From assembly GCA_019721075.1 (NCBI GenBank), contig JAHEAD010000002.1, positions 152,949 through 216,948 on the forward strand: a stretch of DNA of 64,000 bases, in the 5' to 3' direction. A program made the position numbers and the translations under genes. The notes beneath the pieces are model-generated. The model was not told where the DNA came from. It saw only the letters and a list, made by a program, of their open reading frames with translations, and made no database searches. Shown here in pieces: positions 1-64,000 of the stretch. Within the stretch, counting starts at the first letter, position 1; the number at the start of each line of letters is the position of its first letter. Source of the DNA: Candidatus Sysuiplasma jiujiangense. GTDB lineage: Archaea; Thermoplasmatota; Thermoplasmata; Sysuiplasmatales; Sysuiplasmataceae.

Positions 1-1
1 C

Positions 2-1162
2 GAAGCGGACGAAAGAGTTGTGTTTGAAAATTCCATCATTCTTCCCGGTGCTGTGGACCTGCATGTCCACTTCAGGGAGCCGGGGCTCACGCAGAAGGAG
101 GATATAGAGAGCGGCAGCCTGTCCGCAGCCTTCGGCGGCGTAACATGCGTCGGTGAAATGCCAAACACTGTTCCACCCGCCATCACACCGGAAAGAGTCG
201 AGAAGAAAATTGAACTGTTCAAAAAGAAGTCATATGTCGACTTCGTTGTCTATGGTGGCCTCATGAAGGGCGTGAGGGTTGCCTCACTGTCAAAGAGGGC
301 GGCGGCCTTCAAGCTGTTTATGGGAAGTTCCACCGGAGACCTTGTGTGCGATGACCCTGAGCTTCAGATGGAGCTTATCCGTTCAGCTGCCGAATCTGGC
401 AAATTGGTCATCGTGCATGCCGAGGACGAATCCAGAAGGAACAGGATTTCCGAATCAAACCTCCGTGACCATTATCGTTCAAGGCCGCCGGAGTGCGAAA
501 CTGAAGCAGTCAAAAGGCTTATCGGTTTTTCAAACAGAGATTATCACCCCAGAATTCATGTGGCACATGCCACACTCAGGGAATCCGTGGAAATGGCCCA
601 CCCGGACAACATTACATTTGAGGTAACGCCTCATCATCTTCTTCTGGACTATGACATGCACCTCGGCACCTTCGGCAAGGTTAACCCTCCCCTCAGAAGG
701 CGTGATGACCGGATTGCACTCATCAGACTCCTGAATTCCGGTTTAGTCGATACAATAGGGTCCGACCATTCACCGCACACTCCTGAGGAAAAGGGTGACG
801 ATTTCGACTATGCTCCTTCGGGAATTCCCGGCGTCGAAACAATGCTGCCGCTGATGCTTAACCTCGTGGCGAACGAGGAGATGAAACTTGAAACACTGGT
901 CAGGGCAATAAGCGAGAATCCGTCAAAACTGCTTCACCTCAGAAAGGGAAAGATTGCCGTCGGATATGATGCAGACCTTGTTGTAGTGAATCTGCGCAGA
1001 ACGAGTGTCATCAAGGGAGAAAATCTTCACTCCAGATGCGGCTGGACGCCTTTTGAGGATTTCAGTGCAATTTTTCCAGAACGCGTGTATCTCCGTGGAA
1101 AAGAATTAATCAGTGGTTCGGCAGTTACCGGCAGGCCTAAGGCAAGAAACGCGGCTGAATGA
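2..1162 (+). CDS. pyrC: Dihydroorotase (amidohydrolase family), 5'-truncated by window edge
   Basis: DLHVHFREPG, EVTPHHL, KVNPPLR and SDHSPH motifs; frame is open back to the window start. Confidence 0.85.
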   Translation, partial: EADERVVFENSIILPGAVDLHVHFREPGLTQKEDIESGSLSAAFGGVTCVGEMPNTVPPAITPERVEKKIELFKKKSYVDFVVYGGLMKGVRVASLSKRAAAFKLFMGSSTGDLVCDDPELQMELIRSAAESGKLVIVHAEDESRRNRISESNLRDHYRSRPPECETEAVKRLIGFSNRDYHPRIHVAHATLRESVEMAHPDNITFEVTPHHLLLDYDMHLGTFGKVNPPLRRRDDRIALIRLLNSGLVDTIGSDHSPHTPEEKGDDFDYAPSGIPGVETMLPLMLNLVANEEMKLETLVRAISENPSKLLHLRKGKIAVGYDADLVVVNLRRTSVIKGENLHSRCGWTPFEDFSAIFPERVYLRGKELISGSAVTGRPKARNAAE

Positions 1163-1166
1163 TACG

Positions 1167-2318
1167 ATGGAAATCGATACTCAGGAGCTGAAGGGAAAGG
1201 TTTTCAGGTGCCTTGAAGGGTGCGGCCTGTGCTGCCTGTGCCAGCCGGAGCTCCTTCCTTCCGAGACCGCACAGTTTCTCTCCATAGAAAAATTGAAGAG
1301 TTCCGTGACAAGAAGTTCGATAGATCCGTCCAGAAAGGCCATAGCAATGTATGGCAATGGCGGTCCGTGCAGACTTCTCAGCGACAGAAAATGCACGGCT
1401 TATCCGCGGAGACCCCATTTCTGCAGAATTTTTCCCGTCCACACACATCTCATGTGGCGCATACAGCTCACGGTAGACCTCTCGTGCCGCGGTGTTTGGC
1501 GCGAGGACTGGAAGGAGAAAACTGGCGTGTATGAGGATCTCGAAGCATACGGCCTGAAAGAACTGCACAGCTACACCAGCGAGAAGCTCGAGAGGGAACT
1601 TGGCGAAGCACGGGAGGTCTACGGCGAATTCAGGGAGAACTGCATCGATGCCGACGTATGGATGGAGCCTGCCAGCATGAGGGAGCGTGCTTCCGCTCTG
1701 ATAGCACAGGGATACTTCTCATCACTTTCTGGCATAGGGCTGGTGCTTTCGGCGGCCGATGCCTGCCGAGGAAGCGGCCTGGACTTCATGACATCGCTCA
1801 GGCTTGCAGAAAGGACCGGCGCGCAGGATTCAGTTGCAGCGGCGCTGGAGGAACTGCTGGACGAGATGCTCTCAATAGAGGACATTGCGGACAGGCCTGT
1901 CTTCGTCGACAGGGATCTGAACTGGCTGGTTTTCGGCCATGACGGGGGACGCCCGGCAAAATTCAGGCTGGGCGAAAAGGGCGGTATTTCGAAGATCGGT
2001 TCGGCTGATTTTTCCGTCAGCGGCATATCTGCGAATCCGGCAGGCGCAGGAAGGCTCTCCGATTTCGCCGTCCTCACCAACCGCCGGGATGTTTTCCTGG
2101 GCTTCGTCTACTATATTGTGGATGACGCGGATTATGCCGACAGTGTTGAAAACATATATTTCGAGAATCTCGCCATGACACAGCTCGACCTGCTCCTCAG
2201 ATCAGCACTTGCAAATCCTTCAAGCAGTTCCAGCCTGGGACCGGAGCACATATCAGACGGAGTTGTTTTCATCGATATGGATATGCACGATGCACCGACG
2301 ATAGGATCTGTCATCTGA
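1167..2318 (+). CDS. YkgJ-family Cys-cluster (Fe-S/Zn) protein with long C-terminal extension
   Basis: CLEGCGLCCLC ... CRLL ... CTAYPRRPHFCRIFP ... SCRG; ATG at 1167 chosen just after the pyrC stop. Confidence 0.75.
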   Translation: MEIDTQELKGKVFRCLEGCGLCCLCQPELLPSETAQFLSIEKLKSSVTRSSIDPSRKAIAMYGNGGPCRLLSDRKCTAYPRRPHFCRIFPVHTHLMWRIQLTVDLSCRGVWREDWKEKTGVYEDLEAYGLKELHSYTSEKLERELGEAREVYGEFRENCIDADVWMEPASMRERASALIAQGYFSSLSGIGLVLSAADACRGSGLDFMTSLRLAERTGAQDSVAAALEELLDEMLSIEDIADRPVFVDRDLNWLVFGHDGGRPAKFRLGEKGGISKIGSADFSVSGISANPAGAGRLSDFAVLTNRRDVFLGFVYYIVDDADYADSVENIYFENLAMTQLDLLLRSALANPSSSSSLGPEHISDGVVFIDMDMHDAPTIGSVI

Positions 2319-2580
2319 TTCCTGCCGGCCATTCAGTCAACCTTACTGCAGACCACTCCCCAGACCGGATGATAAATCGCAGAAAGATTCGATGAAAATG
2401 GTGGATGCACATTCACCGTGCCCAGAAACGGCAGCCGCCGCGCAGGCAGCTGTTCAGCCCCAGGGCGGGCAGACCAATGTCGCTGGCAGCATACTGTCTC
2501 CTGCCCCTTTTAGTTTTTTTGAAACGCTTTTATTGTCCCCGAGATTTTGCGCAGCCATATTGATATTAGTATTTGTGTCA

Positions 2581-2608
2581 ATATAGATGATAATATTGTT
2601 ATCTATAT
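2581..2608. promoter_or_regulatory. Palindromic operator, probably PadR autoregulatory site
   Basis: ATATAGAT-GATAATATTGTT-ATCTATAT inverted repeat in an AT-rich tract 40 nt upstream of the PadR gene. Confidence 0.55.
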
Positions 2609-2647
2609 CGATGTCTATATATACAGGCTGCTGAATGGTAAAAAACA

Positions 2648-3181
2648 ATGCAGAAGACAGGAAAGTTAACCAGTGACAGGTGGCACACCGGTCTCATAGG
2701 GCTTTACGCACTGAAAATGATGGAGGAGGCACCGGTCTACGGTTATCAGATATCGCTTGTTATTTCGGAAAAGACACACCACACCTGGAAGCCGGGTGCA
2801 GGCTCAATCTATCCGGCACTCAAATCACTTGTCGGCAGGGGACTTGCTGAGGAAAAAGCTGTCTCTGGGAAGAAAATCTACAGCATAACAGCCGAGGGAA
2901 GGAAGGCGCTCAGGGGCATAAGATCGAGAGTGATAAACAGATCCTTTGACAGCATGGAAGTTTCAAGGCTGTGGTTCGATCTCATCGGCTCTGAAAATAT
3001 CGCCGATTTTGTTATCGGAAGACTGAGGAGAGATCTCAGGAATCTGGAGGAACTGATTGACGGTGCGGACTACGACCTGACTCCTTCCGAAAGGGATTAT
3101 GTTATCACAATGTCACTGTCGGAGATGGAGAGAACCAAGGCGAAACTCGAAGAGAAAAAAACCAGGGGGCACACCAGATGA
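2648..3181 (+). CDS. PadR-family transcriptional regulator
   Basis: PVYGYQI ... WKPGAGSIYPALKSL ... KKIYSITAEG winged-helix signature. Confidence 0.9.
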   Translation: MQKTGKLTSDRWHTGLIGLYALKMMEEAPVYGYQISLVISEKTHHTWKPGAGSIYPALKSLVGRGLAEEKAVSGKKIYSITAEGRKALRGIRSRVINRSFDSMEVSRLWFDLIGSENIADFVIGRLRRDLRNLEELIDGADYDLTPSERDYVITMSLSEMERTKAKLEEKKTRGHTR

Positions 3182-4191
3182 CGGCGATCATTCAGAACGG
3201 GACCGACGCTCAGGATCCGAATTTCGAGATACGGACAAGAGATCTTGTCAAGAACTACGGCCATGTCAGGGCGCTTGACAATGTCAGCATCGACATACAG
3301 TCGGGCACGATATTCGGTCTTCTCGGTCCCAACGGCGCGGGAAAGACAACACTTATCAAGGTACTGACAGCCCTCATAAAACCGGACGGGGGGGAAGCAA
3401 CGGTTGCAGGCTACGACATACTCAGGCAGTCCAACGAGGTAAAGAAGAGAATCGGATGGGTTGCGGCAGAGGTCATACTCGATGACGACCTCACGGCAAT
3501 GGAAAACCTCTGGCTCCAGGCAAAACTGCAGAACATGAAGGATTGGAAGGAGACTGCAAAAAGGCTGCTTGATTACTTCGATCTGTCCGACAGAGCTGAA
3601 AGCAAAGTGAAGGAATTCTCCACAGGCATGCGCAAGAAGCTGGAAATTGCTCTTGCGCTGCTTCACAGCCCGTCCGTGATTTTCATGGATGAGCCGACAA
3701 TAGGTCTTGATCCTGGAACAAGAAGAATGCTCTGGGATCTGATCACGGGCATAAACAGGAACTACGGCATAACGGTGCTGCTCACCACCCATTACATCGA
3801 GGAGGCTGATGCACTGTGCGATCACCTTGCAATAATCAACAGGGGCAAAATCGCAGCCGTAGGCACGCCATCCGAGCTTAAATCACGTGTCAAAGGCGAA
3901 CTGATAGAAATCGAGACAGCCTCTCCCGCAGATGCTTCCGTATTCGGCGCCCTTCCCGGTGTCCGTGACATTAAGTCCGATGGAAACAGGATTACGGTGA
4001 GGGTGGACTCGTCAGAGGAAACGCTGCCGCTCATACTTTCCAAAATGAATACGCTGTCGATTCGAAAAATCAATGTGGAGAAGCCGAGCCTCGAGACTGT
4101 GTTTCTGGATATAACCGGAACGAGAATTGACGAGGAGGCACAGGTGGATATCAGGAAATTCTATGCAAACATAAGGAGGGCGAGACAATGA
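3178..4191 (+). CDS. ABC-2 (DrrA-like) exporter ATP-binding subunit
   Basis: Walker A GPNGAGKT, FSTGM signature, FMDEPT, TTHY; ATGA overlap with PadR. Confidence 0.92.
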   Translation: MTAIIQNGTDAQDPNFEIRTRDLVKNYGHVRALDNVSIDIQSGTIFGLLGPNGAGKTTLIKVLTALIKPDGGEATVAGYDILRQSNEVKKRIGWVAAEVILDDDLTAMENLWLQAKLQNMKDWKETAKRLLDYFDLSDRAESKVKEFSTGMRKKLEIALALLHSPSVIFMDEPTIGLDPGTRRMLWDLITGINRNYGITVLLTTHYIEEADALCDHLAIINRGKIAAVGTPSELKSRVKGELIEIETASPADASVFGALPGVRDIKSDGNRITVRVDSSEETLPLILSKMNTLSIRKINVEKPSLETVFLDITGTRIDEEAQVDIRKFYANIRRARQ

Positions 4192-4967
4192 CCGCCGATT
4201 CGGTGAGTCAGTTCGAAGGCCTCTTTGTAAGAGAAATAAAGAGGATTTACAGGAATCCGCTTGTCATTCTGATCACTGTTGTACAGCCATTCCTGTGGCT
4301 GGCATTCTTCGGCAGCAGTTTTGCCGATGCCCCGAAATCGTTTCTGCTGAGTTACTTTGGCACGAAAGACTATATCGCATTCCTCCTGCCCGGTGTGCTC
4401 TCAACATCCATGCTTACCATCGGGATGTTCGGTTCGATGAGTTCAATTCAGGACAAGCGATTTGGCTACATGAAGCGCATACTGATAACACCCACAAGCA
4501 AGTCGGTTGTATTTCTCTCAAAGGTCTTTGGCGCGACTGTCAGGGGGCTCATTCAGATACCGGTGATGATTGTAGCAGCAGTCCTTTTTGGCGTCCATTT
4601 TGATGTCGGGCTTGACTGGATCGGATGGTTCCTCGCACTTTTCCTGCTCGGACTGGGCTTCTCATCGATGTTCCTTGGCCTGACAGTTTCAAGCACCGAC
4701 TGGCAGACCCCGGGCGTATTGTCAAATTTCATAACACTGCCACTGATGTTTGCGAGCACGGCGCTCTTCCCTAAGGCGGGCTTCCCTTCATGGATGAAGG
4801 CCATTTCCAGCGTTAATCCGGTAACATTTTCAGCCACTCTCGGCAGGAGCATAGTTCTAGGGTCATCAGACCCGAACTGGATTTACCTCGGTTATCTTGG
4901 AATATTCGCCCTCCTCATGATTGTGCTGGGAACATTTGCAGCCAGCAGATGGCTCAAAGTGGAATGA
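4188..4967 (+). CDS. ABC-2 (DrrB-like) permease
   Basis: About 6 hydrophobic segments, YIAFLLPG and NPVT motifs; ATGA overlap with the ATPase. Confidence 0.88.
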   Translation: MTADSVSQFEGLFVREIKRIYRNPLVILITVVQPFLWLAFFGSSFADAPKSFLLSYFGTKDYIAFLLPGVLSTSMLTIGMFGSMSSIQDKRFGYMKRILITPTSKSVVFLSKVFGATVRGLIQIPVMIVAAVLFGVHFDVGLDWIGWFLALFLLGLGFSSMFLGLTVSSTDWQTPGVLSNFITLPLMFASTALFPKAGFPSWMKAISSVNPVTFSATLGRSIVLGSSDPNWIYLGYLGIFALLMIVLGTFAASRWLKVE

Positions 4968-5029
4968 GAGAAAAACTTTCCAACTTTAAATATGCCACAT
5001 ACACTGAAATATAAAAGGGAGAAACGGAA

Positions 5030-5980
5030 ATGCAATCGCTTGTTGCCGAATATCTATCTAAACAGTATGGAACGCTGAAAGCACTGGACAATCTTGACAT
5101 CGAACTGAAAGGAGGAAAATGCGTCGGATTTCTGGGTCCGAACGGTGCTGGAAAAACAACCACCCTGAAGCTTTTTACAGACATGATAAGGCCCACATCC
5201 GGCAGAGCGCTGATAAATGGTTACGATGTAAGGAAGGAAAAGAAAAAAGCGCTTGCATCGTGCGGTGCGCTGGTGGAGACACCAGAGATATATCCGTCTC
5301 TTACGCCGAGGGAGTCCCTGTCGATGCTCGCAGAAATAAGAGGATTGCCCAGAAGCGAATACAGGAAGAGAGTTGACGAAGTCATTAGCAGTGTGAAAAT
5401 GGAGGACTGGACGGATCAGAAAGTGGGCAAGTTCTCCAAGGGGATGAAGCAGAGAATCAATGTTGCTGCTGCTCTGCTGTCGGACCCTGAAATAATAATA
5501 CTGGACGAGCCTACCAGCGGCCTCGATCCGAGGGGCATGGCAGAAGTCAGGGATATTGTAAAGTCGCTTAAGGCGAGAAACATACTGATTTTCATGAGTT
5601 CGCATCTCCTGGCAGAGGTACAGGAGGTATGCGACGAAGTCGCAATTATAGACCACGGAAAACTGCTTGTCCATGGAACAATCTCCGAGGTGACGTCAAA
5701 GTTTTCAGGCCGCCCATCCGTCAGGAGCTTCGATGCGGAGTTCCTGAATGAATGGACTGCGGAGGCAATAGCCGACAGACTCGGACAAATCAGCGGGATT
5801 GTATCCATTGAAAAACCAGGCAGCAGTAAAGTAAGGATAAATTTCAACGGCACGCTGGAGGAACAGGCGCGGCTGCTTGCTGCGCTGGCAGGTTCCGGAA
5901 TGGGGCTGATAACGTTCAGGGAATCATCTTCCACCGCACTAGAGGACACGTATATGAATCTGATAAAGGAGACACTGTAA
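5030..5980 (+). CDS. ABC-2 type ATP-binding protein
   Basis: GPNGAGKT, FSKGMKQR, ILDEPTSGLDP, SSHLL. Confidence 0.92.
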   Translation: MQSLVAEYLSKQYGTLKALDNLDIELKGGKCVGFLGPNGAGKTTTLKLFTDMIRPTSGRALINGYDVRKEKKKALASCGALVETPEIYPSLTPRESLSMLAEIRGLPRSEYRKRVDEVISSVKMEDWTDQKVGKFSKGMKQRINVAAALLSDPEIIILDEPTSGLDPRGMAEVRDIVKSLKARNILIFMSSHLLAEVQEVCDEVAIIDHGKLLVHGTISEVTSKFSGRPSVRSFDAEFLNEWTAEAIADRLGQISGIVSIEKPGSSKVRINFNGTLEEQARLLAALAGSGMGLITFRESSSTALEDTYMNLIKETL

Positions 5981-6861
5981 TGACTGCAGCAGAGAACTTC
6001 GTGAAAATGGAAATGCAGGGGGACGGCATCCAGGGTATTCCGGGAGGCATCACTCAGGCGATCAAGATTGCAAAGTACGAGATGCTCAATTATATCAGAT
6101 CGAGACGCTTCTATGTGCTCCTCCTCATCGATTTGATAATAGGCGGCCTGCTCACAGTCATCGTCGGATACTACCGGCCCTCGTCCGTTCTGGCCAGCAC
6201 ACTTTCATTCTATTCCACATGGTGGGGAAGCATCATCGGTTTCCTCGTAGTGCTCTCCTGCATATTCTTCGGCGGCGACGCAATCTCCGGTGAATTTCAG
6301 AACAGGACCGGCTACTTCCTGATCGGCAATCCGATCAGAAGGTCATCCGTCTACACAGGCAAATTTATCGGTGCGCTACTCTCAGCCCTTGTTGTTGTCT
6401 TCCTATACTTCTTCATCGCGCTTGCGAATGGCATCTACTACTTCGGAGCATCTGTCCCGTCGCAGCTCATCGAATCGCTTCTTTTCTCGCTCGTGTATCT
6501 CCTGTCGGTCATGGGATTCACATTTTTTTTCAGCTCCCTTTTCAGGAGTTCGGTCACCTCAGTCATACTCACAGCAATCCTCTTCCTGTTTGTATTCTCA
6601 ACAGTGCAGACATTCCTCAGCCTGTTTGTCGGCATCGAGCCGTGGTTTCTTATCAGCTACGGTGCAGGCATAATTTCAGCCGTATTTACAGTTCCATATC
6701 CCACACACAGTTCCAAATCTGTCAGCAGATTCGGGCTGCACCTGTCGTCGGTGACCACGTATACGCCGACCATTGTTGAAGGGCTGCTCATCATGGTTGC
6801 ATACTTCATCATATCCGTTCTGCTAGGACTCCTGCTCTTTGAAAGAAGCGAATTCAGATGA
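5980..6861 (+). CDS. ABC-2 type permease (NosY/ABC2_membrane-like)
   Basis: Multi-TM; GDAISGEFQNRTG...PIRRSSVYTGK loop; TAATG overlap. Confidence 0.85.
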   Translation: MTAAENFVKMEMQGDGIQGIPGGITQAIKIAKYEMLNYIRSRRFYVLLLIDLIIGGLLTVIVGYYRPSSVLASTLSFYSTWWGSIIGFLVVLSCIFFGGDAISGEFQNRTGYFLIGNPIRRSSVYTGKFIGALLSALVVVFLYFFIALANGIYYFGASVPSQLIESLLFSLVYLLSVMGFTFFFSSLFRSSVTSVILTAILFLFVFSTVQTFLSLFVGIEPWFLISYGAGIISAVFTVPYPTHSSKSVSRFGLHLSSVTTYTPTIVEGLLIMVAYFIISVLLGLLLFERSEFR

Positions 6862-6978
6862 ATTGATTCGACGGTATCACGGCATAGCCAATGATCCGCA
6901 AACCTTCATGAGCGTCATTAAAACAGAACGCCGTATTTCTTCCAAAAGGTTAATAAACAACAGCAAAATGTGACATCC

Positions 6979-7203
6979 ATGGCAACTGCTGTCAAGCCGC
7001 TTGCGTTCCTCGCACAGGCGATGGAATCGCATGTCATGGTTGAGCTGAAAGGCAACCGGGGATACAGGGGCATACTGGACGGCTACGATCCTCATATGAA
7101 CATAGTGCTAAAGAACGCGGAAGAGATAGTAAACAACGAAGTTGTCCGAAAACTGGAAGTTGCCATAGTCAGAGGCGACAACGTTATATACATATCACCC
7201 TGA
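6979..7203 (+). CDS. Sm-like archaeal protein SmAP1 (Lsm)
   Basis: VELKGNRGYRGILDGYDPHMNIVL (Sm1) and IVRGDNVIYISP (Sm2). Confidence 0.95.
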   Translation: MATAVKPLAFLAQAMESHVMVELKGNRGYRGILDGYDPHMNIVLKNAEEIVNNEVVRKLEVAIVRGDNVIYISP

Positions 7204-7213
7204 GGGATGATTT

Positions 7214-7378
7214 ATGGGCAAGGGAACACCGTCACAGGGAAAGAGAAGCAGAAACAAGTCACACATAATCTGCAGAAGATGCGGAAGACATTCATACAAC
7301 ATAAAGGGCTTCTGCTCCTCATGCGGTTACGGAAAGAGCGCTAAGGCCAGAAACTATTCATGGGCTAAAGCCCATTAG
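7214..7378 (+). CDS. rpl37e: 50S ribosomal protein L37e (absent from the ORF track)
   Basis: Hand translation [54 protein letters not shown]; CxxC...CxxC Zn ribbon; classic position after SmAP1. Confidence 0.95.
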
Positions 7379-7390
7379 CGAAGTGAAAAA

Positions 7391-8827
7391 ATGAATTCCG
7401 ACAAAGCCGGACACAAGTGTGGCGTTGTCGGCATGATCTCAAGCAATAATGTTGCCCCCGCTCTTTATGCGAGCCTCAGGATAATGCAGCACAGAGGGCA
7501 GAACAGTGCGGGTATCGCGGTCAGCTCATCCGAGGAAACAATCAAGGCGGTCAAGGGTCTCGGCCTTGCCCACGAGGTTTTCAATGGCGAAAATATTTCG
7601 TCGTTGACATCGCATTCCGGCATAGGGCATGTGCGCTATCCCACGACGGGAGACGACATGATCGAGAACGTGCAGCCGCTTGTCCTGAGTTCTGCGGTCG
7701 GCGATGTTGCCTTGGGGCATAATGGCGATATTGTCAACTCGAACGTACTGAGGGAGCGTCTGGAGAATGAAGGCTGGGGTTTTTTCTCGACGACGGACAC
7801 CGAACTGGTCCTCCGCCTGATTGTGAACGAACTGAAGGACATGTACGAACCGGCGAGGGCCATCAGGAACGCCCTTAGGCGTGTTGAAGGAGGCTATGCT
7901 TTTACACTGATGATAGGCAGCAGGGTATTCGGCATCAGGGATCCTTTAGGCATACGGCCCCTCGCACTCGGCAGGATCCCGGGCGGCTATGCAATAGCAA
8001 GCGAAAGCGTAGTCTTTGACATGCTTGACGGCGAGCTGATACGCGATTTCTATCCCGGAGAGATAATCGAGCTGACAGACGGGGATTACCTGTCATTTCC
8101 GGCACCTTTGCAGCCCGAGAAGGCAGAGAAGGCAAATTGCATGTTCGAGTACGTCTACTTCGCGAGACCTGACAGTGTAATCGACGGCAAGTCGGTTTTC
8201 GAAGTGAGGCGCAACATAGGCCGCGTACTTGCCAGGGAGAGACCGGCCGACGCGGATGTCATCATACCCGTCCCGGATTCTGGCAGAACCCATGCGATTG
8301 GATTCTGCGAAGTGTCTGGAATTCCTCTTTCTGAGGGGTTGATGAAGAACAGATTCATTGAAAGAACTTTCATTATGCCGGAGCAGAGTGCCAGGGAGAA
8401 TAGCGTCTCGCTGAAGCTGAATCCTCTCAGACCGGTAATCAGGGGAAAGAGAGTTGTGATAATAGACGATAGTATTGTCCGCGGCACAACGATGAAAAAG
8501 ATTGTCCAGATGGTGAGAAAGGCGGGCGCCACTGAAGTGCATGTGAGAATCGGCTGCCCGATGATTGTTGCCCCTTGCTACTACGGTGTTGATATGAAGA
8601 CAAGGGACCAGTTCATAGCCGTGGGCAAGAGCGAGGACGATATTGCAAGGGAAATAACCGCTGACAGCCTCGGCTATCTCAGTATACAGGGTCTTGTGGA
8701 GGCGCTTGGCATAAAGGGTTCCGACCTCTGCCTCGGCTGCCTCACAGCGGAATATCCAACGAAGGTCCCCGGCGAAAGGATGAGATTCCAGAGAAGTCTT
8801 GAAAGCTTTCAGAAAATACAGGCCTGA
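7391..8827 (+). CDS. purF: Amidophosphoribosyltransferase
   Basis: Short propeptide then Cys (KCGVVG), QHRGQ, CMFEYVYFARPDS, PRPP site VIIDDSIVRGTT. Confidence 0.96.
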   Translation: MNSDKAGHKCGVVGMISSNNVAPALYASLRIMQHRGQNSAGIAVSSSEETIKAVKGLGLAHEVFNGENISSLTSHSGIGHVRYPTTGDDMIENVQPLVLSSAVGDVALGHNGDIVNSNVLRERLENEGWGFFSTTDTELVLRLIVNELKDMYEPARAIRNALRRVEGGYAFTLMIGSRVFGIRDPLGIRPLALGRIPGGYAIASESVVFDMLDGELIRDFYPGEIIELTDGDYLSFPAPLQPEKAEKANCMFEYVYFARPDSVIDGKSVFEVRRNIGRVLARERPADADVIIPVPDSGRTHAIGFCEVSGIPLSEGLMKNRFIERTFIMPEQSARENSVSLKLNPLRPVIRGKRVVIIDDSIVRGTTMKKIVQMVRKAGATEVHVRIGCPMIVAPCYYGVDMKTRDQFIAVGKSEDDIAREITADSLGYLSIQGLVEALGIKGSDLCLGCLTAEYPTKVPGERMRFQRSLESFQKIQA

Positions 8828-8897
8828 AATTTAAGGAATGGCCTGCAAAATGATTATAACACATCACAATATGCAACACCTGTACACCAGCAGACAT

Positions 8898-8970
8898 GGG
8901 CCGGTAGATCAGTTGGAAGATCGCTACCTTGGCATGGTAGAGGCCACGGGTTCAAATCCCGCCCGGTCCA
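8898..8970 (+). tRNA. tRNA-Ala(GGC)
   Basis: GGGCCGG/CCGGTCC acceptor with G3:U70; CTACC-TTGGCAT-GGTAG anticodon arm; TTCAAAT T-loop; CCA not encoded. Confidence 0.95.
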
Positions 8971-9044
8971 TACTCACATAAGTTTAGAACTAGTTTTTAA
9001 GAGATTTTAAACGATTTCAATCTGAACTTGAACTTATATTGATA

Positions 9045-9118
9045 TGGGTCCGTCCGGATTTGAACCGGAATCTATAGGTCCCGAACCTACAAGGATAACC
9101 AAGTTACCCCACGGACCC
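9045..9118 (-). tRNA. tRNA-Pro(CGG)
   Basis: Reverse complement GGGTCCG...GTAGG-TTCGGGA-CCTAT...TCCGG-TTCAAAT-CCGGA-CGGACCC-A. Confidence 0.93.
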
Positions 9119-9294
9119 TGGCTGGTTGACGCAGAGAATATTCACAGATTAAGAAGTTTCCTCCAAAATCAAAGTGCGCATTAACCGGTTGTTTCTTTCC
9201 TCCAGGGGCAGGCATACCTTTCTGAAATTCGAAACCATTTAAATATAATAAATATCACTATACACTGCGCTATCGTTTGAAGCCTGGTAACACG

Positions 9295-9855
9295 ATGAAT
9301 GCACATGACAGTAAACTGAATTTGAAAACTGCCGTTTTGGGTGGCGGATGCTTCTGGTGCACCGATGCAGTTTTTTCCGAAGTGATCGGAGTTGAAAGAA
9401 CTGAATGCGGCTATGCCGGCGGGAACGTGGAAAATCCTTCCTACGAACTTGTCTGTTCGGGAAACACAGGGCACGCTGAAGTTGTCAGGATAGCATATGA
9501 TCCGCTGAAGATTGATTACAGAAGCATTCTCGAAATTTTCTTTGCAACGCATGACCCGACGACGGTGGACAGGCAGGGGCCCGATTACGGCTCCCAGTAC
9601 AGATCAATAATACTATATCAGACCCAGGAAGAGAAACAAATTGCGGAGCACCTTATCGCTGAAATGACGGAGCAGAAGGTATTCGACGATCCCATTGTCA
9701 CGGAAGTTGTTCCGCTCAATGATTTTTATCCTGCCGAGGAATACCATCAGAAATTTTTCAGCAGGAATCCCGGCAAGCCGTACTGCAGGATAGTCATAGG
9801 ACCGAAGGTTTCAAAATTCAGGAAGAAGCACCAGGATCTGCTGAAAACGGCTTAA
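9295..9855 (+). CDS. msrA: Peptide-methionine (S)-sulfoxide reductase
   Basis: GGGCFWC active site, TGHAEVV, HDPTT..RQG.D.G.QYRS, AEEYHQ. Confidence 0.95.
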   Translation: MNAHDSKLNLKTAVLGGGCFWCTDAVFSEVIGVERTECGYAGGNVENPSYELVCSGNTGHAEVVRIAYDPLKIDYRSILEIFFATHDPTTVDRQGPDYGSQYRSIILYQTQEEKQIAEHLIAEMTEQKVFDDPIVTEVVPLNDFYPAEEYHQKFFSRNPGKPYCRIVIGPKVSKFRKKHQDLLKTA

Positions 9856-9937
9856 CTTCGGAGATGCGGAATAATTCGTCAATAAACGATTCGAATATCG
9901 TCAATATTAAATAAGGCGACCAGCAATCGACCTCAAT

Positions 9938-10648
9938 ATGCATAGCGCGCTGAAGGAAAAGATTGCAGGAGAAATCGTTCTCTCTGCGGATCCCGGGCGC
10001 ACGATGAAGAAGTGGCGAGAAGAATTCCACCTGAGCCAGCTTGAGCTGTCGAGGGAGCTGAAAATATCCGCCTCAGTGATCAGCGACTATGAATCCGGGC
10101 GAAGAAAATCGCCCGGAGCCTCCATGGTCAGGAGGTACGTTGAGGCAATGATCAGTCTGGAGCTCAGGAGCGGCGGAAGGTTTATCAAGCGCTTTGACAC
10201 CGAGGCGACACCCGATTACCTTCTGAGCATGAGGGAATTTTCCAGATCCATTCACCTTGATGAGCTCATTTCAGCAATAGACGCAGAAAACCTTTCAAAG
10301 GAAGTGAGCACTGACCGATACCTTCATGGTTATACCCTGCTGGACAGTATAAAGGCCATAACCTCGCTTGGCTCCGCTGATTATCTGAAGATATTCGGAT
10401 GGAGCAGCCAGAGAGCACTGATTTTTACTAGCGTGAAATTCGGCAGGTCTCCCATGATAGCGGTAAGAGCCCATCCGATGAAGCCTGCTGCTGTAGTGTA
10501 TCACAGGCCTGAAAACATCGACCAGCTGGCCATACTGCTGTCTAAACTTGAAAACATACCGCTGCTCAGAAGCGACATAGAACAGAGAGACATGATAGAA
10601 ATACTGGAAAAATTCGGAGATGAAAACAGTGATGTTCGGACAAAGTGA
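9938..10648 (+). CDS. XRE/HTH transcriptional regulator of the family commonly upstream of archaeal HMG-CoA synthase
   Basis: [21 protein letters not shown]...[24 protein letters not shown]. Confidence 0.85.
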
Positions 10649-11699
10649 AAATGGTGCAGGCATAGTGAGTTACGGGGCATACGTGCCCAGATTCAGGATA
10701 CTGCCGGAGGAGATTGCCAGGATCTGGGGAGAGAACGGAGACGCAGTGAAAAAGGGACTGATGATATACAGCAAGTCAGTCCCGTACCCCGACGAGGATG
10801 TCATAACAATTTCGGTGGAGGCGGCCAGGAATGCCCTCGCGAGATGTTCCGTAGACCCTGAAGAAATCGGGGCAGTCTATGTGGGAAGCGAATCGCATCC
10901 GTATGCAGTCAAGCCTTCAGGCACCATAGTTGCGGAGGCCATTGGCGCTTCGCATTTTATTACAGTGGCTGACTACGAGTTCGCATGCAAGGCGGGGACA
11001 GCCGCGATGCAGACAAGCATGGGACTCGTGATTTCCAGGATGGTGAAATACTCTCTGGCAATAGGTGCAGATACTTCACAGGGTGCTCCGGGAGACGCGC
11101 TCGAATATTCGGCTTCCGCCGGCGGTGCGGCATACATTATCGGAATAGACAACATTATTGCCAGCATAAACAGGACCTTCTCGTTCACTTCAGACACTCC
11201 AGACTTCTGGAGGAGAGAGGGACAGGCATATCCGAGCCACGGGGGGAGGTTTACCGGGGAGCCTGCCTATTTCAGGCATGTGAGCACCTGTGCAAAGGAA
11301 CTCATGAAACTCCAGGGCACGACTGCAGACGATTACGACTACGCCGTATTCCATCAGCCAAACGGTAAATTTCCCACGAGGGTGGCGCAGATGCTAGGTT
11401 TCGAGAAAAAGCAGTTTGAGACGGGCCTGATGACGCCGTACATCGGCAACACATATTCCGCATCCATGATGATCGGACTTGCTGCGATCCTCGACATTGC
11501 AAAGCCCGGGGACCGCATATTCGGTGTTGCGTTCGGTTCGGGGGCAGGAAGCGACGGATTCGACATCACCGTCACGGACGCAATGAACGGTTTCCACAGG
11601 GAGAACGCACCGACTGTAAAGCAGCTAGTGGAAAATTCGGAAACGCTCGACTACGGCACATATGCCAAATTCAAGGGAAAAATAGTCATGAAGGAATGA
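10620..11699 (+). CDS. mvaS: Hydroxymethylglutaryl-CoA synthase (archaeal type)
   Basis: [11 protein letters not shown], catalytic [21 protein letters not shown]. Confidence 0.95.
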
Positions 11700-12868
11700 T
11701 GATGAGAGAAGTGGCGATTATCGGGATAGGCGACACGCGTTTCGGAGAACTCTGGGAACACTCTCTCAGGGACATAGGCATGCAGGCCGGCCTTTCAGCA
11801 GTCGGCGATGCCGGCATAACAGGCGAGCAAATAGAGGCGCTCTATATCGGCAACATGGCCGCCGGAAGCCTGATCGACCAGGAACACCTCGGGGCGCTTG
11901 TTGCGGATTATTCAGGCCTTGCCTCGCTCCACCTGCCCGCAGTGCGTATCGAGGCGGCCGGTGCATCCGGCGGAATGGCACTGAGAGAGGGATATATGGC
12001 AGTTGCCTCCGCCATGCACGATATTGTGATGGTGGCCGGAGCTGAGAAAATGACGGACGTGACAGACGAGGAAATACCGCGAATACAGATGGCAGGCGGC
12101 GATCAGCAGTGGGAAGGGCTTACGGGAGCAACAATGGCCAGTCTTCATGCCATGATAGCAAAGAGGCACATGCATGAATACGGCACCACGAGGGAGCAGA
12201 TAGCCAGCGTTTCGGTGAAGAACCACAGGAACGGCTCAATGAATTCGACTGCACAGTACCAGAAGGCTATAGACATCAGCACGGTGCTGAAGGCACCGAT
12301 GGTTTCTGACCCCCTTGGAGTGTTCGACTGCGCACCGATTTCAGACGGATCCGCGGCACTCATACTTGCACCGCTCGAGGCAGCAAAAAAATACGCCCAG
12401 GAGCCGGTGGTCATTGCCTCATCTTCGGCGGCAACAGATACACTCGCCCTTCACCACCGCGAAAGCATAACGAGATTCGACTCCGTCCGTGTTGCCTCAA
12501 ACAATGCATACAGGAAGGCAAACGTCAGGCCAAAGGACATTAAGATTGCAGAAGTCCACGATTCTTTTACCATTTCGGAAATACTGAACATAGAGGATCT
12601 CGGATTTTTTGAAAAGGGGAAGGGCGGTGCAGCCACGCTGGAAGGAATGACAGAAATAAACGGCGTTGTCTCGGTCAACACCTCAGGCGGACTGAAATCC
12701 AGGGGAGATCCCATGGGAGCAACCGGCATCGCGCAGGCGGTAGAAGTCGTGAGACAGCTGCGGGGCCAGGCGGAAAAGAGACAGGTCAGCGATGCGGAAT
12801 ACGGCCTGTCGCTCAATGTGGGTGGAACAGGTGCAACATCGGTTGTTCACATATTCAGGAGGGCTTAG
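11696..12868 (+). CDS. Thiolase-fold protein (archaeal acetoacetyl-CoA thiolase family) with substituted catalytic residues
   Basis: [33 protein letters not shown]; but EAAGASG, HDSF and GDP replace EAACASG, HDCF and GHP. Confidence 0.9.
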
Positions 12869-12870
12869 AA

Positions 12871-13272
12871 ATGGCAAATCCCAGGTACTGGAGAGAAAAT
12901 CCAAGCAGATATACACTCCTCGGTGTGAAGTGCGGTAACTGCAGTGGCGTCTTCTTTCCGCCCAGGGCCATCTGTCCAAGATGCAGGAGGAAGAGCCTCG
13001 GTAAGATAAAACCGTACAGGCTTTCAGGAAAAGGAAAAGTGTACTCTTATACGCTCGTGCATGAGCCGATGCCGGACTTTTCCCTCATGAGGCCGTACGT
13101 GATGGCAATGGTCGAGATGGACGAGGGAGTGAGAGTGACGGCGCAGATAGTCGACTGCAAACCGGAGGACGTCAGCATAGGAATGAAGGTAGAGGCGATA
13201 TTCAGGAAACTCGGTTCTGAAGGAAACTCGGGAATAATACGGTACGGATACAAATTCAGACCGGCGGTTTAG
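12871..13272 (+). CDS. DUF35 Zn-ribbon/OB-fold protein (thiolase-HMGCS scaffold)
   Basis: CGNC...FPPRAICPRC, GKVYSYT, YGYKFRP. Confidence 0.92.
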   Translation: MANPRYWRENPSRYTLLGVKCGNCSGVFFPPRAICPRCRRKSLGKIKPYRLSGKGKVYSYTLVHEPMPDFSLMRPYVMAMVEMDEGVRVTAQIVDCKPEDVSIGMKVEAIFRKLGSEGNSGIIRYGYKFRPAV

Positions 13273-13503
13273 CGACGCGCATCACACTGTCTTTCTCCGG
13301 CGATGAGAACAGGGAGCAAGTGCTCGGGCATCAGGCTCACTGAAGCTCAAATCATCACGCCGCTTCTTGAGTGCTGTAGGCATAGCGCTTTACGCATCTT
13401 CCTTGATGCAGGCGCAGCAGGGATTCAGGTTTCATAAGTTGCAGAAAGAAGCGGCCTGAACCTGCAAAACATATTTCAATTCTGCTGACTGTATCCGCGC
13501 GGT

Positions 13504-14283
13504 ATGGAACCAAAGAATGAGGAACACGACAGAAGGGTCGAAGGATTTTTCAGCCGGAAGTCGGAGGGGTATGCGAAGAGTGCTTCTCATGCCGGCGGCT
13601 CCGACCTGCACCTGCTTGTTTCGAATCTGCCACTGAGCGGAAACAGTACTGCACTGGATATAGCAACGGGAACCGGTTTTACGGCGATTGAAATGGCAAA
13701 GCATCTGAAATCCGTTTGTGCCATTGACAGGACGGAAGAAATGCTCAGGCAGGCAATAATTCTCTCGAAGCATAAGGGTCTGGCAAACATCGATTTCTTC
13801 ACAGCGGATGTTTCCCGCATTCCGTTCAAAGCAGGCATGTTCGATATCGTGACATGCAGAAGAGCGGCACATCATTTCAGCGAGAAGGGGGAGTTCCTGA
13901 TGGAGGCCCGCAGGGTGCTGAAGGCGCATGGTTCACTGGGAATTGCAGATATGATCGCTCCAGCCGGTATGGAGGCGGAATACAACGGGTTTGAGAGGGC
14001 CAGAGACAGCAGCCATGGGCTTGCGGAAAATAAAAACGACTGGAAACGGATTGTCGAGGATGCCGGATTCATGATACAATTCCTTAAAGTCGAGGAGGAA
14101 AGGGTTTCCTTTGAAAAATGGCTGTTCCCTGTGACAGAATCCGAAGAAGGCGGCAAAAAAGCAAGGCGCTTCCTTGACGGCAGCCCCTTCGACTTCAAGA
14201 AATCCATTTCATACGATGCTGCGGAAGACAGCTTCCTTAAGAGGAGAATAGTGATCGTGGCAACTGCGGATGGAGGAGACTGA
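13504..14283 (+). CDS. Class I SAM-dependent methyltransferase (UbiE-like)
   Basis: ALDIATGTG motif I, FDIVTCRRAAHHF, RVLK. Confidence 0.88.
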   Translation: MEPKNEEHDRRVEGFFSRKSEGYAKSASHAGGSDLHLLVSNLPLSGNSTALDIATGTGFTAIEMAKHLKSVCAIDRTEEMLRQAIILSKHKGLANIDFFTADVSRIPFKAGMFDIVTCRRAAHHFSEKGEFLMEARRVLKAHGSLGIADMIAPAGMEAEYNGFERARDSSHGLAENKNDWKRIVEDAGFMIQFLKVEEERVSFEKWLFPVTESEEGGKKARRFLDGSPFDFKKSISYDAAEDSFLKRRIVIVATADGGD

Positions 14284-14386
14284 CCGACTGTCGTCATGAG
14301 ACTGAAACGGTTAGGCGCGTGCCGTAGCCCCCGCCCGCATGGTGTTAATATTTCTATAACAAACGGCATTCAGGCGTGGAATCCGT

Positions 14387-15883
14387 ATGACAGGCGAACT
14401 CAGGATCAGCGGCAACGCCCTGACTGTTGAATCACTGGTTGAGGTTGCAAGACATAACAGGAAAATTTTGCTCGACAGAAATTCACTCGAAAAGGTGAAA
14501 AGATCGAGGAAACTGCTTGAGAAAATGCTGAGGCGTGGGGAAACAGTATACGGTGTCAATACAGGTTTCGGCGAGCTCTGCAACACAAGAATAGACAGCA
14601 GAGAGGCTGCGGAACTGCAGAGGAATCTTGTCCTGAGCACATGTGCAGGAACCGGTGATCCTGTTTCCGCCGAGGAAACAAGAGCACTGATGCTGCTGAG
14701 GCTGAATACGCTCATGCGCGGCTATTCAGGCGTCAGGACTGAGGTTGTGGCGCTGCTCAGGGACATGCTGAACCGCGGCGTACATCCTGTCATACCGTCA
14801 CGCGGTTCGGTAGGTGCAAGCGGCGATCTTGCTCCGCTCGCACACATGGCGTCTGTAATGATCGGCGAGGGGGAAGCGGAGTTCGAAGGAAAGATTATGA
14901 AAGGGAGCGAAGCACTCCGCGCTGCAAAACTAGAAACGATCGAGCTCAGGGAGAAGGAGGGGCTCGCACTCATCAACGGGACACAGTTCATGACTGCTCT
15001 CGGCGCAATAGCCGTGTACGATACAAGAAGACTGCTGGAGCAGAGCCTGGCAGTCTTTTCGATGAGTCTCGAGGCGCTCAGGGGAAGAATTGATCAATTT
15101 TCGATGAAGGCAATGGGGGTGAGACCGCACAGCGGCATGAAGTACGTCGCCGCCAGGCTTAACGACATTGCCAGGGGAAGCAGGCTGATAGGGAACGGCG
15201 AAAGGACACAGGATCCGTACACACTCAGGTGCGCACCGCAGGTCCTCGGTCCGCTGCACGAGATGCTGAACTACTGCAGCCAGGTGCTCACAGTTGAAAT
15301 GAATTCGACCACCGACAACCCGCTCGTCCTCACCGAAGACGAAAAGGTTATTTCGGCCGGCAACTTCCACGGACAGCCTGTTGCAACTGTGCTGGACAGT
15401 CTCTGTATACCGCTTCAGGCGATGGTTTCCTTTTCCGAGAGACGCGTTGCAAGACTGACGGATTCCAAACTCAGCGGACTCACGCCGTTCCTTGCAGACA
15501 GGCCCGGCCTCGAATCAGGCTACATGGTGCTGCAGTACACTGCGGCGGCGCTTGTTTCCGAAAACAAGGTCCTCAGCCATCCGTCATCCTCCGATTCCAT
15601 TCCGACATCTGCAAACCAGGAGGATTTCGTCAGCATGGGAGCCTACTCCGCAATAAAACTGAGACAGATGGTCAGAAATGCTTTTGCGGTCATTGGAATA
15701 GAGGCAATCTGCGCCGCAAGGGCACTCGAAATCGCCGGCGGTCCGTCAGCACCGGAGATCGCCAGGATTCATGTGTCCGTAAGAAAGAGGATCAAGGGAT
15801 ACAGCGGAGACAGAATTCATTCAGGGGATATCGAAACTATTGCCGGCATGCTGAGGGATGGTGCGCTTCTGCTGCCGGAATAA
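14387..15883 (+). CDS. hutH: Histidine ammonia-lyase
   Basis: YGVNTGFG, MIO-forming GSVGASGDLAPL, KEGLALINGT, QDPYTLRC, GNFHGQP, NQEDFVSMG. Confidence 0.9.
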   Translation: MTGELRISGNALTVESLVEVARHNRKILLDRNSLEKVKRSRKLLEKMLRRGETVYGVNTGFGELCNTRIDSREAAELQRNLVLSTCAGTGDPVSAEETRALMLLRLNTLMRGYSGVRTEVVALLRDMLNRGVHPVIPSRGSVGASGDLAPLAHMASVMIGEGEAEFEGKIMKGSEALRAAKLETIELREKEGLALINGTQFMTALGAIAVYDTRRLLEQSLAVFSMSLEALRGRIDQFSMKAMGVRPHSGMKYVAARLNDIARGSRLIGNGERTQDPYTLRCAPQVLGPLHEMLNYCSQVLTVEMNSTTDNPLVLTEDEKVISAGNFHGQPVATVLDSLCIPLQAMVSFSERRVARLTDSKLSGLTPFLADRPGLESGYMVLQYTAAALVSENKVLSHPSSSDSIPTSANQEDFVSMGAYSAIKLRQMVRNAFAVIGIEAICAARALEIAGGPSAPEIARIHVSVRKRIKGYSGDRIHSGDIETIAGMLRDGALLLPE

Positions 15884-15966
15884 GAGGAATGAAAGGGAAG
15901 AGAGGACGTGCCTATTTCCGCAACATTCATTTCTTAACCGAACCGCTCGAATCTGTGAGCCCGTAG

Positions 15967-16941
15967 TCAGAAATTCTGAATCTCAAGCCCCAGCTTATCC
16001 AGTGTTGCTGCATCTATTGAAAAAATAATATTCCAGTTGGGCATGTCGACGACTTCGCCCACACTCAGATTCCCGGCGAGCGAACAGAGGACATAAGCCT
16101 CTGACCTGTCGAGTCCGGCTTCGCTCATCAGGTCAATCATCTGTGAAACGGCTGATTTGGCCGCTTTGTAAGGATCACTGGAAATGCCGGAAGTCGAAAT
16201 GAAAGCGGATTCTTCCCGGTATTCCCTTGAAATGACAAGAGGGGCGGTCAGGGAATGTGTGGCCTCCTTTGCTGGAATAACAGAAATTCTCAGGCTGAGT
16301 CTGGACTCTGTTTCGATGGCGGTGCCGCAGACTTCACCGTCTCCCTGAAGCGCATGGGTATCTGCAGTGGCAAAGAGAGCTCCGTCGACATTGACCGGGA
16401 AAAGGACGACGCTCCCGCGCCGGAGGCGCCTGTTGTCCATATTTCCGCCGAAATACTGAGGGGGAATCAGAGGATAATCGGATTTGGCGGACGGCGCCAC
16501 GCCCATTACCCCCATGAATGGCCTGGTCCTGAGCGACAGCCCTTTCAGAAACTCATTTCTGTAGGGCCTGGCATAGCCGTCCTCTATAGACCAGTAATAG
16601 ACTTTCCTCTCGGGAAAAATTTCGGGGAGGAGACCGAAATCCGGGGAATGCATGCTCCATCCCCAGTTTCCGCATTTGATGTCCAGTATTTCGACACGGA
16701 GTATGTCCTTCTTCTTTGCACCACGCACATACACCGGACCAACGGCGGCGTCAGTGAGCGAGCCATCTTTCATTGAAACAGCCGAGGCGGGGGAACCGAG
16801 TTTCACCTGGTTCGTTGACGAATCAGGAACGTTGAATGTCACTCTGTCCCCGGAGGAAATTTCCAGGACAGGTTTGTTTTTTGAGGACCATGCCAGAATA
16901 AGGTTTTCGATTTTGTGGCCGTCGACAAATGCGTTGCCCAT
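15967..16941 (-). CDS. Acetamidase/formamidase family protein
   Basis: GPVYVRGA, PFMGVMGVAP, GGNMD, DTHALQGDGEVCGTAIE. Confidence 0.9.
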   Translation of the reverse strand: MGNAFVDGHKIENLILAWSSKNKPVLEISSGDRVTFNVPDSSTNQVKLGSPASAVSMKDGSLTDAAVGPVYVRGAKKKDILRVEILDIKCGNWGWSMHSPDFGLLPEIFPERKVYYWSIEDGYARPYRNEFLKGLSLRTRPFMGVMGVAPSAKSDYPLIPPQYFGGNMDNRRLRRGSVVLFPVNVDGALFATADTHALQGDGEVCGTAIETESRLSLRISVIPAKEATHSLTAPLVISREYREESAFISTSGISSDPYKAAKSAVSQMIDLMSEAGLDRSEAYVLCSLAGNLSVGEVVDMPNWNIIFSIDAATLDKLGLEIQNF

Positions 16942-17024
16942 AATACTTGATTTTTAATCACCCTTATAGTATTGTTGCCTACCTCCGAAGCATGGTCCTG
17001 TTTGCAGAATGCAGCTGACGGTTG

Positions 17025-17042
17025 ATTTGAATTTGAATTTGA
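17025..17042. repeat. Short tandem repeat (ATTTGA)x3 in divergent promoter region
   Basis: atttga atttga atttga between the acetamidase and ClC genes. Confidence 0.5.
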
Positions 17043-17103
17043 AAATAATATAATTGAAAATTGCGATGAGTGAAATGGAGCGAAAAACTATTTTAACGAT
17101 TGA

Positions 17104-18945
17104 GTGGTGGCGAAAGACAGCACTGAAGGTGAAAGCATCGGCATAATGGAATCGCTGAAGATCCGCATACTCTCAGGCTATGTCAGAAAATGGTTTTTCA
17201 TCGGTATTTTCATAGGGACGGTCGCTGGAATAGGATCGCTGGTGCTGTATTATGCCATATCACTTGCGACAAACGTTTTTCTCACAGGCATTACCGGATT
17301 TGTCCCTCCCTCACCGATAAGCGAAGGAGGGAGCGCCGTGTATCACTTCGGCAGCTACAGGTACTATCTTATACCCGTATCGACCGGACTCGGAGGTCTC
17401 ATTGCGGGACTGATAGTCTATGGATTCGCACCGGAGGCCGAAGGACACGGTACCGATGCTGCGATAGAGGCGTTTCATTTCAGAAAGGGGATCATCAGGA
17501 GAAGGGTTCCGTTCGTGAAACTGGTGGCCTCAGCCGTGACCATAGGCTCCGGCGGCAGTGCAGGGAGGGAAGGACCTGTAGCGCAGATCGCTGCAGGATT
17601 CGGTTCATTCATTGCCGACATAATGAAGCTGAGCGAACGGGACAGAAGAATTGCTGTTGCGGCAGGAATAGGTGCGGGAATAGGAAGCATATTCATGGCC
17701 CCTCTCGGAGGAGCACTGCTGAGCACCGAAGTTCTCTACAGGAGGGACTTTGAAGTCGAAGCGCTCATACCCTCGATCATAGCATCCGTGACGGGATATG
17801 CGATTTTCGGCTACTTCTTCAACTATCAGCCGCTGTTTTCCCTGCCTTCATCTTCGATACTCCTGTTCCTGCATCCCCAGTCGCTGCTTCTCTATGCCCT
17901 CATCGGAGCCATAACCGGTGTTGTCGGTATAATCTACGTCGCCACCTTTTACGGTGTGAGGAATTTCTTTTCCAAAAGGGTAAAACTGCCGAAATACTTC
18001 AGACCCGCAGTCGGCGGTGTCCTGGTCGGGCTGATTGCAATTGCTTTTCCCGAGGTCCTCGGCCTGGGTTACGGATGGGTTCAGCTCATACTGCTGAACA
18101 ATCTCGCCCTGCTGCCCCTCTGGATACTCATTGCACTCATCTTTGCAAAGATATTCGCTACATCCCTCAGCATTGGCTCCGGCGGCTCCGGGGGCGTTTT
18201 TGCACCGGGAATTGTGATAGGAACGCTGGTTGGCGCCGTAATCGCTGTTGTCTTCCACGATTATTTCGGCTCACTTTTCCCGTACCTCAACATAACGGAA
18301 ATCGCGATTGTGGGAATGATTGCCTTCTTCGGAGGCGTGTCAAAGGCTCCCATCTCGATAATCATCATGGGGACAGAGATGACAGGCGGATATGCACTCT
18401 TCCTGCCGCTGATGCTGGCGACCACAATAGCCTACTTTGTATCCGGCAGCAAATATTCAATCTACCGTGCACAGGTGATGGACAGGATGCATTCGCCCGC
18501 ACATTCGGAAGAATATGAGAAGCCAATAATGGATTATATCGGTGTAAAGGAAGCAATGAATCCTAATATTGTGACGGTGGACGCCGATATGAACATCGGG
18601 GACGCATACAGGCTTGCGGTGGAGCTGAAAGCATCCGGTGTGGTAGTGACACGAAACAATCAGGCTGAAGGCTACATCACTTTCATTGAGTTAAACGAAG
18701 GTTTCAACAGCGGCCGGCCGAAAGTTTCAGACATAGTGAAGATCAGGGCAGGCACGATAAACTCTGACCTTACAGCACACGACGCATTCAATGAGCTTAC
18801 GGGCAAAAAGATGGAGATCCTTGCGGTCTTTGACCAGAAGAGGAATGAAATCATCGGGGCTGTCGGTCTTCAGGATATTGCAAGAAAATACAATGAGAAG
18901 ATCAAGGAGATTGCTGAAGCCTCCAACAGGGAAGAGGAATTCTGA
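17104..18945 (+). CDS. ClC chloride channel/antiporter with C-terminal CBS pair
   Basis: GSAGREGP, GGVFAP, EVLYRRDFE, many TMs, CBS-like tail. Confidence 0.93.
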   Translation: MVAKDSTEGESIGIMESLKIRILSGYVRKWFFIGIFIGTVAGIGSLVLYYAISLATNVFLTGITGFVPPSPISEGGSAVYHFGSYRYYLIPVSTGLGGLIAGLIVYGFAPEAEGHGTDAAIEAFHFRKGIIRRRVPFVKLVASAVTIGSGGSAGREGPVAQIAAGFGSFIADIMKLSERDRRIAVAAGIGAGIGSIFMAPLGGALLSTEVLYRRDFEVEALIPSIIASVTGYAIFGYFFNYQPLFSLPSSSILLFLHPQSLLLYALIGAITGVVGIIYVATFYGVRNFFSKRVKLPKYFRPAVGGVLVGLIAIAFPEVLGLGYGWVQLILLNNLALLPLWILIALIFAKIFATSLSIGSGGSGGVFAPGIVIGTLVGAVIAVVFHDYFGSLFPYLNITEIAIVGMIAFFGGVSKAPISIIIMGTEMTGGYALFLPLMLATTIAYFVSGSKYSIYRAQVMDRMHSPAHSEEYEKPIMDYIGVKEAMNPNIVTVDADMNIGDAYRLAVELKASGVVVTRNNQAEGYITFIELNEGFNSGRPKVSDIVKIRAGTINSDLTAHDAFNELTGKKMEILAVFDQKRNEIIGAVGLQDIARKYNEKIKEIAEASNREEEF

Positions 18946-18979
18946 GGGAGAACAAAAGACTGAAGACCGCCCGCTGCAT

Positions 18980-19618
18980 CTATCTCTCCAGCATAAATTT
19001 CTCCACTGCTGAAACAAACTCCGCCGGCTGCTGCCAGTGCGGCACATGCCCCGAATCGGAGAATTCCAGATAGATGCTGTTCCTGATCGCATCATGAAGA
19101 GCTCTTCCCACTGCAGACGGTATAATGCTGTCGCCGGCACCCCACACTATAAGCGTCCTTACTCCGCTCCTGACAACACAGCTGACAAGAGGATCTGAGC
19201 GCATCCCGTCGGAATCGAGGTCGAATCCGATACCTGCCGTATCCTCAAGAACCAGCGCTGTGACCCTCCGCGGGAACGAGCAGAGAAAGTGCAGTGCAAT
19301 CCATCCTCCCATCGAGTTACCGAGAAGTGCCGCCTTCCCGATTCCGAGATGACGGAGCAGTTCGTCGGCCGCCGACGCATATCCACGTACCGGCATGTCC
19401 ATGAATTCACCGAAGTGCGGAGGCAGCGACGGGGCAACCACCCTGAACTTCCTTTTCAGCCGGGGAACAACCTTCTTCCAGGTTCCGGAATGTGAATTCC
19501 AGCCATGGAGAAGAAGGAGTACGCTGTCCGATTCGCCTTCGTCAAGGTAGCCGACTCTGCCGAAATCCCTTGATTCGAAGTAACTGTTGTCCGCCGAAAG
19601 ACCGCTTTCAGATGACAC
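18980..19618 (-). CDS. Alpha/beta-fold hydrolase
   Basis: LLLHGW oxyanion loop, GNSMGG nucleophile elbow, WGAGDSII, SGHVPH. Confidence 0.88.
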   Translation of the reverse strand: MSSESGLSADNSYFESRDFGRVGYLDEGESDSVLLLLHGWNSHSGTWKKVVPRLKRKFRVVAPSLPPHFGEFMDMPVRGYASAADELLRHLGIGKAALLGNSMGGWIALHFLCSFPRRVTALVLEDTAGIGFDLDSDGMRSDPLVSCVVRSGVRTLIVWGAGDSIIPSAVGRALHDAIRNSIYLEFSDSGHVPHWQQPAEFVSAVEKFMLER

Positions 19619-19650
19619 ATCCGATAATATGCATACCAGGCGCTTATCTC

Positions 19651-20160
19651 TTACGGATTGCCGCCTGGTTTCCGCTTCCCCCTGAGGATGTCAGCAAGCA
19701 TCTCATTGCAGAACAGGAGTGCGTCTGCAGCACAACTCTGCCGGACGGCATCCCGCCCGCCGGAGTAAACGCTCCTCCTGATGCTGGTTTTCCCGTCCAC
19801 GAATACAGCTATGTAGCAGAGACCGACAGGATTCCCTGTGCCATCGCCTCCCGGGCCGGCGAGGCCGGTTGTTGCAACAGCCATGTCCGTCTTCATGATC
19901 TTCGACACGCCGGAAGCCATTTCTTCCGCGACTTCACCGCTAACCGGCCCAAATGCCGCGATTGTCTTTCCTGGCACTCCGAGAATTTCCTGTTTAGCGC
20001 TGCTGCTGTATGCGACTACCGCTCCCCTGAAAAAAGAGGAGACGCCCGGCCTTGAGGTCAGTGCGGCGCTCACCATTCCGCCGGTTACGGATTCTGCAAG
20101 CGAAATTGTCTTACGGCCCGATGCAAGGTGCGACGACAGCTGTTCAACCAGATTTTTCAT
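19651..20160 (-). CDS. CinA/PncC-family NMN deamidase
   Basis: AESVTGG, PGVSSFF, YSSSAK, TTGLAGP; start taken at MKNLVEQ. Confidence 0.85.
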   Translation of the reverse strand: MKNLVEQLSSHLASGRKTISLAESVTGGMVSAALTSRPGVSSFFRGAVVAYSSSAKQEILGVPGKTIAAFGPVSGEVAEEMASGVSKIMKTDMAVATTGLAGPGGDGTGNPVGLCYIAVFVDGKTSIRRSVYSGGRDAVRQSCAADALLFCNEMLADILRGKRKPGGNP

Positions 20161-20674
20161 TCGACTCTGAAAGTCTGAATAATTCCCTGACACGTTCCAC
20201 CCCATGAAAAGATTCTATAACATCCGCAGCGCTTGCCGGCACGAGCTCTTTCCACCTGCCGCCGTTAATCATCATTTCCCTGATGTGCGTACCGGAATAC
20301 AGGTTTCTACTGAAGATTTTTGTCTGTCTTACTTCGTATCCTGCCTCGCTGAACAGCCTTTCGGTAAGCGGATTGTTTGTGAATATAGTGCTGAATTCGG
20401 GCACAAGCGACTTTACATGTGAGACCCAGAGCGAATATCTGTTTATGTCAATGATGGGTATTATATGCGTGCGCTGCTGGAGTTTCTTCTCCGTCAGGGA
20501 TCTGAATATCATCTGGTAACGCTCGCCTGCAGTGAACGGATTGTCCCTCATATGCGAATACTGCGCACTCCCGATTCCGACAATTACTTCATCACAGCTC
20601 TGCAGTATCTCCTCAATAGCCTTAAGGTGACCGAGATGGAATGGCTGATATCTTCCTATCACTAGACCGTTCAT
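20144..20674 (-). CDS. nadM: Nicotinamide-nucleotide adenylyltransferase
   Basis: GRYQPFHLGH, GSAQYSH..NPFTAGER, YSGTHIR. Confidence 0.95.
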   Translation of the reverse strand: MNGLVIGRYQPFHLGHLKAIEEILQSCDEVIVGIGSAQYSHMRDNPFTAGERYQMIFRSLTEKKLQQRTHIIPIIDINRYSLWVSHVKSLVPEFSTIFTNNPLTERLFSEAGYEVRQTKIFSRNLYSGTHIREMMINGGRWKELVPASAADVIESFHGVERVRELFRLSESNEKSG

Positions 20675-20686
20675 TGATGCACTTGT

Positions 20687-22705
20687 CTACCGCGGAAGAG
20701 GTCTTCCTCCTTTAATCTTTGCGGGCTGCACAGGAACCGATTCCACGGGCTGCTCGCCTTCCGTAGCGTCGGGAACAAATATGGCGCTGATTTTCGATAT
20801 AAGCTTGTCCTTTTCAGGTCCCGCTACAAGCGCCTCCTTCAGCACGTCCAGCAGCGTTCTGACAGTAAATATCCTGATCTTTCCCTCATATCTGGGTTCG
20901 AGAAGGACATCTCCCAGGTTGTCAGCAGGTATTATTACCTCCGCCAGGCCCGTTTCGGCGGCCGCTTCTGCCTTGGCCGTAACGCCGCCTACGGGCAGGA
21001 CGTGGCCCCTCACGCTCAGGCTCCCCGTCATCGCAATGGACTGGTTGACAGGAACCTTCTCAAATGCAGATATGACAGCAGTTGCGATTGAAACCGATGC
21101 GCTGTCACCTTCCACCCCCTCATAAGTGCCGATGAACTGTATATGTATGTCATGATTGCTTATGTCCTCGCCAGAATACTTCTTGATTATGGCGGAGACG
21201 TTGTCCACCGCCTCCTTCGCTATATCTCCCAGCTTGCCTGTGGCAATAACCCTCCCTCCAGATCTGGTATGGGCGGGTGTCACTTCCGCAACAATCGGCA
21301 GGACAATCCCTGAAAACTCGGACATACCCGAATCGGCTCCAAGTGCAGCAAGGCCGTTGACGGTGCCGATGAGGCCGCCAGTCGTAATGATTGTGTTGTA
21401 TTCCTTTCTGCGCTGAATATACCTGTCTGCAACCTGCTGCTCAAGCGATCTGGCAATCTTCTTTGCTTTCAGGACATGCTCCCTGTGGACGAGGTCCGAA
21501 CCCTCCTCCCTTGCGATGTCACCCGAAACTCTGACAAGGCCACCGAGTTCCCTCAGCCTCAAAGTAAGGCGGCCCTTTCTTCCTGCGCGCCGCTGCCCCT
21601 CCTTTATTATTTCCGCAACCGCGAATTTGTCGAAATGGGGTATCTTCTTGTCCTTGACGACCTCCTGTGCAACAAACCGGATGAGCTTCTGCCTGTTCAG
21701 CGCGCTGTCAGGCATGGTTGTGTTCATGTAAACTTCGTATCCGTATCCCCTTATTCTCGAACGGAGCGCCGGGTGCATGCCCTGCAGCGCATCGAGATTT
21801 CCGGCGGCAACGAGTATAAAATCACATGGAACAGGCTCGCTTTTCACCATCGCTCCGGAACTTCTTTCGCTCTGACCGAGTATCGAGAATTTTCCCTCCT
21901 GCATTGCTGTCAGGAGACTCTGCTGCGACTCAATCCTCAGCAGGTTGATTTCATCTATGAAAAGAACGCCTTTGCTTGCCTTGTGTATGGCGCCCACTTC
22001 CAGCCGTTCATGAGCAGGTGTTTCCAGCCCGCCGCTCTGGAAGGGATCGTGCTTGACGTCGCCGAGCAGCGCACCCGCATGCGCACCCGTCGCATCAACA
22101 AACGGAGGCATTTCGTCCGGAGTATGCGATATGAGCAGCTTCGGAACCATGATGCTCTCCTGCCTCTGCCCTGTGTACCGCATGAAAAACCAGATGAATA
22201 TGGCGGCTATTATGCCGAACAGCAGAATAGACGGATCGGACGGCTTGCTGTATATGAAGATTGCTATTGAGGCTATTATTATCATCAGGACGAGCATCCA
22301 GTAAACAGATGCCTTCTGCTGGCGCCTCTGCATCATTTCGGCGCGCTGAGCATTGACTATCTCCTTGCCCTTTCCGGCAGGCACAATGCGTATTTTCGGC
22401 TCGTTGGGATCTTCCGGGTTATGGTATGCTATTACGTCCTGCAGTTCCCCTTTAGGAAGAAACTCCACCATGGAGCTTGCAAGCATTGATTTGCCTGTAC
22501 CAGGCTCGCCGATCAGCATTACGTGCCTTTTCTGCTCAGCAGCTTTCCTGACGACCCTGACAGCTTCGTCCTGCCCAATGACCTGATCGGACTGCCGCGG
22601 AGGAATGCTTATCTCACCGGTATGAGAAAAATTCTGTGTGACAATCCAGGTGTCAGCATCCTGAATTGCGCTCTCATCCTTCTCCTGCACCTCGCCTTCA
22701 GCCAA
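20687..22705 (-). CDS. lonB: Membrane-anchored ATP-dependent protease LonB
   Basis: Walker A GEPGTGKS, two-TM insert, LFIDEI, EGDSAS catalytic Ser, GVTAK Lys; no intein. Confidence 0.96.
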
Positions 22706-22956
22706 TTAGATTCAGCTCTTATTGATTTGTAGTCTTCCTTGCTAAATAAGGTTTTTGACACGGTTCGCGCGATCCGGCCGTATCGGCGACCGTCACACAC
22801 ACGCCGGAACGCTGCGTACTTTTAACAGCGTACCCTTAATTATCAAGGAACCATGCTAATCAGGTTCAGCACCGGCGGCGGAGCAGTACGCGTTGCCCAA
22901 ATTGCAATGGATTTAATGGCTGCAGCCGATACCGGAAGACTGTGGAGCAGAAAAGA

Positions 22957-25125
22957 ATGAGGCCGGAAGAACTGGGCATCAGCAGTGAAATTGCTCGGAT
23001 ACTCGCGGAGACAGGCATAACGAATCTTTATCCGACACAGGAAGTGGCCCTGCCTCACGTGCTTAACGGCAGGAATGTTGTGGCGGCTGTCCCCACTGCT
23101 AGCGGTAAGTCGCTTATCGGTTATATTGCGCTCCTGAGGGCGGCTCTGTCAGGCCAGAAAGGCATGTATATCGTGCCTCTCAAGGCGCTGGCAAATGAAA
23201 AGTATGAGGATCTCAGCAAATTCGGCAGAATGGGCGCAAGCGTAGCGGTCAGCACGGGCGACCTTGACTCGAAAGGAGAACGTCTTGGGAACAACAGCAT
23301 CATAGTGGCGACGAGCGAAAAGGCGGATTCGCTGTTGAGACACAGCGCTCCCTGGATAAGAGAGCTGTCCGTCCTGGTCGTCGATGAAATTCACATGATA
23401 AACGACGCTGACAGGGGCCCAACGCTTGAAATGGTCATCGCAAGGCTCAGAAAACTTGTTCCCAACATACAGATCATAGGACTGAGTGCCACGATAAAGA
23501 ATTCGACAGAAATAGCTGACTGGCTTGAGGCGGAACACGTCCACAGCGATTGGAGGCCGGTGGACCTCAAAATAGGTACATACTGTGAAGGCGAGCTGTT
23601 CTTCACGAACAACGAACGCAGGATGATAGACAACAACCCCGATGACCTGTGGCCTCTTATTGAGGATGCCGTAAAAGACAGCGGTCAGGTTCTAGTCTTC
23701 GTTAACACGAGGAAGAGCACGGAGACCGTTGCTTCGCGATACGGGTCGCGAATGAGGAAACTGATGGAGCAGGTGAACGATGAAATTGAACTCATGGAAG
23801 ACGATGACGGGGACGAGTCCAATACACATCTGTCGAAGATTCTCATTGATTCCATCAGGAACGGCATAGCGTTCCATCATGCCGGTCTAACAGGAAGACA
23901 GAGGACACTTGTAGAACGTCTCTTCAAGCAGGGAAAGATCAAGTGCCTCGTGGCCACGCCGACCCTCGCGGCAGGGATAAACCTGCCCGCAAGGACCGTA
24001 ATAATAAGGGACATTTACAGGTACGATGCACACACAGGCAACACGCTGATTCCCGTGGCGGAAATTAAACAGATGCTCGGAAGGGCCGGAAGACCGTCGT
24101 ATGACGACTACGGCGAAGCTGTGATCATAGCAAAGAGCGCAGAACAGGCATCCCTCATACTTGATGAATATCTTCTCGGTGAATCAGAAAGCGTCAATTC
24201 ACAGATTGGAAATGAGAGGTCGCTCAGAACACATGTCCTGAGCGCTTTCGCCACCAGGGTGGCAGGTTCAATCGACGAACTCAGGGAGTTCTTTTCATTC
24301 AGTTTCTTTTCGTTTAAGAATGATCTGAGCAGCCTGGACGAATCGCTGAACTCAATAATATCCTATCTTTGGGAAAACGGCATGATTGCGGTGGAGGGCG
24401 AGAGGATCAGGGCAACCACCTTTGGAAAAAGGGTCTCGGATCTCTATATCGATCCACTTTCGGCGGTAATAATGAGGGATGCCATACTGCGGTTCAAACC
24501 GGGGAAGGAACTCGGTTTTCTGCATTCCATCTGTTCGACGCCGGACATCATACCCCTCTACTGCAGGAATTCCGAAGTGGATGATCTGAACGATATCGCC
24601 GAAAACAGAAAGGGCGAACTGCTGCAGCAGATAGAAGAGGCGGAAGATACCGGATTATACCTGTCGCAGCTCAAGACTGCGCTTCTGCTGAAGGACTGGA
24701 TGAGCGAGGAAACTGAAGATCAGATACTTGGAAGGTACGGGATTTATCCCGGCGACTTGAGGAACAAGGCGGAAACAGCTTCCTGGCTTGTTTCCAGCGC
24801 AGCCGAGCTTTCGTCCGTAATGGCTTCGGGCAGCGCGCAGCAGCTGGAGCTCCTTGCCCTGAGGATGGAGAAGGGTCTGAGCGAACGCCTTCTTGATCTG
24901 GCGACAATCAGAATGGTGGGAAGAAACAGGGCGCTCACGCTGTACAGGCACAATTTCAGGAGCAGGAAGGATGTGGCTGCGGCGGACGAGGAAGCGGTCG
25001 CAGCTTTGCCGGGTTTCGGAAGAAATATTGCAAGGAAGATAATTGAGAACGCAAGGAGATCCAGAAAGGTGCTGAAAATACCGCAAAAAGAGGAGATCCC
25101 GCAGGACTGGTTTTTCAATGAATGA
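22957..25125 (+). CDS. hel308: ATP-dependent DNA helicase Hel308/Hjm (Ski2-like)
   Basis: PTASGKS, DEIH, LSAT, FHHAGL, QMLGRAGRP, C-terminal HhH; start could be GTG 22942. Confidence 0.93.
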   Translation: MRPEELGISSEIARILAETGITNLYPTQEVALPHVLNGRNVVAAVPTASGKSLIGYIALLRAALSGQKGMYIVPLKALANEKYEDLSKFGRMGASVAVSTGDLDSKGERLGNNSIIVATSEKADSLLRHSAPWIRELSVLVVDEIHMINDADRGPTLEMVIARLRKLVPNIQIIGLSATIKNSTEIADWLEAEHVHSDWRPVDLKIGTYCEGELFFTNNERRMIDNNPDDLWPLIEDAVKDSGQVLVFVNTRKSTETVASRYGSRMRKLMEQVNDEIELMEDDDGDESNTHLSKILIDSIRNGIAFHHAGLTGRQRTLVERLFKQGKIKCLVATPTLAAGINLPARTVIIRDIYRYDAHTGNTLIPVAEIKQMLGRAGRPSYDDYGEAVIIAKSAEQASLILDEYLLGESESVNSQIGNERSLRTHVLSAFATRVAGSIDELREFFSFSFFSFKNDLSSLDESLNSIISYLWENGMIAVEGERIRATTFGKRVSDLYIDPLSAVIMRDAILRFKPGKELGFLHSICSTPDIIPLYCRNSEVDDLNDIAENRKGELLQQIEEAEDTGLYLSQLKTALLLKDWMSEETEDQILGRYGIYPGDLRNKAETASWLVSSAAELSSVMASGSAQQLELLALRMEKGLSERLLDLATIRMVGRNRALTLYRHNFRSRKDVAAADEEAVAALPGFGRNIARKIIENARRSRKVLKIPQKEEIPQDWFFNE

Positions 25126-25624
25126 GGCTGCGGCTGCAATGGATGCAACGTTCATAGGATGCCTGCGGGGCAGGGAGACGGATCCCCGGACAATAATTGA
25201 AGAGTTCAGGAGGAATGGCTTCATGGCGCAGCCCGTCAACGCAGACAAGGTCTTCGGTGTCGACCATCTCATGAGCGCATATCTGCATGCTTCAAGGCGT
25301 TTTTCGAGGGGCAGGGGCTTGTCCGATGATTTCGGAACAGAATTCCTTTCCTGCGTTGCATGTGAAAGACAGATTTCGAAATCAATTCGGCGGATGAAAG
25401 TGGCGGACGGTGAGAGGATAGCAATCATGATTACGCCTGCCGTGGATGATGAAAGACTCGTAAGAATACTTGAGAAGCTGCATCTTTTCAGGGATGACAC
25501 ACTTATGGATGTGAACGACATTAAAAAGAAAAATGCGCAGGAATTCGGTATAAGCGAGGCCGATGGCGCTCAGCTGACGGATGCCATACTCGAGAAAATA
25601 GCCTTGCTTGACCTTTCGAACTGA
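25118..25624 (+). CDS. cgi121: KEOPS complex subunit Cgi121
   Basis: ADKVFGVDHLMSA, E.L....ERQISKSI, ILEKIALL; conserved position after hel308. Confidence 0.8.
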   Translation: MNEAAAAMDATFIGCLRGRETDPRTIIEEFRRNGFMAQPVNADKVFGVDHLMSAYLHASRRFSRGRGLSDDFGTEFLSCVACERQISKSIRRMKVADGERIAIMITPAVDDERLVRILEKLHLFRDDTLMDVNDIKKKNAQEFGISEADGAQLTDAILEKIALLDLSN

Positions 25625-25934
25625 ATATGCCTGTCAACCGGTGTTTCATCTTCAGAGGCCGGGCAGGCACACTAGCCGATCATTGGACAGGAAGTAATGC
25701 GGCAGCGGGGTGGCATGGAGCGCACATTAAGCGCATGATCACAAGTATCATCGATATCATGGGTCACCCATCCCACTGGACTCATCCCCCGGATCCACGA
25801 ACTCTGCAGACTGAACTGGCGCAGGCTGCAGATTTTCAAGTCAAGGGGCATCAGGCAACAATAATGCATTAATAATATTGCATTCTTAAGACTACCCGAC
25901 AGGTCCGGTCTAACAAAAACAGGAGTCAGTCCGC

Positions 25935-27086
25935 TTGGATGAAAAACAGATAATGGAAGCATTGAGGCCAGTGAAGGATCCTGAGATAGGAATCAGCATC
26001 GTGGACCTGAACATGGTGAGAGGCATACACTTCCAGGGGACAAGGGTAACGATAGAAATAGCGCTTACTGTCCAGGGTTGCCCCCTGCAGAAGACAATTG
26101 AATCAGACGTCAGATCAATAATTATGCAACAGCCCGGCATCGATGGTGTGGACATCAAGCTGGGCGTAATGACACGGGAGGAGCAATTCAGGCTTTCCGA
26201 GGATTTGAGGAGAATAAGGAAGCAGAGCAAACCCGAGGGCGCCACCGAAGTTGCTCCCGGAATATTCAGATACGGTAAAATGGGCATACAGCACGTGATT
26301 GCAGTAGTATCCGGAAAGGGAGGAGTGGGCAAATCACTGACTACCGGGCTCATTGCAGCCGAGCTTTGGAGAGAAGGTTTTTCGGTGGGGATACTGGATG
26401 CCGACATAACGGGACCGAGCATGGCGAAAATAATGGGTGTCGGCGGAAGGGCAAGGGCAACGGAAAAGATGCTGATTCCATCTGAAACAGCGGAAGGCAT
26501 AAAACTCATCTCGATGAACCTGGTTCTCGAAAGGCAGACACAGGCGGTAGTATGGCGCGGACCTCTTGTCACCCGTGCAATTAACCAGCTCTATTCGCAA
26601 ACTGACTGGGGAAACCTGCACTTTCTTCTCCTGGATCTCCCGCCGGGGACAAGCGATGCGCAGCTCACTGTATTTCAGTCCATACCGCTTGACGGCATAG
26701 TGGTCGTGAGCACACCCCAGTCACTAGCGCACATGATTGTTGAAAAGGCACTGGATATGGCAAGGGTCACCAAGATACCGGTGCTGGGCCTGGTGGAAAA
26801 CATGAGCTTTATGAAATGCCCCCACTGCGGCGAGACGATAGAAATGTATCCGAGGGACGACGGCAGGGATTCAGAACTGCTGTCCGGGCTGAAAGTGCTC
26901 GGCAGGATGCCGTTTGACCCCAAGGTAGCGGTTCTGGCCGACAGAGGGCAACTCGGTAAATTCGAGTCCGAGGATGTCAGGAAGCTTGTTGAAAACCTCA
27001 GAAGGGAGATACTGAACATATCATCCGTTTCCACTGAGCCGATCGCATGGCGGAAGGAGACAGCTGCTGCCGACAGGGCTGCCTGA
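25935..27086 (+). CDS. Mrp/NBP35 (ApbC) Fe-S cluster carrier ATPase with N-terminal DUF59 domain
   Basis: VKDPEIG..IVDL, LTVQGCPL, SGKGGVGKS, DADITGPS, DLPPGTSD, CPHC. Confidence 0.93.
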   Translation: MDEKQIMEALRPVKDPEIGISIVDLNMVRGIHFQGTRVTIEIALTVQGCPLQKTIESDVRSIIMQQPGIDGVDIKLGVMTREEQFRLSEDLRRIRKQSKPEGATEVAPGIFRYGKMGIQHVIAVVSGKGGVGKSLTTGLIAAELWREGFSVGILDADITGPSMAKIMGVGGRARATEKMLIPSETAEGIKLISMNLVLERQTQAVVWRGPLVTRAINQLYSQTDWGNLHFLLLDLPPGTSDAQLTVFQSIPLDGIVVVSTPQSLAHMIVEKALDMARVTKIPVLGLVENMSFMKCPHCGETIEMYPRDDGRDSELLSGLKVLGRMPFDPKVAVLADRGQLGKFESEDVRKLVENLRREILNISSVSTEPIAWRKETAAADRAA

Positions 27087-27134
27087 AAGCAGGATGGAAG
27101 CAGAATTACATTCACTTACCGGAGAACGGAACAG

Positions 27135-28055
27135 ATGACGAAACTTATCGAATGCGTCCCCAATTTCAGCGAAGGGAGAAGGAAGGATGTTGTCTCACTG
27201 ATCGAACAGGCAATCAGGACAGTACCGAATATCATGTTCATGGGTTCGGAAATGGATGCCTCACACAACAGGAGTGTCCTGACATTTGTTGGACCGCCGG
27301 ACAGCGTTGCGGAGGCTGCGTTCAGGGCATGCAAGAAGGCCTCCGAACTTATTGATATGAACATGCACAGGGGAGAGCATCCGAGAATCGGCGCCACTGA
27401 TGTCATACCATTCATACCGGTCTCGGACTCCAGCATAGGAGAATGCATCGAACTTTCGGAGAAGGTGGCCATGAGAATAGCAGAAGAACTCGGCATACCC
27501 ACATACCTGTATGAAAGTGCCGCCCGGAGGCCAAACAGGAAGAACCTTTCAGACATAAGAAAGGGGGAATACGAGGGCCTGAAGGAGGCAGTTCTCACTG
27601 ACGAGTCCAGAAGACCGGATTTCGGCGGCCCGGAGCTACACCCTACGGCAGGTGCCACAGTAGTCGGTGCCAGGCCGGTTCTTGTTGCATACAACGTCTA
27701 TCTCAAGACACCGGACGTTGCTGTTGCGAAGAGGATAGCCGGCAAAGTAAGGGAAAGGAACGGCGGCCTTCCCGGCGTGAAGGCTCTCGGCTTCTTCATA
27801 TCCGAGAGGAATATGGCGCAGGTCTCGATGAATCTCACGGACCTGACAAAGACATCCACGCTCGCTGCATATGAGAAGGTCAGCGAGGAGGCGGTGCTGG
27901 AAGGGGTGGAGGTCGCAGGGAGCGAAATTGTCGGTCTGCTGCCGATCGCAGAGATTGCGGGTGTTGCAGTGCAAAAACTTAAGCTGATGGACTTCAATAG
28001 AAGCCAGATAATCGAGTCAAGGCTGCTTGACCTGATACTTGAAAAAGGTGAATAG
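27135..28055 (+). CDS. ftcD: Glutamate formiminotransferase
   Basis: IECVPNFSEGRR, HNRSV, HRGEHPRIGATDVIPF, QVSMNL, SEIVGL. Confidence 0.95.
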   Translation: MTKLIECVPNFSEGRRKDVVSLIEQAIRTVPNIMFMGSEMDASHNRSVLTFVGPPDSVAEAAFRACKKASELIDMNMHRGEHPRIGATDVIPFIPVSDSSIGECIELSEKVAMRIAEELGIPTYLYESAARRPNRKNLSDIRKGEYEGLKEAVLTDESRRPDFGGPELHPTAGATVVGARPVLVAYNVYLKTPDVAVAKRIAGKVRERNGGLPGVKALGFFISERNMAQVSMNLTDLTKTSTLAAYEKVSEEAVLEGVEVAGSEIVGLLPIAEIAGVAVQKLKLMDFNRSQIIESRLLDLILEKGE

Positions 28056-28057
28056 CA

Positions 28058-28654
28058 TTGTCATACTCTGAAAAGAAGATAGCGGAATTCGTAAAGGAAC
28101 TCTCATCACCCTCGCCGACACCAGGAGGCGGTTCCGCATCCGCGATAGTCGCATCGGCAGCTGCGGCGCTGATTGTCATGGACTGCAATCTGACACTGGG
28201 AAAGGAGAAGTACGAGGCCATACAGGATAATGTCTCCGAAATCAGGCGCAGGAGCCAGAAGCTCTGCGGCCTGCTCCTGAAGCTTGCAGACCGTGATGCA
28301 AAAAGTTTTGATGCCGTAATGAAGGCGGTAGGGCTGCCGAAGGACACGGAGCTGAGAAAGCTGAAGAGGTATGAGCGGATCCAGAGCGCCCTCAAGCATG
28401 CCACAGAAGTACCGCTTGAGATAATGCAGCTCTGTTCAGAACTCCAGAAGATGGCCAACTACATGGCCGAAAAGGGCAACAGGAACAGCAGATCCGATGC
28501 GATGGTCGGCTGCATATTTGCCGAAGCGGCACTGAAAGGGGCCTACGAGAACCTGGAGATCAATCTTGAATCGATCAAGGACACGGCCTTTGTCGATGAA
28601 ATGAACAGGAAGGTGGCGGAACTGCTCCGATCGCCGCCTCAGTACGTGCGGTAG
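28058..28654 (+). CDS. Formiminotetrahydrofolate cyclodeaminase / cyclohydrolase domain protein
   Basis: SSPSPTPGGGSASA, DAKSF, ATEVPL, GNRNSRSD, NLEINL; TTG start with GGTGA SD. Confidence 0.92.
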   Translation: MSYSEKKIAEFVKELSSPSPTPGGGSASAIVASAAAALIVMDCNLTLGKEKYEAIQDNVSEIRRRSQKLCGLLLKLADRDAKSFDAVMKAVGLPKDTELRKLKRYERIQSALKHATEVPLEIMQLCSELQKMANYMAEKGNRNSRSDAMVGCIFAEAALKGAYENLEINLESIKDTAFVDEMNRKVAELLRSPPQYVR

Positions 28655-28742
28655 GCTGTTTCTGCACCTTCCTGTTCTGTGGAGCATCCGGTTTCACGCT
28701 GCAAATAGAATAATATATGCTATCGGCAATCGAAACAGTGCC

Positions 28743-29300
28743 ATGCTGACAGTTGTTGTTGTCCTGGGATGCAGACCGGATGGGAACAGGCCCACCCCGG
28801 AGCTTACCAGAAGGGTGAAACATGGTGTGGAGACTGCCATGCGTGCGTCGAAAAGGGGGGAGAGCATGCTTCTCTTTTCAGGCGGAAAAACATCCGGGAC
28901 AGAAAGCGAAGCTTCCATCATGCACAGGGATTATGAACTGAACTACAGGGATATAGCCATACCATCCATACTTGAGAACAGGAGCCTTGACACCATCGGG
29001 AATGCGTATTTCAGCGCCAGGATACTGAAAAGACTTGAGTACGGCAGGATTGTCGTCGTGACTAGCCCGTTCCACGTTCCCCGCTCGAAGTATCTATTCT
29101 CGTTCATCCTCGGGAGGAGGGTGGGAAGCTCCACATTCGGCGCTGTTCCCGGAACCGTTCCGAAGGAGGAGAAAGCGCCCCTTGAGATGGCAAAGCATCT
29201 CTTTGCCGGCGTGAAAAGCGGCGACCTTGATGCAGTATGGGGAAGAATGCGCAGGATGCATCCATACTATATGCCGGGCAGCCTGAAGGCCCGCGCATAG
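28743..29300 (+). CDS. YdcF/DUF218 (ElyC/SanA-like) protein
   Basis: VVLG, FSGG, SEA..M, ENRSLDTIGNA, VTSPFHVPRS. Confidence 0.88.
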   Translation: MLTVVVVLGCRPDGNRPTPELTRRVKHGVETAMRASKRGESMLLFSGGKTSGTESEASIMHRDYELNYRDIAIPSILENRSLDTIGNAYFSARILKRLEYGRIVVVTSPFHVPRSKYLFSFILGRRVGSSTFGAVPGTVPKEEKAPLEMAKHLFAGVKSGDLDAVWGRMRRMHPYYMPGSLKARA

Positions 29301-29355
29301 GGAATAAACTGCAGTGCACCTGGAGGCGAAGGCACGGTGCCGAAACATTGTCTGT

Positions 29356-32300
29356 TCACTTGTGCGCTATAGCCAGTCCGCATTCGCATCTGTCCGTCCT
29401 TGTCGAACAGACATCGTGGTACTCCCTGCCGCACCTGCACTCGTAAACTTCCATCCCCTCCCGTATCCTGCCCCTGCAGTACTGGCAGATACGTACAGCC
29501 TGAATGCTCCCTTTATCCATTCTGAACAGCTTGACGGTGACACTTTCGCCTTCGTCCAGGAGGTTTTTCGACCTGACCTCGACATTTACTTCGCCCGTTG
29601 CCCCTGACGAAATACCTATTCTCCTTTCCTGTCCGGGTTTGAGATTTCCAATGGTCTCGTTCATCCTGAATGTGCTGCCGCTGACGGTCGAGGTGACCTG
29701 GAGCGCAACTGCCTTCCCTGCATTAACAATCCTGACCGAAGCACCGCCCGCCTCATTCGCAGCCCGGATCTTGAGACGCGGAATCAGCGACTGCCTTGTT
29801 CTTTTCAGCTCCTCAAGTATCAGTGTTGCCTGTGCTGCCGAACTGTCCGGCAGGTCGGCATAAATTGCATTCAGCCTGCCATCAATATTTCTGAGATTCA
29901 CACCTGCATTGCGCAGCTCCCTGGAAATGCGCGCGATTTCGTCCTTCAATGGAGCCAGAGCCTTAAAAATCTCGGCCTTGCGGGCCGCATTCTCCCTGGT
30001 CTTCCGGAGATATGATATTGCCTCTTCATACCTCTGCTCTGAGACTAGCTCTTCTATTTTCCGATCTGCCTCAAGTCTGAGATCGTCCGGATAGCCAATG
30101 CCGTCCACAGCCCTCGACAGCGCCCCCTGAAGGGTCTCTATCATGACAAATGAGATATCCTTCAGCGCCGGACCGCTTATCGAGAGGGCATCAAGCATGT
30201 GACCTTCCATCATATTCTTCCTGGCCTGCTCCACCATACCCGGCCTGAATTCGATTCCGAGCTCCTCAGCTGCGGCAGTGGCCTTCTCAAGCCCGTTGAG
30301 GGCTGATACGCTTTCAGCCTGCAGCTTTTCCGAAGATGCTGCGTCAATTGAGGAAAGCAGCGAGAAAGCGTCTGATGTTCTGCCTTCCCTCAGGAATTCC
30401 CTGGCTCTCTGCAGGTCGTCAAACCAGCCCTTTTCTGAGACGCCTGCCTCGTTGTAGCTCTGAAGCCTCTTCTCGGTTTCGTCAACCCTTTCCCTGAGCA
30501 GCCTGACTTCAGACAGCATATCGTCCAGTATCTGCTCAATCCTGATCCCCTTCTCTATGACTTCACGGTATTTCTTTGCCGAAAGAAGGGATCTTATGGA
30601 TTCTGTCTCCTCCTTCAGGCTCTTTATCTCTACGCCTTGTTTCGCCGCCGATTCTATTTTTTCATTTGAAATATCAAGGGTGCGTTCTGCCATTTCCTTC
30701 TGGAGTTTCAGCCTGTCGTTCAGGTCCTTGATTTCAAGAAGGCCATCGATTGCGTTTTCGCTTCCCTGCTGGATTGCATCTGCAATTACGTCTATTTTCT
30801 TCCTTATCTCGGTCAGCCTGTCCTCAGAAATCAGCGACGTGACGGAAGCGGAATAGCGTTTCAGGAGTCCGGTACCGGAGGTTTTCAGCGACATGATGCA
30901 TATCTCGGTGCATTTCTGGGCTGTCTGCAGCGAGAGCAGATGCTGTTCATTGCTCAGCAGTGTCTTGGACTGCCTGAGCATTCCGATTGCACTGCCGTCT
31001 ATTATTCCGAGTTCGTCGAGCTTCTCGACAAAATTCTCCGCCTTACTGATGGCGTTTGCAGTCTCGGTCACCGCATTACGCGAGAAATTTAGTTCCTTGT
31101 CTGCAAGAGAGATACTGCTGAACGCCTGTTCATACTGCCCCCTGGCCAGAAGTTCTCTTGCCCTGTCGAGTCTCGATTCCACGAGCTTTACGTCTACGCC
31201 CTCCATTTCGGCCCTTGCGCTCTCCGCCGAGACCGATTTGACAGCACTTTCTATGGCATTCTGAATCACCGATTCAATATCGGCGGTTGCCTTTCTGCTG
31301 GCCAGAAGTGCGTCGTAATAGTTTCTTTCGCGCATGAGATTGCTGATGCTCACCCTCGTGTCTTCGAATTCCTGCACATCCAGGGAAAGGGAGCCCGCAA
31401 GCTGAATCAACCCTTTGAGTCTGATTATTTCCTTCGGTGCGAGAACGGATGACATTCCCCTGTCCTCCATCTCGAGAGCTTCCGATATTGCAGCGCTTGC
31501 TGAGAGATAATCGAAATGCTTAAGAGCGCTTCTTGCCGAGTTAAGCCGATCTTCCAGCCCTTCGATTGATAAATTGAGCTTCTTCGACTCCTGATACTGC
31601 CTTTCGGCCTTCTCCAGCTTTTCGGCAATCTCATCAACATGGCGAAGTTTTCCCTGTATCTCATCGTTCGCAAGGGAAACCATCCTGTTGGCCGTCTCGA
31701 AGTCCTCGAATTTGAGCGCGGCTCTTGCCCTTCCTATCAGGTTGTAGCCGTATCCTATTTCGATCTTCTTTCTCCTTGCAGTCGAAACCATTGCCATCAG
31801 ATCCGACATGACTTTGGAAAAGTAATCGGCGATAAGGCCGTAAATTATGTCGTGCGCCTCGCCTGCAGTTTTCAGGGCACCCTCCAGATCAATCGCCAAC
31901 TGTCTTTCCGCAGATTCCAGCATTGTGGTCGCCGATTTGACTGCAAGATTCGGGAAGATGGAGAGCAGGCGCCTCGATCTCTGTATAAGCGACTGCACCC
32001 TGAATACATCACCATTGCCTGACCAGTCCACAATATCCTTCGCAGTGCAGGCAGATCTGTAGTAGCTGTGATCCGCCTGGAGTTGTTTGGCCTCCTCCAC
32101 CAGTTTTCCGAGTCTCTCCTTCATGTTGCCGGTCGCCTGCTCGGTGCACTTTTTTGCTCTTTCCAGCCAGCTGTTGTTCATCTGCAGCAGCCTTGCCTCA
32201 ATCTCGGTGTCCATCCTGTTGGTAATCTCAATGCATTTGCTGTACTCTGAATTCCTGACAAATGAAACAGCGTTTTCCAGCTGCTCGTTCAGTTCGAGCG

Positions 32301-33756
32301 TTTCTGCGCCGAGATATTCGAGTGCTGAAATCTTCCTGTCGAGTGCGTCAATCTGGCTCGTGGAAAATGTCTCCAGCATCTGGTGCATGCTCTTGAGGAG
32401 GGATGTGGACGCTTCGATAAATTCTTCAAACTTCTTTTCCTCAAACTTGCGCTTTGCGTCGGCATACTTGATGCCTATGTCCACCGAATTGCTTATAAGG
32501 GATATGAGAACAGAATATTCATTTTCCATTTTTGAGAGAAGCTCATCGGCGCGGTTCATGCGCTCCGAAAGCTCTTTGGACTCCTCATTTGCAAGTTCGG
32601 CCATCCTGACCGCTTCCTCAAATCTTCTTTTCTTTACGAGCTCCCTCACCTCATTCAGCCTCTGGTTTATGCCGGTGAGATCGGCTCCTCTTTTCATCGC
32701 CTCTGCAATATACTTCCTGCTGTTGAATAAGACCCTGGCAATGTAGTCATATTTCGCCTTCTCGAATTCTGCTTCGAACGACTTCAGCGAGGAATAGGCT
32801 TTTTCAAAATTGCCTTCTGAAAGGAGTCGCTCGATTTCCTTGATCTTCAGAGACGACGACGATGCAACAGCCTCGTTGAGCGTGCTGTTTGAAAGCTCGC
32901 TCCGGATGGTTTTTATGTTTGCCTCGAAAGCCTTCCTCAGCCTCTGGTCCACATCCCTCCGCAGGGACAGAAGTAGAGACTCTAACTCACCAAATTTCTG
33001 TTCCGGGGGGAGTGCCTGGATTGATGCAAGACGGTCTTTCATCGATGATGTGCCAAGACCGAACAGACGCGATATCTCAATTCTGGCGGATATATCCTTG
33101 ATCTGCGCATCTGCGTTCTTCCTGAACTGCGAGACTATCGAAACGCCTGCCTCCTCGAGCAGCCGGAACGCATTTTCATAATTCCCGGAACTCATTTCAT
33201 TCCTGGCGCTGGAAAGCAGGCTATCGACACCTTCAATTGCAAGGCCGTGCGACTTTGCCTCCACTATCGTTCTCTGGACTTTAGAAAATTCATTGGAATA
33301 CAGTTCGGATAAATTCTTTTCCTCCCTCGACCATACCTCTGTAATTGCTGCGTCCGCACTCTCGTACTCCTTTCTTGCAAGGAGCATGCGCACCTGCTCA
33401 ATGTTCTCGCCGACCATGCCGATGTTTACCCCCTTCGAGCGGAGGAATTCAAGGATTCTTGCAGTTGAATCTATCCTTGAACTGAATATCTTCTGAAGTT
33501 CCTCGTTGAGGCCGTCTATCGCAACGGAGGCGGCAGAGATGCATTCCCTGTACTCCCTTGCGTTGAAACTGACTTCAGCCTTCTTTGAATTCTCCTGGAA
33601 GTCCTTTGAGGAAAATCCGATTTTTTCGCAGAGCAGCGCAAGTGAGGACAGCTCCCTCATCTTGGCCTCGGCGTCCTCCTTCTCCTGGGCTATTTCCTTC
33701 GCCTTGTCGGCAAGCTGCTTGCCGAGTTTCATGTTGCCGAAATAGTTTCCTGTCAA
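29356..33756 (-). CDS. Giant alpha-helical repeat protein with C-terminal Ig-like and RING-like Zn-binding domains
   Basis: 1466 aa; roughly 20 helical repeats of about 60 aa; C-terminus CQYC-x12-CRC-x4-H-x2-C-x6-CEC; TTG start with GGTGA SD; no TM or signal peptide seen. Confidence 0.85.
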   Translation of the reverse strand: MTGNYFGNMKLGKQLADKAKEIAQEKEDAEAKMRELSSLALLCEKIGFSSKDFQENSKKAEVSFNAREYRECISAASVAIDGLNEELQKIFSSRIDSTARILEFLRSKGVNIGMVGENIEQVRMLLARKEYESADAAITEVWSREEKNLSELYSNEFSKVQRTIVEAKSHGLAIEGVDSLLSSARNEMSSGNYENAFRLLEEAGVSIVSQFRKNADAQIKDISARIEISRLFGLGTSSMKDRLASIQALPPEQKFGELESLLLSLRRDVDQRLRKAFEANIKTIRSELSNSTLNEAVASSSSLKIKEIERLLSEGNFEKAYSSLKSFEAEFEKAKYDYIARVLFNSRKYIAEAMKRGADLTGINQRLNEVRELVKKRRFEEAVRMAELANEESKELSERMNRADELLSKMENEYSVLISLISNSVDIGIKYADAKRKFEEKKFEEFIEASTSLLKSMHQMLETFSTSQIDALDRKISALEYLGAETLELNEQLENAVSFVRNSEYSKCIEITNRMDTEIEARLLQMNNSWLERAKKCTEQATGNMKERLGKLVEEAKQLQADHSYYRSACTAKDIVDWSGNGDVFRVQSLIQRSRRLLSIFPNLAVKSATTMLESAERQLAIDLEGALKTAGEAHDIIYGLIADYFSKVMSDLMAMVSTARRKKIEIGYGYNLIGRARAALKFEDFETANRMVSLANDEIQGKLRHVDEIAEKLEKAERQYQESKKLNLSIEGLEDRLNSARSALKHFDYLSASAAISEALEMEDRGMSSVLAPKEIIRLKGLIQLAGSLSLDVQEFEDTRVSISNLMRERNYYDALLASRKATADIESVIQNAIESAVKSVSAESARAEMEGVDVKLVESRLDRARELLARGQYEQAFSSISLADKELNFSRNAVTETANAISKAENFVEKLDELGIIDGSAIGMLRQSKTLLSNEQHLLSLQTAQKCTEICIMSLKTSGTGLLKRYSASVTSLISEDRLTEIRKKIDVIADAIQQGSENAIDGLLEIKDLNDRLKLQKEMAERTLDISNEKIESAAKQGVEIKSLKEETESIRSLLSAKKYREVIEKGIRIEQILDDMLSEVRLLRERVDETEKRLQSYNEAGVSEKGWFDDLQRAREFLREGRTSDAFSLLSSIDAASSEKLQAESVSALNGLEKATAAAEELGIEFRPGMVEQARKNMMEGHMLDALSISGPALKDISFVMIETLQGALSRAVDGIGYPDDLRLEADRKIEELVSEQRYEEAISYLRKTRENAARKAEIFKALAPLKDEIARISRELRNAGVNLRNIDGRLNAIYADLPDSSAAQATLILEELKRTRQSLIPRLKIRAANEAGGASVRIVNAGKAVALQVTSTVSGSTFRMNETIGNLKPGQERRIGISSGATGEVNVEVRSKNLLDEGESVTVKLFRMDKGSIQAVRICQYCRGRIREGMEVYECRCGREYHDVCSTRTDRCECGLAIAHK

Positions 33757-34019
33757 CTGGGCTTCACCGGCGTATATATATCATAATGAGTCAGCACAAC
33801 AGCTCGGATTTCCGTTCATTCCGTATAAATATAATGACGTAGTTACGCCGCCTGATTTTCAGCCAGCACTGCCTTTCGGGACGCAGGTGCTGGGCTGACT
33901 GCCGAAACTGCGTGATCCCGTATGGCTTCCAGGCTTCCTGGAGCGAGACATGTTCCGTCGCCGCAGAGGCTGCTGACATGTGGAAAAGATTATTCAACCG
34001 AAGCGTGATACCGGAGCCT

Positions 34020-34859
34020 ATGGGATTGGATGCACTTGGATTGAGGATGCCTACGGGCGTGTCTGATTTTGACTCCATAATAGACGGCGGACTTCCTGCC
34101 GGTTCCGTTGTTCTTCTGCTTGGAGACGTAGGAAGCGGTTTCGTTGAATTTGCATACACATCCGCCGCCAAAATTTCGCTGGCAATGGAGAGACCTGCAT
34201 CGATGAGCTATCTTATGGGTGACAGAGCTGCCGCTGGCAGGCTGCCGGAAAACATTCATTACGTCACTTTCTTCAAACCCAGGGAGGAAATACTTCAGGA
34301 AATATTGTTTTCATTCAACGAGGAGTTCCACGGGGCATTTGAAAAGAACGTGAAATTCACTGACTTCTCTGAGTATTATTTTGAGAAGTCAGTGGTGCCT
34401 GCATCGTGGGTGGACAGGCAGGGAGGCCTGCTGAGAAAAGGCTCTTCCTCGCTCATAAACTCGATTGTCGATTTTCTTGACAGGCAGGCGCAGGGCAGCT
34501 TCATAATCATTGATTCACTGACAGATCTTCTCCTGAGCGAAAGCATAGAACTGATGGATATTGTCGCGATGCTCCGCGGGATACAGCGCATGTCAAAAAA
34601 ATGGAAAGGCGTCATCTACCTCCTGCTGACTGAGGGCATACTTGAGAAGAGGAAGGAGCAGATGATAATAGACAGCGTTGACGGCGTGTTTGTCTTCGAA
34701 TGGAGCAAGAATACCAGCAGCAGCAAGAGGCAGCGATACATCTACATATCGAAGTTTGTGAGCCTGATGCCGCATCTCGACGAGCAGAGAGTGGCCAGAT
34801 TTGCAACAACTCTGACATCCCAGAGCGGCCTCGTGGTAATAGATACGGAGAGGATATGA
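34020..34859 (+). CDS. KaiC/RAD55-like RecA-fold protein, predicted inactive ATPase
   Basis: PTGVSDFDSIIDGGLPAGSVVLLLG start and IIIDSL retained; Walker A reads GDVGSGFVEF (no Lys); start uncertain (33978/34020/34047). Confidence 0.8.
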   Translation: MGLDALGLRMPTGVSDFDSIIDGGLPAGSVVLLLGDVGSGFVEFAYTSAAKISLAMERPASMSYLMGDRAAAGRLPENIHYVTFFKPREEILQEILFSFNEEFHGAFEKNVKFTDFSEYYFEKSVVPASWVDRQGGLLRKGSSSLINSIVDFLDRQAQGSFIIIDSLTDLLLSESIELMDIVAMLRGIQRMSKKWKGVIYLLLTEGILEKRKEQMIIDSVDGVFVFEWSKNTSSSKRQRYIYISKFVSLMPHLDEQRVARFATTLTSQSGLVVIDTERI

Positions 34860-35557
34860 TGGCCTCCGTACAGCCCACAGGGATAGAGGGACTGGATGAC
34901 ATGCTGGGAGGGGGCATACCTGGAGGTGCCATTGTTGTCATACTGGGGTCATTCGGCACGGGCAAGACGACAATGAGCATCCAGTATCTTCTGAAGGGAC
35001 TGAGTTCGGGCGAAAAATGCATTTACATTTCTCTTGAGGAGGACGAGAAATCAATTGTAAAGAACGCTCTGACCTATGGATGGAGACTCGGCGATTACAC
35101 CGGTAACGGAATGCTCTCGATAATCAAGCTTGAGCCGTCAGATGCCAAAACAACGCTTGAACGAGTGAAGAGCGAATTTCCCCGGTTCATCCGTGAATTC
35201 GGCGCAAGCAGGGTCGTAATAGACTCGATCTCGCTGCTGACCATGCTTTACGAGAGCGAATCGGAGAAGAGAACAGGCCTTTTCAACCTGTGCGACCTGA
35301 TAAGGCAGTCCGGTGCAGGCGCTCTTCTGACTTCGGAAGTAAATGAAAACCACCCCTCTTCCTCCAGAGACGGAATGGTGGAATATACGGCGGACGGCGT
35401 AATACTTCTCCAGAGCACGGAGTCGAAGGACGCTTCTGAGCAACAGCTTACGCTCAGGGTCGTAAAAATGAGGGGTGTGGCCCATTCGAGGAGGATAAAG
35501 CCTTACAGCATTACGAGAGAAGGGATAGTTGTTCATTCCGGATCGGAGATATTCTGA
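34856..35557 (+). CDS. KaiC/RAD55-family ATPase (single domain, intact motifs)
   Basis: TGIEGLDDMLGGGIP, GSFGTGKT, SLEE, VIDSI, EYTADGVI, KMRG; ATGA overlap. Confidence 0.92.
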   Translation: MMASVQPTGIEGLDDMLGGGIPGGAIVVILGSFGTGKTTMSIQYLLKGLSSGEKCIYISLEEDEKSIVKNALTYGWRLGDYTGNGMLSIIKLEPSDAKTTLERVKSEFPRFIREFGASRVVIDSISLLTMLYESESEKRTGLFNLCDLIRQSGAGALLTSEVNENHPSSSRDGMVEYTADGVILLQSTESKDASEQQLTLRVVKMRGVAHSRRIKPYSITREGIVVHSGSEIF

Positions 35558-35637
35558 AGTAAGCGTTTCCAACCGGACATTTCACTGAAAAGCGCGGTGA
35601 CCAGTCAACTCTATATCGGTGAAATAATTAGTTCCCC

Positions 35638-36228
35638 GTGATGGAGAATAAAATCCCGCCCGGACAGTTCTGGGGAAGGAAATTTGTAATCTACACGATA
35701 AACGGCGTTCCGCAGGTCGATCTGCAGAACTACAGGTTTGAACTGTTCGGAAGCGTTGACAGGCCCATTGCCATGGGCCTCGACGAGATTAGAGCCGTCT
35801 CGGACACAAAAATCACCAGGGACTTCCATTGCGTTACAAAATGGAGCATAAAGGACTGTGAATGGAAGGGCGTTCCTTTTTCTGAACTCAGTTCCAGGGC
35901 AGGTATCCGCTCGGAGGCAAACTTCGCGTATGCCTACTGCCTTGACGGCTATACGACTGTCATACCTGTCGAAAACATGCGTGACGCATTGCTTGCCATC
36001 GGACTGAACGGAGAGGACATTTCGCCCAAACAGGGTGCGCCGGTAAGGCTGGTGGTGCCGTCGCTGTACGGATGGAAAAGCGCAAAATGGGTCCATGCAA
36101 TTGAACTGCTGAAGGATTACAGGGACGGTTACTGGGAGGAGCGGGGATACCATGAGAGAGGAGATTTCATGCTTGAGGAACGTTACAAGGATCCTGCAGC
36201 CAGATTTATCCACAAGAAGGTAGCCTGA
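35638..36228 (+). CDS. Sulfite-oxidase-like molybdopterin-dependent oxidoreductase
   Basis: IPPGQ, DFHCVTKWS, WKGV, GAPVRLVVPSLYGWKSAKW, GYWEERGYH. Confidence 0.9.
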   Translation: MMENKIPPGQFWGRKFVIYTINGVPQVDLQNYRFELFGSVDRPIAMGLDEIRAVSDTKITRDFHCVTKWSIKDCEWKGVPFSELSSRAGIRSEANFAYAYCLDGYTTVIPVENMRDALLAIGLNGEDISPKQGAPVRLVVPSLYGWKSAKWVHAIELLKDYRDGYWEERGYHERGDFMLEERYKDPAARFIHKKVA

Positions 36229-36367
36229 TTTTACTCTGTTCCTCCTTTCCTCCGTGTTGAATCAGGCAGGCAACATCCAGACGGAACGGTTCAGGCTGCA
36301 TGATGCAGGCGGCTGCGAATACAGGAACGAAACTATATCTTTTTATCCGGTCTGCAATACAAGCCTC

Positions 36368-37351
36368 ATGAATTCTCTGACATTTAATGAGGACAGGGAG
36401 TATTCAGTTGCGGCCATGGGCGAGCCAATGGCTGAATTCTCGTTCTACGGCGGCAGCAGATACGCTCTGAGTTTCAGCGGAGATTCCATCAATCTGACCA
36501 CCTCCATTGCAAGACTCGGCCTTAAGCCGGCAGTGATATCCGCTGTCGGAGATGACCACTTCGGAAAGGCGCTCCTGGCCAATGCCACAGGAGAGGGGAT
36601 CTTCTGCGGGGGCATTACAGTGGAAACGGGCGGCTTTACGGGCATATATTTCATTGACGTCGGAAAGGAGGGGGAGCACGAGTTCACTTATTTCAGGCGT
36701 GGAAGTGCGGCATCAAAAATCAGGCTGTTGCCTGAACAGGAGGAGGTCATACGCAGTTCATCGGTCTTCCATTTCAGCGGCATCACGCAGGCGATAAGCA
36801 GGCAGTCTTACGAGGAGACGCTGAAGGCAGTGGCAATTGCCGGCAGATCCGGATGTCTCGTTTCGTATGATCTGAATTTCAGACAGAAACTGTGGAGCAG
36901 CAAAGAAGCCAGAAATGGTCTGTCGCAAATAAAGGAGTACGTGGATATCATATTTGTCAGCTCCGAGGATCATGAAATGCTGTTTGGAAAGGCCGGAGCC
37001 GATGAGGCGCTGGAGCATTACAGAGATCTCGGAGTGGAAAATATAGTCTACAAGGCAGGGAAAAACGGTTCATACGGATGGTTCAGCGGAAAGAGAGTCC
37101 GCCAGAAAATTTACAGGGTGAAGCCCGTGGACACAACAGGTGCGGGTGACGCATTTGACGCCGGCTTCCTTGCTGCGATAATAATGGGCAGGAGTTTCGG
37201 GGAAGCTATGAAAATGGGCGCTGTAAATTCGGCATTGAAATGCACCAGGAAAGGAGGAACAAGGGGACTTCCGCGGTATGCTGCAGTTTCAAGGATACTG
37301 AAAGGCAGCCTGCAGGCAAGCGCAAATGCCCGCAGCAGTAGAACGAAGTAA
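36368..37351 (+). CDS. PfkB-family sugar kinase (KDG kinase-like)
   Basis: GEPMAEF, VGDDHFG, YFRRGSAAS, YDLNFRQKLW, DTTGAGDAFDAG. Confidence 0.9.
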   Translation: MNSLTFNEDREYSVAAMGEPMAEFSFYGGSRYALSFSGDSINLTTSIARLGLKPAVISAVGDDHFGKALLANATGEGIFCGGITVETGGFTGIYFIDVGKEGEHEFTYFRRGSAASKIRLLPEQEEVIRSSSVFHFSGITQAISRQSYEETLKAVAIAGRSGCLVSYDLNFRQKLWSSKEARNGLSQIKEYVDIIFVSSEDHEMLFGKAGADEALEHYRDLGVENIVYKAGKNGSYGWFSGKRVRQKIYRVKPVDTTGAGDAFDAGFLAAIIMGRSFGEAMKMGAVNSALKCTRKGGTRGLPRYAAVSRILKGSLQASANARSSRTK

Positions 37352-37381
37352 AAATGCGGCCCGGAGGAGACCAGGCCGCAT
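37350..37381 (-). terminator. Hairpin plus T-run terminator (minus strand)
   Basis: ATGCGGCC (37354-37361) / GGCCGCAT (37374-37381) stem flanked by A5, which reads T5 on the minus strand. Confidence 0.6.
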
Positions 37382-37396
37382 GGGATGGGTTAATAT

Positions 37397-37504
37397 TCAG
37401 ACAAAGAGCGGTTCGCAGCCGTAAAGCCTGTAGACAGATATCCAGCTGCAATCATCGCCCTCTTCGGCTTCTTCAGCCTGTTCGAAGGAAATCTTATCGG
37501 TCAT
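37397..37504 (-). CDS. Putative 35-aa small protein MTDKISFEQAEEAEEGDDCSWISVYRLYGCEPLFV
   Basis: TTTAAATA box about 25 nt upstream of the ATG, terminator just downstream, acidic-then-aromatic/Cys composition. Confidence 0.5.
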   Translation of the reverse strand: MTDKISFEQAEEAEEGDDCSWISVYRLYGCEPLFV

Positions 37505-37792
37505 AACATGGCATTCTACCTGCTCTCGGTATTTAAACGGCACAGGGGGGAGGTCGCCGAAAGCGCCCACTCGGCTGCAGCAAAGCGGAGCAGAAACGGT
37601 TGTCACTGCCAAGGCTGGCATGCCGCTGATGCGCTGCTTCAGAATGCCTGCATGGCGCAGGGCAGACACAGGAAACGCAAATCCTGCCGAAGTGATGGTG
37701 GACTGCGGTTTGCTGGACAAGGACTGCATTTCTGAAGCTGATTAGATCATTCAATGGAAATGTTTTAATCATACCCAATTTAATGGAGAAAC

Positions 37793-38470
37793 GTGGCGAA
37801 GAAAAAAAAACTGGAAGAGGAGGAGTTCAAATTTGTTCCTCCTGAATTTGACGAAAGGGAATATATTGAAAAGGATCTCAGGGACAGCAAACTGCTCATC
37901 ATCACCACGATGTTCGGACTCGTGGCCGGCATTGCAGCGGCCGCTTCAAGCATCTTCCTGAACAGTGCGCTGCTCGGTTTCATACTGATAATTGTCGTTC
38001 TTGTCGTTGTTTTCAGGTTTCTCTATCCGCTCATGAAGGTCGAGGTGGATAAATTCAAGAGAACCGACTTCATTTACAAGGGAGGTACCATCATCGTCAC
38101 AGCGCTTGCCATCTGGATCCTGCTTGTCAATCCGCCATTCTATGTGATGAGCCCGCCTGCGATAAAAAACGTGTCTCTGTCTGAACAGACTTCTGCAGGG
38201 TGGATCAGCTACCCGCTCAACAGTTCAGGCGTGATACCCGCGGGAACAATCAACATTTCCGCGCGGGTGCTTCACCAGGGGCAGGTTTCGGTCTGGATTT
38301 ATCTGACCTCCGGCAACGGCACACGGAAGTACGCTATGAGCGAATCGGCACATTCTGAATATCAGTACATAGAGCACTTCGGTTCAGGAAGCTACAGTTT
38401 CATAATAAAGGCGGAACTGCCCAATGGAACATACACCGAAAGCCAGAGTTATCCGATAACAATCTCATGA
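37793..38470 (+). CDS. Hypothetical membrane protein (about 3 TM plus beta-rich C-terminal domain)
   Basis: Charged N-terminus EEEEFKFVPPEFDEREYI, hydrophobic segments, Ser/Tyr-rich beta domain; GGAG SD before GTG. Confidence 0.75.
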   Translation: MAKKKKLEEEEFKFVPPEFDEREYIEKDLRDSKLLIITTMFGLVAGIAAAASSIFLNSALLGFILIIVVLVVVFRFLYPLMKVEVDKFKRTDFIYKGGTIIVTALAIWILLVNPPFYVMSPPAIKNVSLSEQTSAGWISYPLNSSGVIPAGTINISARVLHQGQVSVWIYLTSGNGTRKYAMSESAHSEYQYIEHFGSGSYSFIIKAELPNGTYTESQSYPITIS

Positions 38471-39823
38471 CCGCTCCCACGGAAACGAGTGAAACAGCAG
38501 CCTCGAAAGCGCCTCCCTGTTTTCCGGACTGATCACATCATCGCCTGCGTAGATCTCCATCCGCTGGATGAGTTTGTCAAGATCAGCCCCGAAACCGACT
38601 GATTTTGCCTTCTGTCTCAGCAGCATTTCAGGCGTTCTGAATTCCTTCCCCGTCTCGGAATGAAGGCGTCCCTCGGCGACGAATATGTCCCCTCCTCCGG
38701 ATTTGTGTTTCGCAATGAAATTTTGCGCATTGGGAGACCAGCCGAACGGACCGGCTCTGACCCATTTTGAGGGGTGTTGCCTGTGAACCGTTTCGAACAG
38801 CAGCTTGATATCGGCGCCGGCATAGCCGAGCGTTCTGTTGACATCGAACCCATGGCTGTTGAGAAGCACGGAGACATTTTTAACTGCCTTGTTAAGCTGC
38901 GGATACAGATTGTCTTCCATGATATCCGGCCTGGGCAGTTTGATCATCAGTATACCATGTCCTGAGCGTTCCAGTTCATCCCTGATCTTCGAAAGGGGTG
39001 CAAGATGCTCCTGAGGCGGGAAAAAGAAATTCAGGCCCGGTTTATTCAGGTAACTTCTCGATGCAAGCACTGAAAGGGCAAATGAATCTTTTTCCAGCGC
39101 GGCCGCAACGTTCCTCTCCCGGTCCACCGGATCCGGAACGATGAGACATGAATCGGCATCCCTGAGTCTGTCGCCCAGTGATGCTCCAGGAGGGATTATG
39201 ACAGTCCCGTAATCCCAGGCAGAGGCAGCCTCGACGACCGAACGGAAATCGCGATACGCCAGCACCAGAAGTTCGCAGAGATATCCGGAAAAACCATGTG
39301 TTTTTGCTTCCGCACCGTAAACCCCGGTTCCCTTGAAGAACTGTTTCAGCAGCCTCACATGGTCCCTCTGGCTTTCGGACATGGTCCTGTTGATGAACTC
39401 CGTATGGAAGGGGGTCCTGTCGACGGCTGACATCCTGGCTGAGCTGTCGCGGATTGAATAGCATGGGACAAGGTCGATGGCAACGTTGTTGCTTTTGCCC
39501 CTGACATATGGATGCTCTGCGTATTTCAGAAACGGCTCATCCAGTATTGCCATCCCCATGGCTATGCCGTATTTTTCCAGTTCCTTTCTTGTAACATTAT
39601 CGGGAAATTTCACAAATACGTCCACATCCGGATTCCTGAGGAAGGTATTCTTTGAAACAGAACCGACAAGCGTCGGTTCCACCCTGATTCCAGGAGGGAA
39701 GTTACTTGAGGCATAGTCGGCGGCCTTGGCAATTACGTTCCGGACTGCTTCGCTGATGCGCCGGATCTCCGCTGCGTCCGGCTTTATTCTTGAAAGTACG
39801 TTCTCCTCCAGATCTGGATGCAT
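38465..39823 (-). CDS. cca: Archaeal class I CCA-adding tRNA nucleotidyltransferase
   Basis: VGSVSKNTFL..PDVDVF, YAEHPY, SAVDRTPFHT, GFSGYLCELL, DPVDRERNVAAAL; start taken at MHPDLEE. Confidence 0.95.
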   Translation of the reverse strand: MHPDLEENVLSRIKPDAAEIRRISEAVRNVIAKAADYASSNFPPGIRVEPTLVGSVSKNTFLRNPDVDVFVKFPDNVTRKELEKYGIAMGMAILDEPFLKYAEHPYVRGKSNNVAIDLVPCYSIRDSSARMSAVDRTPFHTEFINRTMSESQRDHVRLLKQFFKGTGVYGAEAKTHGFSGYLCELLVLAYRDFRSVVEAASAWDYGTVIIPPGASLGDRLRDADSCLIVPDPVDRERNVAAALEKDSFALSVLASRSYLNKPGLNFFFPPQEHLAPLSKIRDELERSGHGILMIKLPRPDIMEDNLYPQLNKAVKNVSVLLNSHGFDVNRTLGYAGADIKLLFETVHRQHPSKWVRAGPFGWSPNAQNFIAKHKSGGGDIFVAEGRLHSETGKEFRTPEMLLRQKAKSVGFGADLDKLIQRMEIYAGDDVISPENREALSRLLFHSFPWERS

Positions 39824-40214
39824 ATGGAAGGGAATAGGTGGCTGGTTCAATAATCCTTCCACCAGACAGGCGGAAGCGCAGCATGCGTAGTACCAGCCCC
39901 AGAAACCAATGTGGTGGGGATAAAACATTTGCTTAGGAGGAAAGTTGAGCCATCAGTCTCCGGGAACTGGCACGGATCATAATTTATCATATCATCATAT
40001 ATGAAAATTCCTATTCTGTTAAAGAGTTGACAATGCACTGAATTCCGTTCATCATAAATTACGCAAAACTATTACTAAAAATAGAAGACAATGTCAGCTT
40101 CTCTGCAGGGGGAACGGCACAGTCGTGGAATGAGCATTGCGCGATTGCCGGAAAAGCAGTAAAATGCGCAAAATTACAATTAGGTCGTGGGTGTTGCCCG
40201 AAGAAGGTGACAGG

Positions 40215-41927
40215 ATGAAAACGGCAGCCAGGCTTGTTATTCTGACAGCCGCGGTCGCGGTGCTTGCCGCTTCAGCCCTGTTGAGCAGCGGAGGGGAAGC
40301 CATATCATTCTACGCCATCCCCTATGATGCTTTCCGCAGCCTTATCAGGATGACCGCGGCGTACATAATCTCAATCCTATTCTCGCTTGTATATGCATAC
40401 GCAATGTACGCGAGCAGGCGGGCCGAGAGGATCATGCACCCGATCCTCGACGTCCTGCAGTCCGTGCCCATACTCGGATTTTTTCCTGTTGCGCTTTACT
40501 TCTTTGTTGAGATCGTCAGCGGCAACGAGATTGGATGGGAGTTCGCCTCCATATTTCTCATTTTCACAAGCATGGTATGGAACATCACATTCGGCATGTA
40601 CGATTCACTGATAAGCATCCCGAGGGAACTCAACGACGCAGCTAAAATCTACGGTCTGACAGGATGGAGAAGATTTGGTGCCCTGTTCTTCCCGTCGATG
40701 ATTCCGAAGCTTGTTTACAACAGCATGGTATCCTGGGCAGGTGGCTGGTATTTCCTGATACCGGCCGAGTACATAACGACCTCGATATCCGCTTCGGGCG
40801 GGGGAGCTGTCCTGCCCGGTCTGGGCTCCATTCTCTATCTGTCCGCGCTGAAGGGGGAGGTCGGTCTGATGGCGGCAACATTTGCAGTCCTCGTCATAAT
40901 AATCGTCGCGATGGATTTGCTCATATGGAGACCGCTCAGCGCATGGTCTGAGAAATACAAGTACGAATACACGGTGACTGACGGGGAGGGAACAGTGTAC
41001 ACCAGATTCCCTATGAGGCAGTACTACGCATGGTTTCCCCTTGTCCCCGGTTCGAGCAGGCTGATCTCAAAAACAGTGGGAAGGGCCGCAGATGCGTTCA
41101 ATAATGCCGGACACAGGGTTGCGCACTTCTTTGGAAGAACGGCTAAATACTGGAAATTTGCAATGCTGTCCGCCGTGGCGGTGTTTTTCGCGCTTTTTAT
41201 ATTCGCCGCGTTCGGGGCGCTTGAGACCGTCTATGCGCTGATCACCGGACCGGGAAAGGAGTATGCGGCAATAATGCCGGAGGCGCTCGGGCTTTCACTG
41301 CTGAGGCTGGTGGCCGCATATTTCATTTCACTTGCGATTGCCATACCGCTGGCTGTTGCAGCAACCGGAAAGGGAAGGGGAAAACACCTGATGATGGCTG
41401 CCGAAATAGTCGCGTCTGTACCTGCAACGGCGATTTTTCCGATCATTGTTTTCCTTCTGATCGACATTACGCACGGACTCAATATACCGTCCATCCTCCT
41501 CCTTGTCACCGGCATGGTATGGTACATTTTTTTCAACGTTTCTGCAGGCCTGAAGAGCATACCTTCCGAGATAATAGAGGCCGCAAGGAACTACGGTGTC
41601 AGAGGCAGGCTGTACGTCAGGAGAATCATGCTTCCGGCGATTTTTCCTTCGCTTGTCACGGGAAGCATTACAGCTTTTGGGGGCGGATGGAATGCTCTGA
41701 TTGTTTCGGAATACGTGCCATCGATCACGCCCGGCGCCAGCCCCTACTATGTGCTGGGAATAGGATATCTCATAGACAAGGCGACCTATACTGTTCCTGA
41801 AAACACCGGCCTTCTTGTCTTCTCCCTGATAGTAATGATTTGCGTTGTTATCGCAATAAACAGGCTTTTCTGGAGAAGGATGCAGAGACTCGCTGAAAAG
41901 AAGTACAAAATGGAGGGAATCAGCTGA
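40215..41927 (+). CDS. NitT/TauT-type ABC permease with duplicated TM domain
   Basis: LDVLQSVPILGF, WNITF, SWAGGWYFL..AE; second half SVPATAIFP, GGGWNALIVSE. Confidence 0.9.
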   Translation: MKTAARLVILTAAVAVLAASALLSSGGEAISFYAIPYDAFRSLIRMTAAYIISILFSLVYAYAMYASRRAERIMHPILDVLQSVPILGFFPVALYFFVEIVSGNEIGWEFASIFLIFTSMVWNITFGMYDSLISIPRELNDAAKIYGLTGWRRFGALFFPSMIPKLVYNSMVSWAGGWYFLIPAEYITTSISASGGGAVLPGLGSILYLSALKGEVGLMAATFAVLVIIIVAMDLLIWRPLSAWSEKYKYEYTVTDGEGTVYTRFPMRQYYAWFPLVPGSSRLISKTVGRAADAFNNAGHRVAHFFGRTAKYWKFAMLSAVAVFFALFIFAAFGALETVYALITGPGKEYAAIMPEALGLSLLRLVAAYFISLAIAIPLAVAATGKGRGKHLMMAAEIVASVPATAIFPIIVFLLIDITHGLNIPSILLLVTGMVWYIFFNVSAGLKSIPSEIIEAARNYGVRGRLYVRRIMLPAIFPSLVTGSITAFGGGWNALIVSEYVPSITPGASPYYVLGIGYLIDKATYTVPENTGLLVFSLIVMICVVIAINRLFWRRMQRLAEKKYKMEGIS

Positions 41928-42018
41928 CCTTTCCTGCTTCGGTGCGGGACTGTTCGATAGTGTCTGTTTTATATCAGGGACGCATCTCTGAGCGAAGATT
42001 TCTGCCTAAACAGAGGGA

Positions 42019-42765
42019 ATGGCTATGACTCTTCTTCAGGTCGACAACGTTTCGAAGAGACTCGTAGTCAAGGGCAACCCGTTTGTGATACTCGACAGCA
42101 TATCGTTCGACATAAAGGAAAGGGATTTCATATGCATCGTCGGTCCGTCAGGATCCGGCAAGAGCACTCTCCTCAGAATCATATCCGGGCTTGAACGGCC
42201 CACTTCGGGAGAAGTGAAATTTGCCAGCGAGGGGAGGAGCCTGGTTGTTTCCATGGTCTTCCAGTCTTTCGCGCTACTTCCATGGCTGACAGTGGTAGAG
42301 AATGTTGCCATAGGCCTCGAAGCCAGGAACATGCCGAAAAAGGAGAGGACCGGCATTGCGAAGAAATACATAGACATCGTCGGTCTCAGCGGTTTTGAGG
42401 ACGCCTATCCCAAGGAGCTTTCCGGCGGAATGAAGCAGCGTGTGGGTATCGCCAGAAGCCTGGCGGTGGAACCGGACCTCCTCTGCATGGATGAACCGTT
42501 TTCAGCGCTCGACGTTCTCACTGCACAGGGACTTAGGGATGAAGTTCTCACCTTATGGCAGAACAATGAACTGCCGCCCTCCGCGGTCCTGATGGTCACG
42601 CACAATCTTGAGGAGGCGGTATACATGGCAGACAGGATACTCGTGATATCACCCAGACCGGGAAGAATCATAAGCGAGCTATCGGTTGATATGCCAAGGC
42701 CCAGGGACAGGAAGAGCCCTGAATTTCTTGACTGGGTCGACCAGGTATTTTCCAAGATCGTATGA
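42019..42765 (+). CDS. NitT/TauT-type ABC ATP-binding protein
   Basis: GPSGSGKS, VFQSFALLPW, LSGGMKQR, MDEPFSALD, VTHN. Confidence 0.93.
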   Translation: MAMTLLQVDNVSKRLVVKGNPFVILDSISFDIKERDFICIVGPSGSGKSTLLRIISGLERPTSGEVKFASEGRSLVVSMVFQSFALLPWLTVVENVAIGLEARNMPKKERTGIAKKYIDIVGLSGFEDAYPKELSGGMKQRVGIARSLAVEPDLLCMDEPFSALDVLTAQGLRDEVLTLWQNNELPPSAVLMVTHNLEEAVYMADRILVISPRPGRIISELSVDMPRPRDRKSPEFLDWVDQVFSKIV

Positions 42766-42801
42766 ACCTGCGTGCGGGCATGCATCCCGGAACAGGTTCA
42801 T
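42762..42801. terminator. Stem-loop at the end of the NitT operon
   Basis: ATGAACCTG...CAGGTTCAT outer stem enclosing CGGG-CATGCAT-CCCG. Confidence 0.4.
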
Positions 42802-42916
42802 GCAGAGTTGACTCAGAATCCAGTGCGGCTGCCCCATGCAGGCCGCAGTGACGATCTTTTCAGCAGCCGGGTGCAGAGAAATTTCAGTCGCAGCAGCATG
42901 AACAGCAAATAGATAA

Positions 42917-42940
42917 AAAATATTAAATATATCATATTTT
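42917..42940. promoter_or_regulatory. TATA box overlapped by inverted repeat (candidate ArsR operator)
   Basis: AAAATAT-TAAATATATC-ATATTTT, ending 20 nt before the ArsR GTG. Confidence 0.45.
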
Positions 42941-42960
42941 CTTTACATATCTGAACTGAT

Positions 42961-43266
42961 GTGGAAAGAGTCACGAGTACTCAGGAGTTGCTCAGAATAA
43001 TGAAAGTAATGGCGAACCCTGTCAGACTGAGGATAATAGCGTCGCTTGAGAGAGAGCCGAAGCACATATATGCACTTGCAAAGGAACTGAAACTTTCCTA
43101 TCCGCTCGTGCACCTCTACCTCAATTCCCTTGAGAAAGCAGGTCTTGTGACCGCCGTGACTGAGACCGGGGTCGAGGATGAGAGGGAGAGAAAGATCTAC
43201 CGCATAAGTCCTTTCAGGATAGTGCTGACGCCCGAGATGATCAGGAAAGTCGAGGAGGCGTCCTGA
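42961..43266 (+). CDS. ArsR/SmtB-family winged-helix regulator
   Basis: MANPVRLRIIASL..PKHIYALAKEL.LSYPLVHLYL..LEKAGLV..RKIY. Confidence 0.88.
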   Translation: MERVTSTQELLRIMKVMANPVRLRIIASLEREPKHIYALAKELKLSYPLVHLYLNSLEKAGLVTAVTETGVEDERERKIYRISPFRIVLTPEMIRKVEEAS

Positions 43267-43596
43267 ATGGAGCGAAGGGGAGTCCTTCTGCTCATGATAT
43301 TGCCGTCAATAGTGATGGCGGCCGCTGTTCCGGCGCTGACGCTCTACTACATGGCACACGGTCTGGAGCTTGTTGCCGGGACAATAATAATCATCTTCGG
43401 CATCATTGGAGCCACCGTTCTTGGAGTCGTGGGAATTGGTGTCTCATCCACGTTTTCGTACGATGGATACGGAAACGAAAGGGAATCGCTGAAGATACTG
43501 AGGGCCGCCGAACGGACAATGCTGGAGGAATTTGACGATGTCATCTCCGTGCTGAAGGAAATTGAGGAAACACTTTCGCCGAGGGAGGATGACTGA
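43267..43596 (+). CDS. Small two-TM membrane protein with C-terminal coiled coil
   Basis: Two hydrophobic helices then LKILRAAERTMLEEFDDVISVLKEIEETL; abuts the ArsR stop. Confidence 0.75.
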   Translation: MERRGVLLLMILPSIVMAAAVPALTLYYMAHGLELVAGTIIIIFGIIGATVLGVVGIGVSSTFSYDGYGNERESLKILRAAERTMLEEFDDVISVLKEIEETLSPREDD

Positions 43597-43731
43597 TTGC
43601 CTGCCGGAAACAGTTATTCTGACATGAGCGACAGCGAAATCGCCGGGGAGCTGAAGAAGAGGCTGGAGGAAATGAAAGCGCTTCTCTCAAGGATAAGGGA
43701 TGAACTGAAATCAGCAGCAGGGAGCGATTGA
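43597..43731 (+). CDS. Putative 44-aa coiled-coil microprotein (not in ORF track)
   Basis: TTG directly after the previous TGA, GGAGG SD upstream; MPAGNSYSDMSDSEIAGELKKRLEEMKALLSRIRDELKSAAGSD; fills the intergenic gap. Confidence 0.6.
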   Translation: MPAGNSYSDMSDSEIAGELKKRLEEMKALLSRIRDELKSAAGSD

Positions 43732-43732
43732 A

Positions 43733-44476
43733 ATGAAGGCCGGAGAGCGGTTCGACAGAAACTACGGAGGCCTGGAAAGGGGCTACAAATTCAGCGGCAA
43801 ACAGAATTTTCAGACAGAAAATATAAATGTGTCGGGCAGCGCCGAACTCGAACGCGCCGACGCCAGGAAGATCATCATCTCGGGCTCAGCCGCCGTCAAA
43901 TCGGATGTCGACTGCGAAGAACTCCGGTGCAGCGGCTCAGTAAAAGCCGGCGGCAACATCAGCGCAGAAACAGCCACCGTATCCGGATCGTTTGCAGCGG
44001 ACAAAAACATCCACTGCGAAAATGCCGTTATCAGCGGCAGCTGCAGGATTGGAGGCTCTTTCCTTGCATCCGGGACAATCGAGGTTGCGGGCAGCCTGGC
44101 TTGCGGCGGCTCCATTACATGCGACATACTGGACGCTGCAGGAAGGATCGGCGCTTCCTCCGTTTCTGCAGGCAGATTCCGTGTTAACGGAGGCGGTGAA
44201 TTAGGCGAGGTGGAGTGCGTAACAGCTGAAATCAACAGGGAAAGAAGGAAGGGAAGACTGAAGAGGTTGCTGGGAAGGATGGGATACAGAGGCGAACTGA
44301 GGATAAACAGCCTGCATGCACGGGAGGAGGTGTACATAAGGTACTGCTCAGTGAATGAACTGACCGCCCGCCGGGCGGTTCTGTCCGGCGGAAGTGTCAT
44401 CCGCAAACTGATTTACAGCGACACTTTTGTAGTCGAAGAAGATGCTGTCGTACAGGAAACAATAAAACTGCAGTGA
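43733..44476 (+). CDS. Bactofilin-like beta-helix protein (YhbE/YhbF/CcmA-like)
   Basis: Repeated [IV]SGS beta-turn units about 17 aa apart; C-terminal EVYIRYCSV...V.LSGGSVIRKLIYSDTFVV resembles the YhbF tail. Confidence 0.75.
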   Translation: MKAGERFDRNYGGLERGYKFSGKQNFQTENINVSGSAELERADARKIIISGSAAVKSDVDCEELRCSGSVKAGGNISAETATVSGSFAADKNIHCENAVISGSCRIGGSFLASGTIEVAGSLACGGSITCDILDAAGRIGASSVSAGRFRVNGGGELGEVECVTAEINRERRKGRLKRLLGRMGYRGELRINSLHAREEVYIRYCSVNELTARRAVLSGGSVIRKLIYSDTFVVEEDAVVQETIKLQ

Positions 44477-45441
44477 TATGGAGAAGTGAATCAGTGAATA
44501 CGGAAAATGTCATCGATGTAGAGAATCTCAGATACCGGTACGGCGGGGAACGCTATGCCGTCGACGGCATTACATTCGGTGTCAGCAGGGGCGAAATTTT
44601 CGGTTTCCTGGGAAGGAACGGAGCCGGCAAGACAACGACGATTAAGGTGCTGACGACACTCATGGCACCGACTTCAGGCAGTGCCCGGGTGCTCGGCACT
44701 GACGTCAGGAAGGGAGGAAAGGCACTCCGCAGGAGGATGGGTGTTGTCCTGCAGGACGATTCATTCGATTTCACGACTGTCGAGAAGGCGCTGGATCTTT
44801 ACGGTGCAATGTGGGGTGTACGGAGAGATCTGAGAAGGAGGAGAATAGACGAACTCGTGGCCTTTTTTGAACTGGAGGACGAACGGAAAAAGAGGCTGTG
44901 GGATCTTTCCGGCGGACAGCGGAGAAGAGTCCAGGTTGCGCGGGAATTCATGCACGATATGGAACTTCTCTTTCTGGATGAGCCTACAGTCGGGCTCGAT
45001 ACTGTCACCAGGAGGAAGATCCTTGACATGGTGAAGAAGAGAACGTCTGAGGGGCTCACCGTTTTTTTTACGACGCATAATCTGGAGGAGGCCGACTACG
45101 TCTGCGACCGTGTCGCAATAATAGACCATGGCCACATACTGGCAAACGACACAGTTTCAATGCTGAAGAGAAAATATTCGGGAATGAAAACTGTCGAAGC
45201 CGCGTTTACGGAGGAACAGCGTGTCGTGACTCCGCTGCTTCAGGGAATTACCGATGCACGCATAGAGATACCGCAGACTCAGGGCGAACCGTACAGAATA
45301 GTCAGTTCTGAAACGGAAGAGACTCTCAGGAATATTGTGGAGGTATCCGTGAAAGGCGGGCTGCATATCAGCTTCCTCAATATTCATCCGGTTACGCTGG
45401 AGGATGTCTTCCTGAACACTGTCTCAGGGGTGGTGCAGTGA
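44473..45441 (+). CDS. ABC-2 exporter ATP-binding subunit
   Basis: GRNGAGKT, LSGGQ, FLDEPTVGLD, TTHN. Confidence 0.92.
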   Translation: MIWRSESVNTENVIDVENLRYRYGGERYAVDGITFGVSRGEIFGFLGRNGAGKTTTIKVLTTLMAPTSGSARVLGTDVRKGGKALRRRMGVVLQDDSFDFTTVEKALDLYGAMWGVRRDLRRRRIDELVAFFELEDERKKRLWDLSGGQRRRVQVAREFMHDMELLFLDEPTVGLDTVTRRKILDMVKKRTSEGLTVFFTTHNLEEADYVCDRVAIIDHGHILANDTVSMLKRKYSGMKTVEAAFTEEQRVVTPLLQGITDARIEIPQTQGEPYRIVSSETEETLRNIVEVSVKGGLHISFLNIHPVTLEDVFLNTVSGVVQ

Positions 45442-46217
45442 CGGATATAATCAGCGCATACAGACTTGCAAGGCGGAATCTGATAGTAAACACTGATCCG
45501 GGCACACTTGTTTTCCTGATAATGATGCCCACGATATACCTGGTGTTCATGGGCTACATGTACGGTTCACTGATCAGCGGTCTGAGCGTCGGCGGCCATA
45601 CGATAAACTACATCAGCTTTCTTGCCCCGGGAATAATTTCATTTCAGGCGCTGACCGCCGGAGCCGTGGCGGGCAGCATGCTGTGGTCCGACAGGCGATA
45701 CGGCATGTTCGAGCAGATACTTTCCTGTCCGTACACACGCGCCGAATACCTTCTGGGCATCATATTCACCACAATGGCGCTGTCCATATTCGGAGCGCTG
45801 ATAATGCTTCTTCTCTCCGTTCTGCTCAGGGCAACGGTTTCCCTTGCACTGACAGCCATAATCGCAATTGTTGCCAGCCTCATCTTCGGCAGCCTTTTCT
45901 GGGGATCATTCATGCTTGCTCTCGCCGCCAAATCCAGATCCAACCAGATGTACAACAGCATACAGATACTGATCCTGTTCTTCGCAAGCTTCGCAAGCAC
46001 CGTGTTCTATCCCGTTTCCGCGAACACGCCTGCCCTGCTGCGCTACATAACGGTTTTCAACCCGCTGACGTATCTGACGGACGCGATAAGATACGGATAT
46101 GTGGCTAACTTCGGCATGGGATTCGTAACGGACGAGGCCATACTGATTGCCGAAACACTGGTCATGTTCGTCATTTCCCTGATATTCTACAGGAACGTCA
46201 GGATAGGCGTGAAATAA
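45438..46217 (+). CDS. ABC-2 permease
   Basis: YISFLAPG, DRRYGMFEQIL..P, NPLTY..DAIR; about 6 TM. Confidence 0.88.
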   Translation: MTDIISAYRLARRNLIVNTDPGTLVFLIMMPTIYLVFMGYMYGSLISGLSVGGHTINYISFLAPGIISFQALTAGAVAGSMLWSDRRYGMFEQILSCPYTRAEYLLGIIFTTMALSIFGALIMLLLSVLLRATVSLALTAIIAIVASLIFGSLFWGSFMLALAAKSRSNQMYNSIQILILFFASFASTVFYPVSANTPALLRYITVFNPLTYLTDAIRYGYVANFGMGFVTDEAILIAETLVMFVISLIFYRNVRIGVK

Positions 46218-47065
46218 TGGCAGGAACTCAGGAAGGAGTGACATTCATAGTGTCACGCCAGGATGCTGCAAGCGTCAATATCGGCAGAAACATAATGGAG
46301 CTGGGGAGATGGACCCGGGAGAGAGAGGAAGCGGGGATGCGTCTTTTCGCAAGCGGCTGCTTCCGGCTTGTTGAAATCGGAGGCATCCACATCCATCAGG
46401 AACATCTGGACAGGACAATCGGGGAAAGCTTTGGATTCAGACCGTCGCTTATTGTTTTCCTCTCGACGCACAGATCGGAGAGCAACATGCCTGCGGCCAC
46501 CATTCATCCCGTGGGGAACTACGGCAGGGCCGAGCTTGGAGGGGCCAGCAGGAAAATAGTGCGCTCCCGCGCAGCATTCATGACGGGAAGGCTGATACAG
46601 ATGAAAAACGAATTTGCAGACACGCGCTACGGAGCCACTTTTGAGGCAACGCACCATGGTCCCTACGTGGATGTACCGTCCCTGTTCGCCGAAATTGGAA
46701 GCGATGAAACAGCCTGGCAGGATGCGGAGGCTGCCAAAAGGCTCGCGAGGGCACTGCTCGAGGGAAGGGATTCGGACGGGATGACAGCCATAGGCATTGG
46801 CGGAGGGCACTACTGTCCGAGGTTTGCTGAAATAGCGGTGAAGAGGAAGATCAATTTTTCGCACTTCGTCCCGAATCACAGCCTGAGTCTTGTGGACGAC
46901 ACGCTTGCGGATGAAATTGTGGAGAAGAGCGACGGAGCCGAATGCGTTGTCGTACATTCGTCAAAGAAGTTCGAAGACGAACTTCATTCCGCTGAAAAAC
47001 TATTCAGGGACAGAGGGCTGGAGGTCATTGAGCCGTCGGGGCTGGAGCCGAGGAAAGGCATTTAG
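46217..47065 (+). CDS. dtdA: D-aminoacyl-tRNA deacylase (DTD2/GEK1 type)
   Basis: DAASVNI, FLSTHRS, TIHPVGN, EATHHGP, FAEIGS, GIGGGHY. Confidence 0.93.
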   Translation: MAGTQEGVTFIVSRQDAASVNIGRNIMELGRWTREREEAGMRLFASGCFRLVEIGGIHIHQEHLDRTIGESFGFRPSLIVFLSTHRSESNMPAATIHPVGNYGRAELGGASRKIVRSRAAFMTGRLIQMKNEFADTRYGATFEATHHGPYVDVPSLFAEIGSDETAWQDAEAAKRLARALLEGRDSDGMTAIGIGGGHYCPRFAEIAVKRKINFSHFVPNHSLSLVDDTLADEIVEKSDGAECVVVHSSKKFEDELHSAEKLFRDRGLEVIEPSGLEPRKGI

Positions 47066-47754
47066 GCCGATGTTATCATCGTTCCGACGAACGGCTCGCC
47101 TTTTATCGCCCTGATGAACTGCTGTATATCCCTCCCGTGAAGGACTGCGGTGGGTATTTTGCTCCTGCTTATCAGCTTGGCCCCGAGCGGATCGAATATG
47201 AAGCTAGAACCCGCCTCCATCTTAGAATAGACAACCTTGTCCATCAGTTCCCTGAATGTCATCCTGTCAATTCTCTTTGCAGACGGATTGATCTTCGGAT
47301 CGTCTGTGTAAACACCGTCCACCGATGTGGCATTGATTATTCTTGCGGCCCTGATCTTCTCAGCGGCAAGCGCGGCGACTGCATCGGTCGTCTGTCCTGG
47401 ATGAGTCCCTCCCATCACCACTATGGGGTAGTTGTTGGAGGCCAGCCTGGCTTCGTCGATGCTTTCGGCCGGTTTATAGTATGCCTTTTCCCCTAGCGCG
47501 GTGATGAGCAGTCTTGCATTCAGCCGGGTGACTTCGATCCCCAGCTCGTCAAGGGAGGATTCGTCGGCGCCGAGGGAGCGCCCGATGGTTATGTAATAGC
47601 GTGCAATCTTTCCCCCTCCGCAGACTACAAGAAATTTATAAGAGGGCAGCATATCAAGTAGAGCAGAGGCGAGCTGTTTGATGTATGATGTATCCTCATT
47701 GTCAGGGACGAGTATTGAGCCGCCTATTGAAATTGCAATTTTTTCCTGTGCCAT
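47062..47754 (-). CDS. pyrH: UMP kinase
   Basis: SIGGSI, VCGGGKIARYY, DELGIEVTRLNA, GGTHPGQTTDAVA, VDGVYTDDP. Confidence 0.95.
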   Translation of the reverse strand: MAQEKIAISIGGSILVPDNEDTSYIKQLASALLDMLPSYKFLVVCGGGKIARYYITIGRSLGADESSLDELGIEVTRLNARLLITALGEKAYYKPAESIDEARLASNNYPIVVMGGTHPGQTTDAVAALAAEKIRAARIINATSVDGVYTDDPKINPSAKRIDRMTFRELMDKVVYSKMEAGSSFIFDPLGAKLISRSKIPTAVLHGRDIQQFIRAIKGEPFVGTMITSA

Positions 47755-47833
47755 TTGACAACCTGCCTTTTTGAATGCCCTTCTGATTAATGGGAGAGAA
47801 TATTTCAGTATTAAAAAACACTGACGTGAAAAT

Positions 47834-49066
47834 ATGGAAATAAGCGAAAGACAGAGATACGATTTCAAGCGGGAGATAGAGAAGATAGCATCGTATCAGG
47901 GACGCGGAACAGAACTCATTTCCGTTTATGTGCCTGCCGGCAAAGTTATTTCGGACATTGCCAGCTACCTGAGGGACGAACAGTCCCAGTCGTCGAATAT
48001 AAAGTCGTCGACAACAAGAAAGAACGTGCAGAGTGCAATTTCATCCATACTTTCCAGACTGAAAGGTTACAAGATGGTTGCTCCGGAGCATGGGATTGTT
48101 TTCTTCGTCGGAACGGTGCCTAAGAGCGGCGACCAGACAATGATGGTGCAGCATGTCATTGAGCCTCCGGAGCCGGTGACAACATTCCTTTACAGGTGCG
48201 ATTCCTCATTCTACCTGGAACCGCTGCTCGGCATGCTTGAGGTAAAGGATGTCTACGGACTGATAGTAATTGACAGAAAGGAGGCGACAATCGGATTTCT
48301 CAAGGGGCAGACCATACAGGTTGTGAAGAACATGCATTCCCTTGTGCCCAGCAAGCACAGGATGGGAGGACAGTCGGCCCTCAGGTACGAGAGACTCATA
48401 GAGATCGCCGCGAACGAATATTACAAGGATGTCGCCGAATTGTGCACAAACGCCTTCCTGAACGTCAAGAATCTGGCCGGCATACTTGTCGGAGGGCCGG
48501 GGAGCACCAAGGATTTCTTCGTGAAGGAACAGTATCTGCACTACGAACTGCAGAAGAAGATAATAGACACCTTCGACACCGGGTATACCGACGAGTACGG
48601 ATTGAGGGAGCTCGTCGAAAAGGCAAGGGACAGGCTCAAGGACCTTGACATAATGAAGCAGAAGGCACTTATTGAAAGACTCCTGGCGGAGATCAGGAAG
48701 CCGGACGGCGGCCTCGCCGCCTATGGCATCATGGAGGTCATGGATGCGCTGAACATGGGGGCCGTCTCCCTTCTGCTCGTGAGCGAGGGGCTGAAGAAGA
48801 TGAGCAGGGAATACACATGCGGCTCCTGCGGCAACGTTGTAACACTGATACAGTCCGACAACGATACCGCTGCGCCGAAGTGCGGGAAGTGCGGCGGGCA
48901 AACGGCGCTTACCTCGGAAAGGGATCTTGTGGACGTCATGTTTGAAAAGGCGGAACAGATGGATACGGACGTGGAACTGATTTCGGCAGACTCCGAAGAA
49001 GGCAAGATGCTGCTCACTGCATTTTCCGGGGTGGCCGCAATACTCCGTTACAGGGCGGGCAGATGA
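47834..49066 (+). CDS. prf1: Peptide chain release factor aRF1
   Basis: GRGTELISVY, NIKS, YRCDS, GGQS, Zn-ribbon CGSC...CGKC. Confidence 0.97.
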   Translation: MEISERQRYDFKREIEKIASYQGRGTELISVYVPAGKVISDIASYLRDEQSQSSNIKSSTTRKNVQSAISSILSRLKGYKMVAPEHGIVFFVGTVPKSGDQTMMVQHVIEPPEPVTTFLYRCDSSFYLEPLLGMLEVKDVYGLIVIDRKEATIGFLKGQTIQVVKNMHSLVPSKHRMGGQSALRYERLIEIAANEYYKDVAELCTNAFLNVKNLAGILVGGPGSTKDFFVKEQYLHYELQKKIIDTFDTGYTDEYGLRELVEKARDRLKDLDIMKQKALIERLLAEIRKPDGGLAAYGIMEVMDALNMGAVSLLLVSEGLKKMSREYTCGSCGNVVTLIQSDNDTAAPKCGKCGGQTALTSERDLVDVMFEKAEQMDTDVELISADSEEGKMLLTAFSGVAAILRYRAGR

Positions 49067-50757
49067 ATATGGATCCACTCCGGCAATTCATAGACGAGGC
49101 GGAGCACCATATCGTGGAGGCGATAAGAAGGAGATACGGCACCGACATGACAATCTCGCTTGAAATACCCGGGGAGAGGGCCGACTTTTCCTATCCCTGC
49201 TTCGCACTGGCAAAGAAGGCAGGCAGGGATCCGTCGCAGATAGCCTCCGAACTGGCGGCGGACTACCGGGGAATTGATCTTGAGTTCAGTGCGACGAACG
49301 GCTACCTCAATGTAAACGTGAGCGGCGAGAAACTTGCGTCGCTGACTGTCAGCACCATTCTCAAAGCAGGCAGAGAGTACGGCAGGACAGCCATGACGGA
49401 GGCACGGATAAATGTCGAGCACACATCAATCAACCCAAACGGTCCCGTGCATATCGGCAGGGCGAGGAATGCGATAATAGGCGACACGCTCGTGAGATGC
49501 ATGAGGCAGTGCGGATACAGCATAACCTCCGAGTATTATGTCGACGACGTGGGAAGACAGGTGGTCGTTCTCCTCTGGGGTGTGAAACATCTGGTACTGG
49601 AAGACACCGCGGAGAGCAAAGAGGACAGAAGACTCGTCCGCTATTACATCGCGGCGAGCGACAGGGCTAAGACCGATCCTGCGTGCGCAGGCGATATCCA
49701 GGAGCTGCAGCTCAGACTGGACAGGGGCGATACGGAAACGGTAAGTGCTGCAAGACAGGTTGCGGATGCAGTTCTCTCAGGCATAAAGAAAACACTTGCA
49801 TCGATCAATGTCAGCATTGACAGATACTCGTATGAGAGCGATCTGATAGTCAGCGGAAGGGTCCGTGAGGTTATCGAGACGATGAAAAGACTGCCGGTAG
49901 CTGTCGAGGAGGACGGCGCATGGTACATCCCCGTAGGCACGAAGGACGGGGAGGACAGATTCTATTTCACAAGGAAGGACGGAACCAGCCTCTACACGAC
50001 AAGGGATGTTGCCTACCACATGGACAAATTCTCGAGGTCAGACAGGGTGATAGACGTCCTTGGGGAGGATCAGAAGCTCGGAGTCAGGTTCCTTTCGGAC
50101 GCGCTGAATCTCATCGACAGCCGGATGAAACCGGAATTTCTTTTCTACTCGTTCGTCAGCCTGCCCTCCGGCAGGATGTCCACAAGAGGAGGCAACTTCG
50201 TACTCCTCGATGACCTGGTGGAGGAGGGAAGGAAGCGTGCGAAACAGGAAGTTCTCAGGAGGAGAAGCGATATCTCTGACGGTGAGGCCGAAAAGATTGC
50301 CGTTGCAGTGGGAACAGGGGCGCTGCGATACAATATTGCAAGGATCCAGCCGGAAAAGAAGGTTGTCTTCAGGTGGGAGGACGCGCTGAATTTCGAAGGC
50401 AACAGCGCACCGTTCATTCAGTATGCCCACGCCAGGGCGTGCAGCATACTCGAGAAGGCCGGAAAATGGGAGACAGGTGCGCTCTCATATGATGAGGACG
50501 CCGAAATTGCACTCTGCAGACAGCTCGCCATATTCCCCTCCCTTCTCAGGGATATATCCAGATCGATGGCGGTGCACAGGATGGCCGTGTATGCGCAGCA
50601 GCTTGCATCCCTCTTCAATCAGTTTTACAGGCTTGTCACAGTCCTGAAGGCGCCTGGCGAGAAGAGGGAAAGCAGGCTTGCACTTGTCGACGCTTCGAGG
50701 ATTGTGCTGGAGATTGCGCTGAATTGCCTTGGAATCGAGGCACCACGTTCGATGTGA
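49063..50757 (+). CDS. argS: Arginine--tRNA ligase
   Basis: EHTSINPNGPVHIGRARN, DGTSLYTTRD, MSTRGG, GNSAPFIQYAHARA. Confidence 0.96.
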   Translation: MNMDPLRQFIDEAEHHIVEAIRRRYGTDMTISLEIPGERADFSYPCFALAKKAGRDPSQIASELAADYRGIDLEFSATNGYLNVNVSGEKLASLTVSTILKAGREYGRTAMTEARINVEHTSINPNGPVHIGRARNAIIGDTLVRCMRQCGYSITSEYYVDDVGRQVVVLLWGVKHLVLEDTAESKEDRRLVRYYIAASDRAKTDPACAGDIQELQLRLDRGDTETVSAARQVADAVLSGIKKTLASINVSIDRYSYESDLIVSGRVREVIETMKRLPVAVEEDGAWYIPVGTKDGEDRFYFTRKDGTSLYTTRDVAYHMDKFSRSDRVIDVLGEDQKLGVRFLSDALNLIDSRMKPEFLFYSFVSLPSGRMSTRGGNFVLLDDLVEEGRKRAKQEVLRRRSDISDGEAEKIAVAVGTGALRYNIARIQPEKKVVFRWEDALNFEGNSAPFIQYAHARACSILEKAGKWETGALSYDEDAEIALCRQLAIFPSLLRDISRSMAVHRMAVYAQQLASLFNQFYRLVTVLKAPGEKRESRLALVDASRIVLEIALNCLGIEAPRSM

Positions 50758-50881
50758 GAAGCCTGCGCCACGCTTTGGGCTGCCGGCAGCGGGCGCTGCT
50801 ACGGGGCAAGCTTAAAAATCGTAAAAGAAGAAAAGGAAGAAATTGTTAAGATATTTATGATGTGCCTCGCACACCTGAAAC

Positions 50882-53800
50882 CTACTTCCCTTTGCCCTTG
50901 CCCTTGTCGCGCCCTCTTGCGGGCATTCTCCTGCGCAGCGCGATTACCGCTATGACAGCAACTATGATTATCACTATGCCGGCGTAGAGCGCATACACCG
51001 CAATCTGCGACTGTGTTACGGCGATGGGCTGCGTTCCCGTGTTATCCACGGATGACAGCTGCAGTGCCGCCGATGTTTCAGCCTTCAGTGTAAAATTACC
51101 GAACGTCGCCGGTGCCCATTTGATTGTTCCGTAGACAGTCTGGTTAGGCTTGATTACGCTGACACTTGTCTTGTTCGTACCGTTGTAGAAGACAGTGATT
51201 GTTCCGATTTTAGTCTTTGCGCCGCTCTGGGCAGCGATGGCATAGAGGGTCACCTTGGCTGACGAGGCATTGGCGTTGCCGATGTTCATGATGTTGACGG
51301 TGATTGTTCCGGGGGTTCCCTGCGTGAAGGTCTTCGGCTTGAATGTTATGTTGACGACGCGGAGATCCGGCCTCGGTTCCGATGTGACCACGAGAGAATA
51401 TGTGGACGAGGCTTTAACCCCGTTGGGAGCAATGACAGTCAGGTTGACGGTAAGAGGTGTTGAACTTATTGCGGTGTAGATGTGTGTGACGTTCATTCCA
51501 CCCTGTGCGCCCGTGAGGTTCAGATAGCGGCTGTATGTTACATTGCCCTTCTGTGTGGCGTTCGTCGTGTTATGCGCATCACCGAAATTCCACTGGAAAA
51601 GGAGTACCGAATTGTTCCAGTCTGGATCGGTTGTTGCGGATGCGTTGAAGTGGACCGTGGTATTCTCCTGAACGGAGCCGCCCGCTGCCTTCCACTTGCT
51701 GTTATAGACAACAAATGATACAATGGGCTTGAGCGTCTTATTGACCTGAACCGTTATACTCGTGGTGTTTGTAAATCCGACTTCGTCTGTCACTGTCAGG
51801 TTGAGGGTGAAGTTGCCTGCCTTCGCATATGAATGCGATGCGTTAAGGTTGGACTGCGTGTTGCTTATTACAGTGTAGTTGCGTATGCCATCTCCCCATG
51901 AAAAGTTGTATGAGATGATGATGCCCTGGTTGTCTCCCGGACTGATTGATGCCTTTGACTTCAGGCCGTTGACGACAAACGGCACATCCTGGTTCGCGTA
52001 AACCTTTCCGGAAACTGCCGTGTTGTTCACGCTTATCACGGAAGTAAGCGTTGTGTCGTTTGCAACCCTGACGGATATTGTCATGTTCGCCCTGTCGCCC
52101 GTGACGGTTGTAGCGGTAAGCGTTATGTTGATGAAAACACCGGGCGTGGTGTAGTTGTAATAGGTGTGCGGGGCAACGGAGCTTGAAGTGTTTGTGAAAG
52201 AGGAGCTGTAGTTGGTTGTGTTCCAGTGCCATGAATAATAAAGCGGACCGCCCGAAGGATCATAGGAGCCTTGTGCGGTGTAGTTTATTGCCATTCCGGC
52301 GCGGACGATGTAGTATTTCACAACACCGCCGACCGTGTAGGCGTACGAGTACCGGCTGGAGGCAGCAGCCGCCTTGACAACCGGTTTCTGGCCGACCTTG
52401 AATGCCATTGAGACGGTTGCATAGCCGGTGGATGTTATCGTGGTATACACTACCACCGTGGTGTGACCTGAGACAGAAACGCCGGTCGAAGTCGTGGAGT
52501 TCGAGTACAGCTCGAATCCCGGCGGCAGGACAACAGTATTGTAATAATGCATGGCGGTGGTGTTGTATGCTGCAACGAACACTGCCGAATAGGACGATGA
52601 ATTTTGCGGGAGCGTGGAGAGCATTGTCGTATATGTGTCGGTAGAAACAATGCTGAAGGCGGAACCCGATGTTATTGGGCCGGTTGCAATTCCGGACAGC
52701 GTCAGGGAAAAGGCGGATTCGTTGCTCAGATAGGGAGACGAGTTAACCTCCAGGAGGTTGTATGTCGTGGTATACTCGGGCCCGAGTCCTGCGATAAACG
52801 ACTGTATCACTGAAGTGCTGTTAATCGATGGATAGCCGTTGTTGAACGCCAGGGCAAACTGCATCCTCGCGCTTGGCACAAAGCTGAAAGGAACACCGTA
52901 CACCGGACTGCCGGCGTCAAGAGACTGGTTGAAACTTACAGTAAAGTTTTTCCAGTTTGCGACAGTTTGCGAATAGTAAATTGCTGTTGTAGACAGCGGG
53001 GAAGCCGAAGTGAACTTGCTGCTCAGAACGACGGAAGGAAGCAGATAGCCCGGTATATCGGCGGCAGTCACGGTGACATTGGAAATATACGAAGCGTAGC
53101 CTGTCGCATTTATTGCAGCAACATAGGTGCCCACCGGCACGAAGAAAGAAACGAGATTCGAGGAAACGCTGCCCTCAAACAGGCGCTCGGACAGCGGTAT
53201 TGACGTGCTGGCATACGAGAGCATGTAGGCCCGGATGCCGGACAGTATGCCCCCGGAAGAGGAGGAAACGCTTGCCTGCATGTCTGCTGCAAGCGGAAGA
53301 GACATCTTGATTGTGGGAGAGGTGCTAATCTGCACGTTGGTGACACTCGTGTAATTTGGTGCAAAATATTCCTGTGCCGACGCATAGCTCGAATTGAGGT
53401 TGTCAACGGACGCCAAAATTGTGTAATTGTATTTGTCGCTCACAGTGATGGAAAGCGTCCCCGCGGAGTTGGTGTAACCGGTATAAATTGTCTGGTTGCC
53501 CTCGCCGTATGCCGCCAGGACCGATCCTGTTTCCATAAACTGTACAAAGGCACCCTTAAGCCCTGTCTTTGCGAACTGCGTGTTGTTCACAATAACTGTT
53601 GCCGTCACATTGCTGGAACTGCTCTCAGCTATCTGCATCAGGCGTATCTGGGCCGAAACGCTTGCTGTGTCGTTGAATCGGACGGGTGAAAGGAGGTGGC
53701 CGGTGAAGTATCCCGGAGCCGAAGCGTTGATCCAGTAGTATCCTGGTTCAAGCGGACCAGTCGGTGCGCCTGTTATTGAATACCCGGTGGTACTGTTAAA

Positions 53801-54079
53801 CGTGATAGTGTAGGTCAGCGAAGGATAGTGTGTGTTTTCAAGCATCACGACCGCGTTCGTGAGAGGAATTAATGGAGCGCCGCCCGTCAGGGTGCCGTAT
53901 ACGTTGACCTGCAGAATGTTGCCGCCGGTTGTGCCCATCGGGGCCTGCGATTTGTTGACCGAGCTCGTTATTCTGGCCGTGTTTTTTGCTGGTTCGGTCA
54001 TTATCAGTGCTGCAGACGACACGATTAATGCAGCAATCAAAAGCACGGATAATGCCTTCTTATATGCCCTGATTTCCAT
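50882..54079 (-). CDS. Large PKD/CARDB-domain cell-surface glycoprotein
   Basis: N-terminal signal-like helix; Thr/Ser/Asn-rich; PKD motifs YNFSWGDG, QWNFGD, HSYAKAGNFTLNLTVTD; CARDB PDLRVVNI; C-terminal TM plus basic tail. Confidence 0.88.
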   Translation of the reverse strand: MEIRAYKKALSVLLIAALIVSSAALIMTEPAKNTARITSSVNKSQAPMGTTGGNILQVNVYGTLTGGAPLIPLTNAVVMLENTHYPSLTYTITFNSTTGYSITGAPTGPLEPGYYWINASAPGYFTGHLLSPVRFNDTASVSAQIRLMQIAESSSSNVTATVIVNNTQFAKTGLKGAFVQFMETGSVLAAYGEGNQTIYTGYTNSAGTLSITVSDKYNYTILASVDNLNSSYASAQEYFAPNYTSVTNVQISTSPTIKMSLPLAADMQASVSSSSGGILSGIRAYMLSYASTSIPLSERLFEGSVSSNLVSFFVPVGTYVAAINATGYASYISNVTVTAADIPGYLLPSVVLSSKFTSASPLSTTAIYYSQTVANWKNFTVSFNQSLDAGSPVYGVPFSFVPSARMQFALAFNNGYPSINSTSVIQSFIAGLGPEYTTTYNLLEVNSSPYLSNESAFSLTLSGIATGPITSGSAFSIVSTDTYTTMLSTLPQNSSSYSAVFVAAYNTTAMHYYNTVVLPPGFELYSNSTTSTGVSVSGHTTVVVYTTITSTGYATVSMAFKVGQKPVVKAAAASSRYSYAYTVGGVVKYYIVRAGMAINYTAQGSYDPSGGPLYYSWHWNTTNYSSSFTNTSSSVAPHTYYNYTTPGVFINITLTATTVTGDRANMTISVRVANDTTLTSVISVNNTAVSGKVYANQDVPFVVNGLKSKASISPGDNQGIIISYNFSWGDGIRNYTVISNTQSNLNASHSYAKAGNFTLNLTVTDEVGFTNTTSITVQVNKTLKPIVSFVVYNSKWKAAGGSVQENTTVHFNASATTDPDWNNSVLLFQWNFGDAHNTTNATQKGNVTYSRYLNLTGAQGGMNVTHIYTAISSTPLTVNLTVIAPNGVKASSTYSLVVTSEPRPDLRVVNITFKPKTFTQGTPGTITVNIMNIGNANASSAKVTLYAIAAQSGAKTKIGTITVFYNGTNKTSVSVIKPNQTVYGTIKWAPATFGNFTLKAETSAALQLSSVDNTGTQPIAVTQSQIAVYALYAGIVIIIVAVIAVIALRRRMPARGRDKGKGKGK

Positions 54080-54437
54080 TAATATTTCCTCCGAATGCAT
54101 TGTTTCCCCGCTCAACCCTCTTAAAAGGTAAACGGGTACTATGAGTTCGAAGACAACTTTTTCGGGACTAAATGCTACCACTTAATAAAGGTTATTGAGG
54201 ATCGTGAATGCGCGTAACACACGCCGGAGAGGATTCATGATGCATTTTATTTCGCTGGCTGCTTCCCTCATCAGCCGCCATGTGAAGCATCTGCTGCAGC
54301 CATGCTGTTTGAACATCGGGCTGCCCGGATGCCTCTGCCTGAACCCATTCGCGTAATGATACATTTAGGCATTTTTGACTGACAGGAAACTGCTTCCGGC
54401 AGAAACAGATGTTCTTGTTCGACAGGATAAAGTCCGA

Positions 54438-56102
54438 TCACGCCTGGATGCCGGAAACCGGACGCGGATGCTGTGCTTTGAGGAAGGTATTGACCATTGC
54501 CGGATCAGGAAAGAGACAGGAGGGATTCACCCTTGCGTCTACGGTCGTGCTGAGGTCGGTCAGGTAGCTTTTCCTGCCGCCAAATCTCATAATGATTAAA
54601 GGTGACAGCATCATGGGGACAAGCCATATGGAGTTGTATACTGCACCCAGCGGATTGACAGTGACTATGCCAAACCAGAGTATCCCGTCCATTACCATGG
54701 CGTAAGCGGATATCCTGAGCACCTCCCCCGGCGACAGCGGAATTTCGTTCTTCGGGGTAACCGGTATTGTCCGCAATCCGCCGATAAAATATACGATCAT
54801 GCTCTTGAACTCGTAAGGTATGGATATTGAGGCGATTGCCGAACTTAGCCACCTGTGTTTCAGGTAGGCTGACCAGCTGATGCCGCAGACGGACCGGATC
54901 GCAATGCTTACTGCGGAAACAAACACGCCCAGAATTGCCATGAAGCGGAGAATGGGCACCGACCAGTATGTTGCCACAGGATTTGACAGGAAATGCTGGA
55001 AGAAACCGGCGGCTGATGAAGGAGTCGAAGAGAAACCGTAAACGGTCAGGAACATGCCCAGAGGCAGCAGCAGATTCGTTATATGACCTATCGGGATCTG
55101 CAGCAGATGCAGTTTCCTGCTTTTTGAGAGCCTTTTCCGCGAAAAGCCGAAAAATTCCATGGAGCCTCTGGTCCACTTGTTCTGCCTCTTGATGAAGCCA
55201 CGGACATTCTCCGGCATTGCTTCATAGGTGTGCAGCGGCACAAACCTTGAATGCCAGTTTTTCTCCGCAAGGGCAACAGCTGTTGCGAAATCCTCCGAAA
55301 CATACCCTTCCACAAAGCCTCCCACTTCCTTCAGTGCAGACACCCTGATGAGTACATTGTGGCCGTAGCAGAAAACTGCATCCAGAACATTGGCAAGCTG
55401 CCGCTCCCAGACAAACTGTCCTATGCGTGTCATCGCCGCAAGAGCCTTGACGAAGCCCGTATCCAGATTCCATATGTTGATCATGCCCTGAAAAATCGCC
55501 ACTCCGCTGTTGGAAGGGTGTTCGGAAAATTTTAGCGCCTCTTCCACCCAGTCGGGCGGAATATATGAGTCAGAGTCGAGCAGTACGATGTAATCGTAGG
55601 ACGCATACTGACGCAGCCAGTCATTAATCGCTCCTGCCTTGAATCCCCTTCTCTCGTTTCGCCTCACAACGGTGTAGTGATGTTCAGCCGAAATACCGTC
55701 CACGATTGTCCGCGCCTCAGGATTTGTTGAATCGTCTATGATGTGGACATCGCACGGATATGACTGCCTTATGGCAGCAAGGCATTCAGGAACCACGTCG
55801 TTCATGGTGGCATACAGTATTGCGACCCTCTTCCCCGGAGGAGCCGATGAAAGCCTCGGCGGCTGGACATAATGAGTAAAGAGCGCCGTAAGCTGCCTTG
55901 CTATTCCGTAAGAGCTTCCGGAAAAGAGAACCGTCAGGACTGCAAAGAGAGCAACAGACGCCGCATGATTCCATCTGATTATGAACAGGGCCAGCGATGC
56001 TTCAAGTGCAAGAAATATTGTTGCGTAAAGCGAATAAAATACGCGCCTGATGCCTGTCTCATAAGAATGGCGCCTTGCAGAATCGGGAACAGTCGCTTTC
56101 AT
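54438..56102 (-). CDS. Membrane GT2 processive glycosyltransferase (cellulose-synthase-like)
   Basis: IIDDS, FKAGAIN, LLDSD, SEDF, RQNKW (QxxRW-like); N- and C-terminal TMs. Confidence 0.88.
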   Translation of the reverse strand: MKATVPDSARRHSYETGIRRVFYSLYATIFLALEASLALFIIRWNHAASVALFAVLTVLFSGSSYGIARQLTALFTHYVQPPRLSSAPPGKRVAILYATMNDVVPECLAAIRQSYPCDVHIIDDSTNPEARTIVDGISAEHHYTVVRRNERRGFKAGAINDWLRQYASYDYIVLLDSDSYIPPDWVEEALKFSEHPSNSGVAIFQGMINIWNLDTGFVKALAAMTRIGQFVWERQLANVLDAVFCYGHNVLIRVSALKEVGGFVEGYVSEDFATAVALAEKNWHSRFVPLHTYEAMPENVRGFIKRQNKWTRGSMEFFGFSRKRLSKSRKLHLLQIPIGHITNLLLPLGMFLTVYGFSSTPSSAAGFFQHFLSNPVATYWSVPILRFMAILGVFVSAVSIAIRSVCGISWSAYLKHRWLSSAIASISIPYEFKSMIVYFIGGLRTIPVTPKNEIPLSPGEVLRISAYAMVMDGILWFGIVTVNPLGAVYNSIWLVPMMLSPLIIMRFGGRKSYLTDLSTTVDARVNPSCLFPDPAMVNTFLKAQHPRPVSGIQA

Positions 56103-56284
56103 GGTATGGCCGTGCCGCTCGATTGCTGTTCCGCTCAGGATTGTATTTATGCTTTATTTGATAGTTTTCGAACGGATGCCGGGAAGTCGCTGCATTTTGG
56201 CCGGCGTGGCGTGCGGACGGATTCCAATCGCGACAGAGAAACGTAAAGCTGAATGCGTGAAGGCAGACAGGGTCTGCCATAAGA

Positions 56285-57442
56285 TCAGGTCACTACATCC
56301 GCTATCCTGTCTTCGGCTGCGGCCCTCTTTATCTCCATGGCAATTCGCCTCCCTGTGCTCATGTTTGTCCCATAGAGCATGTTCCCGTATGGATGCCCGG
56401 ACCAGATGTGAGCGTTTGTACCTCCTCCAATTCTCGGTGCGACATCGTAAATGTAGAAGTTCATGTCCTTGTCAACGCAGGTCTGGAGGGTGAACGGCCC
56501 TATTATACCGGGCGGATAGTGCTTCTGTGTTGCACCGACATACCTCTCGGCCAGTTCGAACGCACTGTCAAGAAGAGACTCCCTGATCGTTGCGCTGTTG
56601 TGGCCCACAACCGTGTATTCCGGTATTTTCTGCGATTCCGGAAGCGCGAGCTGCTGGTCTGCAGGCAGCCTCACATGGCCGTCGAGCGAGGACTCAAATC
56701 TCCAGTCAATTCCAAGCAGTTCGATCTTCTCCCCTCTTTCCTCCAGGGGCGAGTAGAAGAAGTCTAGATTGAACACCGGCCCTATGATGTAGCGCTCTAT
56801 TCGTGCCCTCCTTAGGGACTCTGCATCTATCACATGTGCCCGGAGCATCGCCTCTGATTTGCGCCTGTACTCCTCAAAACTTGATGCCGTAAAAAAACCG
56901 CGTTCCAGCTTTTTTTCGGCGTGATGAAGCTTGATCATCGAAAGGGAGTCGATGTTCTCCGGCTTCTCTATCGTTTCTGGATAGGGCAGATGAGCCTTCT
57001 CAAGGAGCGTGTAATAGTTGTCCTTTTCCTCCCGCTCTTCAGTCCTCAGAAGATTCCTGGAGCCGAACAGAGGCACTGCAAACCTGTTCTCAATGTCATC
57101 GACGGCGCAGTAAGAACTGAAGGATCTGTTTGGCACAAATATTACTGAATTTTTCAGCAGCTCGTCAATGCTGCGCTTGCTCATTATGTCGCTGAACCTG
57201 GAGAGCACGAGCGTCCTGTCGACGACACCTCTCGTAACCTTTCCTTCGCCATCCCTGACTGTCCTCAGGTATTTTGAATAAGTCGCATCTCTGCCTTTCT
57301 GGACGACCACGATGGAGCGCATCCCTTCCTGCATTGCGCCGTCGGCAACATCGATTGCCGAATGGGAGCCTATAACACCCACAGTCAGGTTTTCGGCCCT
57401 GAAGGTGCGGGCTGTCTCCTGGATATTCATTCTGTCAATCAT
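56285..57442 (-). CDS. purP: Formate-dependent FAICAR synthetase (ATP-grasp PurP family)
   Basis: GSHSA, FVPNRSF, FGSRNLLRTEER, ERGFF, GIIGPFTLQ, APRIGGGTN, MSTGRRIAMEI. Confidence 0.92.
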   Translation of the reverse strand: MIDRMNIQETARTFRAENLTVGVIGSHSAIDVADGAMQEGMRSIVVVQKGRDATYSKYLRTVRDGEGKVTRGVVDRTLVLSRFSDIMSKRSIDELLKNSVIFVPNRSFSSYCAVDDIENRFAVPLFGSRNLLRTEEREEKDNYYTLLEKAHLPYPETIEKPENIDSLSMIKLHHAEKKLERGFFTASSFEEYRRKSEAMLRAHVIDAESLRRARIERYIIGPVFNLDFFYSPLEERGEKIELLGIDWRFESSLDGHVRLPADQQLALPESQKIPEYTVVGHNSATIRESLLDSAFELAERYVGATQKHYPPGIIGPFTLQTCVDKDMNFYIYDVAPRIGGGTNAHIWSGHPYGNMLYGTNMSTGRRIAMEIKRAAAEDRIADVVT

Positions 57443-57493
57443 GCTGTTCTTTCACTCATAACGGCTGGCCGGATAAAAAAGTTGCACTGCCAA

Positions 57494-59152
57494 TCAGGTT
57501 TCGCTTGTTTCGCTCTTGACCCTGTATACGACCTGTTTCTGCCGGGCTGCCTCCGGCCGCCTGGGCCTCAGCGCAGAAGGGATTATAGCAATAATCACAG
57601 CGACACTGAAGATCGCGAACACCTGGTGGAACGAGCGCATGAACGGATGCCAGAGCACCTGGTAGGAGGGACTGTTCACAACCGAAGGGGGCAGATTATT
57701 CACACTGCCAATGAAGAGAGTGATGAAATTTGATACGTTTACTGTCGTGCCTATGAAGACAAACGCAATTGTCAGAGCTATCATGCTGGCTACATTGAGC
57801 ATTGTGGAGTTTGTAGCTGCGCCGACACCCCTTTCGTTCGGTTTCATGGAGCTCATGATTGACGAAATATTTGGTGAGCCGAACAGGCCGCCTCCCACGC
57901 CTGCCAGCGCAAGCACGCCGGAGACCTCCAGCGGCTGGGCATTTTGTGGCAGAATACTCAATATAAGAAGCGTGATGGCCGAAAGAACAACACCGGCTGT
58001 TGTCAGTCCGCGAGAACCAATCCGGTCTGAGAGTATGCCGCTCAGGGGGCCGACCAGCAGGAAACCCAGACTCATAGGAATGAGCTGCAGCCCGGCATTA
58101 AAAGCGCTCAGCCCCTTGACGCCCTCAAAGTAAAAGACAAGCAGGAACATTATGCCGCCTCTTCCGATGGCTATGAGTGTCGACGAGAGAACACCGGCTG
58201 AAAAACTCCTGCTTCTGAAGAGCGAGAATTTCATGAGTGGATGCTTTGCAAACCGGACTTCATTCACTATAAAGAGTATCATCAGTACAGGAAAGATCGC
58301 AAAAGCAATGTAACTCATTGCCAGATACGGGTGGAAGGTGGCATAGAGCAGGTTCACCTTTGATGCTGAGCCTGCGGTCATTCCACCCAGCGTGTAGAAT
58401 GTTGAGCCGAGCAGCAGCGCGGATATCGAACCTGAGAACAGAACCGCTCCAGGCAGATCCAGCGTCTCCCTGCTGTTTGGAGTCGACAGTTCATGCAGCC
58501 TGAGATAAGCCCAGACGGTGGCAAAAATGCCTATGGGGACATTGATGAAAAATATGTAGCGCCAGCTTGCAACCGATGTGATTACGCCGCCCAGGACCAG
58601 TCCCAGGATGCTGCCTCCCACGCCGGAAACCATGTTTGTGCCCAGAGCGAGACCGCGCTGATTCGGGGGGAAAGCATCTGTGAGAATCGCTGCTGAGTTG
58701 GACCAGAGCATTGCAGCGCCTATCGCCTGCACAAACCTGAAAATAACGAGCTGCAGTCCTTCGGTAATCATTGCATTGGGAATAATAATGCCGGAAAGGC
58801 CTGACAGCAGAGAGCCTGCAGTGAATACAGCGAACCCTGCATTGTATATCCTGACCCTGCCCTTCAGATCAGCCAGCCTTCCGAAGAATATCAGAAGTGT
58901 TGCAGTAATGAGCATATAGCCCATAAGTGACCATATCACGTAAACAAAGGAGTCGGCGCTGGCTATTGCATATCCGACACTGGTTGCCGGAAGTGTTCCT
59001 CCTGGTATGTGCCTGAGCACGCTCCTGAGTATGTAAGGCAGGGAAATAATCACAATGCTCGTGTCAATTGAAGCCATCAGAATCGCGATTGTTGTGTTGG
59101 AAAGGACTACCCACTTGTAGTCCAGTTTTCCTCTGCCCTTCGTGTTTTCCAT
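57494..59152 (-). CDS. MFS drug:H+ antiporter (DHA2, 14-TM)
   Basis: MASIDTSIV, GRLADLKGR motif A, WRYIFFINVPIG, SDRIGSR. Confidence 0.92.
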   Translation of the reverse strand: MENTKGRGKLDYKWVVLSNTTIAILMASIDTSIVIISLPYILRSVLRHIPGGTLPATSVGYAIASADSFVYVIWSLMGYMLITATLLIFFGRLADLKGRVRIYNAGFAVFTAGSLLSGLSGIIIPNAMITEGLQLVIFRFVQAIGAAMLWSNSAAILTDAFPPNQRGLALGTNMVSGVGGSILGLVLGGVITSVASWRYIFFINVPIGIFATVWAYLRLHELSTPNSRETLDLPGAVLFSGSISALLLGSTFYTLGGMTAGSASKVNLLYATFHPYLAMSYIAFAIFPVLMILFIVNEVRFAKHPLMKFSLFRSRSFSAGVLSSTLIAIGRGGIMFLLVFYFEGVKGLSAFNAGLQLIPMSLGFLLVGPLSGILSDRIGSRGLTTAGVVLSAITLLILSILPQNAQPLEVSGVLALAGVGGGLFGSPNISSIMSSMKPNERGVGAATNSTMLNVASMIALTIAFVFIGTTVNVSNFITLFIGSVNNLPPSVVNSPSYQVLWHPFMRSFHQVFAIFSVAVIIAIIPSALRPRRPEAARQKQVVYRVKSETSET

Positions 59153-59319
59153 TTCCTATTGCTCCGAAACAAATATCTTCCAGAATAAATTGATATATGA
59201 ACCCTTGTAAATTTTTTCAGCTACAGGAAAATTACATCTGTGGCCGGAGATAAAAAATGATGTTTTCCCGTTTCCTGACCAGATTCCGCTTCAGTGATCA
59301 TTATCCGTACCGGAAATAC

Positions 59320-59361
59320 GATTCATAGAACTGCGATCTATGAAGCTGCGATCTATGAATC
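59320..59361. repeat. Tandem 14-bp direct repeat with overlapping inverted repeat
   Basis: CTGCGATCTATGAA at 59331-59344 and 59346-59359; GATTCATAG (59320-59328) / CTATGAATC (59353-59361). Confidence 0.75.
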
Positions 59362-59482
59362 TCTTTGAACGCTTTAGACGCGATCCGAGAAACCGCGAAA
59401 ACGGCAAACATGGAAAAAGGCTGTAAGGAAATATGGCATGTACTGCGTAAGTTTAATAAGAGTGCAGAAGGTTCCGAATTTC

Positions 59483-59872
59483 ATGTCATCTTCGCCGGCT
59501 CAGGACACGATTCCGCAGACAAACATTGCACAGCAGAATCCTGGGCAGTCGCCCCTTGACCATGACGCCGATAGTGCAAAAACACTTATCATAATTGCAA
59601 TGGTCGTGCAGCTGGTTATCGCACTGGTCGGCATACTGAGCGTGTTTCTGCTAGTCGGATTTATCTGGCTCATACTCGACTATTTCCTGTTATACAAGCC
59701 GCTGACCGAAAGGCGTGTCGCGGATGTGGAAACACCTGGCCTCGTGCTTGGAATAATACAGCTCATCCTCGGCGGCGTCATACCCGGCATTCTCATAATC
59801 ATTGCCTATACCAAGATAAAGGATTCACTAAGGAACAGTACTCAGATCGTTGCCGGGCCGCCGGCACCGTAG
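59483..59872 (+). CDS. Hypothetical membrane protein
   Basis: Polar N-terminus then 3-4 hydrophobic helices (LVLGIIQLILGGVIPGILIIIAY). Confidence 0.75.
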   Translation: MSSSPAQDTIPQTNIAQQNPGQSPLDHDADSAKTLIIIAMVVQLVIALVGILSVFLLVGFIWLILDYFLLYKPLTERRVADVETPGLVLGIIQLILGGVIPGILIIIAYTKIKDSLRNSTQIVAGPPAP

Positions 59873-60043
59873 TGCATACAGCTTCGAATGCCGCATGTGC
59901 AGGCGGCGAACAGTTATGCAGACTTTTCCTGGTGGAAATTATTTAATCCGGCGAACGGCTGTCCGGAATGGCAGTTTCATCTCCGTTCGATATTTCCTGT
60001 TCAGGCAGCGACGTTTCGTTCATTCCCGCCCTGCTGCAAATAT

Positions 60044-60574
60044 TCAGTCCGAAGGTTTCCTGAGATGACCGTTTAAAACCCGGGATAACCCGGGTCGAGA
60101 AAACAGAATCACGATCACACCGCCAAGTGTCTGGATTACGGTACTGACAATGTAGGTTTCGATGGAAACCGAATACCCCAGCCCTATGCCCAGCGTCTTT
60201 GAGATAATGAAGATGCGGTACCATACCGCATACCTGAAAACAGCATAGTAGGCTGTCCACAATATCGACCAGACTCCCATTGAAAGGGATGCAATTCCGA
60301 GTGTTCTGAGCGCCCATAGTTTCGCATTCACCAGATACGCAATACAGGCTGAAAACAGCGCAATTGACGCATATACTGCGGAATAGAATGCAAGGTTATG
60401 AAGACTGGCTGGAAAAAATATATCTGCCACACCAGCGGCGACGCCGGCGAATATTCCCGCTGCAAAGGACGATACAGTGCACGACCCGTAATGACCGGAA
60501 ATGAGAGTTTCCTTTTTGCGGCCGCGGTCACACATTTTCAGCGGATGATCGGCAGAACCCATTACATTGCTCAC
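60044..60574 (-). CDS. Hypothetical membrane protein (start uncertain)
   Basis: Several hydrophobic segments; no recognisable family; N-terminal part does not look protein-like. Confidence 0.4.
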   Translation of the reverse strand: MSNVMGSADHPLKMCDRGRKKETLISGHYGSCTVSSFAAGIFAGVAAGVADIFFPASLHNLAFYSAVYASIALFSACIAYLVNAKLWALRTLGIASLSMGVWSILWTAYYAVFRYAVWYRIFIISKTLGIGLGYSVSIETYIVSTVIQTLGGVIVILFSRPGLSRVLNGHLRKPSD

Positions 60575-60871
60575 ACAGTGCCCCTCCAGTTTCAGGAATT
60601 ACTGTCTGGGAAAAATTAGAGTACTGCACTTATTAAATGGATATGAATGTATGATCCATATTTGCAGTGCCGTCATGAGGTCAATTGATCCCACATTTCC
60701 GCGTGCATGAAGTCATTCAATCGGTTCCGATCAGCATCCGGCCGCGCAAAGGAAGACTGTACAACAGATGACACCGGCTGTCAAGCCTCTGCTTCGAATA
60801 AGACGGTGCCTTCTCAGCACATGGCCTCCCGCAACCGGTTCGCAGTTCAAGGAGATGCAATAGCTGAAAGA

Positions 60872-60944
60872 TAGCCCCGGGCAGATTCGAACTGCCGTCG
60901 CAAGATCCAGAGTCTCGCATGATTGACCGCTACACTACGGGGCT
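60872..60944 (-). tRNA. tRNA-Gln(CTG)
   Basis: Reverse complement AGCCCCG...CGAGA-CTCTGGA-TCTTG...GGCAG-TTCGAAT-CTGCC-CGGGGCT-A; A1-U72 typical of archaeal tRNA-Gln. Confidence 0.95.
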
Positions 60945-61588
60945 GAGACGCAACGCCATGACTACCGGGATAATGGATAAATCTAACTGTTGTTTATAGA
61001 ACGGAATGCAAGTCGTCTTCGAGCTACTTCTAGTGAACTGTGACACAGGCTCACTTGCCCTTGTACTTCTTGGTGACATGCACTTTCGCCGAATTGCCGA
61101 ACCTTATTAGGTGCCACTTCTAGAAGGATCGTGGGTTCTTAGCTTATGTGTTAGCCATACTGCACCTTGAAACGCACCTCTATGTTGCTTGCGGCGTAAG
61201 CATGAAGTCTGAGAAGAAGGCAAAACCTGATACAATCAGGGTGCTCCTCATAACAGTGACGGATGTCGAAAGCGTTCGTCTCAACAGCATTACGGTTCAC
61301 AGTCCACCCTCGACGGTTTCTCAGAAGAGACGAAGAAGTTCATAATGCCATGGAGCAACAATGATGTGAGGCCAACGTTATGGAAGAAATTCATATGCAG
61401 CCTCATCGAGGTGTCACCGGACTTCCCACGTGAGTATTGCAGAAGGTAAACCAGGAGTCACAGATGTCTGCGGGCAAGAGAACAGCGGGATGGCGCACAC
61501 AGCAGAGAAGGGAAGACAGGATAAGGACTGCAGCAATTGGCAAGGGAGACCGGCTCAATATCTTCAATATGACACTGATAGGGGGCTT

Positions 61589-63985
61589 ATGCCTTATTCG
61601 CTTCTGGAACAGATATTATTTAAAGGAGAAATTAAAACAGTCTCCTCCATGGCTGATGATTACAAAGCGCGGTTAACTCTTTTACCGTGGTCAGAGAACA
61701 TTGTTAAACTGGAATTCGGCAGACCTTCTACAATGATCGAAGAACTGCTCTTCCCAAAGCGGGTGGCAAACGTAAACAGACAAGGTAACTGGCGCCTTTC
61801 AGAAACGGAACAGGGGACCATCCTGTCTTTCCAAAGCAGGAAAATTGTCAAGTTCAATGTGACAGGGAACGGCGATTCTCTGATATTTGCCCAGACAATA
61901 GGTGATGAAGACAGAGTTTACGGACTTGGCGAAAAATATGCGAGGTTGAATCGCAGGTTCAAAACATTCAACATGTGGAATACCGATCAGTTCAACCATC
62001 TTCCGACAGGGGATCCCGCATATGTTTCGATTCCATTCTACATCGTCGCATCAAAGGGAAGTTACACTGGCATATTTTTCTCATATGCAGGTTTTTCGAA
62101 GTTCGATACCGGTGTAGAGAGAAAGGATGCCATAACGGTGACAATTAATTCGAAGGAGGCGGCGCTGTATGTTATTCATGGTGAAACTCCAGCAGAGATC
62201 ATCAGCAGGTACTCTGAAATTACAGGGAAACCGCTCCTGCCTCCAAAATGGGCCGTCGGATATAATCAGTGCCGTTATAGCTACAAAACGGAGAGTGAAG
62301 TACTTGACATGGCAGCGACATTCAGGCATAAGAAAATACCTTGCGATGCCATCTGGCTTGACATAGATTATATGGAAGATTACATGAACTTCACCTGGGA
62401 CAAAAGGAAGTTTCCCAATCCTAGGGCAATGCTCGACAAGATTCATTCGATCGGTTTCAAACTTGTCACCATACTGGATGTCGGAATAAAGGTCGAAAAG
62501 GGATATTCGGGATATGAAACGCTGAAAAAGGCTGATGGTTTTCTGAAAAATGGAGAGGACAGGGACTTCCTGGGAAGTGTCTGGCCGGGAATATGCGCCT
62601 TTCCTGATTTTCTGCGGACTGATGTCAGGGAACTGTGGGGCAATTGTATTGGCGAGTGGGTAAAACAAGGTATCGATGGTGTATGGTTGGATATGAACGA
62701 GCCATCGATTTTTGTTATGATCGATGCCGCCAGGGAATTGATTGAATTTATTACCCGCAGTGAGTCACTCGCAGGATACGATAGTTTACTGGCCGACAGC
62801 AACTTCATAATGACGCTCAGAGACAAGGCAGCGTCCCTCAGCCCAAACAGCATCTTCAAGGGAATTGGCCATATGCCACTTGGGTCATTCCATACTGGAG
62901 ACAATGGTGAAAAGCACTCAGACCTTGAGTTGCACAATGCCTATTCTACAATGGAAGTAATGGCCACAGCTGCAAGTTTCAAAGTAAATAATCCCGGAAA
63001 ACGCTGGTTCATACTTTCCCGTTCTGGTTATGCTGGAATTCAGCAGTATGCAGCTGTATGGACCGGGGACAATCAATCTGACTGGGGACATCTCGCTATC
63101 AGTATACCGCAGCTGTTAAGCCTTGGGCTATCGGGAGTACCTTTCGTTGGTGCGGATGTCGGCGGATTCTCAGATGATGCCGATCCTGAGCTTCTGGCCA
63201 GATGGACACAGCTTGGAGCATTTTATCCTTTTTTCAGGAACCACACAGTCAAGGGATCCGCGAGACAGGAACCTTGGTCATTCGGCAAGAAATATGAAAA
63301 GATCATTTCTGACGCAATTAAATTACGCTACAAGATTTTGCCCCAGATTTACTGGCTGCTGGTCAAGTCGCACAGGGAAGGAATACCGGTAATGAGGCCC
63401 ATGTTCTATGAGTTTCCCGGCGATAGTGAAGCTTATGATATTGACGATCAGTTCATGCTGGGTTCTGAGATTCTTGTTGCTCCCGTAATTTCACCCGGCG
63501 CAAGGGCTAGGGGTGTCTACCTTCCACTTTGCAAATGGCTCAATATGTGGACTGGCGAGGTTGCAGGACCAGGCTGGCATTTTGTTGATGCGCCGCTGAA
63601 TAGGATACCATATTTCCTGAAAGAGGACACAGGAATAGTTATGGCCGGGCCGGTTGACAATACCCAGAAAGAATGGAAACTCAGGGTTGAGGTATTTCTG
63701 GAGACTCAAGCCTGTATCAGAGTTTACGACGATGATGGGGAGAGCCTGGCAGAAAGCCTTTCTTATGAAGTGAAGCTTTGCTTCGTCAGAAGGAAAGACA
63801 ACATAGATGTTGATGGAGAGGTGATATGCGACGGTTTCAGCAGAAATGGAAAGATTGAAGTCAGAGTCCACTCCATGAAACCTGTCAACTCCGTCCGTTT
63901 TCTCGGCAACACAGTAAATACAACCAGAACTGGCGATGCTGTTTCTTTCAGAATAAACATCGGCGATTTGCTTGATCGTTCCTGA
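61589..63985 (+). CDS. GH31 alpha-glucosidase
   Basis: YGLGE, PPKWAVGYNQCRYSY, WLDIDY, nucleophile WLDMNEPS, acid/base WTGDN, GADVGGF, FFRNH; start taken at ATG 61589. Confidence 0.93.
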   Translation: MPYSLLEQILFKGEIKTVSSMADDYKARLTLLPWSENIVKLEFGRPSTMIEELLFPKRVANVNRQGNWRLSETEQGTILSFQSRKIVKFNVTGNGDSLIFAQTIGDEDRVYGLGEKYARLNRRFKTFNMWNTDQFNHLPTGDPAYVSIPFYIVASKGSYTGIFFSYAGFSKFDTGVERKDAITVTINSKEAALYVIHGETPAEIISRYSEITGKPLLPPKWAVGYNQCRYSYKTESEVLDMAATFRHKKIPCDAIWLDIDYMEDYMNFTWDKRKFPNPRAMLDKIHSIGFKLVTILDVGIKVEKGYSGYETLKKADGFLKNGEDRDFLGSVWPGICAFPDFLRTDVRELWGNCIGEWVKQGIDGVWLDMNEPSIFVMIDAARELIEFITRSESLAGYDSLLADSNFIMTLRDKAASLSPNSIFKGIGHMPLGSFHTGDNGEKHSDLELHNAYSTMEVMATAASFKVNNPGKRWFILSRSGYAGIQQYAAVWTGDNQSDWGHLAISIPQLLSLGLSGVPFVGADVGGFSDDADPELLARWTQLGAFYPFFRNHTVKGSARQEPWSFGKKYEKIISDAIKLRYKILPQIYWLLVKSHREGIPVMRPMFYEFPGDSEAYDIDDQFMLGSEILVAPVISPGARARGVYLPLCKWLNMWTGEVAGPGWHFVDAPLNRIPYFLKEDTGIVMAGPVDNTQKEWKLRVEVFLETQACIRVYDDDGESLAESLSYEVKLCFVRRKDNIDVDGEVICDGFSRNGKIEVRVHSMKPVNSVRFLGNTVNTTRTGDAVSFRINIGDLLDRS

Positions 63986-64000
63986 CTTTTAAAATAGTAT

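Follow-up and report, generated by a model that had tools for sequence, protein, structure and literature searches.

The thiolase gene of the HMG-CoA synthase operon in the window, the whole stretch of 64,000 nucleotides from Candidatus Sysuiplasma jiujiangense analysed here, encodes a protein that lacks the nucleophilic cysteine of thiolases. The loss is real, the Cys-less protein is conserved, and it is most likely a pseudoenzyme subunit. Quite probably, it persists as a scaffold for HMG-CoA synthase (HMGCS) after being displaced by a bacterial-type thiolase II; its assembly with the partner proteins and its inactivity are what we infer in this reading. An earlier note on this DNA had proposed either such a scaffold or a new enzyme, with acetoacetyl-CoA perhaps coming by another route, and comparative evidence from the genomes of the class supports the scaffold and the other route.

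Operon and active site

The features of the locus are as follows.

9938..10648, + strand: XRE-type HTH regulator gene adjoining the operon upstream (Pfam HTH_19/HTH_3)
10620..11699, + strand: archaeal HMGCS (NCBIfam PRK04262, 562 bits, and TIGR00748, 552 bits, both above cut-off; alignment to PDB 6ESQ chain I)
11696..12868, + strand: orthologue of the SCP2-type archaeal acetoacetyl-CoA thiolase, without the nucleophile (profile matches, 6ESQ alignment and structure model)
11960..11962, + strand: GGT, Gly89 replacing the nucleophile Cys85 in 6ESQ numbering (codon reading and 6ESQ alignment)
12329..12331, + strand: Cys212, equivalent of 6ESQ Cys206, a candidate CoA-site residue that is kept (6ESQ mapping)
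12557..12565, + strand: His288-Asp289-Ser290 of the HDxF loop, with the His present and Ser290 (TCT, 12563-12565) replacing Cys286 (codon reading and 6ESQ alignment)
12695..12697, + strand: Lys334, equivalent of 6ESQ Lys332, a candidate CoA-site residue that is kept (6ESQ mapping)
12707..12709, + strand: GAT, Asp338 replacing His336 of the GHx loop (codon reading and 6ESQ alignment)
12871..13272, + strand: DUF35 adaptor, zinc ribbon and OB fold (Pfam PF12172, PF01796)

In this operon for the initial stages of membrane-lipid synthesis, the genes for HMGCS, thiolase and DUF35 are thus directly adjacent, as expected for the complex of these three proteins: the first two ORFs overlap by 4 bp, and DUF35 starts 2 bp past the thiolase stop. 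A scan of the locus for promoters and terminators gave no signal above that of shuffled sequences. The HTH regulator is an old conserved neighbour and is not particular to the Cys-less form; within loci taken with 3-kb flanks, a homologue is found at 36 of 37 Cys-less operons and at 17 of 32 Cys-bearing ones. Both partner proteins are equipped for their usual roles. HMGCS, whose catalytic Cys the earlier note had described as intact, indeed has the complete tetrad E91-C123-H245-N277 together with the CoA-site residues R210, K250 and R254, and DUF35 has all four zinc cysteines (C21, C24, C35 and C38). The thiolase ORF encodes 390 amino acids with no internal break; the true start is likely a later ATG, most homologues having 388 residues.

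The thiolase-like gene is, by vertical descent, the orthologue of the thiolase that makes acetoacetyl-CoA in the archaeal HMGCS/thiolase/DUF35 complex. Its best solved relative is the enzyme of Methanothermococcus thermolithotrophicus, PDB 6ESQ chain A (E 9.9e-103; 45% identity), and an AlphaFold model (mean pLDDT 79.8, pTM 0.86) reaches a TM-score of 0.93 against that chain. Sequence and fold are those of the active-thiolase family, with 527 bits against PRK06064 (cut-off 420) and 543 bits, below the cut-off of 600, against NF053570. Archaeal thiolases are defined by the motifs CxS, HDxF and GHx, according to the parts consulted of a recent study (PMC12960953). In 6ESQ chain A, the corresponding columns hold Cys85 in EAACASG, Cys286 in HDCF and His336 in GHA, with numbers counted from the alignment. 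The window protein has Gly89 instead of the nucleophile and Asp338 instead of the GHx His, and it retains the His of HDxF as His288.

The codons GGT, TCT and GAT, which the earlier note had read as Gly89, Ser290 and Asp338 in a full-length ORF, are therefore correct as read. Its count of three lost catalytic residues stands for the nucleophile and the GHx His, but not for the HDCF Cys: two defining residues are definitely gone, and the remaining change lies at a variable site, because HDAF occurs in the family and the essential His of HDxF is kept. Indeed, the HDCF Cys is not universal among thiolases, as HDAF is found in the P. furiosus enzyme (7YVY), in BbsB and in 2 of 37 Cys-bearing operon thiolases. 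An H284A substitution in the HDxF motif abolishes HMG-CoA formation by the model complex (PMC12960953, parts consulted). Among the 21 closest homologues of the window protein, His288 is replaced by Asn in 4, and Gly, Asn or Ser occupies position 89.

Contigs from four sequencing runs of four studies, three of the runs being flagged as a possible source of the window DNA itself, are identical at all three codons, the sole differences within the ORF being at 11908 and 12012. Runs containing the stretch are chiefly mine-drainage and tailings metagenomes; no RNA run was listed among them, which speaks neither for nor against expression.

Spread of the loss and selection on the subunit

None of the best 120 database matches has the nucleophile Cys, and Asp338 is present in all 120; the Cys-bearing close relatives that the earlier note would have taken as evidence against its claim are thus missing from this set. 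Many of the 120 matches are labelled Thermoplasmata or Methanomassiliicoccales, and in the tree the genomes of the class are intermingled with records bearing these labels. In a sample of 150 genomes of the same class, Thermoplasmata, the operon was aligned in 131, of which 125 lack the nucleophile Cys and 6 have it. Seven further genomes, read from HMGCS-centred loci, all lack the Cys, and in the remaining 12 neither an HMGCS orthologue nor the operon was found. In total, the nucleophile is absent in 132 of 138 operon-bearing genomes and in 24 of 27 families, with families f2, f5 and f13 retaining it. Judged from these genomes, most of the class has lost the nucleophile. The earlier note had treated the change as peculiar to the locus, and this does not hold; the phenomenon has been in print since 2018. 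In the survey of relatives for the G/S/D pattern that it had asked for, the nucleophile is widely absent and the residues in its place vary. The Cys is present in all rows named Methanosarcinales, Micrarchaeota or Hadarchaeota, and in several other Thermoplasmatota. Homologue matches have no frame-breaking stops apart from single ones in three. Among the 19 genomes without a strong thiolase match, the thiolase gene adjoins HMGCS in 7 of 7 having an HMGCS orthologue, which argues for the scaffold.

The loss may have happened more than once. Free trees require two state changes for thiolase and three for HMGCS, with f18 and f19 adjoining the intact f13, so that two independent losses of the Cys are suggested by the sequences, with a single origin not rejected by the AU test (p 0.245). 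Family f19 differs from the intact f13 by the Cys-to-Ser change alone, a state that looks like an early stage of loss. Rows L033, L034, L036, L037, L046, L047, L048 and L094 (paralogues, long-branch rows and duplicates) were left out of the thiolase tree and of the column-conservation analysis given below, and the latter was also done without L045 and four duplicates.

Purifying selection on the Cys-less thiolase is as strong as on HMGCS. Rates were estimated by the Nei-Gojobori method from disjoint close pairs, 60 Cys-less and 8 intact, and thiolase pairs with saturated dS (19 of 60 and 4 of 8) were dropped. Across the 41 unsaturated Cys-less pairs, thiolase dN/dS has a median of 0.063 and reaches at most 0.305; the HMGCS median is 0.060 (43 unsaturated pairs of the same 60). 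This counts in favor of the scaffold, and the thiolase/HMGCS ratio of dN is 1.02 in Cys-less against 0.99 in the 8 intact pairs (p 0.39). Between the window thiolase and its nearest relative, dN is 0.075 and dS has reached saturation. A dN/dS as low as that of an active enzyme is also expected under a new function, and to this extent it counts against the scaffold.

An error of sequencing, or a pseudogene of recent origin on its way out, is practically negligible as an explanation. Error, which the earlier note had likewise thought unlikely, was rejected by the agreement of the four runs and by the absence of the Cys from the best 120 matches. A recent pseudogene was rejected by the dN/dS analysis and fits poorly with a loss shared by so many genomes, although constraint is weaker in some pairs from f10 and f6, with dN/dS of 0.11-0.31, above that of their own HMGCS.

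Source of acetoacetyl-CoA

The earlier note had asked for an intact thiolase elsewhere in the genome, and three catalytically complete ones are found in that of the window (G000). A Pfam search recovers seven thiolase-family genes; tblastn with the operon thiolase gave five and missed both classical ones. The complete genes are a thiolase II at C1:259936-261189, closest among solved structures to acetoacetyl-CoA thiolases of bacteria such as 4E1L and 4N44; another classical thiolase at C34:87275; and an archaeal-type thiolase at C54:65446 inside a DUF35/dehydrogenase cluster. HMG-CoA reductase, a mevalonate kinase and an MvaD-like decarboxylase are encoded as well. From these sequences, the supplier of acetoacetyl-CoA in this organism is most likely thiolase II, with the two other complete thiolases as further possible suppliers.

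In a 141-genome sample searched at a threshold of E 1e-70 or better, thiolase II is present in 137: in 126 of 126 genomes with the Cys-less operon, 0 of 3 with the intact operon and 11 of 12 where no operon was found, a distribution that supports the scaffold, although the genomes are kin, so that the counts overstate independence, and the intact state is that of three families only. Among genomes that did not belong to the sample, thiolase II occurs in 4 of 6 with the Cys-less operon and in 1 of 3 with the intact one. The exceptions count against the scaffold: the intact-operon genome with thiolase II is G024 (72% complete), and the Cys-less genomes without a full thiolase II are G015 (74% complete) and G004 (80% complete, with a fragment only). 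Of 50 copies inspected, 49 have the complete catalytic C/N/H/C set and the remaining one is truncated.

The clearest case is family f6, which has small genomes and groups with Methanomethylophilaceae records in trees. Here, a PF00108 scan of eight genomes, of which four are single-contig, shows thiolase II as the sole other thiolase in all 8, in support of the proposed supply. Four f6 genomes searched for 3-hydroxyacyl-CoA dehydrogenase, acyl-CoA dehydrogenase and carboxyltransferase gave no match, and HMG-CoA reductase is present in them. In both f19 genomes, thiolase II is a divergently oriented neighbour of the HMGCS operon, with 115 bp separating the ORFs in G044, which speaks for the scaffold. 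Among 49 genomes, thiolase II is linked to the operon in these 2 only, follows tiaS in 18 (five families), and adjoins a 3-hydroxybutyryl-CoA dehydrogenase gene in 24, which indicates that thiolase II has other jobs too and counts against the scaffold.

Retention of the Cys-less subunit

The complex of Methanothermococcus (6ESQ) is among the closest known systems. Apart from the likeness of the thiolase in sequence and fold, the three genes are adjacent in the window too, and the HMGCS tetrad, the zinc ligands of DUF35 and the named CoA-site residues are all kept. The difference lies in the replacement of Cys85, Cys286 and His336, and consequently the thiolase step and the channelling cannot work as described; with the nucleophile absent, the sequence speaks against channelling from an active thiolase site. 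By the established mechanism of thiolases, the Cys-less protein would form no acetyl-cysteine intermediate and hence would not be a thiolase. It would be retained because HMGCS needs it, assembling with DUF35 and HMGCS and contributing half of a fused CoA site, as the homologous complex and the conservation suggest. Acetoacetyl-CoA would diffuse from thiolase II, as their co-occurrence suggests, and HMGCS would condense it with acetyl-CoA to give HMG-CoA. Probably, gain of thiolase II came before loss of the nucleophile, and decay of the other active-site residues followed while selection held the fold and the interfaces.

For the fused CoA site, the residues named as candidates are C206 and K332 of thiolase and R203, K243 and K247 of HMGCS (PMC12960953, supplement, parts consulted), and by pairwise alignment all have counterparts in the window (C212 and K334; R210, K250 and R254), these being candidate residues that are not complex-specific. 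Residues were counted in 153 unique Cys-less rows beside an E-C-H-N HMGCS, a set that excludes rows without such a neighbour (10 of 200 rows had been dropped as duplicates). K334 is present in 152 of 152 rows covering the position and C212 in 139 of 153, in support of the scaffold. The adjacent HMGCS has R210 in 153 of 153, Lys or Arg at position 250 in 153 of 153, and Lys or Arg at 254 in 144 of 153. Its tetrad is complete in all 153, which again favors the scaffold, and the four Cys of DUF35 are present in 151 of 151 rows. Retention of K334 and C212 is not specific to the HMGCS interface, however, because GGLK and C212 also occur in SCP2-type paralogues outside the complex. According to the same study, archaeal HMGS shows no activity when produced by itself, a further point for the scaffold, and the thiolase produced by itself is insoluble; homologous bacterial complexes require three subunits though one is catalytically emptied (PMC12960953, citing Vogeli 2018 for the single expression). 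Gene retention would be most simply explained by an obligate structural role.

The residues replacing the catalytic ones are varied. The 153 rows show 48 combinations at positions 89/288/290/338, which favors the scaffold: position 89 is G in 123, S in 11, T in 8, D in 5, N in 3 and E in 3, and position 338 is Q in 49, D in 37, R in 19, Y in 17, N in 14 and H in 13, besides others. His288 is kept in 133 and lost in 20. Both His survive in 9 rows, and the His/Ser/Asp set of the window occurs in 13. Since the residues at the catalytic sites are not fixed, one new chemistry is argued against. When 45 Cys rows are compared with 67 Cys-less rows, 80 of 112 conserved columns stay conserved, 14 are relaxed and 6 are gained; the relaxed columns are grouped within the three motifs and at 131-151, and the gains consist of G, N, A, A, S and T. 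The loss of constraint is thus mainly concentrated in or near the catalytic motifs, as a scaffold would predict. His177 (KNH), invariant in 153 of 153 Cys-less rows and also in the intact group, counts against the scaffold, and we read it as having a probable structural role.

A neofunctionalised Cys-free enzyme is very unlikely, whether an aldolase of the Ltp2/Sal type, a malonyl-CoA decarboxylase resembling TbSLP or Cys-less ketosynthases from beta-branching cassettes, or a Ser-His-Asp thioesterase. Enzymes with a Cys-less thiolase fold and a DUF35 partner are already known, such as the steroid aldolases Ltp2-ChsH2(DUF35) and Sal-Shy(DUF35) (PDB 6OK1 and 9MYR), in which catalytic residues have been repurposed; Asp338, fixed in the best 120 matches, and the strong purifying selection would also suit a new enzyme. 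The aldolases differ from the window protein, however, in that identity is about 23-25% and that their DUF35 comes from a hydratase rather than an HMGCS operon. Their catalytic residues are Tyr294 and Tyr344 in Ltp2 and Tyr302 and Cys304 in Sal (PMC12329534, parts consulted), and neither set is present in the window. Motif and a 50-residue spacing, rather than direct alignment, place His288 and Asp338 at the sites of the Tyr of YDHF/YDCY and of the second Ltp2 Tyr (that of the GHP position), and both Ltp2-type Tyr occur together in 0 of 153 rows. With no replacement set conserved, and with Asn at 288 even in close homologues, the Ltp2-like aldolase that the earlier note had considered is not borne out. 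Leucine and malonyl-CoA routes were also rejected: the PF01039 carboxyltransferase was not found in the five genomes searched (G000, 97% complete, and four f6 genomes), so that no standard malonyl-CoA source was found there for a malonyl-CoA-based role. The Friedel-Crafts acylases PhlABC (PpATase) and MucABC (SmaATase), and PfACAT/HMGS-DUF35, resemble the locus in being tripartite with one emptied yet required subunit (PMC12960953, parts consulted), but the pattern is opposite: their HMGS has lost E-C-H-N and their thiolase keeps the Cys with CxS and GHx, which is the reverse of the window.

It is unlikely that the scaffold doubles as a sensor, with the emptied site still binding CoA, acetyl-CoA or acetoacetyl-CoA, or docking thiolase II, and so regulating or feeding HMGCS. 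Selection equal to that on the active partner, the retained CoA-site residues and the favored pocket-enlarging Gly at position 89 (123/153) would suit it; columns 131-151, 213, 291, 340 and 343 are relaxed, several of them probably lining the pocket as thiolase structures suggest, HMGCS has no newly conserved catalytic-looking columns, and linkage of thiolase II to the operon is rare. Still less likely is that the complex itself makes HMG-CoA from acetyl-CoA alone, which is highly improbable: the acetyl-cysteine of HMGCS would be the electrophile, and the Cys-less subunit would help to enolise acetyl-CoA via the shared CoA site. Retention of the operon, the HMGCS tetrad, the CoA-site residues, most copies of His288 and the invariant His177 is consistent with such a condensation, but in the model complex the single change H284A is enough to stop HMG-CoA formation, His288 is lost in 20 rows here, and the near-perfect co-occurrence with thiolase II is left unexplained. 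That the subunit is not inert, whether by this thiolase-free Claisen route or another Cys-free acyl-CoA reaction, is distinctly improbable; if true, it would mean a new entry to the mevalonate pathway in most Thermoplasmata, including Methanomassiliicoccales methanogens.

The loss of the motif and the idea of thiolase II as a substitute have a precedent. HMGS-syntenic AACT homologues without the CH motif were reported from several Thermoplasmata, Crenarchaeota and Chloroflexi species (Hoshino and Gaucher 2018, PMC6107057, supplement section 3). In the passages concerned, these proteins are called relatively divergent, compensation by archaeal paralogues or thiolase II is proposed with the choice between the two left undecided, and no counts, selection analysis or reason for retention are given (PMC6107057). 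The window shows the same phenomenon, with HMGS synteny, loss of the CH residues and thiolase II in the genome; what is added here is the majority state, the selection equal to that on HMGCS, and family f6, which leaves thiolase II alone. In the literature searched, including passages of bioRxiv 2024.07.05.601840 and few subscription papers, neither a scaffold role nor an assay of a Cys-less subunit was found. Because the loss of the motif is already in print, the value of the finding lies in the putative mechanism of retention.

Usually, archaea are said to drive the uphill thiolase step by means of the channelling complex. If the scaffold reading holds, most of the class would have abandoned channelling, would use a bacterial-type enzyme and would keep the old subunit as an obligatory pseudoenzyme, and the annotation "acetyl-CoA acetyltransferase" would need correction in many genomes. 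The natural series from intact through Cys-only loss to multiple losses is material for studying how pseudoenzymes emerge in obligate complexes. Again if the scaffold reading holds, thiolase II would be the likely first isoprenoid enzyme of Methanomassiliicoccales-like methanogens.

Thiolase II neighbourhoods and further Cys-less thiolases

The gene of thiolase II, the proposed source of acetoacetyl-CoA, follows tiaS in 18 of 49 genomes, at L031 (G000:C1:258526-262299, in the genome of the window) and at loci of families f4, f6, f24, and f26; the tiaS call is tRNA-Ile2 agmatinylcytidine synthetase-like, with a score under the NCBIfam cut-off. In family f19 (G044, L271:1501-6329; G118, L275), the operon thiolase has a Cys-to-Ser replacement as its only change, and the genes of thiolase II and 3-hydroxybutyryl-CoA dehydrogenase are divergent from HMGCS. 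Beyond the operon thiolase, G000 encodes three further SCP2-type homologues without the nucleophile Cys:

G000:C12:114993-116135, motif NTSGSGG
G000:C1:252175-253437, motif GGATGG
G000:C4:7011-8462, motif GGATGG

The first motif is common to Sulfolobus ST0096 (PDB 4YZO).

The mirror pattern occurs in a second cluster of family f22 (L261/L276, G131:C2:43474-47234; L262, G059:C1:94642-98402): the thiolase residues C/H/A/H are intact, and the adjoining HMGCS-like gene reads F-T-H-D in place of the catalytic E-C-H-N. A DUF35 match lies about 1 kb off and is possibly fused. This cluster resembles PfACAT/HMGS-DUF35.

The window operon and its upstream gene

At position 12012, all of the sequencing runs (4/4) have G, giving Gly106, while the window codon gives Ala106; column comparison revealed that Gly106 is conserved among both the intact and the Cys-less thiolases. 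Another difference from the runs, at 11908, is silent, and the two represent either strain variants or assembly errors. Upstream of the operon is the following gene:

HTH regulator gene at 9938-10648 of the window, directly adjoining HMGCS

Loci of Methanosarcinales and of some Micrarchaeota likewise have an HTH regulator gene close to the operon, and the one in the window is a candidate regulator of this mevalonate entry operon.

Mevalonate pathway elsewhere

HMGCS was not found in G072, G097, G146, and G056, rated 94-99% complete, in which HMG-CoA reductase is present; the absence probably reflects assembly gaps. G072 has no match to either thiolase query. G000 encodes mevalonate kinase and a homologue of MvaD-like phosphomevalonate decarboxylase, whose MvaD score is under its cut-off (loci L288, G000:C3:10392-13607, and L289, G000:C1:47070-50270), and this gene content suggests a lower mevalonate route of the haloarchaea type.

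Follow-up and report, generated by a model that had tools for sequence, protein, structure and literature searches.

Introduction

To our knowledge, all links made to date between RING proteins and the eukaryote-like ubiquitin cascades of archaea concern small RING proteins; in Caldiarchaeum, such a small RING protein is encoded within the ubiquitin operon. A functional study of the Caldiarchaeum ubiquitin system was reportedly made by Hennell James et al. in 2017. Unlike the E3 of archaeal ubiquitin operons, which is a small RING protein, the RING-type finger described here tops a rod of 1400 residues and is encoded outside such an operon, in a stretch of 64,000 nucleotides from Candidatus Sysuiplasma jiujiangense (hereafter, the window). 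The giant rod belongs to no named family, and its relatives are found both in E1-Ubl-E2-JAB operons and beside FtsZ genes.

Two kinds of described rods resemble the window protein. In EzrA (4uy3/4uxv) and the N-domain of BB0323 (6rjw), the helix that closes one three-helix bundle runs on to open the following one, as it does in the rod here; EzrA is, however, membrane-anchored at its N-terminus, whereas the window protein has no transmembrane anchor. The rod adhesins Ebh/EbhA of S. aureus and BibA of GBS are, like the window protein, giant proteins with many small three-helix bundles and long linking helices, but they are secreted bacterial surface proteins, whereas the window protein has no export signal and carries domains of cytoplasmic type.

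The Gene and the Architecture of Its Product

The first-pass annotation had described an open reading frame for a protein of 1466 aa, and both its coordinates (29356..33756) and its length were confirmed exactly; it lies on the minus strand. From the N- to the C-terminus, the product consists of a conserved peptide, 21 tandem units of ~62 aa, an Ig-like β-sandwich (residues 1328-1420) and a C4HC3 zinc finger (residues 1424-1459). The features are as follows, in window positions.

29356..33756, minus strand: whole gene, 1466 codons plus stop (29356-29358), with a TTG start at 33756-33754
33773..33786, minus strand: TATA-like A/T-rich element, 17-30 nt upstream of the TTG, predicted from a reading of the sequence only
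33631..33756, minus strand: conserved N-terminal segment, residues 1-42, unstructured at residues 1-6, then the first long helix
29776..33630, minus strand: rod, residues 43-1327, 21 tandem units of ~62 aa, from AlphaFold, unit listing, self-comparison, unit HMM, leave-one-out test and structural matches
31582..32151, minus strand: units 9-11, residues 536-725, best conserved among orthologs and most degenerate as repeats, a candidate specialised mid-rod site
29497..29775, minus strand: Ig-like β-sandwich, residues 1328-1420, eight strands in the model
29359..29496, minus strand: C4HC3 binuclear zinc finger of Prok-RING_1 type, residues 1421-1466, with invariant ligands and a sub-threshold PF14446 score of 13.8 bits

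On the ortholog alignment, the true start is the TTG and the ATG at residue 9 is predicted not to be used, since the motif GNYFG (residues 3-7) is nearly invariant among 14 orthologs and the N-terminus of distant relatives can be aligned from position 1. Within residues 1-42, 11 of the 42 positions are invariant in the 14 orthologs, and the segment is collinear in seven distant relatives (BLAST); residues 1-7 have a pLDDT below 50 in the AlphaFold model. Orthologs are 1463-1473 aa long (n = 13) at identities down to 38%. Since this length is strikingly conserved, it suggests a molecular ruler. The window protein can be assigned to an undescribed Thermoplasmatota family of giants, mostly of ~1450-1620 aa or ~3100 aa.

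Searches with the window protein gave no Pfam, NCBIfam or PDB sequence match above threshold. Neither a signal peptide nor a transmembrane-like or other hydrophobic segment was found, the highest 19-aa Kyte-Doolittle mean being 1.16, and no SMC or Walker family matched, so that the absence of these three features, as noted earlier, holds. SMC and Rad50 arms are marked by Walker A/B heads and by a hinge within a long antiparallel coiled coil, none of which was found in the window protein. An SMC/Rad50 arm was ruled out by the lack of SMC_N, hinge and AAA families among its Pfam matches at E ≤ 1, and by models that consist of short bundles with no two-stranded coiled coil.

A Rod of 21 Linked Three-Helix Bundles

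The body of the protein had been read as roughly 20 repeats of about 60 aa. Self-comparison, models and unit alignment brought this to 21 units of ~62 aa, and the periodicity was recovered by repeat detection: when the profile of the 14-ortholog alignment was compared with itself, it matched off the diagonal with E values as low as 2.8e-9, shifted by 62, 124 and 186 residues. The 21 units share the motif G(V/I/L)(D/N)...L..A...L..G.(Y/F)..A. When each unit was left out in turn, 14 of the 21 outscored all 50 of their own shuffles; units 8, 9, 10, 11, 15, 16 and 21 failed this test (50 shuffles each). In two AlphaFold models (pLDDT 87-88), each unit folds as a three-helix bundle, and a long uninterrupted helix links it to its neighbor. 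The models contain 22 long helices, beginning every 56-64 residues, with 21 short ones between them, and helix lengths alternate between ~15 and ~40 residues; a unit consists of a short helix, a loop and a ~40-residue helix common to adjoining bundles. If straight, the rod would be roughly 60 nm long, as estimated from ~3 nm per bundle.

The units were compared with known repeats. Part of the unit motif, L..A...L..G.Y..A, resembles the TPR signature, and the unit profile cross-matches TPR proteins (P0072 and P0076, two of the 17 top matches scanned with Pfam). TPR is, however, a two-helix solenoid, whereas the window model shows closed three-helix bundles with a shared helix of 40 residues, and TPR families are absent from the window protein's Pfam matches at E ≤ 1. 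The description of the rod as spectrin-like stood for topology and connectivity, in view of the three-helix bundles and the matches to EzrA and BB0323, but not for the unit itself, which measures 62 aa as compared with ~106 aa for a spectrin repeat; neither spectrin (PF00435) nor an EzrA family appeared among the Pfam matches at E ≤ 1. Single units superpose on three-helix bundles with an rmsd of 1.4-2.5 Å. The best multi-unit structural match was EzrA 4uy3_A (two-unit stretch, Z 9.5, rmsd 3.3 Å, 132 residues), and Borrelia BB0323 6rjw_A matched a two-unit stretch with Z 9.0 and rmsd 4.5 Å over 147 residues; Z values of this size are common for any helical repeat.

One possible explanation for these features is a purely structural role, as a scaffold of the cytoskeleton or of cell division, in which the finger would be a non-ligase protein-binding adaptor and the rod a spacer or ruler tied to filaments of the FtsZ family, much like EzrA, a spectrin-like regulator of FtsZ. 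The EzrA match, the narrow length range and the collinearity of rod units in distant relatives (BLAST) are in accordance with this idea, but the Z values are unspecific and an anchor of the EzrA type is missing. We consider this explanation a serious one, though somewhat doubtful, and return to it with the gene neighborhoods. The same helical architecture could also be that of a rod adhesin, secreted or at the cell surface, of the Ebh or BibA kind, as VIA gave matches to BibA 6poo_A (Z 8.8 and 8.4), the Ebh-like 4kjm_B (Z 8.4) and EbhA 2dgj_B (Z 6.8), and CARDB-like domains are common in surface proteins. However, the lack of a signal peptide and of any hydrophobic segment, together with a cysteine-rich zinc finger and E1/E2/FtsZ contexts that point to the cytoplasm, makes an adhesin hardly credible.

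Conservation along the rod is uneven. Among orthologs, 29%, 26% and 42% of positions are invariant in units 9, 10 and 11, respectively, as compared with 0-28% in the other units, and BLAST gave no collinear match to units 9-11 in distant relatives.

The Ig-Like Domain and the Zinc Finger

A segment resembling a β-sandwich had been noticed after the repeats, and the model resolves it into the eight-strand sandwich of residues 1328-1420, which is Ig-like by structure match. The transglutaminase C-terminal domain 8oxv_A matched it with Z 10.2 and rmsd 2.5 Å over 84 residues (VIA), and MG, GH2 and FN3 domains also matched (VIA). CARDB was reached at E ≤ 0.1 by five of 15 tips, the window protein not being among them.

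The ligands of the zinc finger are spaced C1424-x2-C1427-x12-C1440-x-C1442-x4-H1447-x2-C1450-x6-C1457-x-C1459, exactly as in the pattern CQYC-x12-CRC-x4-H-x2-C-x6-CEC first read from the window. All eight are invariant in 14/14 orthologs, with C4HC3 order and a spacing compatible with a cross-brace, and they are kept across 15 tips including those of distant relatives, except for the fourth ligand in one relative (L050). The zinc-free model of residues 1437-1452 shows two short strands and a helix (pLDDT 61-76).

The first-pass annotation had likened the Cys/His spacing to that of prokaryotic RING (Prok-RING_1-like) or PHD fingers. For the relatives, the former is well founded: no family matches better or more often than Prok-RING_1, which 12 of 15 tips reach at E ≤ 0.1 (best 2.8e-16), and the distant homolog P0015 passes the gathering cut-off (41.6 vs 29.1 bits). 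The window finger itself falls below that cut-off, with 13.8 bits (E 0.056) for PF14446 and no PF14446 match at E ≤ 0.1 when the tip was searched as a 150-aa piece. It shares with Prok-RING_1 the C4HC3 ligand order and short loops, but its second and fourth knuckles are of the form C-x-C, as compared with C-x2-C in relatives of the f4 family. Searched against the PDB, the tip profile placed eukaryotic RING-H2 E3 ligases first (RNF165/ARK2C, Arkadia and RLIM), with marginal E values of 5.5e-4 to 1e-2. The window finger differs from RING-H2 in the register of ligands 3-5 (C-x-C-x4-H, as compared with C-x-H-x2-H) and in a much shorter loop between ligands 6 and 7.

The finger could alternatively resemble C1 or PHD domains in function and bind a lipid, a nucleic acid or a modified protein, so as to tether the rod by one end to the membrane or nucleoid. 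C1_1 matches 10 of the 15 tips (best E 5.4e-5), C1_2 nine and PHD-like families four to six; the PDB profile search also reached C1 domains of RAF (E 0.007-0.03), and in L050 the giant gene is closely preceded by SMC and ScpA genes. However, Prok-RING_1 is the stronger and commoner match, RING-H2 ligases outrank C1 domains in the PDB search, the finger type co-occurs with E2 (see below), and binuclear treble-clef families all cross-match at such scores. Taken together, these data make a C1- or PHD-like function improbable.

The Ubiquitin-Like System and the Gene Neighborhoods of Relatives

A search of the window's genome for E1, E2 and Ubl genes, which had been proposed with the first reading, was positive. 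One operon on contig C34 encodes ThiF/E1 (268 aa), Ubl (85 aa), UQ_con/E2 (156 aa) and JAB (180 aa); the Ubl ends in ...PEGGQWQSL, with a GG motif, and the E2 has an HPN motif and a catalytic Cys. No RING gene was found within this operon. The giant gene lies on another contig, C12. The same genome also encodes another protein, of 234 aa, that resembles Prok-RING_1 at a score below the cut-off (17.8 bits) and could be the E3 instead.

In relatives, linkage to an E2 gene does occur. Such a gene lies, by coordinates, beside the 3' end of the giant gene in five genomes (G004, G016, G050, G068 and G086), and is a divergent neighbor in G096; the RING-bearing giants of the five are of ~3100 aa, or shorter where cut by a contig end. 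Three loci were annotated, with the gene order E1-giant-Ubl-E2-JAB or a reduced form of it. Two of them (L051 and L052) carry RING-bearing relatives of 3155-3183 aa that are flanked by the E1 gene on one side and by the Ubl-E2-JAB genes on the other, and in L053 the giant gene is directly abutted by an E1 gene. The E2 and Ubl of these operon-embedded systems are 38-39% and 27-29% identical, respectively, to those of the window's genome, and the best BLAST matches of the window tip outside its own order are the operon-embedded tips (E 2.6e-11 and 1.2e-9). Among 401 genomes of the phylum, E2 occurs in 96: in 53 of the 66 with the finger type vs 43 of the 335 without it, which is a count and not a test, because related genomes are not independent.

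We tentatively prefer the explanation, still somewhat short of an even chance, that the protein is a rod-shaped scaffold whose RING tip recruits E2~Ubl, that is, a scaffold-type E3 adaptor. In this mechanism, a cytoplasmic scaffold of 21 three-helix bundles, placed head to tail via continuous helices, would carry the Ig-like domain and the RING-type finger at its far end; the tip would dock the E2, in its charged form, from the E1-Ubl-E2-JAB system that the organism itself encodes, and the rod, with the conserved N-terminal peptide, would serve to hold the partner to be modified or to reach it. The architecture, the conserved zinc ligands, the E1/Ubl/E2/JAB genes and the placement of relatives in operons are established by the analysis, whereas E2 binding, ligase activity, a substrate, and how long and how stiff the rod is are presumed here. 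The C4HC3 ligands, the Prok-RING_1 and RING-H2 matches of relatives, the RING-less operon, the operon-embedded relatives and the co-occurrence with E2 speak for such a scaffold; the separate contigs, the 234-aa Prok-RING_1-like protein, the sub-cut-off score of its own finger, the C-x-C knuckles and the C1 (10/15) and PHD-like matches of tips speak against it, as do the E2-less genomes and fingerless relatives described below. If the tip is an active E3, the protein would be a prokaryotic giant scaffold ligase and a concrete candidate link from ubiquitin-like signalling to archaeal cell division.

No UQ_con was found in six genomes with RING-bearing giants (f4, 0/4; f6, 0/2) at a completeness of 96-99%, which implies that the finger is maintained there without an E2. 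Because these six genomes have no detectable E2, the structural or division scaffold is a near-equal rival. Moreover, collinear relatives in four families (L039-L044 and L049) stop after the Ig domain, without a finger, so that the finger is not needed for the core function of the rod.

The FtsZ neighborhoods also bear on this rival. In the f4 family, all 4/4 genomes examined (three genera) have an FtsZ gene in the same orientation as the giant gene and 3-43 nt upstream of it, and the two f4 FtsZ genes scanned reach TIGR00065 (302.7 and 309.6 bits vs the cut-off of 295.2); since this is one family, the linkage may stem from a single ancestral arrangement. A small Prok-RING_1-like protein is encoded directly upstream of an FtsZ gene in 6/6 other genomes checked, including the window's. 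The RING-less giants of other families are accompanied by such a small RING protein, and one query found no separate RING protein in the f4 genomes. These arrangements favor a structural scaffold, but the FtsZ beside giants is not the same paralog as that beside small RING proteins, the two falling into separate clades, the giant gene of the window's genome is not near any of its five tubulin-family genes, and the operon-embedded relatives argue for a finger that works with E2 in some lineages at least.

A more far-reaching idea is that of an archaeal 'ligase on a stick': a rod of fixed length and spectrin-like build, anchored by its N-terminus, would keep the RING a defined distance away and couple the eukaryote-like E1/E2/JAB Ubl system to FtsZ-based division or the cytoskeleton, with Ubl modification, delivered by a giant scaffold E3, regulating cytokinesis or cell shape in Thermoplasmatota. 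We regard this idea as unlikely. Should the tip be inactive, the protein would still represent an unnamed, widespread family of repeat proteins; in a search of 1.84 billion representatives, the unit profile matched 865 clusters at E ≤ 0.001, some of them TPR cross-matches.

The giant gene and its product

The giant protein of the window is encoded on the reverse strand by a single open frame, and a putative TATA-like element was read from the sequence upstream of it:

29356..33756, minus strand: giant gene, single open frame, 1466 codons, TTG start
17-30 nt 5' of the TTG, minus strand: TATA-like A/T-rich element

Residues 3-7 were near-invariant in the ortholog alignment, and distant relatives aligned from position 1 onward, so the TTG is taken as the true start. 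The predicted product (164 kDa, pI 5.6) showed no hydrophobic segment, its highest mean hydropathy over 19 residues being 1.16, in agreement with the first-pass annotation, which had seen no transmembrane segment. The whole protein gave no match above threshold against Pfam, NCBIfam or the PDB sequences. Five short contigs (152-204 nt) of the mine-drainage metatranscriptome X1 lay within the giant gene, such contigs of an RNA library being no proof of transcription, and metatranscriptomes X2 and X3 contained no giant-gene sequence.

A rod of 21 helical units

Roughly 20 repeats of about 60 residues had been proposed for this protein. Self-comparison of a profile from the 14-ortholog alignment gave off-diagonal matches down to E 2.8e-9, at offsets that were multiples of 62 residues. 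Two AlphaFold models, made from only 14 sequences and covering residues 1-760 (mean pLDDT 86.8) and 700-1466 (mean pLDDT 88.1), contained 22 helices of ~40 residues, spaced 56-64 residues start to start and alternating with 21 helices of ~15 residues. These data bear out the proposal, with 21 units of ~62 residues. Aligned on the model boundaries, the 21 units gave the consensus G(V/I/L)(D/N)...L..A...L..G.(Y/F)..A. In a leave-one-unit-out test, 14 of the 21 scored higher than all 50 shuffles; units 8, 9, 10, 11, 15, 16 and 21 did not, and are therefore recognisable by structure only. An HMM of the unit, built from four orthologs, found (domain E ≤ 1) 9-18 units in distant relatives of 1375-1633 aa and 28-40 units in those of 3134-3183 aa, all of the distant relatives scored lying outside the training set.

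In an all-against-representatives structure search, single units superposed on small three-helix bundles with an rmsd of 1.4-2.5 Å, and AF1782/DUF357 (2oo2_A) matched a single unit with Z 10.2 and an rmsd of 2.5 Å over 71 residues. The description of the rod as spectrin-like held in part. As in spectrin, the long helix in the models is common to adjacent bundles, and two-unit stretches matched two proteins described as spectrin-like, EzrA (4uy3_A; Z 9.5, rmsd 3.3 Å, 132 residues) and BB0323 (6rjw_A; Z 9.0, rmsd 4.5 Å, 147 residues); in contrast, the unit of the giant has 62 residues, and spectrin families are missing from its Pfam hits. Ebh- and BibA-type adhesin rods reached Z 6.8-8.8. All these Z scores are in the range usual for helical repeats, and the matches show a common arrangement, not kinship. 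A Foldseek search of the C-terminal half against the PDB left the rod unmatched; the one match at E ≤ 0.001 was 7pks_g (probability 0.35, TM 0.09), and the remaining hits were weak Ig-domain ones. If straight, and at an assumed ~3 nm per bundle, the rod would be ~60 nm long; the pTM of 0.40-0.47 means that its long-range shape is not predicted by the models.

An Ig-like domain and a zinc finger form the tip

The beta-sandwich-like segment noticed earlier behind the repeats was recovered in the AlphaFold model:

residues 1328-1420, gene on the minus strand: beta-sandwich, Ig-like

In the structure search it aligned with 8oxv_A, the C-terminal domain of a transglutaminase, over 84 residues (Z 10.2, rmsd 2.5 Å), and domains of the macroglobulin, GH2 and FN3 types were also among its matches. 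Behind it lies a finger whose eight ligands, C-x2-C-x12-C-x-C-x4-H-x2-C-x6-C-x-C, are invariant in all 14 orthologs. The finger of the window protein scored 13.8 bits against Prok-RING_1 (PF14446), under the cut-off of 29.1, one distant homolog scored 41.6 bits, and 12 of 15 tips matched at E ≤ 0.1, in line with the resemblance to Prok-RING_1-like or PHD fingers noted earlier. When the tip profile was compared with the PDB, RING-H2 ligases ranked top at marginal significance (E 5.5e-4 to 1e-2), followed by C1 and PHD domains. Taken together, the first observation on this protein is confirmed, and its structural reading is supported.

An unnamed family across the Thermoplasmatota

The giant belongs to an unnamed family that is widespread among Thermoplasmatota; its members are giant rods that carry an Ig-like domain and, in most cases, a finger of the Prok-RING_1 type. 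The family profile matched 78 of 401 sampled genomes of the phylum, in frames that include lengths of 1396-1623 aa in the same class and 2780-3465 aa in other classes. Among public sequences, the nearest relatives come from metagenome-assembled genomes with Candidatus Sysuiplasma, Sysuiplasmataceae or Thermoplasmata in the title. All 13 orthologs (38-96% identity) were 1463-1473 aa long. Segments of the window protein aligned collinearly with relatives 1439-1445 aa in length, residues 849-939 pairing with 853-943 in one case, so the order of the units is old. Among the orthologs, invariant positions made up 26% of the N-terminus, 26-42% of units 9-11 and 28% of the finger, the best-conserved parts; units 16-21 were the least conserved (0-12%).

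Unnamed Thermoplasmatota clusters of 1517, 1506 and 842 aa were found in the ESM Atlas, with Prok-RING_1 on 65%, 50% and 19% of their members, respectively. Searched against 1.84 billion representatives, the 62-position unit profile matched 865 clusters at E ≤ 0.001, of which 305 remained at E ≤ 1e-10 and 100 at E ≤ 1e-30; since two of 17 scanned top hits were ordinary TPR proteins, the count of 865 includes cross-hits. Among the 147 top, previously unseen proteins, our own pattern located the C4HC3 motif at the C-terminus in 51 and ~100 residues from the end in three, and it was absent from 93, many of which may be fragments. Three proteins of the representative library (P0074, P0090 and P0100; 1882-2388 aa) carried the same repeat with a C-terminal DUF5915 in place of the RING, one of them with a CARDB domain at 1305-1379, and the repeat was also found in proteins as long as 7274 and 7686 aa, where 53-56 units matched.

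The giant protein is not described in those parts of the literature on archaeal ubiquitin, RING and Thermoplasmata/Thermoplasmatota that were covered by the search, and the founding prokaryotic-RING paper lies outside that literature. The prokaryotic RING families were reportedly defined by Burroughs, Iyer and Aravind in 2011, in a paper that may already mention members of the giant family.

Association with E1, Ubl and E2 genes

In two loci (L051 and L052), a giant of 3155-3183 aa with a finger stands within an operon in the order ThiF/E1, giant, Ubl, UQ_con/E2 and JAB, the Ubl of L051 ending in ...PDPEGGG. The tips of these giants were the closest matches of the window protein's tip outside its own order. 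In a third locus (L053) the giant is abutted by an E1 gene, and in three genomes (G050, G068 and G086) an E2 gene adjoins its 3' end by coordinates. In G096, the divergent neighbour of a RING-bearing giant is a 227-aa protein (L045 11823-12503, plus strand) in which a Ubl-like N-terminal extension is fused to an E2 fold. It lacks the catalytic Cys, which is replaced as it is in UEV proteins, and the gene after it is CDC48_N-like and encodes 98 aa.

The first-pass annotation had advised looking for E1/E2/Ubl genes in the genome, and a complete operon of eukaryote-like type was found:

contig C34, L062 5969-8011, minus strand: ThiF/E1 (268 aa), Ubl (85 aa), UQ_con/E2 (156 aa) and JAB (180 aa)

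The E2 has an HPN motif and the Cys, and the Ubl (...PEGGQWQSL) has a C-terminal extension past GG; their identities to the L051/L052 counterparts are 38-39% and 27-29%, respectively. No RING gene is present among the four. Of the 401 genomes, 96 had a UQ_con; 53 combined finger and E2, 13 had only the finger, 43 only the E2 and 292 neither of the two, related genomes not being independent. Predicting a complex of the E2 with the Ig and RING tip and two zinc ions gave a score of 0.01 against a mark of 0.32, which, without controls, speaks neither for nor against binding. We tentatively suggest that the tip works with the E2~Ubl of the organism. Instead of the giant, a small finger protein of the same genome may supply the E3 of the Ubl operon:

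contig C34, L091 1006-2949, minus strand: gene pair, 234-aa finger protein followed 150 nt downstream by FtsZ

The 234-aa protein scored 17.8 bits against PF14446 and carries double zinc ribbons.

Association with FtsZ genes

A purely structural or division-associated scaffold, with the finger as an adaptor only, is an equally tentative and nearly as likely reading, and several gene contexts speak for it and against an E3 role. All four f4 and both f6 genomes with RING-bearing giants (two families; the six genomes are 96-99% complete, two being single contigs) are among the 13 that have the finger only, indicating that in them the finger is kept without an E2. Each of the four f4 giants is preceded on its own strand, at a distance of 3-43 nt, by an FtsZ gene, and both of the FtsZ genes scanned (2 of 4) reached the TIGR00065 cut-off; in L050 the giant is closely preceded by SMC and ScpA genes. 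Giants in seven loci (L039-L044 and L049) stop after the Ig domain, and a separate finger protein of ~230-290 aa is encoded in most of the genomes whose giants lack the RING. A small finger protein was directly upstream of an FtsZ gene in all six genomes checked, namely five with RING-less giants (G305, G314, G164, G389 and G121) and the window's own. In favour of an E3 role stand the RING-bearing giants inside or beside E1/Ubl/E2/JAB genes and the co-occurrence of finger and E2. The E3-type and structural readings are not exclusive.

The giant-linked and small-RING-linked FtsZ genes fell in different well-supported clades, which rules out a single paralog; the link is thus to the FtsZ family. 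The window's own genome also has a tandem pair of FtsZ-family genes (contig C23, 37483-39930; L090/L093), and pairs alike by coordinates occur in G305, G164, G121 and G389. The L093 FtsZ, whose branch is very long, clusters with the paralog adjoining the giant in f4 genomes.

Neighbouring genes

The genes around the giant are archaeal and include those for Lon protease, a Hel308-type helicase, Cgi121 and the CCA-adding enzyme. Two KaiC-like genes, overlapping each other, diverge from the giant gene:

33912-34859, plus strand: KaiC/RecA-superfamily gene 1, degenerate P-loop GDVGSGF, KaiC profile match at the start only
34700-35557, plus strand: KaiC/RecA-superfamily gene 2, canonical GTGKT, full KaiC match (E 1.9e-59)

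All six Sysuiplasmatales-type loci have the pair beside the giant; the 16 distant loci all lack it there. Since the whole 20-kb region is syntenic in the former, we dropped a functional link in favour of lineage synteny. Cgi121, directly upstream of the giant in seven RING-less loci, is 4 kb off in the window, beside Hel308, and was likewise treated as synteny. The giant gene and a DUF218 gene (28743-29300) converge, and tandem genes for a glutamate formiminotransferase-like protein (306 aa) and an FTCD_C cyclodeaminase (198 aa) lie at 27135-28654 on the plus strand. In an ORF listing of loci L038-L052, the conserved N-terminus of the giant genes has a putative TTG start in 11 of 16 and a putative GTG start in 3 of 16.
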